Made by a program: the position numbers and the translations under genes. Of a DNA stretch of 64,000 bases, positions 1 through 64,000 are shown piece after piece. Position 1 is the first letter of the stretch. Each line of letters starts with the position of its first letter. Below the pieces are notes generated by a model. It saw only the letters and a list, made by a program, of their open reading frames with translations. It had not been told where the DNA came from and made no database searches. Source of the stretch: Candidatus Bathyarchaeota archaeon. Its GTDB lineage: Archaea > Thermoproteota > Bathyarchaeia > 40CM-2-53-6. The stretch lies in the NCBI GenBank assembly GCA_963706285.1, contig CAVPLU010000004.1:160001-224000 (forward strand), given 5' to 3'.

Positions 1-2075
<2,075 letters not shown>

Positions 2076-2291
2076 CTGGTCTTCGATTTGAGTTGGTACT
2101 GCCCTAAGTGTAAGACTTCATTCTACGAATATCAACCGAGATGCCCCTACTGTCTTCTGCAATTGAGAAAATCGAAACGATTCGATTAGCACACAAAAGT
2201 GATGTGTTGCGACGCATGCTGTATCAAGCTGGCAAAGCTGCAAACATGGACCGTAAGGCTTTAGCTATCAGAAGTGCTTCTGTGGACGCGT

Positions 2292-2426
2292 GCGGCCGTA
2301 GTCTAGCCTGGTCTAGGACGGGAACGCGCGCATCTGCGCGCCGCAAGCCTGCCAACGCCGGGCGGACCGCTTCTGACCTACAGCCGTAGGGAAGACACCC
2401 GGGTTCAAATCCCGGCGGCCGCACCA
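2292..2426 (+). tRNA. tRNA-Gly(GCC) with three introns: 29/30 (2324-2346), 37/38 (2355-2367), 45/46 (2376-2396); encoded CCA
   Basis: Acceptor GCGGCCG/CGGCCGC-A-CCA, D-arm GTCT..GGAC, T-arm CCGGG-TTCAAAT-CCCGG; each insert forms a BHB-like motif and removing them gives anticodon stem GGAGC/GCTTC with loop CT-GCC-AC. Confidence 0.9.
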
Positions 2427-2879
2427 TTTCTCACAGCTAGGTAGACACATCGGTGTATATGGCTTTCAAAGACTCCTGTCAAGATTGAGGATACGGATTG
2501 CTGTGCGGCAAGTGTCAGAGTGTGTATGAGTTGGACAGGTTTGTGTATGCTTGAAATGATTGCCCCCTCATGACAGGAGTATTTGTGTGTGGGCACGACG
2601 AGGTGCATGATGAGCTCATTCTTCATGTGGTGGCAAATCGATGTCTGAGACTCGTTTGGGACTTAGGCTCGAGATATTCGGGAGCTCCGCTAAATGTGCA
2701 GGTATTCGTCAATGTGCCTAGTCGCCTAATCGCTCTCTATTACGGTGTCAACGTTGGCGACGGGACAAAGGGGTCAGCTCATGACAAGCTGACAAATTGA
2801 TGTGGTGTACACTAAGTTTCGGATCCAATTCTGCAAGGGGGCGAGGAAGCGTTTTATGTGACTTAGACGTCCCCCTACT

Positions 2880-3915
2880 GTGAAGGTTGATTTCTTGAAT
2901 TCAAGAAGGATTCTCCTGATCACAACATTATTCATGCTTTTCATATCCCTGCCTGTGAGCATACAGCTGGCTGCTGCTGGAAGCAGCCACGGTTAGCAAA
3001 CAGGTAATGTGCACAGGAATCGACAAGTCCCAGTCGACCTGGCAACCCGTCGGTGTTACAGATACATTCTCAACTGCAGATGAGGCAGTTTACAGTTTCA
3101 TCAATTTGGACGTGAATCCTCCAGTAAGCATCAAGGTCGTTTGGGTCGCTCCACACGAATTTGAGTTTGAAGGTAATAGCTACACCACCATTACTAACGG
3201 CGACCCGACAAAGATTGAGTGGAAGGGGTCCGGCTTCATGTACGATCTCCTTTCGATAGCAGGATCGAATTATGCTTTGCCTGTGGGCGTATGGAAAGTG
3301 CAGGTATACGGAGACACCACTCTCCTCTCAACAGCCCAGTTTACGCTCCAACCTGCAGTTGATATTGTGAGCAAAACCTTCAGCCCCGGAGAGGGTGAGC
3401 CTGTCTACCCGGGAGATATCGTGACGGCCACATATGAGCTCCAGAATGCTGGAAATACGATCTTGAAGGGTGTTAGCTTCGCATTAGAGACTCCACTGCC
3501 TCAAGATGTCAGTCTTGAGGAGGCCACGCCGCCCAGGGATATGCAGCCTGGTTCGACTGAGACTTTTGTGTTGAAAATGAAATTCGCAAGCGAAGGCACC
3601 TACTCGCCTACGATTCAGTTGATTATCAATGAGGAACTGATTGAAGGAGGAGCCCTTGAGGTACAAGTATCTCCGGCACCTTTCTCGTGGACTCTCATCA
3701 TAGCGGGCATCGTAGGAATCGCAGTGATTGTTCTAGTTGCTGTGCTCCTCATGCGTAGACGCAAGCCTTCGCGTCCGGCAGTGCCCCCTATGCCGTATGT
3801 TCCTCCCCAACCATCTCCCGTGATGCCTCAGGCAACGAAGTACTGCACATCGTGCGGTTCACAGATATCTCAAGACGTAAGATACTGTACGAAATGTGGC
3901 GCAAGCCAAGGCTAG
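2880..3915 (+). CDS. Membrane-anchored protein: signal peptide, Ig/CARDB-like ectodomains, TM helix, Pro-rich linker, C-terminal double zinc ribbon; +1 frameshift at ~2982
   Basis: Hydrophobic N-terminus (RRILLITTLFMLFISLPVS) in the upstream frame joins ORF 3007..3915; TM LIIAGIVGIAVIVLVAVLL-RRRK; YCTSCG..YCTKCG. Confidence 0.7.
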
Positions 3916-4070
3916 GTCGACCTGTCAAAGGTCGAGAATCCGCCGCACCAAGACCGAGCCGAACCGCCGCAGCCGGCATTCGACGACTCGTAGGTCCACC
4001 AAGCCTATTCGGGAACAGATCGTTTCGCGCCATTCGGCGCGGAGTCTGACCGTGTTTGCGCGTTGAAGCC

Positions 4071-4187
4071 CTATCCGTAAGGCGACGGGGTCTCAGCCGC
4101 AAGCAGCTGGATCCAGATGTCGAAGGTTCCATCGCGGTTTGAAGCGTAGATTATTGCCTTACCATCACGCCTCCACGATGCGTACAC
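4071..4187 (-). pseudogene. Remnant of a TolB/PD40 beta-propeller repeat protein
   Basis: Minus-strand frame reads VYASWRRDGKAIIYASNRDGTFDIWIQ, resembling the PD40 consensus, but has an in-frame stop immediately upstream. Confidence 0.5.
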
Positions 4188-4316
4188 TGTTCAAGGCCCA
4201 AGGAGAAGCCATCGCTACGAAGAGTCCCCTTGTTGCGTCGATTATTGCGGTCTATTCTCTTGTCCTCAGGTAGGATTATTGAGGACACAATCGCGACGTA
4301 GGTAGAGTGTTGGTCA

Positions 4317-4775
4317 TTGGGAAGCGCAAAAGAGATCGATTTGTTTAGGAAGCAGATGATGTTTGAACGAAGTACAGCGCAAGGTCTTCATGCAACGTGC
4401 GCGAAAACAAAGAATACTGTGCCGAGGCTTCTCTTCAAGGCAATCGAACTCGACTCAACAAAACACGCCCACATGTATGCAACATTGATCGACATGGGGT
4501 CAGGAGCCACGATCTCTAAGGTTGAACACTACGAGATGAGAAAGGAACTCGAACGGCATGTCGCAAATGAGAAGATCATGCTTCTTCAAGCACAGAGAAT
4601 TGCAGCTAATCTGACGGATCCCCGGATGAAGCCGCTGCTCAAGACTATTCTGGCAGATGAGAGAAGACACCACAAAGCACTTGCGGCCATCCTGAAGACG
4701 ATTGCGGTGGAAGAGAAAGTAAGCGAAGACGATTGGTGGGACTACCTCAACAAGTGGGCAGTCTTCTCAACATAG
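4317..4775 (+). CDS. Ferritin-like/rubrerythrin-family protein
   Basis: Two helix pairs with IELDSTKH and ILADERRHH motifs. Confidence 0.7.
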   Translation: MGSAKEIDLFRKQMMFERSTAQGLHATCAKTKNTVPRLLFKAIELDSTKHAHMYATLIDMGSGATISKVEHYEMRKELERHVANEKIMLLQAQRIAANLTDPRMKPLLKTILADERRHHKALAAILKTIAVEEKVSEDDWWDYLNKWAVFST

Positions 4776-4805
4776 TCGAATGATCTCTTAGCGTCTTGGA
4801 GTCAT

Positions 4806-5996
4806 TCATTTGTACTGGGCACGCCAGTTCTTCATCCTCTCCAGTGCTTCTTGGATGTTGCGTTGAGAGGTCGCGAACGACAGTCTCAAGTGACCTTCTC
4901 CTGCTTCGCCGAATGCGCTGCCTGGGATGACTGCCAACTTCGCCTGTTCCAAGAGTTCGTCAGCGATCCTTGCAGAGGGCAGTCCCAGTTCGCTCACATT
5001 GGGGAACGCATAGAAAGTCCCTCTCGGGGGAGTGCAATGGAAGCCATCAATCTCATTCAGGCCTCTCACGATGAGATCTCGTCGCCGACTGTACTCCTCA
5101 ACCATCTCTCTGACGCAGTCTTGAGGCCCTGAAAGAGCTTCTAACGCGGCTTTCTGTGCAGGTGCGGGGGCGCAAGACACCATGTATCCATGCATCTTTC
5201 TAATGCCATTTGTGATGGTCTCGTTGGCAACGACGTAGCCGATGCGCCAACCTGTCATCGCGTACGTCTTGGAAAAAGAGTTCACCGTTATCGAGCAGTC
5301 TTTGAATTCAGGCTTTGAAGCGATACTGAAATGCCTGTTTCCGTCAAAGGCCAACTTCTCATACACCTCGTCCGACAGAATCAGAAGGCCGTGTTGTTTG
5401 GCCAGTTCGGCGAGTTCCAAGAAACAGTCACGCGAGTACATCACACCCGTGGGGTTGTTAGGTGAATTGACTATGATCATTTTCGTCTTGTCAGTAATGC
5501 GATGTATCAGGTCCACGCTTCTTGGTTCAAAGTCCGGACCACGCAAGGAAACAGGTACAGGCACACCTTCGGCTAGTTGGATAACCCCGACATATGAAGG
5601 CCAAGAAGGCTGGAGGACTATCACTTCATCGCCCGGGTTGATGGTCGCTTGAATAGCCGCAAATATTGCGCCATATCCGCCTGAAGTGACTGTGATCTCG
5701 GTTCTTGCGTTTGCTTCAATCCCGTTTTCTTCGAGAAGTCTTCTCGATATCTCCTCGCGTAGTTGAAGCAAACCAGCCGCGTGAGTGTAGTGCGTATACC
5801 CTTCATGTAGGGCTCGGGTGCCGGCCTCAACTATATGTTCCGGTGTTGGAAAGTCGGGCTCTCCTACGTGAAGGCCAATTATTTCAGGTCTTGTCTCAGC
5901 AAGGTCGATTATCTTACGTATCGGTGAAGGTTCGATCGATTGGACTCGCTTCGAAACACTCAAACTTCTGCCCCGCTCAACAAGCCAAGAATCCAT
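4806..5996 (-). CDS. PLP-dependent aminotransferase class I/II (aspartate aminotransferase-like)
   Basis: GEPDF, NSPNNPTG, SDEVYE, NSFSKTYAMTGWRIG, GHLRLSF. Confidence 0.93.
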   Translation of the reverse strand: MDSWLVERGRSLSVSKRVQSIEPSPIRKIIDLAETRPEIIGLHVGEPDFPTPEHIVEAGTRALHEGYTHYTHAAGLLQLREEISRRLLEENGIEANARTEITVTSGGYGAIFAAIQATINPGDEVIVLQPSWPSYVGVIQLAEGVPVPVSLRGPDFEPRSVDLIHRITDKTKMIIVNSPNNPTGVMYSRDCFLELAELAKQHGLLILSDEVYEKLAFDGNRHFSIASKPEFKDCSITVNSFSKTYAMTGWRIGYVVANETITNGIRKMHGYMVSCAPAPAQKAALEALSGPQDCVREMVEEYSRRRDLIVRGLNEIDGFHCTPPRGTFYAFPNVSELGLPSARIADELLEQAKLAVIPGSAFGEAGEGHLRLSFATSQRNIQEALERMKNWRAQYK

Positions 5997-6048
5997 AGAA
6001 GACTATTTCGCATTTTGCACAAGCGTAGCTTACCGATATGTGAGCTGG

Positions 6049-7584
6049 TCATTCGAGATGTTCGCGAATCTCATCATAGAGAAATTTGGAACTGAGGGTT
6101 TGCCCAAGTTTCTCCGCCATCTCCTCAACCGTGATGCGGTTTCCCTCTCTCCACAATTCCTTCAACAACGATCCGGATCCTGGATTGGCAAACCATTCGT
6201 CGCCGAACTCTTCGACAAGGTATTTTCGGAGCTGGGCTTCAGCAATCCAAGATCGAAGATACTCTGCGCAGTAGAAACCGTCATCCACGCTGATGAGGTA
6301 GTTCACTGGATTGTAGCGGACTTGGAGTGCTAGTTCGTGCAGTTCCTGGTATAGCTTGTCCTTGTCTTGGAAGCTTTCCGTATGTAGACGAAGTTCGTAC
6401 TCTAGCTTTGCGGTGTACAGTCTCGTTATGTAGAGTTTCGAGAAGTATGCAAAGCGGAGCAATTCGTCCGGTGCATCTATTCCTAAAATCCTTTGCAGCC
6501 ACTTCGCGTTCAGGGTTAGATTCTCAAAAAGAGAAGAATAGGTCTCGGTAAGAGACTTTTCATCTGAGAGACGAAACACGAACGGCATCTCGGCGGGCGT
6601 GTTGGCGCCATGAAGTGCGTGTCCCGCCTCGTGAAGGATTGTCTCATAGTCGTACCGTCCTCCTATCGGCATCGCGCCGAGGATTATCTTCTTTGGAACG
6701 TCGAGTGGGAAGCATGCCGCTCGCGGGTCCTTGTTGGGGCGCTCTTCAAGATCAAGTAGGATATTCGGATGCTTCTCAAGCTGCAAGTCCATTCCATTAA
6801 GTGTCTTTTGAAGCGCTATGATTGCTCCGCCTTTGGGAAAGTAGGTGTCAAATCGCTTTCCACGGTGCAGGTAAAGGATGTCATGTCTGTCAGCGTCTTT
6901 TGGTTCAACGTGAATCGACTTTAGTGCTAGCTGAAGCTGTTCAGCATAGAGTGAATCTGTTGTCTTGAGATGAGTTCTCAACTCGTCGGACAGCCTTTGG
7001 TAGTCGATGCTCTTGATCTCCGAATAGAGGCCGGCGTAGTTCGTGTAGCCCTCTGCCTTCGCGGCTTCGTGAAGTTTTGCCAGCCTCTCTTCAAGGATAG
7101 GGTTGAAAGTGCCAACAGCTGCCTCGGCGAGCTTGTGAATCCTCCCGCGTCGCTCTCTATCATCCTCGTTCATCACCATCGGCTGAGTCGATCGCCACGG
7201 GAGAGCCTTGCCATCAATAGTGATCGTTGTTCGAGTCTCCAGGGTAGTCGCTTTATCGGTTAGCTCAGTGACCTGCCGATCCAAGTGTGTGCCTAGCAGA
7301 CTTCCGAACAGAAGGTTGAACCGCCTGTAGTCATCGCCCGACGAAGCTTCGCGCGCCCTCTTGACCACTGCCATGTTGTCAGGAGTGAACAGTTGACTGT
7401 ACTTCTCGAAGATTCCCGATATGTTAAGCTCTTCTTTGAGCCCAGCCCAGTTCTGATAGTACTCGTTAGTGGCCTCCTTCACGAATTCCTCGTAGTCTCG
7501 TTCAAGCTGCGATATGTCCATCGGCGCAACCGCACGGGTCACCACTTTGTGCGGGACTATTAAGTCTGGAGACAATGATGCCAT
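6049..7584 (-). CDS. Zinc metallopeptidase, M3/M32-like (gluzincin)
   Basis: HEAGH (HExxH) followed by ETYSSLFE third-ligand region; KDPRAACF. Confidence 0.75.
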   Translation of the reverse strand: MASLSPDLIVPHKVVTRAVAPMDISQLERDYEEFVKEATNEYYQNWAGLKEELNISGIFEKYSQLFTPDNMAVVKRAREASSGDDYRRFNLLFGSLLGTHLDRQVTELTDKATTLETRTTITIDGKALPWRSTQPMVMNEDDRERRGRIHKLAEAAVGTFNPILEERLAKLHEAAKAEGYTNYAGLYSEIKSIDYQRLSDELRTHLKTTDSLYAEQLQLALKSIHVEPKDADRHDILYLHRGKRFDTYFPKGGAIIALQKTLNGMDLQLEKHPNILLDLEERPNKDPRAACFPLDVPKKIILGAMPIGGRYDYETILHEAGHALHGANTPAEMPFVFRLSDEKSLTETYSSLFENLTLNAKWLQRILGIDAPDELLRFAYFSKLYITRLYTAKLEYELRLHTESFQDKDKLYQELHELALQVRYNPVNYLISVDDGFYCAEYLRSWIAEAQLRKYLVEEFGDEWFANPGSGSLLKELWREGNRITVEEMAEKLGQTLSSKFLYDEIREHLE

Positions 7585-7700
7585 TCATCAGGCTCTTCGT
7601 TCTAACGTGGAAGCGATCCAACAAACCGTCCGTGATGTGATAAGCCCATAATGTACAATGCAGATACGCGAGACACAGTTACGTGAATCTGAGTGTTGTG

Positions 7701-8075
7701 TTATCCGCGCCGGAACTTGTCAGTAAGTGATTTCAGTTCACCGCTTTCATAGACCTGAATCTTGGTCTCAAGCCTCACATCCATCCCCAGACTCCGGAAG
7801 AGCCACAACAGTTGCTCAGCAGTGATAGGTCCTTTCAGCTTGCCCTCACGCACCAATTTCGCAAGTTCTGCCTCAAGCATACGCGTGGGTTCGGGATACT
7901 GTGCGGCAGCAGCGTCAAGCACCTCCCATGCGCGTCCGACAAGGATCGTCTTCAGAACTTCCCGAGGAGCTGGCTGCTTCTGAGTTGATGGTTTCTCCTT
8001 CTCTCGCTCGAGGCGCCGCTGCATCTCCTGCATCCTTCGAAGCTTCAGACGCTCCAGTTCAGCGTCCTCGGACAT
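7701..8075 (-). CDS. PDCD5-like double-stranded DNA-binding protein (divergent paralog)
   Basis: DAELERLKLRRMQEMQ N-terminus; KLKGPITAEQL resembles the PDCD5 core. Confidence 0.7.
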   Translation of the reverse strand: MSEDAELERLKLRRMQEMQRRLEREKEKPSTQKQPAPREVLKTILVGRAWEVLDAAAAQYPEPTRMLEAELAKLVREGKLKGPITAEQLLWLFRSLGMDVRLETKIQVYESGELKSLTDKFRRG

Positions 8076-8134
8076 AGCAGATTCTCCACGGAAGCGCGAC
8101 TAATGCGAGACCCATTATTAAGTGCGCGAATGCG

Positions 8135-8849
8135 TCAGCTCTTGAGTCTTTTCTCAGGTAGGCCGATTCCACATTCGTACTCATAGATGATTCTCGCAGC
8201 CACCACCCACGCCTCAAGCGGCTCTTTATCGATCGAGAAGTACATGGTTCGCGAGTTGCCCTGTTGATTGATTGAAGTGCGAGTGGGCAAAACCGCCAAT
8301 CAACACTGCCGGTGCATGTTCGTCCGCTATTCGTGAGCATGCATCCTTCACGCTTGCAGGTTTTCCCAGAGTGCTAAATGCCACCACGATCGAAGCCTCT
8401 AGCTCGTCTATGAGTCTTGGGAGCGTGCACTCTCGGATTCTCAGAAGTGACTGTTCGCCTGGAGGGACGCTGTTCTCGACGTAGAGTTGCTCAAGCAGCC
8501 CAATGAACCTATCATAGTTCCTAGGAATCCTGATTCGTGGATCTACTTCGATGACCTTGTCATCAATTGTGTGAATGTATGTTCGAAGCAACCCCTCTAG
8601 GTTCAGTGGCGATCCTAATACTTGCAGAAGGACGTGAAACACGATGTCGGGCCTTCCTCGCTTCAGGAATTTCTCGGAAGGATCCCGTGTTTCCGCTGCC
8701 TTAATTGCGGAATGATGAAAGCTGCGATCGAGAATCAGAGCGCTTGGTTCTCTATTCTTCCTTCGAGCTTGCGCAATAACCGAGGGATGGCGGATAAGCT
8801 GCGGAGGCATCCTCTCAATCGACGACTCTACAAGGATCAAATTCAACAT
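8135..8849 (-). CDS. nep1: 16S rRNA pseudouridine methyltransferase Nep1/Emg1; +1 frameshift at ~8243
   Basis: ILDRSFHH, KRGRPDIV, RIPRNYDRF, IGGFAHS; the C-terminus FSIDKEPLEAWVV continues in the +1 frame to a stop at 8135. Confidence 0.9.
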
Positions 8850-9026
8850 GTAATTGCCCTCAAAGCGGTATGCGCTTGTTCTCTAGGGCTGTTCACGCCC
8901 AACGGAGAGATGAGCCTTGTCGTTCGCATATTCGCTTCGCGGGCAGGCGAGCATACGCAAATCATAGATGCTCTCTAGACGTACTTCATCTCGCCAAGAG
9001 TCAGGCAAGCGAGCATTGACAGAGCT

Positions 9027-9368
9027 TTGACACGTCAAAAGAGCAACAGTGACATCCGTCATATAGCAGAAGAGCGCATTAGCATTCTCCTGAGGCTCGC
9101 GAGGGATACGGTCAAATCCGACCCATCCCTATCCAAACGATACGTGGAACTAGCGCAACGAATAGCAATGCGCTCAGGCGTTAGGCTCGGCGCTCAACGG
9201 AAGCAGTTCATATGCAAGAACTGTAAGAGCCCTCTAGTTCCAGGCGTCAACTGCAGAGTCCGTGTGCGTACGGAGTACGGCACTCATGTTGTCGTGACCT
9301 GTCTTGAATGCGGCTCAATCAAACGATATCCGGCGGTGAAGGAGAAACGTCTCAAAAGAAAAAGATGA
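9027..9368 (+). CDS. rnp4: Ribonuclease P protein component 4 (Rpp21)
   Basis: IAEERISIL, RYVELA, ICKNC..LVPG..CLECG zinc ribbon. Confidence 0.93.
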   Translation: MTRQKSNSDIRHIAEERISILLRLARDTVKSDPSLSKRYVELAQRIAMRSGVRLGAQRKQFICKNCKSPLVPGVNCRVRVRTEYGTHVVVTCLECGSIKRYPAVKEKRLKRKR

Positions 9369-9640
9369 AGGAACTGAAACGTCGATCAGTAGAGAAGGAG
9401 ACTACCGTATGGATTGGAAAAGGCGGTGTCACGAATGCGCTATTGAGCCAGATCAAGAGACAGCTTGATGCAAACGAGATGGTTAAGGTCAAGGTTCACA
9501 AGACCTCTCCGGAGAACGCTGAGGTATCTATGATCGCTGACAAGATAGCTGAAGGAACCGCCTCACAGATAGTCGACGTGAGAGGGCGAACGTTTACCAT
9601 CTACAGACAGAAGAAGACACTTGGAACGCGCCCTAGTTGA
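9365..9640 (+). CDS. YhbY/CRM RNA-binding protein
   Basis: VWIGKGGVT, LDANEMVKVK, VRGRTFTIYR. Confidence 0.9.
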   Translation: MKELKRRSVEKETTVWIGKGGVTNALLSQIKRQLDANEMVKVKVHKTSPENAEVSMIADKIAEGTASQIVDVRGRTFTIYRQKKTLGTRPS

Positions 9641-9733
9641 CCCGATCTCCTTTCACCGCCTACCTCAGCTCAACTTATATTTTGGGTGAAGTTCCCTAGT
9701 GCAAGACTGGTTCAGGAACCGGAGAGACTACAG

Positions 9734-10183
9734 TTGCCAACAGCATATGATGTGGAGGCCAATGTTCTCGTTGAGAGGCTGGCCAAACACCTCAAAGAGA
9801 ACGTCGGTGAAGTGACCTCGCCAATGTGGGCCCTCACATCCAAAACGAGTGCACACAAGGAACGCCCACCCCAAAACCCAGACTGGTGGTACGTTCGATG
9901 CGCTTCGCTTCTAAGGAAGCTCTACATTCACGGACCGATTGGAATCCAAAGACTCCGAGTCGAGTACGGTGGTAGGAAGAGGAAAGGAACAAGCATAGAA
10001 CACGTCAAAGACAGTGGGGGATCAGCGATCCGAGAGCCACTTCAACAGCTGGAGAAAGCCGGTTTGGTGGCGAAGGAAGGTGTCAAGGGAAGAAAACTCT
10101 CAGGAGAAGGCTTGAGTCTACTCAACAGGATCTCGGCTGAGATATTGAAGGGGAGCTCCTCCGGAGAGGGCTCGAAACAATGA
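9734..10183 (+). CDS. rps19e: 30S ribosomal protein S19e
   Basis: PTAYDV, KERPPQNPDWWYVRCASLLRKLY, YGGRKRKG; TTG start inferred. Confidence 0.96.
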   Translation: MPTAYDVEANVLVERLAKHLKENVGEVTSPMWALTSKTSAHKERPPQNPDWWYVRCASLLRKLYIHGPIGIQRLRVEYGGRKRKGTSIEHVKDSGGSAIREPLQQLEKAGLVAKEGVKGRKLSGEGLSLLNRISAEILKGSSSGEGSKQ

Positions 10184-10524
10184 GTGGGGATGACCTGGGC
10201 GAGGAAGAGCTAGAACAGCTGCGAAGGCGAAGGCTTACCGAGCTTCAAAGAGCAGCATCTGAAGAAGAGAGGCGAGCTGAAGCCCACCAGCAGGTTGAGA
10301 CTCAGAAACAAGCAATCTTGAAGAGGATACTTACAACTGAAGCGAGGCAGAGACTCACGAACATAAGGATGGTCAAGCCCGAATTTGCAGACCAGGTCGA
10401 ACTTCAATTGATCCAGCTTGCCCAATCGGGCAAGATTAAGCGGCCTATATCCGACGTAGAACTTAAGAATGCGCTTGTTCGCCTCCAGTCCCAGAAAAAG
10501 GAAATCAAGATCAGGAGAATGTAA
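10180..10524 (+). CDS. PDCD5-family DNA-binding protein
   Basis: ELEQLRRRRL, ILTTEARQRLTNIRMVKPE, VELQLIQLAQSG; conserved position after rps19e. Confidence 0.93.
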   Translation: MSGDDLGEEELEQLRRRRLTELQRAASEEERRAEAHQQVETQKQAILKRILTTEARQRLTNIRMVKPEFADQVELQLIQLAQSGKIKRPISDVELKNALVRLQSQKKEIKIRRM

Positions 10525-10525
10525 G

Positions 10526-10681
10526 ATGGCAACGCACAAGCCCGTGGGCAAGAAGAGACGTCTTTCTAGACGACACCGGATGAGACGAGCGGTTCCGACG
10601 TGGGTGGTTGCAAAGACAAGAGGCCATGTGAGAAGTCACCCAAAGAAGAAGAACTGGCGTTCTAGCAAACTGGACGTATAG
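10526..10681 (+). CDS. rpl39e: 50S ribosomal protein L39e
   Basis: MATHKPVGKKRRL..VPTWVVAKT..HPKKKNWRSSKL (51 aa). Confidence 0.93.
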   Translation: MATHKPVGKKRRLSRRHRMRRAVPTWVVAKTRGHVRSHPKKKNWRSSKLDV

Positions 10682-10691
10682 AAGGTAACAG

Positions 10692-11163
10692 ATGTTGAGT
10701 AAGATACAACCCGATTCGGAAGATGTGGTCGCTGAAGAAGAAGAGCCCTCTACGACTCTTCAAGAGGAAAGCAAGGACACCGTCGAGGAGACTGAGGAAG
10801 AAGCATCGAAGGGACAACCCTCGGTTGAGGAAGAGGTTCCTGCCAAAAAGGCTGAGGAAGGAAGAGGAGGAAGCCGAGGAGGAGGAAGAGAAGGAGGAGA
10901 TAGAGATTGTTGAGGAACGAATATGCACGATTCCTTTTCGCAAGGTCTGGGCGACGCCAATGGGCAAGCGAACTCCTCGAGCCTCCAGAGTGCTCCGCGC
11001 GTTCGTGAAGCGTCACATGAAGGCTGAGAATGTCGAGATCAGCAACGAAGTAAACGAGGAGCTTTGGGCCAGAGGTATCAGGAAACCACCCAGACAGATC
11101 ACAGTGCGCTTGGTCAAGGACAAGGAAGGCAGGGTCATAGTATATCCTGCGACCACCGCATGA
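10692..11163 (+). CDS. rpl31e: 50S ribosomal protein L31e with acidic N-terminal extension; +1 frameshift at ~10860
   Basis: ERICTIPFR..KRTPRA..VNEELWARGIRKPP core; Glu-rich ORF 10692..10913 joins on removing one G. Confidence 0.9.
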
Positions 11164-11256
11164 GCTTCCAAAACCCCAGCCTGAAGGTCTCATTGCTAGG
11201 GCAGTTCAGGGAAGCCAAAAATGCGACCTAATTTGTTGACGTCGGTGATCTCCTAG

Positions 11257-11925
11257 TTGGGGATTCTGCGGGCCGACGTTTATGGAAGTCCAAACATCGG
11301 AGTGTATTGCCACTCCAACGAGACAACAGCCATCCTTCCGCCGGGCCTAACGAAGAAGAAACTCGACAGGGTTCGGCAATATCTAGGCGTTAGAGCCTGC
11401 GTGACGAATATCGGAGGATGCTCGCTTCTAGGAGTTCTGATCACGTCTAACTCGAACGGAATGGTTCTTCCGCACACAATCCATGATCACGAACTGAAGG
11501 CGGTCCAGGATACTCTGGCAATGAGGGTTACGGTTGCTCAGGAACGGTGGACTGCGCTTGGAAACATCGTGCTGGCAAATGACAATGGTGCGGTCATACA
11601 TCCCGGTGCCCCAGAATCTCTCGCAAAGACGGTTGCGGAAACTTTGAGCGTTGACATTGTCACTGCAACGATTGGAGGTCTTCCATATGTTGGATCGCTA
11701 GCCGTAGCCACAAACAAAGGAGTCCTAGCTAATCACGCAATAACAGATCACGAACGAGCGGTCATCGAGAAAGCATTGAAGGTGCCGGTGGAACCTGGAA
11801 CGATCAACGGTGGGACCCCATACATTAGGGCCGGTCTTCTCGCGAATACGAAAGGCGCGGTTGTCGGTCCACTAACCAGCGGACCCGAATTGATGGCGAT
11901 TACAAGAACGCTTGCAATCGAATAG
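11257..11925 (+). CDS. eif6: Translation initiation factor 6 (aIF6)
   Basis: GSPNIGVY, ALGNIVLANDNGA, GTINGG, TSGPEL. Confidence 0.95.
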   Translation: MGILRADVYGSPNIGVYCHSNETTAILPPGLTKKKLDRVRQYLGVRACVTNIGGCSLLGVLITSNSNGMVLPHTIHDHELKAVQDTLAMRVTVAQERWTALGNIVLANDNGAVIHPGAPESLAKTVAETLSVDIVTATIGGLPYVGSLAVATNKGVLANHAITDHERAVIEKALKVPVEPGTINGGTPYIRAGLLANTKGAVVGPLTSGPELMAITRTLAIE

Positions 11926-11952
11926 TGGTCACAGGCGCACCCAGTCTGAGCC

Positions 11953-12447
11953 TTACGCCTTGAAGAGTTTGTCCCACTTTCCCTCGGAGATCTCTTTCTG
12001 GACGTCTCTGGGGTCTCTTCCGTCAACCGTAATACCCATACTGACGCATGATCCGAGCACTTCCTTGGCGGCGCTACTTTCTGATAATGCGTAGCTTCCT
12101 GGAATTTTCATCTTGGCTATCTTTGCTACTTGCTCAACCGTCAGGTTGCCTACCTTCTCCGCCTTCGGATTGCCTGAGCCCTTCTCTATGCCGAGTTCCT
12201 TCACAATCAGGGCAGATGTGGTAGGGGTACCGATCTCAACCTCGAAATCTTTCGTATCAATATCTACAATTACTTTGACCGGAACCTTCATCCCTGAGTA
12301 TGCGGCCGTGAGCTCGTTGATTCGGTTTACGATCTGAAGCACATTTACTCCAAGCGGCCCGAGAGCCGGTCCAAGTGGTGGACCGGCAGTCGCCTCGCCA
12401 CCGCTTAGGAGAGCCTCAACTTGTTTCTTCTCTCCCAGCTTCTCCAC
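11953..12447 (-). CDS. rpl11: 50S ribosomal protein L11
   Basis: GGEATAGPPLGPALGPLG, KEVLGSCVSMGITVDG. Confidence 0.97.
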   Translation of the reverse strand: MEKLGEKKQVEALLSGGEATAGPPLGPALGPLGVNVLQIVNRINELTAAYSGMKVPVKVIVDIDTKDFEVEIGTPTTSALIVKELGIEKGSGNPKAEKVGNLTVEQVAKIAKMKIPGSYALSESSAAKEVLGSCVSMGITVDGRDPRDVQKEISEGKWDKLFKA

Positions 12448-12916
12448 CTCCTCGCGTAACCAGCTTCACGTAGTCAGCATGTACCGTGATCGGAAGCGTG
12501 GCAAATCCTTCTTCAAGCAATTCGATAGTCACTTCTTCTTTCATCTTGTCGACATGAGTGATTCTAGCCTTGAGGCCTCTAAATGGGCCTCCAACAACTT
12601 CCACCGAGTCACCAACAGTGAGGTCTTCGATGACAGGTTTTGTGACTATGAATCGTTCCATGGCTTGAGGAGAGACCACTCCCTTCGTTCGAGCTCTCGC
12701 GTGGCGAACACCCGAGATCACATCGTCAACGATATGGGCGCCTGCTGCTTCGATGAAAATGTATCCCTTGATCACTTCAGGCGCAAGTATGCAAAATACC
12801 GGAGCCTTCTTGATCCCTGCTTTCGAAGCAATCAACTCAGTCGCGGTTCTCTCTTGTCCACTGGTTGTCCTGACCGCGAAGATGACGCTCGGTTTCTGCT
12901 GGATCTTTTCGGACAA
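12416..12916 (-). CDS. spt5: Transcription elongation factor Spt5 (NusG)
   Basis: FAVRTTSGQE, KGYIFIEA, KOW motif GDSVEVVGGPFRG. Confidence 0.96.
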   Translation of the reverse strand: MSEKIQQKPSVIFAVRTTSGQERTATELIASKAGIKKAPVFCILAPEVIKGYIFIEAAGAHIVDDVISGVRHARARTKGVVSPQAMERFIVTKPVIEDLTVGDSVEVVGGPFRGLKARITHVDKMKEEVTIELLEEGFATLPITVHADYVKLVTRGGGEAGREETS

Positions 12917-12927
12917 GAAATACTACC

Positions 12928-13110
12928 TCATGGTCCCGTCGGAAGTAATCCGATGAATAGAAAGAGTATTCGAACAACAAAGCCAAGTCCGCCCACTATT
13001 GCGATTCCAAGAAAACTGATCTTCACCATCAGCGACAACTCAGTCCAAGTAGGTCGCGTGGTTACATGGAGTAGCCTTCTCGCAGACGTCAAGAAGTTAC
13101 GAGCGGCCAA
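12928..13110 (-). CDS. secE: Protein translocase subunit SecE/Sec61-gamma
   Basis: RLLHVTTRPTWTEL plus TM GIAIVGGLGFVV; directly upstream of spt5. Confidence 0.9.
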   Translation of the reverse strand: MAARNFLTSARRLLHVTTRPTWTELSLMVKISFLGIAIVGGLGFVVRILFLFIGLLPTGP

Positions 13111-13433
13111 TTTCCCAACTCCACGTGCTTGTACAATTTCTGTTGAACGCGTTGCCGCCTAATATTTTGGAGCCTTATTTAAGGTAGCTTTCTGATTTTG
13201 CTCGGATATTTGGTTCCTCTACTTGTTCGGTCAGTGACTACGTAGATTCCGTCTGGATATTCGCCCTTTCCATGTATGCCAATCTGGTCCGCCGGTGAGA
13301 TGGTCCGCATAACCGGCTTGCCAGCACACAGAATCAGAGGTCCAAACTACGGCCGCCGCACCACGTGACCCACACACGGCAGCAGAATACCTGCCGCCGC
13401 ATAAGAGGCAGGGCCGGAGTGAGCAATAAGTGT

Positions 13434-13814
13434 CTACAGCTGGGCTCCGCACTTCTCGCAGAACTTGCTCTCTATCGGTATCTTTGTTCCACAGCTGCGA
13501 CAGAACTTGGTTGAGCCAGCTGCTTGAACAACGGGTTCAGCCGGTTGTGTGGGAGCTGGAGGGCTCGGTTTTCCTGCAGATACGTAGACTGTTTCTCCGT
13601 TTTTCGTTTCCTTCTTGACGACGCCCTCCTCTACCAGGCCTTCCATCGTCTCCTCTGCTTCTTCTCGCGACACGCCCTCCCTCGCCGCAATCGTTGCGAG
13701 TGTGACGCCGCCAGCAGCCATTGACATTGACAGGACCGTTGCTCTCGTCAGTCGTCGAAATCCTCTTCGGACTCCTCTTCTGACCATTCTTCTCGCGCGA
13801 AACATATCGACCAC
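13434..13814 (-). CDS. Hypothetical protein with wHTH-like segment and C-terminal double zinc ribbon
   Basis: VTLATIAAREGVSREEAEETMEGLVEEG; FCRSCG..FCEKCG. Confidence 0.65.
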   Translation of the reverse strand: MVDMFRARRMVRRGVRRGFRRLTRATVLSMSMAAGGVTLATIAAREGVSREEAEETMEGLVEEGVVKKETKNGETVYVSAGKPSPPAPTQPAEPVVQAAGSTKFCRSCGTKIPIESKFCEKCGAQL

Positions 13815-13992
13815 CTAATGGAACTCGTCTGCACCTCGAACTACAGTGAATCAGAATTTAAGACCTGTTCCCTTCTTGATTGCACCACATCGCCTCAGGA
13901 AGAAGTGACAACTGTTATATCCAATCTGGCGGCAGGATTTTCCGAGGGTTCGTGAGATGTGGCGTGTACGTAGAGCCAGAGCTAGGAGAGCT

Positions 13993-14088
13993 ATGTGGGG
14001 AACGTGGGGAATCGTCTTCGTTGTGATAATCATCCTGCTGATTCTCGTCGCCGTGTTGAGATGGCGATGGTTTCTCTGGCGATTCTAG
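13993..14088 (+). CDS. 31-aa membrane micropeptide MWGTWGIVFVVIIILLILVAVLRWRWFLWRF (not in ORF track)
   Basis: AGGAG SD before ATG; single TM followed by a basic/Trp tail; paralog at 20111-20167. Confidence 0.6.
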   Translation: MWGTWGIVFVVIIILLILVAVLRWRWFLWRF

Positions 14089-14543
14089 CAACACGGTTAC
14101 TGGATCAAGAGAGTTCACATCGAATAATTCTCGTTCGATCAGTGACATCAAAAAGTAGAGGGGACTGAATGTGGCTCTTGATCCTGTGCTCTCTGCTATC
14201 CTTGTAATATGCTTGCTTCTAGCGCTTGCCAATGCCTCGTCCGAGTTGCTCCCAAGATAGGTTGTCACGTGCTGTTGGTGAAATTCTTGGGAGTCAAGCT
14301 GGTCGCCCGTGGTGGCTGACAACTGAGCAGTGTTATTCCATTGAATCCGGGAGAAACCCACACCTATGAGAAGCTGCTTGCTTGACGTAGGGTCAACCCA
14401 CGTTGCTGCATCGGTCACAGAAAAGCGGGTCTACTTCGTATACTAGCATAGAGCGTATGACTTCTTACACACCATTGGGCCCTCATCTGAGCCCATTTAC
14501 AATTTCTACAGAAATATGGCCAGATAGAAGGGGAACAGCAGTA

Positions 14544-14611
14544 CCTTGCGATTGCCGACGCCAGCCATCGCTAATTCGTAGTATGACCATTTCTTCTTGC
14601 GAAACAACTTC
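14544..14611 (+). promoter_or_regulatory. Conserved ~68-bp upstream element, copy A
   Basis: About 75% identical (51/68 by hand alignment) to the reverse complement of 18884-18948; ends 89 nt before ATG 14701. Confidence 0.55.
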
Positions 14612-14700
14612 ATTTCTTCAAAATCCGTCACGCATTCGAATCCGACCGAGTTCGCAAGTATCTTATAGATCATGGACAGGAGCTATCACGGCTTCGAGCA

Positions 14701-15492
14701 ATGCGCTCCAGTAGACTGTTTGCACTTGTTCTCCTGTTATTGTGTGCTGTGACTGGTCCTGAATCATCCTTTGCCGCAGAGTCTATCCCAAGTTCACCCT
14801 CGACAAATGAGGTTACGGTTGATGGCAAGTGGACCACTCCTGACGAATGGATAGACGCTACAGAGTTGCATGCAGCGGGAGGATTGGGCTATGTATGCAT
14901 CAAAGATGATGAAGAGTCTCTGTATGTTCTCATAGACTTCACATCGGATAGGACTTTAGATGATAGAGACATGGCAAGGGTCAGGTTGGATACTAGAAAC
15001 GACAAGTCGGACAAGCCTCAGGCCGACGATTATGTACTTCTTGTGGACTGGATTGCAGGCAAGATCATTGCCAGAGCCGCCAAAGGTAATGGGAGCGCGT
15101 GGGTCTCAGCAGGAGAGAATCTTGGCTTCAAGATTGAATCTTCAAACGATTCTGAGAATGATCCATATTCCGTACGGCCGCACGTAATCTACGAGTTTGC
15201 AATTCCCAGAGCGGTTCTTGGAGATGAATCAGAGATCGGGCTTTCTGCGACCGCCGGACATAAGATGGGCACGGCAGAAGCCAAGTTCATGAATCTTCCG
15301 AGAAGACATCACTTCTTCAGGCCGTCCACATGGAGCACACTGACATTCGCAACCCAATCTGAAACACAAGCTCCGTTAACTCAAAGGTCCCTGTTCACCG
15401 TGATTATGGTACTCATGGTTGTCGTGGCACTGGCGATTGCTGGCGTCTACTACTTGAGGAAGAGAAAAGGGAAAAAGCGTGAGCTGAAATGA
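14701..15492 (+). CDS. Secreted, C-terminally anchored protein with DOMON/CBM9-like domain
   Basis: Signal peptide, VTVDGKWTTPDEWIDA, LYVLIDF, YEFAIP, C-terminal TM followed by RKRK. Confidence 0.65.
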   Translation: MRSSRLFALVLLLLCAVTGPESSFAAESIPSSPSTNEVTVDGKWTTPDEWIDATELHAAGGLGYVCIKDDEESLYVLIDFTSDRTLDDRDMARVRLDTRNDKSDKPQADDYVLLVDWIAGKIIARAAKGNGSAWVSAGENLGFKIESSNDSENDPYSVRPHVIYEFAIPRAVLGDESEIGLSATAGHKMGTAEAKFMNLPRRHHFFRPSTWSTLTFATQSETQAPLTQRSLFTVIMVLMVVVALAIAGVYYLRKRKGKKRELK

Positions 15493-17651
15493 AGAATCGA
15501 ATTCGCATACTTCTTATCATAATTTTGATCTTGGAAATAGCACCGGTAGCACTCGTGGGGTCCGCTGCACTTCCAAGAGGGGTCTCTCTTGAGATAACGC
15601 ATGTAGGAGTAGGGGGCGGGCGGGACCAAGTTGCTGTGGGGGAAGTCTTCGACATATTTCCTGAAATGAAGTATTCTGGCATGCCAGACCGTACGCAGGT
15701 GGATGTGGTCCTATACTACGGGGCAGGAATCTACATCACTCAGGTAATCGACACCTATACTCAGTACGTGACTGGAAGCGGCACCTTCGCCACACGATTC
15801 TCCATGGCGGTCCAAGAAGCAGGACACCATGACGACATATTTGTTGGTTTGTATACTTCACTCGTGTGCATTTCTCATTCAGCATATAGCGACCATGCTC
15901 AAATGGTTCCTTGTTCGATTGACACACAGTACGTTGTCATAGACGCTTTTGATGTGGAAATGAATCTCGACGTAGACTATCCAAACAGCAATTTGGCTGT
16001 AGGCGAGAAGTTTCCAGTCATAGCTACGGTGGAGTATAGCAACATTCCGGTGAATTTCAATATCGAGTATAACATATGGGAGAATAGCGATGAGGCACTC
16101 TATAGGGGGGGGTTATTGGATGGATATGATGACCGGCCTGACCCGATTGGAATCGGTAAGACAGGCACCAGGTCGCATACGTTCACAATCTCACTTGACA
16201 GCCCCGGCCTGACAGAGCTCCGCGTGACGGTTGGATGGGGAGGCGATCCCACCACCACCAACACGGGAGGAAATGCCTACGTAGATACCGAAACCTTCCT
16301 GGTCAACATAGTAAGCGCAGATCTCGCGACGTCAGCTCAGGTATTGATTCTAGATATCGACTATGCCAGTCCTCCCGAGACGGTTCAGGCCCATGAGGAA
16401 ACCCCAATCATCGTCAAAGCCGAATACGATGGTCTAGAACAAGGTTCGAAACTGTCCGTTGACATCTATGACCTGAGTACTGGCTCGTTTCTGGATGGTG
16501 AAGTCTCTGAACTGCTGGGAGGGTTCGGAACATACACTTTCCGCCCGGTAGAAGTTACCCCTACGAGAGCCGGCAGTTGGAGTTTTCGTGTCGAAGTAGA
16601 GGCAACCACGGCCGCTCACACAGTCGCGAAGGTAACAAATGATTTTTCCATGACAGTGGTCGCTGGCGAAGCCGCACAGATAACGATCACAACGATCCAG
16701 TACGTTGGGTCGCCTGAGACAATTGCTATCGGCGAGTCCACGCCCGTAGCGGTGACTACCAAATACTCAAACTTGATTTCTGGCAGCCGACTGATCCTCT
16801 GGATCAAAGACTTGGACAAGAATGTAGCGTGCGAAGGCGGCACGTTATCATCGATTGCTCTCTCTGGGAGTGGAACGTACACGTTCCCCCAGCTCAAAAT
16901 CAAACCATCGAGAGCAGGCGACTGGCGTCTAGAGGCTGAGGTTGAGTTCAACGGTGACACCGTAGCCACGAAGCAGTTCACCATAACGGTCGTCAGTACG
17001 GGCAGCACCCAAGCAGGGCAAGTCATTATCACCAAATTCCTTTATGTCAGATCTCCGGAGACGGTCGCCGTCGAAGAGACCACGCCAATAACAGTTTCGA
17101 TCCATTACCAAAACTTGCCAGGAAACACCAAACTCAAGGCATTCGTCAATGACGAAGGCGCTCACATACAAGTAGGATCAGCAACTTCAACGTCTCTATC
17201 TGGAAACGGGGAATACACCTTCTCCAACATGGCGATAAAGCCCTCCAGAGTTGGAGATTGGCGTCTTACTGTAGGAGTTACAGGCTATCCGGACGCAGTC
17301 GAAGCATTCACGATCAAGGTGGTAGCGCCGACAGGTGAACCTCGGGTTCAAGTCAAAGGCGTGAAGCCGCCGCCCGGCACATTGAAGGTCGGCGAGCCTG
17401 CACCAATAACGGTCGCAATCAGTTATCAGAACTTAGCTCCAGGAACAAAGCTAACAGTCATCGTCCATGATTCTGACACTCACAAGGACCTGACTTCCGT
17501 GACATCGATTGCGCTCTCAGGGACCGGCACATACACCTTCACCACGATCACGATCACGCCAACCAAAGACGGAACCTGGCATCTGGGCCTTATGATCTCA
17601 GACTACCCAGACACCAAGACGGAGTTTACCGTGAACGTCGTGAAGAAATAG
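15489..17651 (+). CDS. Secreted protein with tandem Ig-like repeats (four clear ~110-aa copies in the C-terminal half), no C-terminal anchor
   Basis: Repeated PET/PGT..GE.TP(I/V).V...Y.NL..G.KL..LSG.G.YTF..I.P.R.G.W.L pattern; N-terminal signal peptide. Confidence 0.75.
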   Translation: MKNRIRILLIIILILEIAPVALVGSAALPRGVSLEITHVGVGGGRDQVAVGEVFDIFPEMKYSGMPDRTQVDVVLYYGAGIYITQVIDTYTQYVTGSGTFATRFSMAVQEAGHHDDIFVGLYTSLVCISHSAYSDHAQMVPCSIDTQYVVIDAFDVEMNLDVDYPNSNLAVGEKFPVIATVEYSNIPVNFNIEYNIWENSDEALYRGGLLDGYDDRPDPIGIGKTGTRSHTFTISLDSPGLTELRVTVGWGGDPTTTNTGGNAYVDTETFLVNIVSADLATSAQVLILDIDYASPPETVQAHEETPIIVKAEYDGLEQGSKLSVDIYDLSTGSFLDGEVSELLGGFGTYTFRPVEVTPTRAGSWSFRVEVEATTAAHTVAKVTNDFSMTVVAGEAAQITITTIQYVGSPETIAIGESTPVAVTTKYSNLISGSRLILWIKDLDKNVACEGGTLSSIALSGSGTYTFPQLKIKPSRAGDWRLEAEVEFNGDTVATKQFTITVVSTGSTQAGQVIITKFLYVRSPETVAVEETTPITVSIHYQNLPGNTKLKAFVNDEGAHIQVGSATSTSLSGNGEYTFSNMAIKPSRVGDWRLTVGVTGYPDAVEAFTIKVVAPTGEPRVQVKGVKPPPGTLKVGEPAPITVAISYQNLAPGTKLTVIVHDSDTHKDLTSVTSIALSGTGTYTFTTITITPTKDGTWHLGLMISDYPDTKTEFTVNVVKK

Positions 17652-17795
17652 GCCTCCCTTCGTTGCACACACAAATCTGAAACGATGGGCCATCAAGGGT
17701 TCAAATGCTGACGCCTGCACCAAGGTACCGGGGATATAGGTAATTCGTGGTTTTGGTGTGCCACATGGAAGTCCGGAAAGGCACGTGTAAACCAT

Positions 17796-17973
17796 TCCGG
17801 ACGGTGGTGGGAGGATCGACTGCTAACCTGAGGATGGCGGCTTAGGGGTTGGCTCCGATGCAGCCACAGGTTTGCGTCGCTTGCCGAAGTAGTATGCCGC
17901 GACGGCGACCACCACAACCACGAGCAGGACCAAGTAGATCAATCCGCCACTCAACGCTCGTCCCACCCCTTGG
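17796..17973. repeat. 178-bp direct repeat, copy 1 (TM anchor, tail and 3' flank)
   Basis: Identical to 19377-19554 apart from one base (17803 vs 19384). Confidence 0.95.
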
Positions 17974-18795
17974 TCTGCCCCACCGGCCTCAGGAGTGGTC
18001 ACAGGCTGAGTTAGTGTTGCTGCGACCGAGGTGAGCCGTGTCGTGGACGCCGAGCCGCCGACTGTAGACAGCTGTGGTTACCGATAGCGTGAACGTTGCG
18101 GTTCTCTGCAAGCTGCCCGCTACGCCGACGACGTTAATCGTGTACGTGCCAGGAGGCGTCTGGGCCGTGGTCGATATCTTGAGGACTGACGTGAACGGGG
18201 AAGTCCCTTTGGCGGTCGAGAGGCTTGCGCTGATTCCGGCAACTGGAGGAATCGTGTACATAAGCGATACCGCCTCTGCTGACCCGCCAATTAGCCCCAC
18301 GTTTACAGTGCATGAGGTGGATTCCCCGGGCCTCAATGATCCGTGGTCGGGATCAACCTTAACGGAGAAATCGAACACACGCTGAACAGTCACTGCTATG
18401 GTGATCTCCTGATAAGTGAATGGCTGGCCGAGCAACCAGGTTTGGCAACTCAAGTGCCAGTCTCCAGGTCTCGTTGGGGTTATGACCATGGAGAACGTAT
18501 GTCTGCCACTGCCCGACAGAGGCACGTACCCTGTGCCAGCAATCAGGTCGTATGTAGTTAAGTCCTGAATCTGGGCCGCTACTTTTGTGTTTGGCAGTAG
18601 GTTGGTGTAGCGAACGGTCACGGTTACGGTGGTGGCTTCCCCGACGGCTATCGTGTCCGGAGGCTTGACGTAGCCGATGTCGACAATCTCCACTGTGGGG
18701 GCCTGGCTTGAAGCGTGGGGAAGTGATAGGAGCGCGCCAGTTATGAAGAGCATCATCAGAACGGCGAGCATGACTCCTTTCTTGAACCTAGCCAT
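17823..18795 (-). CDS. Surface protein with two Ig-like domains, Thr/Ser linker and TM anchor; +1 frameshift at ~18067
   Basis: Signal peptide MARFKKGVMLAVLMMLF; domain 1 resembles the 15489 repeats and domain 2 resembles the 19404 protein; the corrected frame runs into the repeated anchor. Confidence 0.75.
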
Positions 18796-18883
18796 CTGAG
18801 CCACTTGATCCAAATGCGTCAGATCCTGTGCAAGTCGCCAGTCGGCCCGGTTATGATTTAACACTACCGACTTAGTTGACTCG

Positions 18884-18948
18884 GACGTTGTTACGCAAGA
18901 GGAAATCATGTGACGAATGAGCGACGGCTGCAATGGGCAATAGCGAGG
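18884..18948 (-). promoter_or_regulatory. Conserved upstream element, copy B
   Basis: Inverted copy of 14544-14611; ends 88 nt before ATG 18795. Confidence 0.55.
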
Positions 18949-19112
18949 CTGTCGTTCGAAAGGCTACCAAGGTATCGATGAGCCTAGTCACTTCCACTAT
19001 TGTTTGGACTGATTGCGGGCACACTGGGTGAGTCAAAATCAATGGTTCAAGTCGCGGTCAACATAGCCCCTTATCCAAATTGCTATATACATGAAATCTG
19101 CACGGGTTGTGC

Positions 19113-19274
19113 ATGGTCAACCTAATCGGTCTACTTCTTGTTCTGCTAGTAGTCTTCGTCCTGTTCACCGTTCTAGGATTCGCCTTCAGAGCATTGAAAT
19201 GGCTCATCTCAATCGGCATAGTCGTCGTCATCATCCTACTCATAATTGGGCTCCTTGGAAGGCTGCCGGTGTAG
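19113..19274 (+). CDS. 53-aa two-TM small membrane protein (not in ORF track)
   Basis: MVNLIGLLLVLLVVFVLFTVLGFAFRALKWLISIGIVVVIILLIIGLLGRLPV; TATA-like CTATATA ~30 nt upstream. Confidence 0.7.
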   Translation: MVNLIGLLLVLLVVFVLFTVLGFAFRALKWLISIGIVVVIILLIIGLLGRLPV

Positions 19275-19376
19275 CAAGCTCGGTTGTCTCTCGCGTCTAC
19301 GCAGGGCCACCTGTCTGGAAGCCTAAATGGTCTTTTCACTGAGTATTCTAGGAACCTTCGCCTTTCTGTTCTGCGA

Positions 19377-19554
19377 TCCGGACAGTGGTGGGAGGATCGA
19401 CTGCTAACCTGAGGATGGCGGCTTAGGGGTTGGCTCCGATGCAGCCACAGGTTTGCGTCGCTTGCCGAAGTAGTATGCCGCGACGGCGACCACCACAACC
19501 ACGAGCAGGACCAAGTAGATCAATCCGCCACTCAACGCTCGTCCCACCCCTTGG
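19377..19554. repeat. 178-bp direct repeat, copy 2
   Basis: Matches 17796-17973 at an offset of 1581 bp. Confidence 0.95.
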
Positions 19555-20075
19555 CCCGCCTCACCAGCCTCAGTAGTGGCAATGGTAGGCTGTGTTATTG
19601 TTCCCGCGGTCGAGGTGAGCCGTGTCGTGGACGCCGAACCGCCGCCTGTAACAGCTGTGGTTACTGTTTTCGCGCTTTCAAGTTTCAGCGTAACGGACGC
19701 TACTCTAGTGACTGTCCCTGCGACTCCAGCGACGTTGATTGTGTAAGTGCCCGGAGGAGTTTGGGTCGTGGTGTCTATTCTAAGGGTTGACTTGAAGAGC
19801 GGAATTCCCTTGGTCCTGTCGAGCTTTGCACTGAGTCCGGGGACAGGCGGGATGGTATATGTGAGTGTCACCTCTGAGGGCTGACCGCTAACAACCCCTA
19901 CACTCACTTCAGCTATGGCATACTGTCCCTGCCTTATGGCTACGACTTCGGGCTCAAACTTAAGGGCGAAGTCGAAACTCGCCGCCGCGATAGTTATGGG
20001 GACCGACACAAGCAGCGTAGCAGCAAACAGGATAACAAGAGATGCTGATGCAGCATATCTCACGTGATTGCCCAT
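19404..20075 (-). CDS. Surface protein with one Ig-like domain, Thr-rich linker and TM anchor
   Basis: Signal peptide, FDF..TTTQTPPGTYTINV domain, TM LIYLVLLVVVVVAVAAYYF-GKRRK. Confidence 0.8.
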   Translation of the reverse strand: MGNHVRYAASASLVILFAATLLVSVPITIAAASFDFALKFEPEVVAIRQGQYAIAEVSVGVVSGQPSEVTLTYTIPPVPGLSAKLDRTKGIPLFKSTLRIDTTTQTPPGTYTINVAGVAGTVTRVASVTLKLESAKTVTTAVTGGGSASTTRLTSTAGTITQPTIATTEAGEAGQGVGRALSGGLIYLVLLVVVVVAVAAYYFGKRRKPVAASEPTPKPPSSG

Positions 20076-20110
20076 GTGAATATGTCACCCTAATCCAATC
20101 GTTCTGATTG

Positions 20111-20167
20111 CTAGAACTGCCATCTCCATCGGAGCGCAGCAACGAAGAAGAACGTTAGACCCAACAT
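20111..20167 (-). CDS. 18-aa micropeptide MLGLTFFFVAALRWRWQF (paralog of 13993-14088)
   Basis: AAGGAGCT-ATG start context; shared VA.LRWRW motif and TTC-TAG-CAA end. Confidence 0.45.
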   Translation of the reverse strand: MLGLTFFFVAALRWRWQF

Positions 20168-20428
20168 AGCTCCTTGCCCTCCTTCCTCTTGGCCCCATTC
20201 GAAACCTCTCACTCGTCCGCAGTAGTCCGGTGCATTTTCAGACTTAACACTTGCCTTCTTGACATCTGCAATCGTACCCAATTACCAGCACTGCCGTGAT
20301 TGGGAGTCTCCTAGTGTGCCCACCCGAACCGTCATTGGAGTTGAATTGTGTGTACCTTGGTGCTAGCATCGAGAATTGGACCGTCGTGCGTCGTTGTTTA
20401 GGGTATCCAACTTCCATTGGTCAGCCAT

Positions 20429-21239
20429 TCAGATCATTACCACTTCGCGGCCTGATCTCTTGAGATATTCCACCAGGACCGCTCGCTCGGGTCCGCGCAC
20501 TCCTTTCTTGTCTATGACCGCGCGAGAACAGTCGCCCACGGTTCTACGGAATGCGAGTTCAACGAGAGCTGCGTCATAACTATCGAAAAAGTACTTTGAG
20601 AGGATGTGTCCAAACGCGAAGTCACCTTTCACGACGGCGTCAGTGTGCTTCCAAGAGTAGTGACCTCCGCCGAAGCCGACCGCGGGAGTTGCTTTGGTCG
20701 GGGATGTCGCAGCTGCCCATATTGCGCAGGCCACAGCTTTTCCAGCCATTGGGTCTTCCCATTGTTTGGCAGAGCTACCGATCTCCACAAACATGCAAGG
20801 CACTGGAAGCTCAGTGGGCCCATGATGTGTGGCTTCAAGGGACACCAGATAGGAAAGGCCAAGCTCTTCGCGGGCCTCGGACAGCGACAACAGCGCTGCT
20901 CGCATCCTGTTCGGCTCAACCAGCGCGAGGCTTCTCGGCCTGCCCCCGTACGGCGCCTCGTTCAGAACGTTTCCAGGACAATGGACGGTGAGGCATGGAC
21001 CACCCTTCTCGCTCGTGTGCCTTGAGGCGAAAATCACAGACGTTGCGCCTGCAAACCTCTCTACCGAATCAAGATGGATGGTCTCCTCTCTTCGTTCGAA
21101 CAAGGAGGATGTCGTCTCTGCGAAGGATACTTGGATCTGAATGTTCTGTGGTCTTGTCAAAACCATAGTCGCGGGCGAGACATGATGCTATGTTGAGGCC
21201 CGCGTGATCCTTTTCCGACGCAACTACAAGGACAGCCAT
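20429..21239 (-). CDS. dtdA: Archaeal D-aminoacyl-tRNA deacylase; +1 frameshift at ~21087
   Basis: MAVLVVASEKDHAGLNI start; IFASRH, LTVHCPGN, EATHHGPT, FVEIGS, GFGGGHY. Confidence 0.9.
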
Positions 21240-21269
21240 TGATGAGTACGTCTCGCGTCTGGGGTCGTG

Positions 21270-22175
21270 TCAACCGATGATCCTGTTGACGATCGTGGTT
21301 GGGTCGAACGAAATCAGGTCCTCATAGGCTTGTCCCGTGCCAGCGAATATTACAGGTTTCCCGATCTCGGCCGCGAGCGAAATCGCACTTCCGCCTCTTG
21401 CATCAGCGTCAAGTTTGGTTAGAGTAATGCCGTCTATTCTCACAGATTCGCTGAAAGATCGTCCCTGTTCAACAGCGTCGTTTCCGGTTAAGGAGTCCAC
21501 GACGAGCATTACGAAATCAGGAGACGCTACGCGAACGATCTTCTTCATCTCATCAAGTAGGTTTCGCTTGGTCTGCATTCTTCCAGCTGTGTCGATGAGA
21601 ACTATGTTTATTCCATTTGCACGAGCATGATTGATCGAATCAAAGGCCACAGCAGCGGCGTCAGCGCCGTACGTGTGCTTTATAGTCTTCACGTCAAGGC
21701 GCCTAGCGTGTTCTTCGAGCTGTTCAATAGATCCTGTCCGATACGTGTCCCCACACGCAATCACAACAGAGTACCCTCGATTCTTGAGAAGGTATGCAAT
21801 CTTCGCGACCGTTGTGGTTTTGCCCGTCCCATTTATGCCGACAAAGACTATGATCGCGGGCTCATGTGCCTGTTTTTTCATGTTGATTTTCTCAAAGAAG
21901 CTGCCTTCACCGCTCCCCTTAAGCGCGTCGAGGAGAACTTCACGAACGATTGACCTTACTGGTTGACGACGATCACCCAGGCGTGAAACCTGAACGCTCG
22001 CAGCCCTTTGCCTTATCCCATCGCAAATGCGCTCCGCCACAAGATAGGCGACATCGTTCTCAGCAAGCGTCGTCTTAAGCTCCTGCAAGAGTTGTTCAAG
22101 ATCTTTTCCGGTGAGTTCGGTCTTTGAGATCTTATCCACAATCGAGTCTAGATTTGATCTGAGCTTCTCGAACAA
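21270..22175 (-). CDS. ftsY: Signal recognition particle receptor FtsY
   Basis: GINGTGKTTT, DTAGR, TKLDADARGG, GTGQ. Confidence 0.96.
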   Translation of the reverse strand: MFEKLRSNLDSIVDKISKTELTGKDLEQLLQELKTTLAENDVAYLVAERICDGIRQRAASVQVSRLGDRRQPVRSIVREVLLDALKGSGEGSFFEKINMKKQAHEPAIIVFVGINGTGKTTTVAKIAYLLKNRGYSVVIACGDTYRTGSIEQLEEHARRLDVKTIKHTYGADAAAVAFDSINHARANGINIVLIDTAGRMQTKRNLLDEMKKIVRVASPDFVMLVVDSLTGNDAVEQGRSFSESVRIDGITLTKLDADARGGSAISLAAEIGKPVIFAGTGQAYEDLISFDPTTIVNRIIG

Positions 22176-22227
22176 CCCGTAGCACCTCGACGGAGTGCAG
22201 TTCGCATGTTATCTCGAATCGAAGTTT

Positions 22228-22692
22228 CTAGATGGTTGTAATGGATTCGCCGCCGTGCTTCTTCACGAGCAGGTTAATCGATTCCCGGTTCTGCTCCATT
22301 TTGGTTAACGTCTGCGTTAGCTGTTCCTCGATCGTGGTCCGAGCCTTATCTAAGTTGGCTATTCTGCCCTTGATTTCGTTGATGGAATCATCGATCGGTT
22401 TCTCGACTGCGACTCCAGCGCCTATGCCCATCACGATCTTTGAAACATCCGCGAGTTTCGCTCGAACATGGGAGCCAGCTCCGATCGGGATGAGAGCTTC
22501 CGTTTCTGTTTTCTGCGTCTTGATGCCTTGAAGAGTAGTTTGGGCGATTGCAGAGTCGCGTAGGGCAGCACTAACCAACTCAAGTCTCTCTTGTAGCGAC
22601 CGCGCGGATTCTTCTAAGACTCTTTGCTCCAACAAGAGTCTCTGGAACTCTTGGTCGTCGCTGGTGACTCTTACACTCGCCACTTTCTTCAA
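22228..22692 (-). CDS. pfdA: Prefoldin alpha subunit
   Basis: LIPIGAGSHVRAKL..VMGIGAGVAVEK between coiled coils. Confidence 0.93.
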   Translation of the reverse strand: MKKVASVRVTSDDQEFQRLLLEQRVLEESARSLQERLELVSAALRDSAIAQTTLQGIKTQKTETEALIPIGAGSHVRAKLADVSKIVMGIGAGVAVEKPIDDSINEIKGRIANLDKARTTIEEQLTQTLTKMEQNRESINLLVKKHGGESITTI

Positions 22693-22703
22693 CCTCCATG
22701 TCT

Positions 22704-22901
22704 TCAGACTTCAGTCTTCATTTCTTCGATCTTCTTGAGCTTGATCTCAAGTCTTCTGGCTTTGTGCCTACTACCCACCTCAGCATAGACTCGTTCGATC
22801 GCTTCTTGCTCTTTCGTTGCTCTCATTACCAACGCGAACGGAATAACAGTGCGGGGTTTCTTCACTTCACCCGTAATTCTGAAGGTCTTAACGTCAATCA
22901 A
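22704..22901 (-). CDS. rplX: 50S ribosomal protein LX (L18ae family)
   Basis: VKTFRITG, AIERVYAEVGSRHK. Confidence 0.92.
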   Translation of the reverse strand: MIDVKTFRITGEVKKPRTVIPFALVMRATKEQEAIERVYAEVGSRHKARRLEIKLKKIEEMKTEV

Positions 22902-22948
22902 CGAACATCACTAAGGGGGGAGGAGGTTCTATGGAAGATAGTCTCCAC

Positions 22949-23090
22949 TATAAAGCTGCCCAAGGTGCACCACGTCGTCACAAATCATAGCCTTGCTGAC
23001 TGCGCCAGAGTGTTCGACGTCTTGAGGTCGAGATCTGCCGATCTATCTGACCTTGACGGTGGGCGGTGCGAGTTCTCCAAACGTTTTTAT
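22949..23090. promoter_or_regulatory. Divergent TATA-like boxes for rplX (TTTATA, minus strand, 22949-22954) and rpl1 (TTTTAT, plus strand, 23085-23090)
   Basis: AT-rich boxes ~48 nt upstream of each start codon. Confidence 0.45.
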
Positions 23091-23137
23091 GAATCTCCGA
23101 ACATCAGCCTGCGGAACTTTCCAGAAGGAAAACGCGA

Positions 23138-23797
23138 TTGCCCCTAGCTAAGGATCAGCTTCTCACAGCCTTAGCAGGGCTTAGGAAACCGGATGCCAAA
23201 CATGGTTTCACTCACTCCATAGAGCTCATTGTTAAACTCAGAGAGATCGACCTGAAGAAGCCTGAGAACCGACTAAACGAGTCTGTTGAGCTTCCGAACT
23301 CCCTAGAGAAGGAAACAAAGGTATGCGTCATAGCAGGCGGGGACTTGGCAACAAGAGCGAAGGCAGGCCAAGCCGACTTGGTCATGGGGAGAGAAGACTT
23401 AGACAGGCTAGGGAAAGACAAGAAAGCGACCCGTAAGCTTGCATCTGAGTACGACTTCTTTATCGCCGAAGCACCCTTGATGCCTCTGGTTGGAAAGACG
23501 ATCGGCCAGATCCTAGGCCCGAAGGGTAAGATGCCTACGCCTGTCCCGCCTACCGCTCCAATTGATCAGATTGTTCAAAGTCACAGGAAACTTGTTCGGA
23601 TCCGAGTCCGAGAACAGCCTGTAGTCCAATGCCGGATCGGAACAGAAAAAATGCCTGACGAGAAGATCGCTGAGAACGCTCAAGCGATCTACAATCGGAT
23701 CGAAGCAAAGCTGGAACGCGGCGCCAAGAACATACGCCAAGTGCTAGTCAAGACCACCATGAGTGAACCCGTAAAGGTTCAGGTAACGAAGGGTTAG
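23138..23797 (+). CDS. rpl1: 50S ribosomal protein L1
   Basis: FTHSIELIV, GQILGPKGKMP, VKTTMSEP. Confidence 0.96.
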   Translation: MPLAKDQLLTALAGLRKPDAKHGFTHSIELIVKLREIDLKKPENRLNESVELPNSLEKETKVCVIAGGDLATRAKAGQADLVMGREDLDRLGKDKKATRKLASEYDFFIAEAPLMPLVGKTIGQILGPKGKMPTPVPPTAPIDQIVQSHRKLVRIRVREQPVVQCRIGTEKMPDEKIAENAQAIYNRIEAKLERGAKNIRQVLVKTTMSEPVKVQVTKG

Positions 23798-23800
23798 CTA

Positions 23801-24982
23801 ATGCTCACAAGACAAGCCACACATGTGGCTCCATGGAAGAAGGAGATGTTCCAAAGACTAGCAGAACTGATTGAGAAGCATCCGGTCGTGGCGATTGCAG
23901 ATCTTCAAAAAGTGAGATCATCACAGCTCCAAGAGATCCGAAAGAAGCTGCGCGGGCAAGCCGAAGTGCTCGTGGCAAAAAACACCATACTTCAGAAAGC
24001 AGCCACCTCCATGGATGTGAAGAAACCTCACATCAACGACTTCGCCGAGGGCCTCGTCGGCTCGAATCTTCTATTGTTCACAGGCATGAACCCTTATGCG
24101 CTCATCCTCTTTCTAAACAAGAACAAGGTTCGTGTTCCTGCCAAAGCCGGCGACACAGCAACAAGCGAGATCATGATTCCCGCGGGCAATACCGGGTTAC
24201 AGCCTGGGCCCGTTATCAGCGAGTTTGGAGAGGTTAAGGTCACAACTAGGATCGAGGGAGGCAGTATCTGGGTCGCAAAGGACACTGTCGTGGCCTCAAT
24301 AGGCGACACGATATCCCCGAAACTCGCGTCTCTGCTATCGAAACTCGGCATGAAACCAATGGAAGCCGGGCTATCGATAGTTCGAGCCTTCGACGAGGGC
24401 ACAGTCCTCAAACAGGAAGACCTACTCTTCGATCTCGAATCATACAAGAGCGACATTTCGGAAGCATGCAGAGACGCAATCGCGCTAGCAGTCGAGGTAG
24501 AATACATTCTACCCGAAACCGCTCCGATCATCATAGGCAATGCCTACCGCGAAGCGCTCTACATAGCGAACGAGACCGAGTTCGCAACCTCTGAGAACAT
24601 AGCAGACCTCGTCAAGCAAGCCTATTCAGAGATGAGGGTCCTCTCCGAAGCAGCCGCCCAAATCAACAGCGAAGCAGCAGCCAAGGACGCGCCGATCGCT
24701 TCGCCAAGTTCTGGACAAAAACCCGCCGAAACGAAACCTGGAACCAAACCATCCGAAGCGAAACCACCCGAACCTAAACCGGTCGAAGCAAAACCAAAAC
24801 CCTCTGAAACTAAGCCAGTTGAAGTAAAGCCGCCACAAGAGAAACCGCCGACAGTGAAGCCGTCCGAGACGAAGCTACCGGAAAAAGCTTCAGCGGCCAA
24901 ACCATCCGAAACGAAGACGGGAAGTGCGAAACCGCCGGAGAAGAAACGGCAGGAAAAGGTTGAAAAGAAGGCTAAACGGTAG
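23801..24982 (+). CDS. rpl10: 50S ribosomal protein L10/P0 with Pro/Lys-rich C-terminal extension
   Basis: [34 protein letters not shown]. Confidence 0.95.
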
Positions 24983-25011
24983 CTGGCGAAGTCTATTACA
25001 AGGTGCGAGTC

Positions 25012-25317
25012 ATGAAATATATGTACGCCGCATTGCTGCTTCACTCAGCAGCACAGTCAGTCGACGAAGAGAATATTAAGAAAATCCTAACCGCAGCCGG
25101 TGTCAAGCCAGAGGAAGCCAGGGTCAAAGCTCTCGTAGCAGCCCTCTCCGAAGTCAAGATTGACGAGGCTCTAAAGGCAGCAAAGGCAGCACCCATTGCT
25201 GTCGCGGCGCCAACAGCCGCTGCACCAGCTGCAGGAAAGAAGGAAGAGAAGAAACCCGAAGACGACAAGAAGAAGGAAGAAGAAGCCCTAGCAGGTCTTG
25301 GGGCACTATTCGGCTGA
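25012..25317 (+). CDS. rpl12: 50S ribosomal protein L12/P1
   Basis: [11 protein letters not shown]...[12 protein letters not shown]. Confidence 0.97.
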
Positions 25318-25453
25318 TTCCATGTGCTTGTCTTGGGCCATCTCTGCCTCAAAACGTTTTTTCTTGCTCTAACCCTTTAGCCAACAAGGCAGAGCAAGAA
25401 AGTTCTTTGTATTCACTGCGTCTTCTGCCTTGTGGGTCCGAAGGGGCGCCATA

Positions 25454-28209
25454 ATGGACATTGACGAGAAAGAGTTCGCGGTTCCTTTCTTCAAGGAGTT
25501 GGGATTCGCTAGACGTCGCTGCATCGGGTGCGGAAGCCACTTCTGGACACAGATGCCTGACCGTGCAACTTGCGGCGATGTTCCATGCGAAGAGTACACG
25601 TTCATTGGGAATTCGCCCGCTCGCAAGAGCCTTTCTCTGCGGGAAGCTCGCCAAACATTCCTATCATTCTTCGAGAGCAAAGGTCACAAGATAATCAAAC
25701 CTTATCCGGTTGTGGCTCGTTGGCGTGACGACGTCTACCTAGTCGGCGCATCCATATTTGATTTCCAACCTCTCGTGACAGAAGGTGTAATTCCACCACC
25801 GGCGAACCCGCTTGTCATCAGCCAACCCTGTCTACGATTCACGGATCTGGATAATGTTGGCCCAACCGCGGGGAGGCACCTTCTCATATTCGAGATGGGC
25901 GGGCATCACGCCTTCAACTATCCAGACAGACAAGTTTACTGGAAGGACGAAACGATCCGATATCACCACGAATTGCTTACTGACCGGCTCGGCGTAAGGT
26001 CAGATCTCGTCACTTACAAGGAACATTTCTGGTCAGGCGGAGGAAACGCTGGGCCCGACCTTGAAGCCTGCGTCAATGGTCTTGAGGTCTCTACGCTCGT
26101 TTTCATGCAATACAAAGCCATCGGCGATCAGCTATTTCCGCTTCCGATCAAGACTGTAGATACAGGCTACGGGATTGAGCGGTGGGCGTGGCTCACCCAG
26201 GCCTCACCAAGCTGTTTCTCAGTCATCTACGGACCGATACTGGATCGCATACTGACGCTTGCAGGGGTGAGCATAGATCCGAAGGTCATGATTGAGAACA
26301 CGAAAGTTTCAGGCATCATGAATATCGAGAAGAATTCAGACCGAATTGAGGCACGCAAGAAGGTTGCAGAGAGGCTTGGGATGGACTGGCATGAGCTTGA
26401 GGCAATTATTGTTCCGATCGAAAGGGCGTCCGCGGTAGCCGACCACACGAAGGCGATCTCTTTCCTGCTGGCCGAAGGCGTTGTTCCATCCAACGTGGCA
26501 GCCGGTTACCTTACACGACTGTTGATTCGAAGGACATACCGCATGCTACGGTTACTTGGAATCGAGGATCGTTTGGGCGAGATCACCGACATGCAGATCA
26601 GCCACTGGGGAGTTGATTTTCCGCATCTCAGCGAGATGAAGAATGAGATACTAGAAGCTCTCCGAGTTGAGGAAGGGAAGTTCAAGAAGACACTGGAACG
26701 AGGAAGTGAAATTGTCAGACGCATCTCAATTGATTTGAAAGCGAAACATCAAGACCGCATACCAACAGAGACACTTGTTCAACTCTACGACTCGCAAGGC
26801 CTCGTGCCGGACATCGTGCGAGATGAAGCCGAAAAGGAAGGAATCCGAGTTGACGTTCCCGGCAACTTCTTTGGGATGGTTGCTCAGAAGCATCTATCCG
26901 CAGCCAGCGAAGCTGAAGACGAATCAGAGAAGTTGCTGAAGGAGAAGGTCGCTCGGTTCCCTGAGACGACGCCTCTCTACTACACAGGATGTCTACCAGC
27001 AGGAATTCGAAGCGAAGGTTCTCGGAATCATAGACGATAATCACCTCGTGCTTGATCAGACGTGTTTCTATTCGGAGAGCGGCGGACAAGTCCGCCGACC
27101 AGGGCGTGATAGTGTCGTCGTTCGGTTCAGCGAAGGTAATCGATGTCCGACGCGTTGGCAAGGTTGCATTGCATTTGATCGATGGCCCTATGCCAAAGGT
27201 CGGCGAGAAGGTGAATGGAAAACTCGATTGGCAACGCCGGATTGCACTGATGCGTCATCACACAGCGACACATGTCGTGTTGGGAGCTGCAAGGAGGGTC
27301 CTCGGGCAACACGCTTGGCAGGCAGGTGCGCACAAAGGCGTCGAGAACGTGCGCCTCGACATTTCGCATTACGAGCGGATTACGGACGAGCAAGTTGCTG
27401 AGATCGAGAGGCTCGCCGGTGAGTTGATCATGAGATGTGTCCCGGTCGAGGCCACATGGATGCCACGAGAAAAGGCGGAACAGGAATACGGGTTCATTCT
27501 ATACCAGGGCGGCGTGGTCCCAGGAAGGGAGATCCGCGTCATCAAGATTGGTGACTGGGATGTTGAAGCCTGCGGCGGAACACACGTGAAGAACACGGGC
27601 GAGATCGGCTTGATCAAAGTGCTCAAGACCGAGCGCGTCCAAGACGGCGTTGAACGTCTCATATTTGCCGCCGGAACGGCCGCACTGAAGGTCATACAAA
27701 ACAGACAGGCAATACTAGAAAGGAGCGCTTCAATCCTCGACGCGCCTCTGGAGAAGGTGGACGAGTACGCGAGCTCCATCTCGGAAGAGAAAGACCGTCT
27801 AATTAAGCGTCTCCAAGACGTTCGGACCCAACTCGCGGCCGTTGAGTCGAAGAATCTTCTCTCACTTGCTGAAAAGATTGGAGAGATCAAACTGGTTACT
27901 GTCATGAAAAGGGTGGGTGAGGAAGAGGACATTGTAGCATTGTCAAACCAAATTGTCGAAGCTGACCCAACCGCCGTACTCGTGGCGACACTCGTCAGAG
28001 ACAACGTGAGGATCTTCGTCGCGGCCGGTAAGGATGCCATCAGGGCAGGGGTGCACGCAGGCAAAGTGGCAGGAGAACTTGCTAAGATAGTGGGCGGAGG
28101 AGGCGGCGGAAAAGAATACTTCGGGCAAGGAGGCGGAACCATGCTGAACAACGCTGAGGTTGCACTCACAACCGCAAAGAAGGTTATCCAATCCCATCTC
28201 AAGAGGTAA
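25454..28209 (+). CDS. alaS: Alanine--tRNA ligase; two +1 frameshifts (~26984 and ~27092)
   Basis: VVARWRDD, QPCLRF, FEMGGHHAF, VDTGYGIER; editing domain HHTATH..CGGTH; C-terminal GGGGGK; DQTCFYSESGGQ lies in the middle frame. Confidence 0.94.
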
Positions 28210-28215
28210 CAGGTA

Positions 28216-31123
28216 GTGGTTGTGGACTGGAAAGCGGTTCAGGAAAAGGTATTGAAGGACTGGGAAGAAGCTCGCATATTCGAGGCTGACCCCGACCCAT
28301 CTAAAGAGAAGTTCTTCATCACAGTCGCGTATCCATACCCTAACTCTCCGCAACACATTGGCCACGCCAGGACGTACACGATCACCGATGTCCACGCCCG
28401 ATACCTGCGAATGAGAGGCTACAACGTACTCTTCCCGATGGCGTTCCATTACACGGGAACACCGATTCTTGCAATGGCGGAGCGAATTGCTAAAGGAGAT
28501 CCAGAACTCGTCGACGACTTCCTCCGCATATATCATGTGCCCAAAGAGAAACTGAAGGATTTCACTGAGCCGATCGAGATAGCTCGCTACTTCCACGAGG
28601 AAGTGAAGCGCGGTATGAGGGACATGGGGTTTTCAATCGATTGGCGAAGAGAGTTCACAACCGTCGATCCAACTTACAGCCGCTTCATCGAGTGGCAATT
28701 TGGGAAACTACGTGAGAAAGGTCTGATCACCAAAGGTAGTCACCCAGTGGGATGGTGTCCGAACGACGGCAACCCGGTCGGCCAACACGATACCATCGGC
28801 GATGTAGAGCCAGAGATTGGACAGTACGTCTTGCTGAAGTTCAAGATGGGCGACGCTTTCCTCCCAACAGCTACTCTCAGACCCGAGACTGTGTTTGGAG
28901 TCACCAACATCTGGGTGAAGCCCGACATAGTCTATGTGAAAGCGAGAATTGATGCGGAGAACTGGATAATCAGCGAGCCGTGCCTCAAGAAGCTGGAATA
29001 CCAGAACCGCAAAGCAAGTGTCATCGAACGCGTGCAAGGAGCCAGTCTGATCGGGAAATCTGCAACAAATCCAATGACAGAGACTCCGGTGATCATTCTG
29101 CCAGCCGAATTTGTGGATCCTGAAAGCGCGACTGGCGTAGTGATGTCAGTTCCGGCGCACGCTCCATACGATTATCAGGCACTTGTAGATTTGGAGCGAA
29201 AGCCGGAAGTTCTGAGTCAGTTCGGTATTGCGAGAGACCTGGTTACGAAGCTTTCACCGATTGGTGTTGTCAAGCTTGAAGGGTACTCGGACGCTCCGGC
29301 GGTTGATGTGGTGAAACATCTAGGCATAGAAAAGCAGACCGATCCAAAGCTAGAGGAAGCCACAAGTGAGGTCTACAGCAAGGAATTCCATTCAGGACGC
29401 ATGAGAGACTACACAGGCACCTACGCAGGCCTATCCGTCTCAGAGGCGAGAGATCGAGTACGGGATGATCTGGTTGCGAAGGGCGGCGCCGATGTGATGT
29501 ATGAGATCATCAACAGACCAGTCACATGCAGGTGCGGCACGCAATGCATCGTGAAGATGTTTGAGAATCAATGGTTCATCAACTACGGCGACCCAAAATG
29601 GAAAGAACTCGCACGCGAGTGCCTCAGGTTGATGAGTATCCTCCCCGAGGAATTCCGAACTGAGATTGACTATGCAATCGGTTGGCTTAAGGAAAAGGCA
29701 TGCGCCCGGAAGTCCGGGCTTGGAACGCGCCTCCCATGGGATAAGGACTGGATCATCGAAAGCCTCTCTGACTCCGTCATATACATGGCGTATTACATAC
29801 TAGCGAAACACATCAGACGCCTCAAGCTGAAACCGGAACAGCTGTCAGACGAGATACTCGACTATCTCTTTCTCAGCCAAGGCGACGCGCAGAAGCTGGC
29901 GAAATCAGCTGGAATTGAGGATTCAAAGCTGAGAGAGATTCGGGATGAGTTTGCGTATTTCTATCCAGTCGATTCGAGACACTCGGGTAGAGATCTGATA
30001 CCGAATCATTTGACATTCTACATCTTCAACCATGCCGCCATATTCCCACGAGAGAAGTGGCCTCGCCAGATAGTTACCAACGGGAGCGTACTAATGGATC
30101 ACGCGAAAATGTCCAAATCATTTGGCAATATTATTCCGTTACGTGATGCAATCGCTCAGCATGGCGCCGATGCTGTTAGACTATCAACAGTCTCAGCAGC
30201 TGAGCTAATCCAAGACGTCGAGTTCAGCCACCAAGCTACCGAATCTCTACGTGAGAGAATCGAGCGAATGTACCTTCACGCTCAATCCATTGTTGCTGCT
30301 GGTCCCGCGAGCAGCACTGCAACCTACGGGGGGAACGAAGAGAAATGGATGCTCAGCAGACTTCAGAGTTGCATACGAGACACGACTGCCGCGATGGAAA
30401 AGTTGCGTGCGCGAGAGGCCGTTCACCATGCACTCTACGAGCTTGAGCAGGATCTGTCATGGTATATGAGGAGAGCCAAGGCGCGTTCGGGAATCAATCC
30501 CGACATTATCATGCGCGTATTAGACGCACGCGTTCGACTGATGGCGCCATTCACACCGTTCATCTCCGAAGCAACCTGGAGCATGATGGGAAAGCAAGGG
30601 TTCGTCTCAATTGCAGAGTGGCCGCATCCTGACATGGCTCTCATGAATGAGAAAGTGGAGGAAATCGAAAGCCTTCTCCAAACAACCGTAGAGGACGTGG
30701 CAAATATACTCAAGACAACCGGGATGAGCGTGAAGACACTCTACCTCTACACATCTGCAGAATGGAAATGGTCGCTGTATCTGAAGGCGCTTGAGATGGC
30801 CTCCAAGGGGTCCGTGGGAGTTCCAGAGCTGATGAAGGCCGCCTCAGCAGACCCAGCTCTGAAAGAGAGAATGAAGGAAATATCGAAGCTCGCTCCTAAA
30901 CTCGCCAAGGATTTACAGGTTACCGCACTTGACATGCAAGAGAAGAGGCGCAGACTAGGCAAGATCAGCGAACGCGAAGCCCTCGACAGACGCCGCAGCA
31001 TTCCTCAGCAAGGAATTCAAATGTGCGGTCACCGTTCACGAAGAAACGGACGAGAGAAAGTACGACCCGAAAGCGCGAGCTCAGACAGCTCAACCCTTCC
31101 GCCCAGCCATCTACATGGAATAG
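28216..31123 (+). CDS. leuS: Leucine--tRNA ligase; +1 frameshift at ~30985 (corrected C-terminus YDPKARAQTAQPFRPAIYME)
   Basis: YPYPNSPQHIGH, ATLRPET, KMSKS. Confidence 0.95.
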
Positions 31124-31213
31124 AACCCCATCTTGAGCCAGTGCTGGCTCCTGAGGCTCAACAAGGTGCATAGAAGAAAGCTGATATGAGCAACAGTCCA
31201 GTGTGCGCATAGC

Positions 31214-31342
31214 GGGCCCGTAGCTCAGCCTGGACAGCACCCCCGATGCGCAAGTCAGGGTGTTCAAAGCATCGGCCCTCTATGCCTACAACAGAGCGAG
31301 GCAAGCCGGGGGCCGTGGGTTCGAATCCCACCGGGCCCGCCA
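31214..31342 (+). tRNA. tRNA-Arg(TCT) with introns at 22/23 (31238-31267) and 37/38 (31283-31303); C at position 33
   Basis: GGGCCCG/CGGGCCC-G-CCA, A20, T-arm GTGGG-TTCGAAT-CCCAC; BHB helices GGAC/GTTC and CCTC/GAGG. Confidence 0.85.
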
Positions 31343-31388
31343 TTTCTACTAAGATATGGTTGGTTTGCCTTGATTGCAGCGTTCTTCC

Positions 31389-32711
31389 TCAGTTTACCCA
31401 GATTGTTTTCTTGCTCGTGAACTCGAGGAGTCCGTAGCGAGAGAGCTCTACTCCCAGGCCGCTCTTTTTCATGCCTCCGAAGGGTAGACGTGGGTCTGAG
31501 GAGACGATTTTGTTGATGAATACCATTCCGGACTCGATTTCGGAGACGAGTTTCTCTGCTTCTTCGGAGTCGCCCCAAATTGAAGCGCCAAGCCCGAAGG
31601 GTGTTTCGTTCGCTAGTTTGACGGCTTCCTCGTTCGTTCTGAATTTCTTGATGATGGCGACTGGGCCGAATACTTCCTCGTCGAAGAGTGTGTCGATTCG
31701 AGCGATGGTCGGCGGGATGAAATTGCCTTTCAGCCCGTCTGCTAGCTGTTCCACTTCGCCTATTGATTTCAGCCTTTTGACTTGGTCAGCTACTATGTCC
31801 TTCTGCTCCTTGCTTGAAAGTGGTCCGAGGAGCGTGTTCTTCTCGAGCGGGTCGCCGATCTTGACCTTGGAGAATTCCTCTTTCATGCCTTTAGCGAAGT
31901 TGTCGTATGCGTTCTCGTGGACTATGAATCTCTTTGATGCGATGCATGACTGGCCGTTGTTCTGGATTCGTGCATAAGCGCAATTCTTGATTGCTTCTCC
32001 CAAGTTGGTGTCATCGAGCACTATGTAGGGATCGGATCCACCGAGCTCTAGTACAGCTTTCCTGAGTTGCCTTCCAGCTTCCGTGGCGATCTTTGTGCCT
32101 GTGTCCGTCGATCCTGTGAACGACACGCCGTCTACATGTTTGATTACTTCTAGTGTCACATTTCCCCTGGCAACAACGGAACTGAATACGCTCAAGTCGA
32201 GGATCTCAGCTAGCTTGAGGCTTGTGCCCGAGACAATGGACGCGTGCTTCAAGAGAACGGCGTTCCCCGCGACGAGCGCCGGGATTGCAGCGCGGAATGC
32301 CTGCCACGCAGGGAAATTCCATGGCATGATCAGCAAGATTACCCCGAGCGGGTCGAATCTGATGTAACTCTTCTTCGCCTCAGTTTTGACATACTCCGGA
32401 GAAAGGAATGCTTTTGCATTGTCCAGTAAGTAGTCAGTCAGCCAAATGCACTTCTTGATCTCGTTCTCGCTTTGAGTAATGGGCTTCCCCATCTCGGTGC
32501 TCATGAGAACTGATAATTCGGGAAGTTTGTCTTCTATTTCCCTTCTAGTTTGTCTCAGCGCATCGAGCCGCGCGTCAAGGTCGAGTTTCCATTCTCGTTG
32601 GGCGTTCCTCAGTCCGGCAATTCTGTTCTTGATATCGTCTAGGCTTGCTTCTTCGTATTCCTGCAAAACCTGCTCAGTGTAGGGATTGATTGTCTTGATC
32701 GTCAAAGTCAA
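31389..32711 (-). CDS. NAD(P)-dependent aldehyde dehydrogenase (succinate-semialdehyde dehydrogenase-like)
   Basis: IMPWNFP, SFTGS, LELGGSDP, NNGQSCIA, EEVFGP, PFGGMKKSG. Confidence 0.93.
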   Translation of the reverse strand: MTLTIKTINPYTEQVLQEYEEASLDDIKNRIAGLRNAQREWKLDLDARLDALRQTRREIEDKLPELSVLMSTEMGKPITQSENEIKKCIWLTDYLLDNAKAFLSPEYVKTEAKKSYIRFDPLGVILLIMPWNFPAWQAFRAAIPALVAGNAVLLKHASIVSGTSLKLAEILDLSVFSSVVARGNVTLEVIKHVDGVSFTGSTDTGTKIATEAGRQLRKAVLELGGSDPYIVLDDTNLGEAIKNCAYARIQNNGQSCIASKRFIVHENAYDNFAKGMKEEFSKVKIGDPLEKNTLLGPLSSKEQKDIVADQVKRLKSIGEVEQLADGLKGNFIPPTIARIDTLFDEEVFGPVAIIKKFRTNEEAVKLANETPFGLGASIWGDSEEAEKLVSEIESGMVFINKIVSSDPRLPFGGMKKSGLGVELSRYGLLEFTSKKTIWVN

Positions 32712-32857
32712 CCATCTCGATATTCTCAAGATAGAACGAATGCAGATCCATCATAGAACCAGGCGTGTTTCGCTTATCTGGATGAGTGCCAACGCCTCGA
32801 CCTCCGCTGTGATATTGTCTTTAGCTAGTGTCTAGAAGCTTGCCTTGGTGTAGGAAT

Positions 32858-33676
32858 TCAGCGTTTCTGGCATCTCGGGCAGATGTAGCTTGCAGTGCTC
32901 CCGGTTCGGATCTTCTTCACTTTCGTCTTGCAGATGGGGCATGGCTTTCCTGGTTTGTACGCCACCATGTAGTGCTCAAGTCCATATCGCCCGCTTCGGC
33001 CATACAAATCTCTCTCATATCTCAGACCTCCAAGCTTGATGCTCTCATTCAAGACATCCCGTATGCTTTGGTGAAGTGCGTGGATATCTGATTCTCTCAG
33101 GGTCTTGATCGCACGCAGCGGATGAAGTCTAGCCCTAAACAGTATGTCTTGAACGTAGACGTTGCCTATTCCAGCAATATTTTTCTGATCCAGCAGGAAG
33201 CTCTTGATAGCTCCTCGTCGTCCTGAAAGGATTGAGCTAAGCTTTTCCACGGTGAACTCTTCATCTATTGGGGATATGCCTAGCTTGCCTGTCATCCTGT
33301 GCTCAGGTAATTCGTCATCAGATGCAACATGAATGTAGCCGAACCACCAGAAAGACGCGGTCAACTCAGTACCATCGCTGAATGTTAGGCGAAGTTGGCG
33401 CTTCTCCGGTAGCATGTCAGCGTTCTTGTGGTAGCGCAAGTCTCCTCCCATGCCAAGGTTCAGCAGAAGATTTTCCCTTGGCTCCAGATGCGTGAACAAC
33501 CACTTGCCATGTGCGTTTGTCACTCCCATTGTTTTCTTGATCATCCTACGGCGGGCTCTGTCCGGGAGCATGTTGAGGCATTTCGGTTGTTTCAACTCGA
33601 CCTGGCTAATGCGCTTTCTCGCAAGTCTTCTCGTCATCTGGCGGGCCAAATTCATAATTTCTGGAAGTTCAGGCAT
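32858..33676 (-). CDS. Fpg/Nei-family DNA glycosylase/AP lyase
   Basis: N-terminal MPELPE, GKWLF, LLDQKNIAGIGNVY (H2TH), CPIC..CPRCQ. Confidence 0.92.
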   Translation of the reverse strand: MPELPEIMNLARQMTRRLARKRISQVELKQPKCLNMLPDRARRRMIKKTMGVTNAHGKWLFTHLEPRENLLLNLGMGGDLRYHKNADMLPEKRQLRLTFSDGTELTASFWWFGYIHVASDDELPEHRMTGKLGISPIDEEFTVEKLSSILSGRRGAIKSFLLDQKNIAGIGNVYVQDILFRARLHPLRAIKTLRESDIHALHQSIRDVLNESIKLGGLRYERDLYGRSGRYGLEHYMVAYKPGKPCPICKTKVKKIRTGSTASYICPRCQKR

Positions 33677-33863
33677 AGTATCATCCTCCGCGATTGAATC
33701 TCAAGAGACCGCAGGCATGCTCATTTCATAGGATTCGAGTCTCTGCCAAGCGATTCACGCCACCAATCTCTGGACAAATTTCAACAATTCGCGGCCAATA
33801 TCCTTGAAGGTCTGTTGGTCTACTTGACTGAACCTCTTAATAGCAAACGGCCAGCTCTCATCA

Positions 33864-34175
33864 TCAGAACCTGAAAAGAACTCTCTGGAAATCCACGATC
33901 TTCCCATGTCGTACCTCAACGCTTTCTGCTCTCAGCATCTGGATCTTCTTCTCAACGGTGCTACCTGAAGTTCTTCCTCCAAAGCCGCCAACTGTACCGT
34001 CGGACCTTACTACTCTATGGCATGGGACTTTGGGCGCATAAGGGTTCTTGCGACAAGCGTTCCCGACAGCTCTGTATGCCTTGGTATGCAGCTTCCTGGC
34101 GATCAGACCATAGGTTGTGACTCTGCCCTTGGGTATTTTCTTCATTAACTTCCAGACTCTCGCTTCGAACTCCAA
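33864..34175 (-). CDS. O6-methylguanine-DNA alkyltransferase (MGMT family, short form)
   Basis: IPKGRVTTYG, RAVGNA, VPCHRVV active site. Confidence 0.92.
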   Translation of the reverse strand: MEFEARVWKLMKKIPKGRVTTYGLIARKLHTKAYRAVGNACRKNPYAPKVPCHRVVRSDGTVGGFGGRTSGSTVEKKIQMLRAESVEVRHGKIVDFQRVLFRF

Positions 34176-34441
34176 AAATCAATGTCACCCCGCTATCGGT
34201 CGATGTTACTCAGGGTTTGGGAGCCGATAAAAGTGTTGACGTGTATTCTAGGTTCAATGATTGTCTTGAGATAGTCTCCTCTTTTGATGGGAATCTTCCA
34301 TCTTCCCGATGGTGGAGAAACCTACTGCACCGGATGAGATGCCGAGGATTGAGAATCAAGAGGCCCCGAATCTGGTGGATTTACTCTACTTGCTGAACTC
34401 TTATAGACCACGAGTTATCGGACCGTCGCGGTAGAGCAAGC

Positions 34442-36061
34442 ATGTCTCTTACTGGCATGTCCGCGGTGGACCTTGTGCGGCGTCGTAAGACGCCTATGCT
34501 CCTTGTAGTACTTGCCCTTCTATCACTCTCTTTTCACGCAGGCATCGCCAAGAGCGAAGGAATCCCCATAGAACACATAGTGATTCTATACGAAGAGAAC
34601 CGCACATTCGACCACTACTTCGGAACATACCCTGGGGCAAATGGTATCAGCATGAACATAGCTCTCCCCAAGACGCCGGGGTCAAATGAGACAGTTCGTC
34701 CGTTTCATATTCCTACGACAAGCACCCACGATCTCGACCATTCAAACCGAGCCGCGAAAATCGCCTACAACAATGGCAAGATGGATGGGTTCGTGTATGC
34801 AGAGAAGTCGAACCTTACCATGGGTTACTATGACTCCCGAGACATCCCATACTACTGGGATTATGCATCGAAATTCGTGCTCATGGACAATTTCTTCACC
34901 TCGCAGATGGGCCCGAGCCTACCGAACCATCTGTACCTTATCGCCGGCCAGTCAGGTGGCCTGATCGAAAACCCCGGGCCATGCCAATCAAGGGAGATCT
35001 GTGGAGAGCAATCAAAGAATCCGTACGCATTGCCCAGCAATCTCGTTTTTGATTTCAAGAATGTTATGGATGAACTTGACAATCGCGGCATATCTTGGAA
35101 ATACTATACTGGTGACGAGGAAAACTACAGAGAGGCAGGTTACTGGAATCCTCTGCCTGCTTTCGCATCTTTCAAGAGCAACCCGTCACGACTAAGCAAC
35201 CTTGCACCGAACGATCGATTCCTGATCGACTTGGCCAACGGAAATCTCGCCAAGGTGGTGTGGGTGATCCCTGAGGAGGATGAGAGCGATCACCCGTCCG
35301 CCGACGTGAAGGTCGGGCAGGGATATATGGTATCTATGATCAACGCCATAATGAGAAGTGAATACTGGTCGTCCACAGCAATATTCGTGACTTGGGATGA
35401 CTACGGCGGATGGTATGATCATGTTCCTCCACCGCAGATAGACGCCTTCGGCCTAGGATTCAGGGTTCCGTGTCTCATCATATCCCCATACGCCAAAGAA
35501 GGATTCATAGACCACACCCAAGCTGAGTTCTCCTCAATCCTCAAATTCGTAGAGGCAGTTCACGGTCTTCCTCCTCTCACACAGAGGGACGCGATGGCAA
35601 GCAACTTGTTTGAAGCATTCGATTTTTCTCAACCATCCAGGCCACCTTTGATCCTTCCAGGACCATACGTGCCTCACCAATACCCTCTCACGTTGACTGA
35701 GAACGCAAGTCAAGCGATAGATTTACTCGCAAAGGCAAAAGATCTGATGACAAAGGCTCAGACTTCGAACTTCACGAGTGTTGAAGCTCAAGCCATGGTC
35801 GAAGAGGCGATCAGCGAGTACAATTCAGCACAGCGAGCTTTCTCACGAAACGACTTCGTTGTCGCGAAGGAACGTGCCCAAGTCGCCTTAGATTTGTTCG
35901 TGAAAGCCTACTCAGTCGAAGAGAATTACAGACAGACGCTGCAAGGAGAGGGGAGACAGAACGATGTCCTCAGCTACGTCCTGCCCGTGGCTGTCTCCAG
36001 TTTCGTTCTGGGGGCCGTAACATTCTATCTCGTTAGAAGAAAAGCCGGAAAACACTCCTGA
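34442..36061 (+). CDS. Secreted, membrane-anchored phosphoesterase (phospholipase C/acid phosphatase family)
   Basis: IEHIVILYEENRTFDHYFG, GPSLPNHL, TWDDYGGWYDHV, GFRVP; C-terminal TM. Confidence 0.9.
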   Translation: MSLTGMSAVDLVRRRKTPMLLVVLALLSLSFHAGIAKSEGIPIEHIVILYEENRTFDHYFGTYPGANGISMNIALPKTPGSNETVRPFHIPTTSTHDLDHSNRAAKIAYNNGKMDGFVYAEKSNLTMGYYDSRDIPYYWDYASKFVLMDNFFTSQMGPSLPNHLYLIAGQSGGLIENPGPCQSREICGEQSKNPYALPSNLVFDFKNVMDELDNRGISWKYYTGDEENYREAGYWNPLPAFASFKSNPSRLSNLAPNDRFLIDLANGNLAKVVWVIPEEDESDHPSADVKVGQGYMVSMINAIMRSEYWSSTAIFVTWDDYGGWYDHVPPPQIDAFGLGFRVPCLIISPYAKEGFIDHTQAEFSSILKFVEAVHGLPPLTQRDAMASNLFEAFDFSQPSRPPLILPGPYVPHQYPLTLTENASQAIDLLAKAKDLMTKAQTSNFTSVEAQAMVEEAISEYNSAQRAFSRNDFVVAKERAQVALDLFVKAYSVEENYRQTLQGEGRQNDVLSYVLPVAVSSFVLGAVTFYLVRRKAGKHS

Positions 36062-36260
36062 TCCACTCCTGCACGTGACTCAAGGCCCGCCTAATCAGCT
36101 CACATCATCTCAATGGAATCGAGCTGTCACTCAGGCGAGTTCGATGGTACAATCCCAGAAAAATCACGTAATGATTGGGGTCGCTCCACTGAGGCTTGAT
36201 GCCTTATTCGGCGTGTGGACGGGGGCCTGATTTGCCAGCGTGAATGAGCTTTGCGAGATT

Positions 36261-38137
36261 CTAGGATCTGCGGCTCCGTCGGACTCTAAGCGAGTATAAG
36301 GCCGCTCCGATCGCGATTATCGCCAAGAATCCGAGAACTGCTGCGTACTCCGTCCAGCCCGGACCTGCGGGGCTTGCTGTAACCGTGAAGTTTACTGAGA
36401 GTTCGCTCTCGTTGCCAGCGATGTCCAGAGCCCTGACTTCGATTATGTGGTTTCCATCGGTAAGTCCAGTGAAGACATGCGTTGTATTCGTCCCAACGCT
36501 TGTCCACAATCCGCTATCTAGTCTAATTTCGTAGCGACCAATCCCAGAGGTTTCGTCTGAACCTGTCCATGTGACCGTTGCAGTAGATGCCCCTATCTGT
36601 GAGCCGTTCAGCGGAGAATCTATTGAGATGTTTGGTGGGCTTTTGTCCAGCTCTATTCCTGTGAGTGTTTTGTGGGGTGTCTCCTCTATGCCTGTTTTGT
36701 CCACACTCCAATATTCCAAGGTGTTGTTGGCACCTTCGGCTGTGATCGTTGGTTGTCCATCAGTGCTGACACTCCGTGTTGGTCCGTTATTGATTTTGTA
36801 GTATATGTTCGCGAGGCCTCCTAAGTCGTTGGCAGTTGAAAGGTTGATTTTGAAATCCTTAGCATGCCAGGTTCCAGTCGTAGTCGTGCGTGGTTTGTAG
36901 GCCTATTTCCGTGACTCGATAGATCCCCCAGCCGTATGGGAACGTGTACGTTCTAACCACGTCGCCTTTCGGGTTCACTTCAACCACCTCAGCTCCAAGA
37001 GTATTCGGGACGTAGTGGGTCTGTGCACCGAAAGCTCCTATCAGATCTCCGTTAGGCAGTATGTCGGCGCTTCCCCAGTAAGGAGTCCAATACGCGCTAG
37101 GAGCAGTCCAACTCCAGGTTGTACGAGCAGTCATGTTCTGCTCGTTCACTGTGACTTCTAACATTCTGCTATGTGAGCTCGTTCCGTCGTAGCATTTGTT
37201 GGCAAGGCTTGGTTGTGTTGTGATAATCATTATCAAACATCAAGAATACGTTTGGCTGAACTTCCTTGACATCATGGGAGTGATACCACAAACTTGGAAC
37301 CTTATTCCCATTCTGGTCGAAGAGTGCGAAATTCCCATGTTCACCTAGGCACCAGATGGTCCGACTTGTGGTCTTGTCAATCTTGCAGAATGTGTTCTGA
37401 GCTCGCATGTTGAAGTAGATTATGTTCTTGTCATAGATCCATTGAAGACTATTCGAATGGGTGAGGTCTATCAGCACTTGGCCTGCGGCTGTAGCCGTGG
37501 GATAGCTCTCGGTTGTGTCGTTGCAAGGGCATTCATCTTTGAGACTGAAGTGTCCATCGGCATAGGTATCCCAGCTCCACAAAATCCCGCCCGTGCTGTT
37601 GAGCTCATAGATATGGTCCATGAGGACTTGGTGCCCATCGATCACTCTTATGTAATCTCTGAATGTCAGGAAGGTGTGGGTGACCGGATTGTATTCAATA
37701 TCATGGTGGCCCCAAACGTTTGGGAAATCGGTTGTCTTGTTCGTTTTCATGTTCCAGAAATGCGTGGCTAATGAATCCGGTTCCCCCATAAACATCAGCG
37801 TGTCCGGTGAGATGTACTTAACAGGCCAGTAGCTCGGAAGATCATTAGATCTTCGAAGATAGAGCAATTGGCCGTCAGTTGTCATCACGTCCAAGGAGCT
37901 GCCAAGTGGGCTTAGATTCGAGGAATTGAACTGCCACAATCCGAATGCCAAGTACCCATTCCAAGCGTTACCGAACGTATCAATCTTGACCGGTACAACA
38001 GAAGCGTCGCCGGCTGAAGGAACCGACTGAACGGCAGCGCCAGAGAGCTGAGCGGCGCTGTTGGAAAAACCGAGACATGCAATCAACAAGGTTGTTACTA
38101 GGAGAACTGAATGCTTACATGCTTTCGAGTTAGCCAT
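36261..38137 (-). CDS. Arylsulfotransferase-like beta-propeller protein with Ig domains and C-terminal TM; two +1 frameshifts (~37202 and ~36877)
   Basis: GHHDIEY, LTHSNSL, HSHDV..MFDND, WGSADILPNGD; the three ORFs join on removing single bases. Confidence 0.8.
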
Positions 38138-38536
38138 TTTCAGAAGTTCTCCTCTGTAGAGTGTGACCGGTTGATTGTGTAATAACCCCTTTGTGTGCAG
38201 ATCGACTCACTAGAGAGTTCTTTCCTCTTGGCTTGAATCATGTCGAATGATCGCAAGAGGCGATCGACTGAGTGAATGGGAATTCCACGTGCACTCTTTT
38301 TGAGTGAAGCATTGTAGGTCCATCTCAGGATTTCTATGCCCCACATGCAAAACATGTGTGGTTGGTCGTCTGGCCATATTTCGACAGAGCTTTCTACAGC
38401 GATATTGTAGAGCTTTCTCAGTACTGGTGATCATGCAAACGGAGTCTTGCCGTAGGTCATAAGCCACATGGATGATTCGTACATTAGTATTATATCGCTC
38501 AGAGAGTAGCGGGCTGCGATCAATGAGGTCATGTAG

Positions 38537-38716
38537 TTGAACATTCTCCATTCTATTCTGCAAGTTGCTCCCCGAATCGCTCCGCGAGGGCTCGGCATAG
38601 GAGGACTCATCTTCGGGACCGTTGTGGCCGTATCGATTCTCCTAGTCAGCGTGGGTTTCTTCTACGTTCTGTTGAAAGTAGGGAGATACCTTGACGCCAT
38701 GAGAGAGAAAGTGTAG
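38537..38716 (+). CDS. 59-aa single-TM protein (not in ORF track)
   Basis: GAGGT SD, TTG start, GLGIGGLIFGTVVAVSILLVSVGFSYVLLKVGRYLDAMREKV. Confidence 0.6.
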   Translation: MNILHSILQVAPRIAPRGLGIGGLIFGTVVAVSILLVSVGFFYVLLKVGRYLDAMREKV

Positions 38717-38819
38717 GTCATCTCGGTCGTTCTTGGACTCATCTTAATGACTTTACACAACAGATGAGTTCTCTTCAGAACTTCTTCAGAAGAGACAAAG
38801 AACGTTTTTCGAATGACTT

Positions 38820-39191
38820 GTGTCCAGCAAGCACAGGATGTGGCGAGTGTCTGTGAGGAAGGCGAGGGAGGGCGTAAGGGTCTTTACGTCTAGGGGGAAG
38901 CGTAAGTTCTCAAAGGAGAACCTTGCAGCGTTTCCTAAGGAGATTATTCGAGCCTTCGTGCGGTTGCCGAGAGTCTTCAAGAAGGTGGATCTTGACAGAG
39001 TTCTCGGGAATGAGATCTCAAGAAGCATGAAGTGGAGATACGTTCAAAGAATGGAACGCCTAGGCTTGGTGAAGCATTCCACCAAGAAATACTACCAGAA
39101 GATCTATGATAGCGTCTCCGATTGGATGGAGAAGGATGCCGTACCGAAGATCAAACACATGGAATCAGTCGCACTCATAGAAACGATCTAA
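38820..39191 (+). CDS. Basic hypothetical protein, possible wHTH
   Basis: ISRSMKWRYVQRMERLGLVKH resembles a wHTH recognition helix and wing. Confidence 0.55.
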   Translation: MSSKHRMWRVSVRKAREGVRVFTSRGKRKFSKENLAAFPKEIIRAFVRLPRVFKKVDLDRVLGNEISRSMKWRYVQRMERLGLVKHSTKKYYQKIYDSVSDWMEKDAVPKIKHMESVALIETI

Positions 39192-39403
39192 CCGCCCTCA
39201 AGAAGAATCCGCCAACAGTCGCTCCGCAGTGGAGAAAGCGGCAGCCTATCGAGCTATTCAGCAGCCCTTGGACCTTACAAATCCGCTCGGTCTTTGTGTA
39301 ATAAATACGAGTTATAGCGCTTCGTAAACGCATTTCTTGTAAAAATCACGTCAGAATATGAGAAAATCTTATCTCGGACCAGCAGCTCGTGCTGGCGAGA
39401 ACC

Positions 39404-40357
39404 ATGAAAACTTCGAAGGACGGCTACCCATTAGGATTGCTGGAAGGTCCGGAACATGATGAGAGACAGTCAGTCTTCGCTCTACAGACGGAGATCTTCA
39501 GGGTCTTCACTGACAGACTTGTGGAGAAGGGTTTCTCCTGGATACTCCCAGTCACGCTCTCCAAGTCCACAGATCCACTGTGGCCAGATCCAGGGGCCAG
39601 CATAGAGAAGAGAATACAGCTAGAGGTTTACGGTGAGAACGTCAAGACTATGCAAAGCATGATAGTTCACAAGAGAGTCCTGGTCTCTCTAGGGCCAGAG
39701 AGATTCTTCATACTCTCGCCCAATGTCAGGATAGAGAACAGGGAACGGGCTAAGACGGGAAGACATCTTTACGAGTTCACGCAGCTTGAAATAGAGATGG
39801 CGCACGCGAAGATGCAAGATATCTTCAAGCTATTCGAGGAACTCATCGAGGCATCTGTTTCCACGGTCAGAAAGAAACTAGGAAGAGAGCTTCAAATGCT
39901 CGGAAGAGACCTGATCGTCCCGGATACACCATTCAAAGTCCATGAAAGGAGCAGCCTTGAAGAAAAGTATGGCAAAGATTGGGTACAGGCTATTTCGGAG
40001 GAATCGAGACACCCTGTCTGGGTGACGGATCTCCCGAGAGAATTCTACGATTATCAAGACGAGAAAACCGGAGCATGGCGTAACTACGATCTAATTCTGC
40101 CTGAAGGATACGGAGAAGTGATCTCAGGCGCCGAAAGAGAATACGAGTATGAGAAGATCGTAAGAAAACTTGAACGAGACGGCCTAGACAAGCAAGACTA
40201 TGTTTCTATGTTGAGGCTTGCGAAGGACGGAGCCTTGAAACCATCAGCAGGAGCCGGGTTGGGGATCGAGAGATTCTTAGCCTATGTCTGTGGTGTGGAG
40301 CATGTGGCGGAGGTTCAACCATTTCCCAGAGTTCCCGGAGCAGTACCAGAGCTGTGA
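39404..40357 (+). CDS. Archaeal asparagine synthetase A (AsnRS2-like, lacks anticodon-binding domain)
   Basis: SKSTDPLWPD, QSMIVHK, RHLYEFTQL, GEVISGAEREY, PSAGAGLGIER. Confidence 0.9.
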   Translation: MKTSKDGYPLGLLEGPEHDERQSVFALQTEIFRVFTDRLVEKGFSWILPVTLSKSTDPLWPDPGASIEKRIQLEVYGENVKTMQSMIVHKRVLVSLGPERFFILSPNVRIENRERAKTGRHLYEFTQLEIEMAHAKMQDIFKLFEELIEASVSTVRKKLGRELQMLGRDLIVPDTPFKVHERSSLEEKYGKDWVQAISEESRHPVWVTDLPREFYDYQDEKTGAWRNYDLILPEGYGEVISGAEREYEYEKIVRKLERDGLDKQDYVSMLRLAKDGALKPSAGAGLGIERFLAYVCGVEHVAEVQPFPRVPGAVPEL

Positions 40358-40420
40358 AACACATTCACATGCTATTTGTGAAGGGCGACAGGCAGAAATC
40401 ACATCGCTAGCCTTGGATGC

Positions 40421-40924
40421 TCATTGATGCTGCGTAACCGCATGTTTCTTGAGATCGATTTCCAAAGTCTCCTTTGCCGTGTCGAACACCATGCACGTCA
40501 CGGTCTTGTCGATTCCTCCGACGGTTCGGAGTTTGTCGACGACGAATCTCCCCACCGCATCGATGTCTGTCGTCTTCACCTTGATGAGCAAGTCCCAGTC
40601 GCCGCTGATTACGTGAACTTCCTGAACTTCTGGAAAACCTGCCACTTCTTTGGCCACTGTCCTTTGGGAAAGCATATTCTTGGTTGCTCCAGGAGTGCGA
40701 TAGGAGAAAGTGGCTAGAATGAAGGCAGTTGCGGCAAATCCAAGTTTGGGGCCATCGAGAACCGTCGCATACTGTCTTACAAGCCCGAGTTCCTCCATTC
40801 TCTTGATTTTTGCATACACCGTTGTCACAGGCATGTCGAGACTGAGCCCTAGTTCCTTCGCCGTCTTTTTCGAATCGCGCTGCAAAAGGTCCAGCAGTGC
40901 AATATCCAGCGAGTCGAGCCTCAT
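40421..40924 (-). CDS. Lrp/AsnC-family transcriptional regulator
   Basis: LDSLDIALLDLLQRDS HTH; EVHVISGDWDL RAM domain. Confidence 0.93.
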   Translation of the reverse strand: MRLDSLDIALLDLLQRDSKKTAKELGLSLDMPVTTVYAKIKRMEELGLVRQYATVLDGPKLGFAATAFILATFSYRTPGATKNMLSQRTVAKEVAGFPEVQEVHVISGDWDLLIKVKTTDIDAVGRFVVDKLRTVGGIDKTVTCMVFDTAKETLEIDLKKHAVTQHQ

Positions 40925-41082
40925 GTGTCGTCCTGTGGTTACAGAGTGATTCGTGCTTGAAAAGGAATCCTGCCTTAATCCGTGGATTGGCTATTGGCGT
41001 GAAAAACTTCTTGACGCCAAATCGCGTCGGAGCACTTATAGGGTGACCGTCGTGCTAAATTCGGAAATCCGGTAGCTGAAAC

Positions 41083-42210
41083 GTGTTGGACTTGGCGAAG
41101 CGTAGACTCGAGGAGCCGTCCGAAATCGAGACGAAGATAAGTTTCGTTGACGGCGCGCAGAATCGGTTAGCCTATCGGGGGATAAGTGTGACCGCCCTCG
41201 CAGAGCATAGCAGTTACGAAGACGTTTCATACCTACTACTCTATGGCTCGCTCCCAACTCGAGCCCAGCTCGACGAGTTCACGCGCAAGATGGCTGCTAA
41301 CCGGAGGATATCTGCAGGTATTGTCACTCTGATAGCATCGTTGCCCCACTCTGCGCTTCCTATGGATGTTCTCAGAACAGCGATATCAGCCACGGCCATG
41401 TTCGACCACAAAGGGAAGGAGAACAGTCGCCAGGCTCTCTTGGAGATAGCAATTGAACTGATCGCACAGGCACCGACTGTTGTAACCACTTTCAATCACA
41501 TTAGAAACTCACGGCTGCCAATAGAGCCAGATGCAACGCTTGGGCATGCGGCAAACTTCCTGTACATACTGAAGGGAACTAGACCGGACGAAGAGGCCGC
41601 TCGAGCCTTGGATACTTGCTGGGTCCTACATGCGGATCACGGATTGAATCCGTCAACTTTCGCTGCAAGAGTCACTGCTTCGGCGCAATCAGATATCTAC
41701 GCCGCCCTAACTACCGCGATTGGTACACTGAAGGGCGCAATCCACGGCGGCGCAAATCAGAAGGTCATGGAGATGCTTCTCGAAATCAAGGACGAGGAGA
41801 GAGTCAGCGAATACGTAAGAAACGTCCTCAAACACAATGAGAAGATACCTGGTTTCGGTCACAGGGTATACAAAGGTGAAGACCCGAGGGTCTCACACCT
41901 TCGCAAGCTTTCCGAATCTCGATGCAGGAAGACCCAGAACATGCACTGGTTTGAACTCTCGCAGAAGCTGGAAGAAACGGTTTTTCGAGAGAAAGGACTC
42001 TATCCCAACATGGACTTCTATTCGGCCACGTTGTACTACGCGCTTGGAGTCCCAGTCGACATGTTAACAACCATGTTTGCATGCAGCCGCATGGTTGGTT
42101 GGGCAGCACATATCATAGAGCAGTGTGAACAGAATAGGTTGATACGCCCTCTGGGAGACTACGTTGGCATTCTCAACCAAGAGTATCTTCCGATAGAGAA
42201 GCGCAAGTAA
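41083..42210 (+). CDS. Citrate synthase / 2-methylcitrate synthase
   Basis: LHADHGLNPSTF, HGGAN, GFGHRVYK..DPR, YPNMDFY, IRP. Confidence 0.93.
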   Translation: MLDLAKRRLEEPSEIETKISFVDGAQNRLAYRGISVTALAEHSSYEDVSYLLLYGSLPTRAQLDEFTRKMAANRRISAGIVTLIASLPHSALPMDVLRTAISATAMFDHKGKENSRQALLEIAIELIAQAPTVVTTFNHIRNSRLPIEPDATLGHAANFLYILKGTRPDEEAARALDTCWVLHADHGLNPSTFAARVTASAQSDIYAALTTAIGTLKGAIHGGANQKVMEMLLEIKDEERVSEYVRNVLKHNEKIPGFGHRVYKGEDPRVSHLRKLSESRCRKTQNMHWFELSQKLEETVFREKGLYPNMDFYSATLYYALGVPVDMLTTMFACSRMVGWAAHIIEQCEQNRLIRPLGDYVGILNQEYLPIEKRK

Positions 42211-42360
42211 CTGCTTGACTACGTGATCTCAAACCCATTTAGCAGAAGATCCGCTCGAAGCCGACAACGCTCGTGAACAATCGAGGCAGCCGCGGGTTTG
42301 TGAGGTCAAGCTGGCTATCCCTGCGATAGTGCAACTGCAAGCTCGCATACCTTGCGAGGT

Positions 42361-43779
42361 TCAATCTCCAAGTCGGAATTCTTCGTGAAGGGCGTGCACT
42401 GCCTTCAGAACGTCATCTTCTCGAACCACAAAGGAAATGTTCAGCTCCGACGATCCTTGAGCGATCATCTTTACGTTCACCCCTTTGTCTGCCACGGCTC
42501 GAAATAGTCTTGCAGCGATGCCTGGCGCGCCCCTCATGCCCGCCCCGACAGCTGCTACAATGCTGACTTCGGCGTCGGAAGTGATCTCCTTGAACATACT
42601 CTCCTTGAGCAATGATTCTCTCAGCGCGGTGATTGCCGTTTCAAGGTCTGAGCGTGCCACTATCAGCGATATGCTTGCTTCAGATGAGCTCTGAGAGATC
42701 ATGAGGACATTTACGCCATTCTTTCCCAGAGCATCCAAGACTTTTGCGGCGGTTCCCGGTTCGCCGTGCATTCCTTCACCGCTAACCGTAACCATTGAAG
42801 CCTGTTTGACGGAAGTCACGGCCTTGACTATGTGGACATGCTTTATGCGCTGGTCCTGAAGGATCAAAGTGTCAGGGCCGTTCGGATTGAATGTGTTCTT
42901 GACTCGAACCGGCAATCCGATCTTTGCGGCTGGCTCCAAGGCTCTTGGGTGCATGGATTTCGCTCCGAAGTGAGACATCTCCATGGCTTCCATGAAAGAG
43001 ATCTCTCTAATGGTCCGTGCAGCGGGTTCGATCTTTGGGTCCGCCGTCATTATTCCGTCTACATCTGTCCATATCCACACTTCGTCTGCTCCCAATGATG
43101 CACCAATCAGCGTCGCCGTGTAGTCGGACCCTCCTCTTCCAAGAGTTGTTGGGACTCCGTCCTGCGTGACTGCGATGTACCCTGTGACGACCGGAATCTT
43201 TCGATCCTTGAGGACGGTACCAAGCTTGTCCTTTAGCTTCTGTTGTGTGACGTGCATCAATGGTGTTGCTTCGCCGAAGGAGGCGTCAGTCACTATTCCC
43301 GCCTCTTCGCCTGTGAGGCGTTCTGTCTCTACTCCGGAATCATGAAGGGCTGCCGCCAGAACAAGCGTTGAGAGTCTCTCGCCGAACGAGAGCACATAGT
43401 CTTGTGACCTAGGCGTCAACTCGCCCAGATAGCTGATTCCTGTAAGGGCTTTTCGAAGCTCCCCTAGCTCCAGGTCGAGCCGCGCCATCGTTCGTTTGAA
43501 CTCGTCTGTCTTTGTGATGACTTGCTTGCATACATTCTCGTGTCTTGCGCGAAGCTGCTCAGTGACTTCGGCTACATGTTGCTCATCTCGCTGGCTGGCG
43601 CGGGTCGCAGCTTGGATTAGACTGTTTGTGACGCCGTTCATTGCTGATGCAACCACCACAATGTCGTTTGTCCTTGCGTAGTCAGTGATTAGGGCGACAA
43701 CATTTCTTAGCGCTTCGACTCCTCCGATGGAGCTTCCTCCAAACTTCATTACGATCAGCAATCGAAAACGCGGCTCCAT
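42361..43779 (-). CDS. lysC: Aspartate kinase with ACT domains
   Basis: VMKFGGSS, SFGERLS, TLGRGGSDYTA, DVDGIMTADP, IAQGSSE. Confidence 0.96.
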   Translation of the reverse strand: MEPRFRLLIVMKFGGSSIGGVEALRNVVALITDYARTNDIVVVASAMNGVTNSLIQAATRASQRDEQHVAEVTEQLRARHENVCKQVITKTDEFKRTMARLDLELGELRKALTGISYLGELTPRSQDYVLSFGERLSTLVLAAALHDSGVETERLTGEEAGIVTDASFGEATPLMHVTQQKLKDKLGTVLKDRKIPVVTGYIAVTQDGVPTTLGRGGSDYTATLIGASLGADEVWIWTDVDGIMTADPKIEPAARTIREISFMEAMEMSHFGAKSMHPRALEPAAKIGLPVRVKNTFNPNGPDTLILQDQRIKHVHIVKAVTSVKQASMVTVSGEGMHGEPGTAAKVLDALGKNGVNVLMISQSSSEASISLIVARSDLETAITALRESLLKESMFKEITSDAEVSIVAAVGAGMRGAPGIAARLFRAVADKGVNVKMIAQGSSELNISFVVREDDVLKAVHALHEEFRLGD

Positions 43780-43783
43780 AGTG

Positions 43784-44876
43784 TCATTGAGATGGTATGT
43801 AGCCGGCCTTCACTAGGTGCTCCGTGACCAGGACTGCGCCTTTGGCAGCGCCTAGTCTAGTGTTGTGGCTGACCAAGACGTACTTGACTCCATGTTCTCG
43901 GATTTGGTCTTGCCGGATTCGACCAACACTTACTGCCATCCCATCGTATAGGTCGCGGTCCATTCTTGGTTGTGGTCTGAAAGGATCATCCTTTACTACC
44001 AACAGCTCCTTCGGAGCTGAAGGCAGATCGAGAGTGTGCTTTCCGAATTTTCTCATTGAATCTGCGACTTCACTGGGGTCGCATCGTTTTCGAGTTGAAA
44101 CGTAGACTGCTTCAGTGTGGCCTTCGAGTACGTTGACTCTTGTGCAGGTGCAGCTAACTTTGAAATCCGCTGGCGAGACATGCCCGTTCGCTTCGTCGCC
44201 CAGAATTTTCTGGGTCTCTTTCTGCACTTTCTCTTCCTCGCCTGGGATGAACGGAATCACGTTGTCTGTAACATCAAGTGAGAGAACGCCCGGGGATCTG
44301 CCCGCGCCTGATACGGCTTGCATGGATGTCATCGTGACATTTTCTATTCCAAAGTCGACGTGTATCGGTTTCAGCGAGACTACCAGGCCCATCGTTGTGC
44401 AGTTCGGAATGGGAGTGATGAATCCGTTCCACTGGCGTTTCTTCCTCTGCGTGTGAATGAGTTGGGCGTGCTCAAAGTTGATTCCTGGCACAAGGATGGG
44501 GACATCATCATCGTATCGGAACGCAGAGGCGGTGCTAATAACCGGCTTAGTTCTTGCGTATTTGGGTTCGAGCGTGCGTGCAATATCGGAATCCAAAGCT
44601 GTGAAGACAACATCAATTCCAGAGAGATCCAAAGTAGACGCATCTTGCATGGGCATACGGAGAGTTGAGTCTGGGCTGTCGTCGCTGCAGTACCAGCGTA
44701 GCGCTCCCGTCGCTCGGATCCCGAAGCGCTTCCTCGTAGGTTTTGCCCGCGGATCTCTCGGAAGCTGCGAGACATGAGATTCTGAACCATGGGTGCCGGT
44801 CCAGAGCTGCTACGAATTGCTGGCCGACTATACCTGTAGCACCTACTATTGCCACGTTGAGCATTGGTTTGTTCAT
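43784..44876 (-). CDS. asd: Aspartate-semialdehyde dehydrogenase; +1 frameshift at ~44712
   Basis: [38 protein letters not shown]. Confidence 0.94.
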
Positions 44877-45067
44877 TATCTGTGCCTCAGCGTAAGTGGA
44901 GCACCTATCCCGTCATGAAGATGTTATCAAAGTTTGAGGTTCGAGCATCAGGGTATCTCCGAGAACTTGAATTCTGGCTGCTTTTCATCATCAACGCCTT
45001 AGCATTCATCGCGATTTGTGATATCTGACGCATGATTGTAGCGAAACATGTTCTGATCCTGAGAGCT

Positions 45068-46111
45068 CTATTCTCCATTCAAGGTTCGATTGAGGGCAAG
45101 CAAGTCACTCAGGAGCGCATATCCGGCTGACTCTGCGCCCGCTCCAGGCCCAACTATTGCAACTTCCGGTTGCATGTCAGTTGACAAGATCATTGCGTTG
45201 AGCACTCCCGATACATGAGACAATAGGTCGCTTTCCTCCAGCCTATCAGGGATCACTTGTGCGCTAATTCGGCGTCCATCCCTCTCCGCTTTGGCAATGA
45301 GTTTGATCCTTTTCCCTTTGGCTCTCGCGTCGTTGATATCCTCGAGTGTGATTCCTGTTATTCCTTGCCTTCTCACTTCTGCGAGCTTGATCCTACCTTT
45401 CATTAGTACATTCGCGAGTATGGTGAGCTTTGCTGCTGAATCCCAAGCTTCTACATCACTGCTTGGATCAGCTTCCGCGTAGCCCTTATTCTGGGTCATT
45501 CTCAAAGCCTCCGCGTACGGCTTACCGGCTGCCATCTCGTCGAGTACGTAGTTCGTGGTTCCGTTCAAAATGCCTCGGATCGAATTTATTGTTGAACCAG
45601 CTAGGGCTTCCGTTGCTAAGCTTATCGCAGGAGTTCCGCTCAGAACAGTGCCCTCAAATTTGAGATTGCATTCATTTCGACGCGCTAAGGCAGCGAGTTC
45701 GTGATAAGCTAACGCGATGGGGCCTTTGTTCGTAGTCACCACGTGGAGGCCTTTGCCGAGGGCTTTCCTGATATGACTTAGTCCAGGCTCTCCATCTTTG
45801 AGGTTAGTCCATGTTGCTTCTACCAAGACATTTGCGTTCGTTCTTCCGATCGTCTCAAGAGCTGAAAGGCCCTTGGTTCCTTCCTTGTAGTCTGTTACAG
45901 ACCCCTTCTCTTGCACAGATGAAAGTAGCTTTCCAAGTCGAAGACCACTTTGGTTCATCACGGAGCCTTTGATGGTGTCTGCGACAGCCACGACCTTGTA
46001 GTCGAATCCAAACTGGCGCTTCAAATTTGCCTGTTTCTCCACTAAAGTCTTCGCAAGGCTCTGCGCAACTCTGCCAAAACCCACGAGGGCAATCCGGAAT
46101 TTCATGAACAA
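45068..46111 (-). CDS. hom: Homoserine dehydrogenase
   Basis: GFGRVA, TTNKGP, GILNGTTNY, GYAEADP..DVEAWD, GPGAG. Confidence 0.95.
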   Translation of the reverse strand: MFMKFRIALVGFGRVAQSLAKTLVEKQANLKRQFGFDYKVVAVADTIKGSVMNQSGLRLGKLLSSVQEKGSVTDYKEGTKGLSALETIGRTNANVLVEATWTNLKDGEPGLSHIRKALGKGLHVVTTNKGPIALAYHELAALARRNECNLKFEGTVLSGTPAISLATEALAGSTINSIRGILNGTTNYVLDEMAAGKPYAEALRMTQNKGYAEADPSSDVEAWDSAAKLTILANVLMKGRIKLAEVRRQGITGITLEDINDARAKGKRIKLIAKAERDGRRISAQVIPDRLEESDLLSHVSGVLNAMILSTDMQPEVAIVGPGAGAESAGYALLSDLLALNRTLNGE

Positions 46112-46140
46112 GCCCTCATCCTAATTCATCGCTGGAACGT

Positions 46141-47358
46141 TCAACTTTGCGAAAGCACCGCCATCACCGATTCTCGAGTCGGCTTCACGTTGACCATTCG
46201 CTCTGTAGAAACGCCTATCGCTTCCTGATCCTTCAAGCCATTGCCTGTCGTGATGCAAACAGTCTCCTCGTCAGCGTCAATGAGGCCTCCAGCTGCAAGC
46301 TTTCTAACGCCTGCTATGGCTGAGGCGCTTGCAGGTTCGACGAAGATGCCTTCTTTGGACGCGAGCATTTTTTGGGCATGAAGGATCTCATTGTCATTGA
46401 CGGTTTCAATCAGTCCTTTTGATTCCCTGGCGGCTGCAAGGGCTCTCTTCCAGTTGACGGGCGATCCTATCCTGATGGCAGTGGCGATTGTCTCTGGGTT
46501 TGCAGCTGGTTCGATGTAATCGAGGCCAAGCTTGAACGCTTTCGCAATTGGTGAAGCTCTTTCTGCTTGGATGCCTATTAGACGTGGAAGCCTATCCGCC
46601 AGCCCTAGGGCTCTGAGTTCGAGCAGACCCTTCCAGACCGCAGTAATATTGCCTGCATTCCCGACCGGAAGTACTATGACCTCCGGGAGACGGCGAAGCT
46701 GGTCATTGATCTCAAACACGACTGTCTTCTGCCCCTCGACTCTGAACGGGTTGACCGAGTTCAGGAGATATGGGCTTCCATCTTTCCGAGCTGCGTCGAC
46801 GACGAGGCGCATCGCATCGTCGAAGTTGCCATCAATCTCGATTATCTTTGCACTATGCACAACAGCTTGAGCGAGCTTCCCCGCCGCGATCTTGCCCGAA
46901 GGAATCATGACGAAACATTTCAGACCAGCCCTTGCCGAGTAAGCGGCAAGGGACGCCGAGGTGTTACCCGTTGACGCACACATCGTCGAGTCTGCGCCGA
47001 GTAGGAGTGCTTTCGTCACGCCGATAGTCATACCTCTATCTTTGAACGAGCCGGTTGGATTCTCGCCCTCGTTCTTGACATGAAGCCGTTTCACCCCTAG
47101 AGTGCTCGCGAGACGTCGGCATTCGTGAAGTCCAGTGCCGCCTTCTCCAAGCGAAATGATATCGGCGCTTACGTCGATTGGTAAGACCTCGCGGTATCGC
47201 CATACACCGAGTTCTCTAGCGCTCCAGCCCCTAATGTCCAGATCTGCCATGTCGACAAGCTTGATCTCAAGCAGGCCACCGCATTTCCCGCATACGTATG
47301 CGCGTTCGTTCAGATTATGTAAGGTTCCACATTCAATGCATTCCATTGTGTGCTCCAT
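46141..47358 (-). CDS. thrC: Threonine synthase
   Basis: CIECG..CGKCG, SLGEGGT, NPTGSFKDRG, ASTGNTSAS, PVGNAGN, EPASA, TGNGLKD. Confidence 0.95.
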   Translation of the reverse strand: MEHTMECIECGTLHNLNERAYVCGKCGGLLEIKLVDMADLDIRGWSARELGVWRYREVLPIDVSADIISLGEGGTGLHECRRLASTLGVKRLHVKNEGENPTGSFKDRGMTIGVTKALLLGADSTMCASTGNTSASLAAYSARAGLKCFVMIPSGKIAAGKLAQAVVHSAKIIEIDGNFDDAMRLVVDAARKDGSPYLLNSVNPFRVEGQKTVVFEINDQLRRLPEVIVLPVGNAGNITAVWKGLLELRALGLADRLPRLIGIQAERASPIAKAFKLGLDYIEPAANPETIATAIRIGSPVNWKRALAAARESKGLIETVNDNEILHAQKMLASKEGIFVEPASASAIAGVRKLAAGGLIDADEETVCITTGNGLKDQEAIGVSTERMVNVKPTRESVMAVLSQS

Positions 47359-47555
47359 TCGCCATTTACTCCTTGTCGCTTGAGACCGACACGGAAGGCA
47401 TCGATGTCGTCCAACATGAACTGTCGTTGGCGCGAGAACTCGAAAGGGCAGTTGAGTTTTGATTAGAGCACATTTTCAGTCACAATCCAATTCATCAGGA
47501 CGCCGATCAGCGAGAAGGTAACTCCGAGGATTTCAGGAGCACCGTGCTGTTCGGC

Positions 47556-47624
47556 TCAGCTAGTGCTATGCGTTGTCACTTCAGATGTGACTGTTGTCGA
47601 CGTGCTGGGAGTAGGAGTGGGCAA
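47556..47624 (-). CDS. Putative Thr-rich leader peptide MPTPTPSTSTTVTSEVTTHSTS (22 aa, 9 Thr), thrL-like
   Basis: TTG start 5 nt after the GAGGTG SD (47630-47635); TATA TTTTATTA upstream; same strand as thrC, ending ~200 nt before it. Confidence 0.7.
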   Translation of the reverse strand: MPTPTPSTSTTVTSEVTTHSTS

Positions 47625-47660
47625 CGCTGCACCTCGGCCGTCCAGTTGTCGATCAACACG

Positions 47661-47668
47661 TAATAAAA
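47661..47668 (-). promoter_or_regulatory. TATA box for the leader-thrC transcript
   Basis: GGCAAG-TTTTATTA on the minus strand, predicting a start site near 47640, just 5' of the SD. Confidence 0.6.
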
Positions 47669-47773
47669 CTTGCCCAGGGGGTCGACGCATTTCAAAATCA
47701 GCTGACGAATGCAAATCGCGAGCGAGCTGGCCGCCGAATAATCCTCTGAAACGGGATCTTTGGATCTATGTTC

Positions 47774-49279
47774 CTATGTGGAGGGTTGTGCACGTGCGTC
47801 ACTAGCGCTGTCCGCTTCTTCCACGCTCCAAGCTCTCTCGATGCCCTTACGGCGATAGATGAGCAGTTTCACGCGGTTCATCACGTACGCAAGGAAGACA
47901 TGTTCCTGATGGTAGGTTCTATCGAGGATTGCCTCTTCGGATAAGAACGCTGTCTTCAATTCGTCCAGCTCTCTCTTGGGCGAGAAGAAGGCATATACTG
48001 GAACTCCAACCGCCAACAAGACTAGCGAGACTAGGATCTGCTGCTCAGCAACTTGCGTCATCAACACAAGCGAGAAGATGACTGTGAGCGTTGGGACTAG
48101 TAGTTTCGCTGTTTTCTTCTCGCTCAGTTTTGGATGTTTTTTCTCCAACAAGTATGTGGAGATGCCTGTTGCGAGATACGCGAACGATAGAAGGAAGACG
48201 GAGCTGTTGATCAGTGTCGATAGTGTGCCAATCACGCTTGCAATGAATGCTGTTGCACACAGAAGAGCCAACCCAATGTAGGGTGTGTGAAAAGAACTGT
48301 GCAACCTGCTGAACAGCCGAGGGAGTAAGCCGTCGGTCGACATTGCAAAAGCCAATCGCGATGTCCCTATTGTTCCTGACTCATCCGCCCCCATTATCGA
48401 GACCAACGCTCCAACACCCACGATTATACTCCCAACCCATGCCAAACTGGGCGATAGACTGAACACATTCGCGCCTGCCACGGTCAATGGAGCTGGTGAA
48501 GACACGAGCGTCGCTTGATCGACAACGCCAACTATCACGAAGTTTGTGACGAGATAGAAGCAAGTGACAATCATCATGCCCACTGCTATGGCTTTTGGAA
48601 TGGTTCGCCTCGGGTTCTGTATTTCGTCAGCGGGCAAAGTGCAAAGCTCGAAACCGGCATAGGCCCAAAAGATCAGCACCAGTGCTTGTCCCACATTTCG
48701 TAGGTCGCCCTTGAAAAAAGGTTGGAAGTTGGAGAATGCAAGCTCGTGACGTAATCCCATGAACAATAATCCTGAGACCATCAAGAGGAGGAGTGGGCCG
48801 AGTTTCCCCAGTGTCAAGATGTCATTGAATTTGCCCGCCGACTTAACCCCGACTACGTTCGTTATGAAAATAATTGCGATGAATAGTCCTTTCAACAAAA
48901 TCTGAGAAAACGTATCCAAGTTTGGAATGAATGCCAGAAAGTACTGAGTGAAGGCTACGGGGAAGACAGCTAGGGAGAACCACTCAGCAAGCAGAAGCGC
49001 CCAACCAACGAGGAATCCAGGGAACGGACCGCCCACATTCTTTGCATACGCGTACGGTCCGCCAACCCTTGGCAAAATAGTGGCACAGTAAGAGAAAGAG
49101 AGAGCGATTACAATCGCCATGACGCCTGCAATTACCCAAAGCACAAGCGACGCCGGGCCGACGAGTCTCGCGCCGAGCGCTGCTGCCACATATATGTCAG
49201 CTCCAATGATGGAGCCAACCACGAGATTCGTAACGTCAAAGGTATTCAGCCGTCGTGTTAGATTGATTTTGCCACTCAA
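47774..49279 (-). CDS. APC-family amino acid permease
   Basis: VVGSIIGADI, GGPYAY, FWAYAGFE..EIQNPRRTIP, SRLAFAMSTDG; ~12 TM; TTG start inferred. Confidence 0.9.
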   Translation of the reverse strand: MSGKINLTRRLNTFDVTNLVVGSIIGADIYVAAALGARLVGPASLVLWVIAGVMAIVIALSFSYCATILPRVGGPYAYAKNVGGPFPGFLVGWALLLAEWFSLAVFPVAFTQYFLAFIPNLDTFSQILLKGLFIAIIFITNVVGVKSAGKFNDILTLGKLGPLLLLMVSGLLFMGLRHELAFSNFQPFFKGDLRNVGQALVLIFWAYAGFELCTLPADEIQNPRRTIPKAIAVGMMIVTCFYLVTNFVIVGVVDQATLVSSPAPLTVAGANVFSLSPSLAWVGSIIVGVGALVSIMGADESGTIGTSRLAFAMSTDGLLPRLFSRLHSSFHTPYIGLALLCATAFIASVIGTLSTLINSSVFLLSFAYLATGISTYLLEKKHPKLSEKKTAKLLVPTLTVIFSLVLMTQVAEQQILVSLVLLAVGVPVYAFFSPKRELDELKTAFLSEEAILDRTYHQEHVFLAYVMNRVKLLIYRRKGIERAWSVEEADSASDARAQPST

Positions 49280-49488
49280 ACCATTCCACTCGGCGCCGGC
49301 AAGTGAACCAAGTAAGTATCGATGTGCCGCTACTAAAGTATCAGATTCCACTGTGTAATAATCTACAAAGCACAGGCATGGTGGGCCACGAATGTATTTG
49401 TACTTGTTACGTCAGGATACAGTCATTCAGAATGATGTACTATGAACTCTCGACCGATGAACCAGCACCAATCCGGTGAGCATCACGC

Positions 49489-50274
49489 ATGAGATCAAAG
49501 CTGCGAGCCGAGATCAAGCCTGAACGCCCTTGCATGGTTACGGGATTGCCTGGAGCCGCGGGCGTCGCGAAACTATCAGCTGACTACCTCGTCAAACAAC
49601 TTGGCGGGGAGCTATTCGAGGAATTGTATTCGGACGCTTTTCCACCACATGTTCTCATAAGGAAAGACGGAACCGTCGAACTCCTGAGGAACGAACTCTA
49701 CTACTGCAAGAACGCCAAGTCCAAGAATGATCTCATAGTCTTCACCGGCAACACGCAAGCCGTCTCCTCCGAAGGCCAGTACGAAGTCGCCAACGAAACC
49801 ATATCCCGCGCGAAGAAGCTTGGCGTTGTGAAGCTGTTCGCGACCGCCGCCTATGTTGTTGAGAAGCCAGTAGAGACACCAACAGTTCACGGAGCGGCCA
49901 GTGACACTGGTCTGATTGAAGAATTGAAACAGTTCGGCGTGGTTCCGATGGATACTGGCAGCATCACGGGAACAAATGGGTTGCTGTTTGGACTTGCAAG
50001 TCTTCAGAACATTCCAAGCGTATGTCTGCTCAGTGAGACTCCTGCTTACACAACGCCGACCGGGCGTTTTGTGGTCGACGCAAAGGCCACGAAGGCGTTG
50101 CTGGAGGTGTTGACGAAGATGCTAGGCATCGATGTGGACATGAAACCTTTGGACGATGAGGCGAAGCTGAGCGAGGAGTTCATCCGACGAATGGAAGAGA
50201 TCGAACAACGGACAATTGACGAAGTCCGCAAAGCTGCGGCGTCACGAGCACCCAAGGAGCAAATGTACACCTAA
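49489..50274 (+). CDS. PAC2-family proteasome assembly chaperone/activator with C-terminal HbYX motif (MYT)
   Basis: GLPGAAGVAKLSADYL, TGNTQ, GSITGTNGLL, CLLSET, VDAKA. Confidence 0.88.
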   Translation: MRSKLRAEIKPERPCMVTGLPGAAGVAKLSADYLVKQLGGELFEELYSDAFPPHVLIRKDGTVELLRNELYYCKNAKSKNDLIVFTGNTQAVSSEGQYEVANETISRAKKLGVVKLFATAAYVVEKPVETPTVHGAASDTGLIEELKQFGVVPMDTGSITGTNGLLFGLASLQNIPSVCLLSETPAYTTPTGRFVVDAKATKALLEVLTKMLGIDVDMKPLDDEAKLSEEFIRRMEEIEQRTIDEVRKAAASRAPKEQMYT

Positions 50275-50311
50275 CGGATGCTGCGATGACGTGTGCCTGG
50301 AGGAATCTAGA

Positions 50312-51007
50312 ATGACTGAGCTCGTTGGAATAGTTGCGTCACGGGGTATGCGGTCAATTGGAATAGTCGCAATCGATTATCTGATCAAGAAGCTCCAACC
50401 GAAGCTGATTGATGAGCTATACTCTACACATTTTCCGCTAATCCATGAGACGCAGCCCTCCTACGCTGCGCATCCAGACTACTCGGGCACACCAGGCATC
50501 TGGCTACAGAAGATCGGCGCAGCACTTCCAAGGATCGAATTCTATCTTTCCGACTCGCCTCGGCTTCTGCTGACAAGGGGGTATCATGCGAACTTTCAGG
50601 GACAGTACGAGGTCGCTGAGCAGGTCTTGGATATCTATGAGAAGCACAGCGTGAAACGACTATTCGTGTTGGCTGGATACGGGGTGGGCGAGGGCGAAGT
50701 TTGCTGCGCCGCAACCGACCCTGAACTCATAGAAGAGCTCAAGAAACATGACATCGGAACAGGCTACGAGGGGCCATTCATGGGCTTCTCAGGTCTTGTT
50801 CTCGGTCTTGCGAAGCTCCGAGCCATACAGGGAGTATGCCTGTTCGGTAGAAGCCAGCCGAGCGTCGAGGATCCCGAATATCCAGACCCCAGGGCTGCGA
50901 AGAAAGTCTTGGAAACGCTCAGTCGAATTCTTGATCTCAACATTGACCTTTCAGGATTCGATGAAACCAAAGCAAGCCAACCCGAGTCGGCCGTGATTGG
51001 CTCGTAA
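50312..51007 (+). CDS. PAC2-family protein, second paralog without HbYX
   Basis: GMRSIGIVAIDYL, GFSGLVLG, CLFGRS..PDPRAA. Confidence 0.85.
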   Translation: MTELVGIVASRGMRSIGIVAIDYLIKKLQPKLIDELYSTHFPLIHETQPSYAAHPDYSGTPGIWLQKIGAALPRIEFYLSDSPRLLLTRGYHANFQGQYEVAEQVLDIYEKHSVKRLFVLAGYGVGEGEVCCAATDPELIEELKKHDIGTGYEGPFMGFSGLVLGLAKLRAIQGVCLFGRSQPSVEDPEYPDPRAAKKVLETLSRILDLNIDLSGFDETKASQPESAVIGS

Positions 51008-51108
51008 CTCGATGGAAAAAGTTCGGCTTCAACCTAGTTTGAAGCCGATTGTTCGCATGACGTTCATGTCGAGGGGGCCTTGTATCGAGTCTGGGTCGTC
51101 TCATACCC

Positions 51109-51432
51109 TCAGCCTGGCGGCGAGGTTTTGGCGAGTCTGACATAGTTCAATCTGAGATCGGCCACAAGCCCTTCCAGTCGTCGTTTCTCATCCTCAGGTA
51201 GGTGAGGTTGAAGCTTTTCCGCTAGAAAACCGGTGGTGTCAATTGCGACGCGAGCCTGGTCGAAGTCTGCCTGGACCTTGTCAGTTCCAGGTTTTGCTCT
51301 GAGACCCATAGTCTGCCACGCCTTCTCGGCGAGTATCCCGAGAAAAAGGCCAAGCAGCGAGTACGTGTCGAGCGATCCAATATCCATCATCTCCGGCGGT
51401 CGGTTCTTTGCATCATGATTTTCTTCACTCAT
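51109..51432 (-). CDS. DUF1844-family protein
   Basis: AWQTMGL..DFDQARVAID..LRLNYV. Confidence 0.8.
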   Translation of the reverse strand: MSEENHDAKNRPPEMMDIGSLDTYSLLGLFLGILAEKAWQTMGLRAKPGTDKVQADFDQARVAIDTTGFLAEKLQPHLPEDEKRRLEGLVADLRLNYVRLAKTSPPG

Positions 51433-51637
51433 CGGCAGACACTCACAGTGGGTAACTGCTCAGTTATCGAACAGAAATCTAGAGTTCTGATGGATTAACG
51501 TTTTCGGCCAAGTCCCTTCTGAGAATAGGGCAAATCTGGCGCTCGTCTTCTGCCGTTGGTACTGCAAGCCGAATCTGTGATATTCAGCAAAATCAATATG
51601 CTAGTCACGACCTCGGCAAGAAATGAGTTGACACGCT

Positions 51638-52342
51638 ATGAGCGCCCCAGATGACTACATTCTCGAAGTCTCGGGCCTAAGCGTGAAGGCTCAGGATCAG
51701 ACTATTCTTGACGACATCAGTTTCAAGGTCAAGCGAGGCACGACTCTGGCAATTGTGGGACCAAACGGCGCAGGCAAGACAATGCTCTTCAGGGCACTGC
51801 TAAAGCTCGTGCCCTATACTGGCGAGATCAAATGGGCACAGGGCGTGAGGATAGGCTATGTACCCCAGAAACTCTCTGTAACTGACATACCGATTTCCGT
51901 CAGAGAATTCCTATCATTCAGAAGATCTTCCGGCATCGAGAAATCCCTTCAAAGCGTCGGCCTGGATCCCAAGACTGTCTCAGACAAAGCGTTGGGAGTT
52001 TTGTCGGGTGGCCAACTGCAGAGAGTACTCATTGCATGGGCTGTGATTGACGAGCCAAACGTTCTCCTGTTCGACGAGCCAACCACTGGTGTTGACTTGG
52101 ACAGTGAAGAGGCCGTCTACGAGATGCTGAACACGCTGGAACATGAGCATGGAATCACGGTGCTTCTCATATCCCACGACGCGCACGTGATCAGAGACTA
52201 CTCAGAACACATGCTAGCCTTAAACAGGAAGGTAATCTGTTACGATGAATCAGACGAGATAACTAAGCCTTCAGTTCTCCACGCGATCTACGGTCCCGGG
52301 ACGTCGTTGAAGCGACGCAAAGAAAGGAAGCGGCCACAGTGA
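51638..52342 (+). CDS. Mn/Zn ABC transporter ATP-binding protein (ZnuC-like)
   Basis: GPNGAGKT, IGYVPQK, LSGGQLQRV, DEPTTGVD, ISHD. Confidence 0.9.
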   Translation: MSAPDDYILEVSGLSVKAQDQTILDDISFKVKRGTTLAIVGPNGAGKTMLFRALLKLVPYTGEIKWAQGVRIGYVPQKLSVTDIPISVREFLSFRRSSGIEKSLQSVGLDPKTVSDKALGVLSGGQLQRVLIAWAVIDEPNVLLFDEPTTGVDLDSEEAVYEMLNTLEHEHGITVLLISHDAHVIRDYSEHMLALNRKVICYDESDEITKPSVLHAIYGPGTSLKRRKERKRPQ

Positions 52343-53124
52343 CATCGGTTTTGGTTCTCAGTCTAACAATTGGCATCTTCGTTGGCCTGTCAGCTGGCTA
52401 CCTAGGTTCGCTAATGGTGCTGAAGAGGATGGCACTTGTCGGCGACGCGCTATCGCATGTTGCCCTACCCGGCCTTGCACTAGGTATCCTATACCACTTC
52501 AACCCATTCATCGGCGCTTTCGCATTTCTCTTTGGCTGTGCGCTCGTAGTATGGCACGTTGAGAGAATCACGAGGCTATCTATCGAAACGATCGTCGGCG
52601 CCATGTTCACGCTGGCACTGGCGGTCGGAATACTGATAATTCCACAACCGGATCTGCTTGAAGCTCTTTTCGGCGATATCACCAAGGTTACGCTGATAGA
52701 TGCTGCTGTGGCAGTGATCGTGGGCACCTTTGCTGTACTAGTCACGAGGGCGGTCTACAAGAAACTGGTCCTCGGTATGATCTCCGAGGAACTCGCCATA
52801 TCAAGCGGCATAAATGTCGCTAGGACGAATCTCGTGTATCTTCTACTTGTGTCACTCGTGGTCGCAATAGGAATCAAGATCGCCGGTAGCCTCTTGGTGG
52901 GCTTTCTAGTAATAGTGCCAGCCGCAACCGCAAAGAACGTCAGTTCAAACCTCTTCAGATACGCTGTGCTGAGCTCGACCTTCGGCATAATCAGCTCGTT
53001 CTCAGGGGTTCTATTGGCTGATACTCTCACGTTGCCATCCGGACCGCTGGTCGTACTGTCAGGTGTCGTAGTATTCATGACCACCATTGTGATGAAGTGG
53101 GTTTCGACGAGTATTCGTCGCTGA
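52339..53124 (+). CDS. Mn/Zn ABC transporter permease (ZnuB-like)
   Basis: RMALVGDALSHVALPG, LFGDI, PAATA, LPSGP. Confidence 0.92.
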   Translation: MTSVLVLSLTIGIFVGLSAGYLGSLMVLKRMALVGDALSHVALPGLALGILYHFNPFIGAFAFLFGCALVVWHVERITRLSIETIVGAMFTLALAVGILIIPQPDLLEALFGDITKVTLIDAAVAVIVGTFAVLVTRAVYKKLVLGMISEELAISSGINVARTNLVYLLLVSLVVAIGIKIAGSLLVGFLVIVPAATAKNVSSNLFRYAVLSSTFGIISSFSGVLLADTLTLPSGPLVVLSGVVVFMTTIVMKWVSTSIRR

Positions 53125-53204
53125 ACCGATGCTGCCTGACTACGAATGGTCTCCCCGAGCATCCCTCATCCAAATTATGCCAGTGGACCGGACGTATTCG
53201 CTTG

Positions 53205-54557
53205 TCAGGATTCTTTGGAGTCTTCGATCTCTAAGGGACAACCCGCTCCACACACGGGTAATTCAGTACAATCCTCGCAATCTTTGGGGGCGTACGCGTG
53301 GGTTCTCAGTTGCTTGGATAGTGGATGGTTCCAGATTGTTTTCCAGTCGGTTTCTAGGAATTTGCCGAGGCTTTGGAAGTAGCTCTGACATGGGTATACG
53401 TCGCCTGTGGGCCCTATGCACATGTTCATCCCGCTTGCTGTGCAGCTCTTCACTCCCAGTCCCAGACTGACCGGGTTGAGTTCACAGTACCGCGTAGGCG
53501 TGTACCAAAGGAAGCCCATGCTCAAATCAGAGGCCTTCTCCTGCACCTTTGCGAGAAGGCTCTTCAGTTCGCCTGGCTTCAGAGCGTTGTCTTCAGCAAA
53601 TAAGGGACCTTTGCCTGAGTGTATCAGGCCGTTGCATCCGAACGCTCTCACGCCTAAGCTGTGCACAAAGTCCAGTGTATCGAGGAAACCCGCTGCATTG
53701 AGCCTGGTTAGTGTTGTGTTGGTTGTTGTGTAGATCGTTGTCGGGATCAAGTTTCTGATTCCTTCAATCGTTTCTCGCCAGCTCCCCTTGGATTCTGTCA
53801 TCTGGTCGTGGATCTTGGGATTGCTCGACTCAAGCGTGACTTGAGCAAAGTCGAGACCAGCTTTCTCGAGGATGGAGACGAAGTCTCTTTCTTTGAGCCT
53901 GCGTCCGTTGGTCACGAGACCTGTGACGATCCCGATCTTCTGTGCATGCGCGATGAGTTCAGGTAGATCTTCGCGAAGCGTAGGCTCACCGCCGGTGAAT
54001 GTAGCTATGAAGATGCCCAGCTCCTTCATCTTGTCTAGTACGCGTTTCCAATGTTCGGTGTTCATCTCCTCAGTCTCGTGTGGTCCTCCGGCGTAGCAGT
54101 GGGGGCAATCGTTCTGGCATCGGAACGTCAGTGCCAGATCCATTCTGATCGGGGCTGAGAGATCTTGGCTGAATGGCTCAACTTTCTCTACGCCTAGGTA
54201 TGATATTGGGCAGACCTCTTGCGTTTGTGCGAGTGTGCTGATCGCGTAGATCAGTCTCTCATGATCTTTCCTTGCAGTTTCTTCGCTGACTCTATACGTG
54301 CTCCGAATACGATGAGTCGCTTTCTCAGTGGACATACCTTGCATGAAATAATAGACGTGAGTCGTCGCCGTCTCGTTCAGGTATAGGACAGTCTTCGCAT
54401 TTATCGCCAAGACGCCCTTTCCATCGCTCTCGACACGTAACTGAAGCGCCATGCGGCTGAACTTGTCACGTCCACGGTAGTAGTAGAGTCCAGGTGGAGC
54501 GTGAGTCTTTCTCAGCCATGATGGAATTCGAATCCTTGATCTGTCCTTAGTTCTCAT
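53205..54557 (-). CDS. Radical SAM/SPASM protein with N-terminal PqqD/RRE-like domain
   Basis: CQNDCPHC, FTGGEP, VTNG; SPASM C..GDVYPC..CEDC..CGAGC; N-terminal VLYLNETA plus helical bundle; ATGA overlap with the upstream stop. Confidence 0.9.
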   Translation of the reverse strand: MRTKDRSRIRIPSWLRKTHAPPGLYYYRGRDKFSRMALQLRVESDGKGVLAINAKTVLYLNETATTHVYYFMQGMSTEKATHRIRSTYRVSEETARKDHERLIYAISTLAQTQEVCPISYLGVEKVEPFSQDLSAPIRMDLALTFRCQNDCPHCYAGGPHETEEMNTEHWKRVLDKMKELGIFIATFTGGEPTLREDLPELIAHAQKIGIVTGLVTNGRRLKERDFVSILEKAGLDFAQVTLESSNPKIHDQMTESKGSWRETIEGIRNLIPTTIYTTTNTTLTRLNAAGFLDTLDFVHSLGVRAFGCNGLIHSGKGPLFAEDNALKPGELKSLLAKVQEKASDLSMGFLWYTPTRYCELNPVSLGLGVKSCTASGMNMCIGPTGDVYPCQSYFQSLGKFLETDWKTIWNHPLSKQLRTHAYAPKDCEDCTELPVCGAGCPLEIEDSKES

Positions 54558-56194
54558 CCTACTCCGCCTCCGCTTGCGCACGCACACGCACATGAGACAC
54601 ATGCACAGACGCAGGCGCATGATACACATGCACAGGCGCAATTCGCCCCATGATGAACGGGGTCTCTGGAAAGTTGCTTAGGTGGCGGTGCAGGCAGGAT
54701 TGAATTCGTGAACTTCTCTAGACTCGCCACGAAATTGTTAGCAGTCTTCTCTATTGAAGTCGCAATATTGTTCGCAAACTCAGCTCCCGGAATCGTAGGC
54801 GGCGGATGTCCCACGCTCGCAACTGGGTCATAGGTGGGGTTAGGGTTGTATTGCGAGTAGCCGTACCAGTACCACCACCAGAACGGCATGGGTTGAAAAT
54901 CGAATCCCTTGAAGGCGTTTTCACTTCTTCCTTTGAAGTTGTTGTCAAGCATGAGCCAGAGTAGATTCTCATCGAACATCTTCGATGCCGCGTCGGCTGT
55001 TCCGGCTTTCTCAACTTGACCCCAGGCTTCCTCAGCGGTCTTCTTGTAGAATGCAATCGTGTCCTCTCTGCAGTATCCTGTCATTGTGTTCTCAACGGCA
55101 GTTCTAACTCGCATGAATGCCTCCGCAAGCGTTTTCTCATCTAGCCTCCCGCCGGGCTGGATGGCTCTCAGGAAGTCCTTTTCATAGTATCTCAGAGGCG
55201 TTTCAGTCGGTGGCGCTGGGTCTTTGAATCCCTCAGAGATCTGCAGTTTCAAGCTTGGCTGGGTCGAATTCACCCACACCACGTGCTTCAGTAGGAGCCC
55301 ATAGAGCATCATGACGACAACTCTAGCGGGTGCAACCCCGAGCAGGTAGGATGCCTCAACGGCGGTGAAACCGCGTCTGATACCAAGGGTCTCCATTTTC
55401 ATCTTCGGGGCGAGATAGTCACGCCGAACTCGTCTCACTGCAACAACTATGATGCCGATGACAACAACAAACAAGAAGGTGGATATGACGACGATATTCT
55501 CCGAGATGACACCTGCTTGCTTTGTCGTTTCGTAATGCTCGACGGCTGTTGCGGGAAATGAGACGCCGACCTGAAACTTCGTGCTGGGAGCAACATCTTT
55601 TCTCTCCCAGTAGACGACTAACCGTCCTCCTTCGTTCGGATCTGTAAAGGCATTATCCCAGTCTGGTGTCACTCTGATCTGGTCCTGCGAGACCCCTGCC
55701 GGAAGCACCACCAGAACCCTGAGATCGCTGATCCCAACACTCCATGAAGTTGGGATAAACTGCAGTCCAACGTTGCCCGGGTTCATTTCATCTTTCCAGA
55801 TCATATGGCCAACGTTAGTGGTCGCGGTGAATTCGGCGCTTTGGCCATCAGTTATTGGTTCATACAAGTACACTCTCACCTTGTAATCCGACCCTTGAGT
55901 CGCGTCCTCAAACGTGAGCACATGGCCGGCGGCATCAACTGCTTCACCAAGCTTGAAGTCGCCGATCGGCTGGTCGAAGTACACATAGCTGATGCGGCCT
56001 TGGTCGCAGACAATCCGTACCGTATATTGTAGATCAATGGTCCCGTCCGTGTTGACCCAGATCTTCACCCATTGTTTCTCCAAATGATACTGAACGTCCG
56101 CGGCCCAACCGATCTGCAGACAAATGGTGCCTGCGAACAGTGTCAAGAGTAGAAGTACAGGGATAACCGCGAGAGCTTTTCGTCGCTTCACCAT
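54554..56194 (-). CDS. DUF2207-like membrane protein ending in a 10-Cys tail (CACACVSCACVCACVSCACAC-ASGGGVG)
   Basis: Signal peptide, VNTDGTIDLQY ectodomain, TM followed by RRVRR, Trp/Tyr-rich patch, Cys tract at 54578-54640. Confidence 0.8.
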   Translation of the reverse strand: MVKRRKALAVIPVLLLLTLFAGTICLQIGWAADVQYHLEKQWVKIWVNTDGTIDLQYTVRIVCDQGRISYVYFDQPIGDFKLGEAVDAAGHVLTFEDATQGSDYKVRVYLYEPITDGQSAEFTATTNVGHMIWKDEMNPGNVGLQFIPTSWSVGISDLRVLVVLPAGVSQDQIRVTPDWDNAFTDPNEGGRLVVYWERKDVAPSTKFQVGVSFPATAVEHYETTKQAGVISENIVVISTFLFVVVIGIIVVAVRRVRRDYLAPKMKMETLGIRRGFTAVEASYLLGVAPARVVVMMLYGLLLKHVVWVNSTQPSLKLQISEGFKDPAPPTETPLRYYEKDFLRAIQPGGRLDEKTLAEAFMRVRTAVENTMTGYCREDTIAFYKKTAEEAWGQVEKAGTADAASKMFDENLLWLMLDNNFKGRSENAFKGFDFQPMPFWWWYWYGYSQYNPNPTYDPVASVGHPPPTIPGAEFANNIATSIEKTANNFVASLEKFTNSILPAPPPKQLSRDPVHHGANCACACVSCACVCACVSCACACASGGGVG

Positions 56195-56544
56195 TTGGGC
56201 TCCTCTGCGATCTCGAACTCGTTGCCACAGTAGGAGCATTTGATGGTCGGGGCGCCTTGCTTCAGTTGCATCTTAGACGGATCTAGACTGGCGCCACAGT
56301 TGGGACACTTTATCGAATCGACTTTGAGACTGCCAGGCATCTGAAGTTCGTACTTGATTGGAACTTGACTCACTCCTGCTCTCCAAGTAAGGAACGCGAT
56401 TGCGAGCCCGGCCGCGACTAGGATGGTGCCCACAAGAAGCCGCGAAACCGCGTAGACAGACGCCAATAAGAAGATGATGCCCAAGAATGTGAGAGCCGCA
56501 GACACGAGATATCCTAATACTTTCCTAAAACCCACGCGACTCAA
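56188..56544 (-). CDS. Two-TM protein with C-terminal zinc ribbon
   Basis: Two hydrophobic helices, KCPNCGASL..KCSYCG, EEPKW end overlapping the next start. Confidence 0.75.
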   Translation of the reverse strand: MSRVGFRKVLGYLVSAALTFLGIIFLLASVYAVSRLLVGTILVAAGLAIAFLTWRAGVSQVPIKYELQMPGSLKVDSIKCPNCGASLDPSKMQLKQGAPTIKCSYCGNEFEIAEEPKW

Positions 56545-56669
56545 CCTCAAGGCAGTTGCAGGCAAGTCACCGTTGTAGCCTGATAAGCCCACCTGATGAC
56601 CAGATTTCACTCGTTGAAGCGTTCATACTGGCGATCTAGCGTCTTGATCGTTGGATTCATAGAGACGTT

Positions 56670-58052
56670 CTAGTATACGAATGGGACACCCAGATCCTGA
56701 AGTTCTCGCTTCACGGTTCTGTATAGCTCAGCATATTCCTTCGTGGGTGTCGCTTTCTTGACATCGTAGCATTCCTGAAACGTCTTTCCCAGCGGGGCTT
56801 CCGGAACCTGATTCTCGTATCTTGACACGATCTTCTTGATGAGCTCGTTTGCTTCTGCTCTTTTGATGCCTGATTCTGCTGCGCCGCATCCGATTTCGCA
56901 GGCCATCTTGGCCTCCATTGGCGTGGCTCTGTTCTTGTACTTGTTTCTGGCAACTGCGATCTCCCAGAGATTCGCGCCCGAGACAACGCTCGTCAGGCCG
57001 TGTGCTGCGGCCTCGTAGAGAACCATTGGAGTGCAAGGTCCTGCGGCTGCGAATCCGTTTGAGAGGGAGATCAGAGGGGTATTCCTCGCCAGCGCTTGGT
57101 AGACGAGGCTTATGCCCCAGAGAAGTTCGCTTGTAGTGTTGTGCATCTGTTTGATGTGGAATGGGAAGTAGTTGAGATAGTGAGCTTGGTTGACCATTAG
57201 TCCTTGAATGTGGTAGGCCATTCCTACAAGGGCGGTGCCTTCGGGGCCGCCGCAGTATCCGCCGAGCATAGGGCCAGTAAGCGCTCCCACGAACGAACCG
57301 TATTGATGGAAATGAACCATTTTGCTAAGCAATGAGTAGTCGACTTTCAGCTCTGATATTGAGGCTACGAATCTGCCGTCGGTTAGTCTCTCTCCCCACA
57401 TTGGGTTGCTAGCTGCGATCTGAGCTGCGTCTGATTGTGCTGTTCCAACGCCTTGCAGGAAGATCCCCGGTCTGCCAACTCTTCTTGCTGCTTCTCTGAA
57501 CATCATGGCGTGTGCAATTGCACCTTTTGTCTCGTATGGTGCGCCTGTCTTGATGCTTCTTCCCTCAACTTCTTCCAAGATTGGGGCGCATACACCATCT
57601 GCGAGCGGCTCCTGCAGGTAAGCCATCGACATTGGAATGAAGAGCTCTTCATCGCAAGTTATGTCAGGACTGAACAGACAGAATGGTCGTCTTGAGTCCT
57701 CTATCTTCCTGTGGCACATTTCTTTGGAGTCTTTCCCATATCCCACTGCGTATTGTCCCGGGAAGTTCCGCATAGCTTCCCGAATTTCGTTCTCATCAAA
57801 CAGCATTCTTCTATGCGTGCTTGTGCAGAGAGTTCCAACCTTTAGATAGAAATCGAGTGCGGCTTTCCAGAGATCATCTGCCAAGGAGTCGTCTGATGGA
57901 ATGGGGTTTTCCGGATCGAATTTGATCTCGTACTGCTTGATCGTGTCCTTGATGTTCGGAGCCAGGATTTTCAGGTCAAAGTCTCTTTCCAGGCAGATCG
58001 GGCCGTTTTCGGCTCGGTCAAGCACTTCGTTTATCCGCCAAGGTGGGGTCAT
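56670..58052 (-). CDS. mtmB: Monomethylamine:corrinoid methyltransferase (MtmB) homolog lacking pyrrolysine
   Basis: RAENGP, GRPGIFLQG, SELKVD, GGYCGGPEG, AGPCTPMVLYE, GKTFQECYDV..PTKEY. Confidence 0.88.
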   Translation of the reverse strand: MTPPWRINEVLDRAENGPICLERDFDLKILAPNIKDTIKQYEIKFDPENPIPSDDSLADDLWKAALDFYLKVGTLCTSTHRRMLFDENEIREAMRNFPGQYAVGYGKDSKEMCHRKIEDSRRPFCLFSPDITCDEELFIPMSMAYLQEPLADGVCAPILEEVEGRSIKTGAPYETKGAIAHAMMFREAARRVGRPGIFLQGVGTAQSDAAQIAASNPMWGERLTDGRFVASISELKVDYSLLSKMVHFHQYGSFVGALTGPMLGGYCGGPEGTALVGMAYHIQGLMVNQAHYLNYFPFHIKQMHNTTSELLWGISLVYQALARNTPLISLSNGFAAAGPCTPMVLYEAAAHGLTSVVSGANLWEIAVARNKYKNRATPMEAKMACEIGCGAAESGIKRAEANELIKKIVSRYENQVPEAPLGKTFQECYDVKKATPTKEYAELYRTVKRELQDLGVPFVY

Positions 58053-58056
58053 TGAA

Positions 58057-58731
58057 TCATCTTTCCTTGACGAGTTTCTGAGCCAGCTCGACTCCCTGCT
58101 CTGCTGTTTCCGCCCAACCGTCTGCTCCGATTTGTTCAGCCCATTCGTTTGTTGTAGGTGCGCCTCCGATAATGACTAAGAGCTTCTTCCGCAATCCCAT
58201 TTCGTTGAGAAGGTCCATCACTTCCTTCTGTGCAGGTTTTGTGGTCGTCATCAGCGCGGACAGCGCCATAATGTCAGCCTGCACTTCCTTAGCTCGTTCG
58301 ATAAACTTCAGGGACTCCACATCTTTCCCGATGTCGTGAGTGTCAAAACCGTTCACTTCCAGAAGCAATGCAACTATGTTCTTTCCGATATCGTGAATGT
58401 CACCTGACACAGTGCCCACTACAATTCTGCCGATGCTGCCAGCCATCATCTTTCCTTTGCTTCCTTCTTTCATACCGCTGACGAGAACGTGCGAGGCAGC
58501 CCTCATGGCGTCAGCAGCAGACATGAGATCGGTTAGGAAGTACTCCCCCCTTTCGAACTTCTCTCCTACGGATTTGATTGCCGGAAAGAGGTCCTCTTCC
58601 AACACACGCATAGGATCCAAACCGGCATTCAAAATTTCGTGCGCGGTTTTCTCAGCGTCCTGCTCGCGACCACTGATGATGAATTCCTTGAGTTTCTCAA
58701 CCAGATTGTCAGAACTCAATCGCGTTTCCAA
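58057..58731 (-). CDS. Corrinoid (B12-binding) protein, MtmC/MtbC-like
   Basis: GTVSGDIHDIGKNIV, LSALMTTT, IIGGAP, IGADGWAE. Confidence 0.93.
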   Translation of the reverse strand: METRLSSDNLVEKLKEFIISGREQDAEKTAHEILNAGLDPMRVLEEDLFPAIKSVGEKFERGEYFLTDLMSAADAMRAASHVLVSGMKEGSKGKMMAGSIGRIVVGTVSGDIHDIGKNIVALLLEVNGFDTHDIGKDVESLKFIERAKEVQADIMALSALMTTTKPAQKEVMDLLNEMGLRKKLLVIIGGAPTTNEWAEQIGADGWAETAEQGVELAQKLVKER

Positions 58732-58795
58732 CTTTTCTTGATTACGCTCTTCTACGCGCTATAACGCTTGCCCAGATGATTGAGTGCATATCTCG

Positions 58796-59827
58796 TCAAA
58801 TGCGGGATACGTTCGACGTGAAGTGTTCCCACCCACGAGATTCAACGGGGATCCGCTTTCCTTCTCTTAGAAGAGTCACATTTCCCACGTCGCGCGTAAC
58901 GCGCCCGATCGCATGCAGAGACTTGACCGCACGCATAGCCCTCTTCGTTTGGTTCTTCTTTAGGCATACAACGAGTTCGAATTCTTCTCCTCCATACAGC
59001 GCGAGATCCGTTGGGTCTATCCCTGCAATCCGAGCATATTCTGAAGCCGCTTCTGAAATAGGCACGTAATCGAGCTCGATGCCCACCGAGCTTGCACGCG
59101 CAATCTCATGGAGACTCCAACCCAGCCCGTCGCTGGAATCCATCGAGGCTGTTAAGACTCGAGCGTGAACCAGGGCGAGGCCCTCCTTGAGTCGTGCTTT
59201 CGGAAAGTACACGCTTGCAAGTAGTGTCTCCTTCAACGAGGATGGGATTTCCGTTTCGGCACTGAGTGCCTCTAGGCCAGCTAGAGTGTTCCCGAATTCT
59301 CCCGTCACCGCTACCACATCTCCAGGCTTTGCACCGTTCCTTTGAACCATCAGACGTCGTTCAGCGGTCCCGAACAAGTAGCAGCCGATTACGAGGTCGT
59401 CGCATTCGTTCGTATCGCCTCCGATAACATACGTGTCGTACTCCCTCGCTCCTTCGTCAAGTCCTTTCGCGATTTCTTCAACATCTCGTGAAGTACATGT
59501 ACGTGGAAGGCCGAGGGATACCATTACGGCACGAGGCTGCACTCCTTTCGACGCCAGATCGCTAACGTTCATTACGACAGCTTTTCTCGCTGCTTGTCGA
59601 AGGGTCATGCCTTTTGGAACATCTGTTCTTCCAACCAGCATATCGCATTTCAGAACGGCTAGCCTGCCCCCTCCAATCGCTACTCCGGAAACATCGTCTC
59701 CGAACGGTATGGGCATGCGAGGCATCTTGTCTAGTCTACTTACAATCAGACCAATGATCTTACGTTCCCCAAGCATAGGATCTCCAACCGTCTTCAAGGC
59801 ATTCCTAGCCACAGAATCGTTGTCCAT
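58796..59827 (-). CDS. thiL: Thiamine-monophosphate kinase
   Basis: GERKII, FGDD, NVSDLASKG, IGGDT, MDSSDGL, GGEEFEL, GWEHF. Confidence 0.95.
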   Translation of the reverse strand: MDNDSVARNALKTVGDPMLGERKIIGLIVSRLDKMPRMPIPFGDDVSGVAIGGGRLAVLKCDMLVGRTDVPKGMTLRQAARKAVVMNVSDLASKGVQPRAVMVSLGLPRTCTSRDVEEIAKGLDEGAREYDTYVIGGDTNECDDLVIGCYLFGTAERRLMVQRNGAKPGDVVAVTGEFGNTLAGLEALSAETEIPSSLKETLLASVYFPKARLKEGLALVHARVLTASMDSSDGLGWSLHEIARASSVGIELDYVPISEAASEYARIAGIDPTDLALYGGEEFELVVCLKKNQTKRAMRAVKSLHAIGRVTRDVGNVTLLREGKRIPVESRGWEHFTSNVSRI

Positions 59828-60064
59828 GATCTTGAATGCTTGGATTCACCAAGCCTCATCTTCCGACCGATTGGCAGAGAAGTCCTTGTATGGCGCTTCG
59901 TACTGGAATTGGTCCCCTACATTCGATTTGCATTTCTGAAGACGCTGCCATGTTGACTTGCTCAACGAGTTCAGAAGTCGCAATCACGCATCTGGTGCGC
60001 CTTCCCAACATGTTTATCTAGTATTTGCCTTGTCATCGCCCGCAAAGATTCAGAGCGATTGCTT

Positions 60065-60340
60065 ATGCCCAACGAAATTCATTGTGCTCATATTCTTGTG
60101 AAGACCGAAAAAGAAGCGCAAGCGGTCATTGAGAGGCTGGAAAGAGGCGAGAAATTCGCAAATATCGCCAGTGAGATCTCACTTTGCCCTTCGGGAAAGC
60201 GCGGTGGAGACCTTGGCACTTTCGGCAGAGGAAGAATGGTTAGGGAATTCGAAGAGGCCGCGTTCGCTCTTCAGAAAGGACAACTCTCCCCCATCGTGAA
60301 AACAGAATTCGGGTACCACATATTACGCAGGCTTGAATAG
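60065..60340 (+). CDS. Parvulin-type peptidyl-prolyl isomerase
   Basis: CAHILVK, SLCPSGKRGGDLG, FEEAAF, TEFGYHI. Confidence 0.95.
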   Translation: MPNEIHCAHILVKTEKEAQAVIERLERGEKFANIASEISLCPSGKRGGDLGTFGRGRMVREFEEAAFALQKGQLSPIVKTEFGYHILRRLE

Positions 60341-60522
60341 ATCGAACGATTGGCCGAGTGCAGAATTAGGTCCGGGCTTTCTTTCAGAACTTTGTCTTCT
60401 CCTCCGCATACAAATCGCGAGGAGGCAGGAGTAGCCATCCGCTGATGGCAACTCTAAGCCTGAGCGTGGGCAATCTGACAAACATCGTTGAGTAATCGTA
60501 GGAACCGAAGTGGTGGTGGAGA

Positions 60523-60635
60523 TGGAGCCTCGGGCGGGCTTCGATCCCGCGACCTTCCGCTTTCTCGAGTCGTCTTTACAAGGCGGATGCTTTCCAGCTC
60601 AGGAAGCTGAGACTACCAGGCTGAGCCACCGAGGC
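60523..60635 (-). tRNA. tRNA-Thr(TGT) with introns at 22/23 (60592-60612) and 37/38 (60562-60576)
   Basis: GCCTCGG/CCGAGGC-T-CCA; anticodon stem TCCGC/GCGGA; BHB helix CTTG/CGAG; T-loop ATCGAAG. Confidence 0.88.
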
Positions 60636-60857
60636 TTCTACACACCTAGCGACAGTTCCTTAAAGTGACTTCTGTCGAGGATGATTCGAGCAAAAGATCC
60701 GAAATAAAGCAGAGCCGGAATGAAGAATGGAGCAGACATAGTGGTGCACATATGCGTCGGGAGTGAATGTTCTTGATTGAGAACTCTGATTGCGATGCCA
60801 GTCGGGTGCTCTCGCGTTATCCCTAGAGCGTCAACCGAGCGTGCGCCATATGTTGTG

Positions 60858-62093
60858 CTATTCGGATTTCTGCCTGCGAGCGGCCTCAACGAGCGCCCTG
60901 ACACCCGGTAGCTCCTCTCCTGCAAGGAATGTCAGCATCGCTCCTCCAGCCGTGCTCACGTGAGAAATACGCTTTTCCAGCCCGAGCACATTCGCGTAGC
61001 TTCCCATGTGTCCGCCACCAACAACTGAGTAGGCACCTTGCGCTGCCATCGCTTCAAGCGCAGTCTTGCTTCCAAGTTCGAAGCCCTTTTCCTCAAAGAC
61101 TCCTAGGGGGCCGCTTGAGACGACTGTCTTCGATCCTTTGATGATCTCCGCGTACTGACGGGATGTTTCTATTCCGATGTCACGAACCGCATCACCCTTT
61201 GTTCCCTGACCAACCGGAACGTCAACACGTTTGCCATCTCGTGAGAGAGCGAGGTCTTTCGGCAGAACAACCTTGTCCTTGTAGTCACTCAGAATTGCTC
61301 GTGCTTTGTCAAGCAGCGCTGGGGACTTCTCCAGTCCGCGATTTCCAGCGCCTCCGAAATCGATCCCTGATGCTCTGAGGAAGACGTTCGCTACTAATCC
61401 ACCAACTAAGACCTTGTCAGCTTTTCCGGTCTTGAGGATATTCTCAATTATCGGAAGCTTGTCTTCGACCTTTGCGCCCCCAATAACGTAGACACTCGGT
61501 CTCTGCGGACTATGATAGGCCTGTTTGAGAGCCTCCAATTCCTTGGCCATGAGCCTACCCGCTACTGCCTGAACCACCCGCGGGAGCCCAACGATCGATG
61601 CTTGAGTCCGGTGTGCGGTGGCGAAAGCGTCGTTCACATACACGTCAAGCAACGGCGCCAGCCGGCGGACCATAATGGTATCAGCAAGCTTGTCTGGTGC
61701 GGCCGAGATGTTCTCTTCGGAGCAGAGACGTAGGTTGTCGAGTACTAGTATCTCTCCGATCTTCAGATTCCTGATTTGCTGTCTCGCCTCCGGGCCTATT
61801 GTGTCCTCTACGAACCTGACGTGTTGTCCTACGTGTTTCTGCAGGAGTCTGGAGTGAGCTTCGAGTGAGGTGAAGTCCTCGTCCCCAGGTCGGCCTTGGT
61901 GAGATCCCATGACAACTCTTGCGTCCTTCAAGAACTCGAGCGTGTGACGCGCCATCCTGATGCGTGTGTCGTCAATGATCTGCTTGGTTGTAGGATCGAG
62001 TGGGGAGTTGATGTCTACCCTAACAAATACGGTCTTTCCTTTGGTTACAACATCGTCGAGTGTGAGAAAGCGAAAGTCGGAATCAGTGCTCAA
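60858..62093 (-). CDS. pgk: Phosphoglycerate kinase
   Basis: RVDINSP, SHQGRPG, YVNDAFATAHR, GGAKV, GPLGVFE, STAGGA. Confidence 0.96.
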   Translation of the reverse strand: MSTDSDFRFLTLDDVVTKGKTVFVRVDINSPLDPTTKQIIDDTRIRMARHTLEFLKDARVVMGSHQGRPGDEDFTSLEAHSRLLQKHVGQHVRFVEDTIGPEARQQIRNLKIGEILVLDNLRLCSEENISAAPDKLADTIMVRRLAPLLDVYVNDAFATAHRTQASIVGLPRVVQAVAGRLMAKELEALKQAYHSPQRPSVYVIGGAKVEDKLPIIENILKTGKADKVLVGGLVANVFLRASGIDFGGAGNRGLEKSPALLDKARAILSDYKDKVVLPKDLALSRDGKRVDVPVGQGTKGDAVRDIGIETSRQYAEIIKGSKTVVSSGPLGVFEEKGFELGSKTALEAMAAQGAYSVVGGGHMGSYANVLGLEKRISHVSTAGGAMLTFLAGEELPGVRALVEAARRQKSE

Positions 62094-62229
62094 TTTCTGA
62101 TCCCACTACTCATTGCCTGAACGCTCCTAACGTTGCCTTAAGTCTGTCGCACGACCGATCGTTCTGTGAGCACCAATTTGCCCCATCGGGCAAGGCTTAA
62201 TGTACGGAATGGCTCACCGTATCAGCGCC

Positions 62230-62340
62230 GCCGGGGTGGCTCAGCTGGTAGAGCGCCAGCAAGGGCCGGATTGGCGAGACTCATAATCTGGAGAGCATAG
62301 GGCCCAGAAGTCGGGGGTTCGATACCCCCTCCCGGCACCA
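62230..62340 (+). tRNA. tRNA-Met(CAT), probably elongator, with introns at 30/31 (62260-62278) and 45/46 (62294-62309)
   Basis: GCCGGGG/TCCCGGC-A-CCA; spliced anticodon arm CCAGA-CT-CAT-AA-TCTGG; BHB helices CGCC/GGCG and CTGG/CCAG. Confidence 0.88.
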
Positions 62341-62393
62341 TTTGCACTAACCGGATAAAACGCAGGCACCTCCGGGTAGATCAGGCACAGAGG

Positions 62394-63092
62394 CTATTTG
62401 GATTCGAGTACCTTGACTCCTCCATCAATCAGGCCGATGTACACACGATCTGTCAAGTCCAAAAAGAGACCTGTCTCTACAAGGCCTGGAATCGATTTCA
62501 GCTGACCATCTAGCAGGTGGGCATCCTTTATCGGGCCAAAATCCACATCAATCACAAAGTTGCCGTTGTCTGTTGTAATCGGGTTGGATCCTTTGCTGCA
62601 CCTTAGCTCCGGCTTGCCGCCCAGTTCAGCGAGCCTTTTCGTGACGAGCCTATGTGCGAAGGGTATCACTTCTACCGGGAGCACCTGGCCGCTACCCAAC
62701 GTGTGAGTCAGTTTCCTCTCGTCAACAATCACTATCAGCCTCTTTGCGGCCGAGTCTACGATCTTCTCTCTCGTCAACGCGGCGCCTCTGCCTTTGATGA
62801 GATTCAACGTTTGTGATTCCACTTGGTCAGCTCCGTCCAGTGCAAGATCGATCTGGCTGACATCGTTGGGGCTCACAAACGTGAGGCCAGCCTTGGTGAT
62901 TGCTTCTTCGATCTGACGAGATGTTGGTACAAGTGTCAGTTCAAGCTCCGTGTTCTTGATCAACTTCGCAAGTTCGGGAACAAGAAGTTCGAGTGTAGTG
63001 CCGCTTCCTATTCCAAGGACGCGTACGTCTTGGATTTCCCCAAGCGCCTTTTCAACCGCTGCTCTTTTCGCCGCCTCGATCCAGCTCAACAA
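62394..63092 (-). CDS. rpiA: Ribose-5-phosphate isomerase A
   Basis: GIGSGTT, DGADQV, IKGRGAALTREK, PVEV, TDNGN, GLVETGLF. Confidence 0.95.
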   Translation of the reverse strand: MLSWIEAAKRAAVEKALGEIQDVRVLGIGSGTTLELLVPELAKLIKNTELELTLVPTSRQIEEAITKAGLTFVSPNDVSQIDLALDGADQVESQTLNLIKGRGAALTREKIVDSAAKRLIVIVDERKLTHTLGSGQVLPVEVIPFAHRLVTKRLAELGGKPELRCSKGSNPITTDNGNFVIDVDFGPIKDAHLLDGQLKSIPGLVETGLFLDLTDRVYIGLIDGGVKVLESK

Positions 63093-63740
63093 CTAGCCCT
63101 CTGATTCGATCTGTTCAAGGCGTTCCATGGCTTTGAGGACTTCTTCCCTAATTGCTTCGATCTTCTTCTCAGTCCTGATCTTGGCATCCCGAAGTCCGCT
63201 TCCCGTTGTCTTCAGATCCAGCTGAGGCGTTGTCTGAGCTGTTTCGATAGGGGTTACTGCTTCATGATCTGCTCTTGATCTCAGGATTGAGAGATTGCGT
63301 AGGCATGGGACCGGAGCGTAGATCTGCGAGCTTCTTGTCTATCTCGGTTAGCTTCTCGCGGAAACTGAGCAAGAGTTCTTTTCTTGCCGACTCCAGGTCA
63401 AATGTGTCCACAATCCGCTGATTGTCTGCAATTCTTGACTCGAGCGCTTTCAAATCCGAGGAATATTTGTCTAGAAGGCGATCGCGCTCGTCGCGGGTTA
63501 TGATCTCTTGTATCTCTGATTCATAGATAGTCGTGAGTGCGGTTCCAATGATCTCACGTTCCAGCTTGAGCACCTTCAGGATCTCACGAGAACGTGACGC
63601 GTCAGGCTCGTTGATTGTGTGTTCAATCTCGGGTTGGACTCTGCCGTCGTCGCCTCTGTAATATTTTGCCTTGGCTTCTTCCTCCAAAAGAGCAGAGACA
63701 CGAGGAAGGGAAGAAGCCGCGACGGCATCAAGCTGGTCAC
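63093..63740 (-). CDS. Coiled-coil hypothetical protein upstream of rpiA; +1 frameshift at ~63273; 5' end uncertain
   Basis: ORF 63262..63687 continues in the +1 frame to KIEAIREEVLKAMERLEQIESEG*, abutting the rpiA start. Confidence 0.55.
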
Positions 63741-64000
63741 GGATCGCCCTCTTCTGAGACGCCTATGACAATGGAGTGCTATTATAAATCCGCTTGCCGT
63801 ATGCATGGTCATCTTCGGCGTTTCCGTCTGCAAATCTCTACGGATTGTCAACATTCGCTTGGAATATCTTGTGGTAATGAATCGCTCACTCCTTTATCTC
63901 CGATCACAACTGTCCGATGCTGATCGGATTGATGGAAGAGCCGAGAACCGAGACCAACCTGTCGCGAGAGGCTTGACCACGAGATGAAAGATCCTATATG

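Follow-up and report, generated by a model that had tools for sequence, protein, structure and literature searches.

A short, threonine-rich open reading frame (uORF1) precedes a cluster of threonine-synthesis genes on the minus strand of the window, the 64,000-nucleotide stretch of Candidatus Bathyarchaeota DNA analysed here. The original prediction read this arrangement as an archaeal leader peptide, which raises the question of whether a ribosome translating uORF1 could sense the supply of threonine and set the expression of the genes that follow.

Organization of the locus

Upstream of uORF1 lies a BRE/TATA-like element, GCAAGTTTTATTA (47661..47673, minus strand), which contains TTTTATTA at 47668-47661 and whose motif suggests a promoter. 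The Shine-Dalgarno-like (SD) sequence GAGGTG follows at 47630..47635 (minus strand) and, after a spacing of five bases, a TTG at 47624. The frame consists of this TTG, 21 further codons and a TGA at 47558-47556, such that uORF1 occupies 47556..47624 (minus strand) and would encode the peptide MPTPTPSTSTTVTSEVTTHSTS, with 9 Thr in 22 codons and two Thr-Thr pairs. All of these elements had been predicted, and their coordinates were reproduced on the minus strand. The 3′ end of the 16S rRNA is absent from the assembly, and the SD of uORF1 is putative, recognized by its sequence alone. Domain and family matches bear out the four co-oriented genes predicted downstream, all on the minus strand: thrC, threonine synthase (46141..47358; PALP; TIGR00260, 344 bits against a cut-off of 167.1); hom, homoserine dehydrogenase (45068..46111; Homoserine_dh, 1e-53); asd, aspartate-semialdehyde dehydrogenase (43784..44876; split over two frames in the assembly); and a lysC-type aspartate kinase with two ACT domains (42361..43779; AA_kinase 3.1e-52, ACT_9, ACT_7).

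Two RNA libraries each contributed a contig at the locus, spanning 47428-47635 and 47207-47451; both contigs are of low depth and possibly contain DNA. The first, from run X2, has its 5′ end at 47635, the position at which GAGGTG also begins, 26 nt downstream of the end of the TATA box. This start, given by a low-depth contig only, lies upstream of 47556, in line with the original prediction. Run X3 gave no match at the locus and X4 a single unlike piece of 33 nt; the uncovered parts are uninformative.

The threonine bias of uORF1 is unremarkable within this genome (G000), where 99 of 2183 small ORFs are equally biased in a count of SD-preceded intergenic ORFs with at least five of one residue per 10-residue window. 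As the bias alone lies within the range of chance, the case for a leader peptide rests on conservation.

Conservation of uORF1

Relatives do carry the Thr-rich uORF upstream of thr genes that the original prediction called for. Among the 105 genomes of this Bathyarchaeia order, 11 from four genera (G000, G001, G002, G007, G005, G311, G049, G044, G012, G075, and G080) have it at the head of thrB or thrC, and it was also found in 25 metagenome contigs. These contigs were retrieved with a pattern composed of the last uORF1 codons and the 5′ strand of helix P1 (see below), and invariance at those positions is by construction. About 40 related sequences carry uORF1 and the hairpin ahead of threonine-synthesis genes. 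At all loci with readable flanks, uORF1 sits ahead of thrB where thrB comes first and ahead of thrC where thrB is gone. Of 40 other thrB upstream regions from Bathyarchaeia, 36 have no such uORF.

Threonine accounts for 269 of 662 residues (41%) in 30 distinct uORF1 sequences, compared to 5.9% in the proteome. Counting codons back from the stop, it occupies positions −6 and −2 in 29/29 sequences, −5 in 28/29, −10 in 27/29, and −12 in 25/29, and its runs extend to 10 residues in L036 and 9 in G075. The conserved Thr positions are encoded by two to four synonymous codons (three at −6 and three at −2), so that Thr identity is kept there as the codons vary; non-Thr positions vary freely. Of the two alternative frames, one has 26/580 Thr and 12 stops and the other 5/580 Thr and 20 stops. 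The start codon is TTG in 28 of the 30 distinct sequences and ATG in the other two, the length stays within 20–25 codons, and at 26 of 30 loci the start lies exactly 22 codons ahead of the TGA. GAGGTG or GAGGC/GAGGG is placed 5–6 nt upstream of the start in the leaders of genus 1, whose promoter region carries the motif RCAAGTYTTATTA at the equivalent alignment position; divergent leaders have different TATA-like A/T boxes there. The kept SD and start, fixed length, synonymous Thr codons, and closed alternative frames are sequence signs that point to translation of uORF1.

A hairpin that begins in the stop codon

RNAalifold predicts a hairpin, P1-P2, at 47502..47557 (minus strand) that opens at the G of the uORF1 stop codon. 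The 5′ strand of P1 is GAGCCGAACAGC (47557-47546), P2 spans 47542-47518, and the 3′ strand of P1 is GCTGATCGGC (47511-47502). In this genome the hairpin folds with −24.2 kcal/mol (z −3.2), and folding of 18 leaders gave −19 to −31 kcal/mol with z between −1.3 and −5.1 in all of them. Across 14 distinct versions, 10–12 of the 11–12 P1 pairs are formed. The share of paired cells in P1 is 93–95%, versus 25–54% when the partners are slid. Two positions show two-sided changes (C-G/U-G/U-A and A-U/G-U/G-C). Covariation of P1 is nonetheless weak, with no two-sided change within genus 1 and with the observed score reached by 50 of 500 shuffles of the divergent set. Nucleotide conservation in the leader is highest in the hairpin and the motifs that flank it.

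A cmscan search of 46900-48100 against Rfam (both strands, E up to 10) gave no match, Thr_leader included. Model R2 recovered only its own 7 seeds in the 105 genomes of the order and nothing real in a class sample of 151, where a match in G152 was inspected and dropped; alignment A5 of model R1 was polluted by reverse-strand matches and left unused. Among 29 further matches to the hairpin pattern in the order, 26 were attributed to chance, lying within coding sequence and lacking a biased ORF.

A second ORF ahead of the enzyme genes

The original prediction placed a spacer of about 200 nt between uORF1 and thrC. Besides the 56-nt hairpin (47557-47502), this interval holds a second ORF that takes up most of it, uORF2 (47366..47473, minus strand), comprising an ATG, 34 codons, and a TAA (35 codons) and stopping 7 nt short of the thrC ATG. 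In relatives, ThrB carries an N-terminal extension to which uORF2 is homologous, and in thrB-type loci the frame runs open from the ATG into thrB; the uORF2 of G001 and L060 has 38 codons and ends 3 nt upstream of thrC. Its start lies 28–33 nt past the hairpin, and it is either fused to thrB or ends 3–7 nt before thrC or serB. The putative SD-like element of uORF2 (SD2), TTGTGACTG (47477..47485, minus strand), falls in invariant alignment columns; the family consensus is GGTTTGTGA, with TTGTGA invariant. GTGATC-type motifs also occur upstream of ilvB in the genus.

RNAalifold placed no consensus pairs in the uORF2 region of 15 leaders. Of the small hairpins predicted for the spacer, AGCAC-G-GTGCT cannot form, as its loop would be 1 nt, and CCAAC..GTTGG has one compensatory partner in G001 yet no RNAalifold consensus pair in the 15 leaders, indicating that it is not a family feature. 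We also considered a frameshift or read-through fusion of uORF1 with uORF2 and rejected it, as the thrB frame opens at offsets of 70, 74, and 77–79 past the TGA, which are differing frames with stops between; in L045, by eye, the frame past the uORF1 TGA closes after 5 codons.

Serine and branched-chain counterparts

G271 carries a Ser-rich uORF (9 Ser in 27 codons) on the same P1 hairpin, followed by an SD and a 55-codon ORF2 that stops 6 nt ahead of a serB-like gene (TIGR00338, E 3.9e-26, a 102-aa fragment). In the present genome, an Ile/Leu/Val-rich uORF (..LRLLSIVVSVVLVLIVVQ) is followed 0–2 nt past its stop by a 10-bp hairpin and then by ilvB-ilvN, and this ilvBN leader is conserved in G008 and G002. 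The enriched residue and the product of the pathway match in each of three separate instances: Thr/thr, Ser/serB, and ILV/ilvBN. A look for analogous Leu-, Trp-, or His-rich uORFs in this genome had been suggested as a check, and the ILV-rich uORF ahead of ilvBN is such an analogue; two scans of G000 gave no convincing His, Trp, Arg, or aromatic leader. Candidates at C3:134004, C19, C6, and C3:204224 of G000 have no cognate gene downstream and were discarded, as was a Thr-rich ORF on C10, which belongs to a Thr-rich surface-type protein.

Alternative structures and access to the uORF2 start

Consistent with the predicted absence of a hairpin-poly(U) terminator, genus-1 leaders contain no T-run longer than 3, and no intrinsic terminator was found. 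A classical region 4 was likewise rejected: when the P1 5′ strand was masked in 18 leaders, the likeliest partner of the 3′ strand was scattered from −104 to +128. An alternative 8-bp hairpin, CGACUCAG/CUGAGUCG, is confined to the divergent group. In folding with a ribosome mask, the unpaired probability of SD2/start in G000 was 0.24 in the free leader versus 0.60 with a ribosome stalled on codon 11. Accessibility also rises in the stalled state in 3 of 4 divergent leaders, and the remaining genus-1 leaders show hardly any change. A duplex between uORF1 and SD2 stronger than in shuffled sequences (z below −2) was predicted for just 3 of 23 leaders tested, namely G000, L038, and L040. Given these mixed predictions, we keep occlusion of SD2/start as no more than a possibility.

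Proposed mechanism

We consider it likely that uORF1 is a translated leader peptide on which the ribosome gauges charged tRNA-Thr and thereby sets thr-gene expression in cis. Together, uORF1 and the hairpin very probably form a ribosome-read amino-acid gauge of a kind in print for bacteria only. Conservation, synonymous Thr codons, the kept start, and the Ser and ILV analogues are the sequence features that argue for ribosome-mediated Thr sensing, the core of the original prediction. In this scheme, the mRNA would start a few bases upstream of GAGGTG, translation would initiate at the TTG, and the ribosome would meet Thr codons mainly at −13 to −5 and again at −2. Judging from the hairpin geometry, for which we used a value of ribosome reach from bacterial work, a ribosome stalled on the Thr run at least four codons short of the stop would leave the hairpin folded, whereas one arriving at the UGA would have to open an outer helix of 7–8 bp. 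The folded hairpin would represent the ON state, because starvation is expected to switch the genes on; the sign of the response is thus assumed rather than derived. Read naively, a ribosome that opens the structure at the stop codon would give more expression when Thr is plentiful, which runs against the main model.

Our best guess for the output step, to which we assign slightly less than even confidence, is initiation at uORF2. Since uORF2 is fused to the enzyme gene or ends 3–7 nt before it, its translation would feed ribosomes onward into the enzyme genes. A terminating ribosome would hold the P1 5′ strand, and the hairpin strands thereby freed may disturb the SD2/start region; loss of uORF2 translation would then add polarity on the operon.

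The same sensor could instead have a transcriptional output, a reading that we regard as doubtful but a genuine contender. Here the folded hairpin would act as an anti-terminator or shield, protecting the transcript between uORF1 and uORF2 from termination by FttA/aCPSF1 or at weak U-tracts, and a ribosome at the stop would leave no hairpin behind RNA polymerase, such that the transcript is cut or terminated. This would give the correct sign without any region 4. The genome encodes FttA/aCPSF1 (TIGR03675, 897 bits), three of seven divergent leaders show GTTTTGAA (T4) immediately past the hairpin, and the genus-1 leaders combine a pyrimidine-rich tract at that place with the invariant GGTTTGTGA. 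Passages of two studies (PMC8716108, PMC11616081) describe aCPSF1 as working together with U-tracts and receiving RNA directly from the exit channel. However, the U-tracts are just 3–4 long and their positions are not conserved between groups, the X2 contig continues 74 nt past the hairpin, and a transcriptional output leaves the constant retention of a translated uORF2 unexplained. A positive relay, in which ribosomes completing uORF1 open the hairpin and promote loading of uORF2 such that expression falls on Thr shortage, would agree with the folded structures, where melting of the outer helix takes a terminating ribosome, with the tight coupling of uORF2 to the main gene, and with the lack of any alternative structure found. 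We judge it improbable all the same, as its sign would be maladaptive for biosynthetic genes and the match of residue to pathway in Thr/thr, Ser/serB, and ILV/ilvBN would go unexplained.

Two further explanations dispense with the sensor. That the leader acts purely as RNA, its open frame being incidental and untranslated, for example as a small RNA or as a hairpin that binds a protein or ligand, accords with the strong nucleotide conservation of the hairpin and its flanking motifs and with the lack of anything similar in Rfam, which leaves room for a novel RNA class. It is nevertheless very improbable, given that Thr is preserved through synonymous codons where nucleotides vary, that a fixed 20–25 codons are kept along with the SD and start (including a TTG-to-ATG change), that the other frames are closed, and that the residue switches to Ser ahead of serB. 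Still harder to credit is a functional small Thr-rich peptide, modified or secreted for instance, or a chance ORF, even though the bias in G000 alone would allow it: the non-Thr positions vary freely, there is neither a signal sequence nor a partner gene, uORF1 always heads thr genes, and conservation over four genera excludes a chance ORF.

Returning to the ribosome-read gauge, we tentatively propose, with confidence that falls short of even, that these leaders form a modular attenuator family in Bathyarchaeia that is unlike the bacterial build. A cognate-codon ORF whose stop forms the first pair of a long hairpin would be combined with a relay ORF fused or coupled to the enzyme gene. Sensor codons would be exchangeable on one scaffold (Thr/thr and Ser/serB), with a like-built ILV leader at ilvBN. 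Such leaders would need no intrinsic terminator: once folded, the hairpin would maintain expression of the relay ORF, and hence of the operon, through a free start or FttA exclusion.

Relation to known leaders

The enterobacterial thrL leader (Rfam Thr_leader) is a classical ribosome-mediated transcription attenuator. Like uORF1, it is a translated ORF of about 20 codons that is dense in codons for the end product and heads threonine genes, its stop codon adjoins RNA structure, and charged tRNA is sensed via ribosome position. In contrast, Thr_leader gives no sequence or structure match here, and neither a U-run terminator hairpin nor a conserved 3:4 alternative was found in the Bathyarchaeia leader, which has instead a single long hairpin whose first base lies within the stop codon. 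uORF1 contains no admixture of Ile codons, and the leader is separated from the enzyme gene by a second ORF, predicted to be translated. To our knowledge, archaeal RNA polymerase does not use hairpin terminators.

The ermC and cat leaders are translational attenuation leaders, and the mycobacterial polycysteine leaderless uORFs are likewise presented as such in passages of a preprint (bioRxiv 10.1101/834739). In both groups a cognate-codon uORF acts on the next gene without an intrinsic terminator, and here too the output is plausibly initiation at the next ORF. However, the SD of the next ORF lies outside the conserved hairpin in our case, with occlusion predicted in some members only, and uORF1 has its own SD, unlike the leaderless polycysteine uORFs. 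Bacterial leader peptides also control factor-dependent termination, as in tnaC/Rho. If FttA were involved, the position of the ribosome on the leader ORF would by analogy govern access of the termination factor to nascent RNA, but FttA/aCPSF1 is an unrelated nuclease and the proposed signal is tRNA charging rather than free amino acid in the exit tunnel.

Small translated ORFs adjoining or entering the main gene have been detected by Ribo-seq in archaeal 5′ UTRs of Haloferax volcanii (PMC10117724) and Methanosarcina mazei (PMC11456600), where they are termed reminiscent of leader peptide genes. Main-text passages of these reports on uORFs name no amino-acid-specific codon bias, cognate pathway, or conserved hairpin. 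Blombach et al. 2021 (PMC8448881) describe transcription attenuation and antitermination, in the passage concerned, as having no known archaeal example, and our full-text literature search found no archaeal amino-acid leader peptide in print.

Significance

At about 300 nt, the leader is a compact object on which to study transcription-translation coupling and factor-dependent termination in archaea, and it comes with natural variants as well as a naturally occurring exchange of Thr for Ser in the sensor. Its layout also supplies a search rule for further leaders, namely a small cognate-codon ORF whose stop abuts a hairpin. If the proposal is true, archaea would gain their first documented mechanism of attenuation or antitermination, wired in a manner that suits their machinery, with a relay ORF, possibly FttA, and no hairpin terminator. 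The sensing of tRNA charging by ribosomes would then be not a bacterial speciality but a strategy also used by an abundant, uncultured archaeal class.

Organization of the thr leader

All leader elements lie within the 415 nt that separate the gene of an APC-type amino-acid permease (49351–47774, minus strand; AA_permease_2, 1.2e-53) from thrC, whose ATG is at 47358 on the same strand (TIGR00260, 344 bits). Reading toward thrC, a promoter-like box (GCAAGTTTTATTA, 47673–47661) is followed by an SD-like GAGGTG (47635–47630) and by a leader ORF, uORF1, that begins with TTG at 47624, runs for 21 further codons and ends in TGA at 47558–47556; its peptide, MPTPTPSTSTTVTSEVTTHSTS, contains 9 Thr. The TATA box, GAGGTG and TTG-started Thr-rich ORF of the original prediction are thus confirmed upstream of thrC (47673–47556), and family matches likewise identify its four co-oriented genes, with hom, asd and a lysC-type aspartate kinase gene downstream of thrC, all on the minus strand. 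Its leader-peptide reading stands at its core, which gains comparative support, but not in its anatomy: the spacer to thrC holds a hairpin predicted by folding (47557–47502), then TTGTGACTG (47485–47477), then a second ORF of 35 codons (uORF2, 47473–47366) that stops 7 nt before the thrC ATG. A search of the leader region against Rfam, with E allowed up to 10, gave zero matches.

The promoter-like box is conserved among the aligned leaders. One RNA-library contig (47428–47635, 4 differences) starts with the first base of GAGGTG, 26 nt past the TATA box, and a contig from a second run (47207–47451, 1 difference) bridges uORF2 and thrC. Because both are low-depth, they only weakly suggest a 5' end near 47635 and transcription through the leader.

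The asd gene is split over two frames (43784–44876, minus strand): an N-terminal 87-codon ORF (44876–44613) matches Asd residues 1–53, and the remainder (44656–43784) enters the NAD-domain model at position 55. The gene may be frameshifted, misassembled or a pseudogene. ThrC carries an N-terminal CxxC...CxxC addition (MECIECGTLHNLNERAYVCGKCGG, 47338–47270, minus strand) that appears zinc-ribbon-like, and its family model match begins only at residue 52. An 80-codon ORF on the plus strand (47563–47805) overlaps the leader and is probably spurious. Elsewhere in G000, the genome that holds the window, contig C10 encodes a 118-aa Thr-rich protein (L061 2974–3330, minus strand) whose C-terminus, with PIPGFP, a hydrophobic stretch and basic residues, presumably resembles an archaeal C-terminal sorting signal.

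The Thr-rich uORF recurs upstream of thr genes

Judged on the G000 sequence alone, the Thr bias of uORF1 is not beyond chance: in the non-coding parts of this genome, 99 of 2183 SD-preceded small ORFs, like uORF1, reach at least 5 of one residue per 10-residue window. The case therefore rests on comparison between genomes. BLAST across the 59 genomes of the family recovered leader DNA in the relatives G001, G002 and G007; in the latter two the leader stands not directly before thrC but before thrB, itself preceding thrC, and in G005 a diverged copy precedes thrB. A pattern scan of metagenomes gave 25 contigs with the leader, in which the last uORF codons and first hairpin strand are invariant because the pattern spans, and so selected for, those columns. 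Across 30 loci the start codon lies exactly 22 codons before TGA in 26 and at 20, 21 or 23 codons in 3, the last being cut by a contig end; thrB lies next downstream in 25, thrC in 3 (G000, G001 and the extracted locus L060), and in 2 the gene is unreadable. Two G001 contigs, C62 (L035) and C87 (L032), share a near-identical permease end and thr leader and probably represent one locus rather than two, seen in strain variants or duplicated by the assembly.

For a pattern-free route, thrB was taken from 146 of 301 Bathyarchaeia genomes, and the 700 nt upstream of the best 40 thrB matches outside the genus were searched with a Thr-rich small ORF as the sole criterion. Such a uORF lies upstream of thrB in 4 of these 40 regions, the other 36 being without one: MSPTLFTFVATTTTTTTQTTD in G311, MNSKPFITDTTTTTSTTTTTQTTN in G049, MNSKLLATDAITTTTITTQTTD in G044 and MPSAPLRTVTTVTTTTTTQTN in G012, which extend the range of the uORF to three more genera and two more families within the order. 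An order-wide pattern search added G075, with 9 consecutive Thr, and G080, with 7. The expectation that relatives would carry a Thr-rich uORF upstream of thr genes is thus borne out in 11 of the 105 genomes of the order.

Thr makes up 269 of 662 residues (41%) over 30 distinct uORFs, against 5.9% in the long ORFs of G000. With codons numbered backward from the stop, Thr in 29 distinct uORF sequences occupies codons −6 and −2 in all 29, codon −5 in 28, codon −10 in 27 and codon −12 in 25, and these positions use two to four different Thr codons (three at −6 and at −2). The two other frames hold Thr at 26 and 5 of 580 positions and contain 12 and 20 stops. TTG is the start codon in 28 of 30 uORFs and ATG in 2. 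As read from these alignments, the pattern is what selection for the encoded amino acid, rather than for the RNA sequence, would leave.

A hairpin abuts the uORF stop codon

RNAalifold places a long helix directly 3' of the uORF in 26 leaders. Folded alone, the segment that starts with the stop codon and ends with the 3' strand reaches −19 to −31 kcal/mol in 18 of 18 representative leaders, with z of −1.3 to −5.1 versus dinucleotide shuffles; the first pair falls at the G of UGA in 17 of the 18 leaders, and three bases later in G000 and G001. P1 comprises an outer helix of 7–8 bp and an inner helix of 4 bp, with 10–12 of 11–12 positions paired in 14 distinct versions, while P2, the inner part of the hairpin, varies in sequence by clade yet folds in each. 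Between the genus of G000 (genus 1) and the divergent group, leaders from other genera of the order, two P1 positions differ in both partners (C-G/U-G/U-A and A-U/G-U/G-C). Within the genus-1 set 92.9% of cells are paired, versus 26–54% with slid partners, with no two-sided change; the divergent set has 94.8% paired, versus 25–43%, and two pairs changed on both sides, a score attained by 50 of 500 shuffles. Stability and persistence support the hairpin well, covariation weakly.

Judged by eye, in the G311, G049 and G044 leaders (L065, L066 and L067) the uORF1 SD region AGAGGTTC perfectly complements the P2 5' side GAACCTCT over 8 nt, and in G012 the complementarity (GAGTTTC/GAAACT) shows two compensating changes. 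Such pairing could possibly provide feedback on uORF1 loading in divergent leaders.

The second ORF corresponds to a ThrB extension

At all thrB-type loci the thrB frame extends upstream without a stop as far as a start codon 60–85 nt after the uORF stop, and the homoserine kinase model aligns to ThrB only from residue 42–43 on; leader-bearing thrB therefore has an N-terminal extension of about 42–45 residues. This extension is poorly conserved (M.(Y/S)(L/S)N..(H/D)DS.., in L033 461–1510 and the other thrB-type loci) and, judged by open-frame lengths, absent from most other Bathyarchaeia thrB, the four uORF-bearing outside genomes having some of the longest open frames (342–369 aa versus mostly 305–336). 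In G000, G001 and L060, thrB is gone and the extension persists as a separate ORF of 35–38 codons, which in G001 stops 3 nt before thrC; in G000 and G001 the leader is joined to thrC instead of thrB. With the G002 ThrB as query, no GHMP-type homoserine kinase was found in G000 (tblastn) or G001, whose assemblies are 89% and 84% complete. From the hairpin 3' strand to the thrB start RNAalifold yields zero consensus pairs, so that constraint on this stretch looks translational rather than structural.

Ser-rich and Ile/Leu/Val-rich versions of the leader

One pattern match in G271, from another family of the order (G271:C99, L133 221–560), is a Ser-rich leader with a TATA box, AGAGGT, ATG with 26 further codons, and TGA; its 27-codon uORF encodes MYYDSACKRSIILSKKSSGSGSTQSSN, with 9 Ser and 1 Thr. 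The same P1 helix follows TGA (12 of 12 paired), and then AGGAGA and a 55-codon ORF that stops 6 nt before a HAD phosphatase gene. The best family of this phosphatase is SerB (TIGR00338, E 3.9e-26), a match under the full-length cut-off because the contig ends within the gene, leaving a 102-aa fragment.

A scan of G000 for small ORFs of biased composition that end against a hairpin gave a TTG-started uORF outside the window (G000:C3:3101–3202; L142 302–403) with the peptide end ..LRLLSIVVSVVLVLIVVQ. A 10-bp hairpin begins within 0–2 nt of its stop, and ilvB (TIGR00118, 671 bits) and ilvN come next. Both uORF and hairpin are kept in G008 and G002. This Ile/Leu/Val-rich ORF is likely a branched-chain leader peptide, an analogous cognate uORF of the kind that the original prediction proposed to look for in this genome. 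Three pathways with three matching residues on one building plan would be hard to explain other than by amino-acid sensing.

Proposed mechanism and output

The Thr run ends 4–5 codons before the uORF1 stop. Given the reach of the ribosome established in bacteria, a ribosome waiting there for Thr-tRNA would consequently leave the hairpin intact, and one with UGA in the A site would have to unwind a stretch roughly as long as the outer helix; the state of the hairpin would thus report passage through the Thr codons. The folded hairpin is assumed to be the ON state, as an adaptive sign requires.

Given a real sensor, we see close to an even chance that its output is initiation control at the second, or relay, ORF, with polarity as a consequence, a reading favored because only this ORF is constantly linked to the enzyme genes. 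In folding calculations a stalled ribosome raises accessibility of the relay ORF SD and start from 0.24 to 0.60 in G000 and increases it in 3 of 4 divergent leaders; in other genus-1 leaders it barely moves. Pairing between the Thr region and the relay ORF SD is stronger than in shuffled sequences for only 3 of 23 leaders, and the P1 3' strand has no conserved alternative partner once its 5' strand is masked. A bacterial-type terminator is absent: as originally noted, the spacer lacks a classic hairpin-poly(U) element, genus-1 leaders having no T-run longer than 3. The hairpin might instead shield the transcript against FttA/U-tract termination, a tentative proposal that falls well short of even; G000 encodes FttA/aCPSF1, the archaeal KH/beta-lactamase nuclease, with a score above the curated cut-off, and T4 follows the hairpin in 3 of 7 divergent leaders. 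Some other output, a positive relay included, seems unlikely.

The enterobacterial thr leader would be functionally alike as a leader-peptide attenuator; the G000 leader differs in lying outside that RNA family (Rfam), whose terminator it lacks. Terminator-less uORF controls such as the mycobacterial polycysteine uORFs (bioRxiv 10.1101/834739) may be the nearest mechanistic relatives. Archaeal Ribo-seq studies describe small ORFs in 5' UTRs as "reminiscent" of leader peptide genes (PMC10117724, PMC11456600), and Blombach et al. 2021 (PMC8448881) state that an attenuation/antitermination mechanism is not known in archaea. Full-text literature searches yielded no archaeal amino-acid leader peptide. 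The control proposed here is of a known kind, in variant form, in a domain where these searches found no such control in print, and the natural leader variants make it directly testable.
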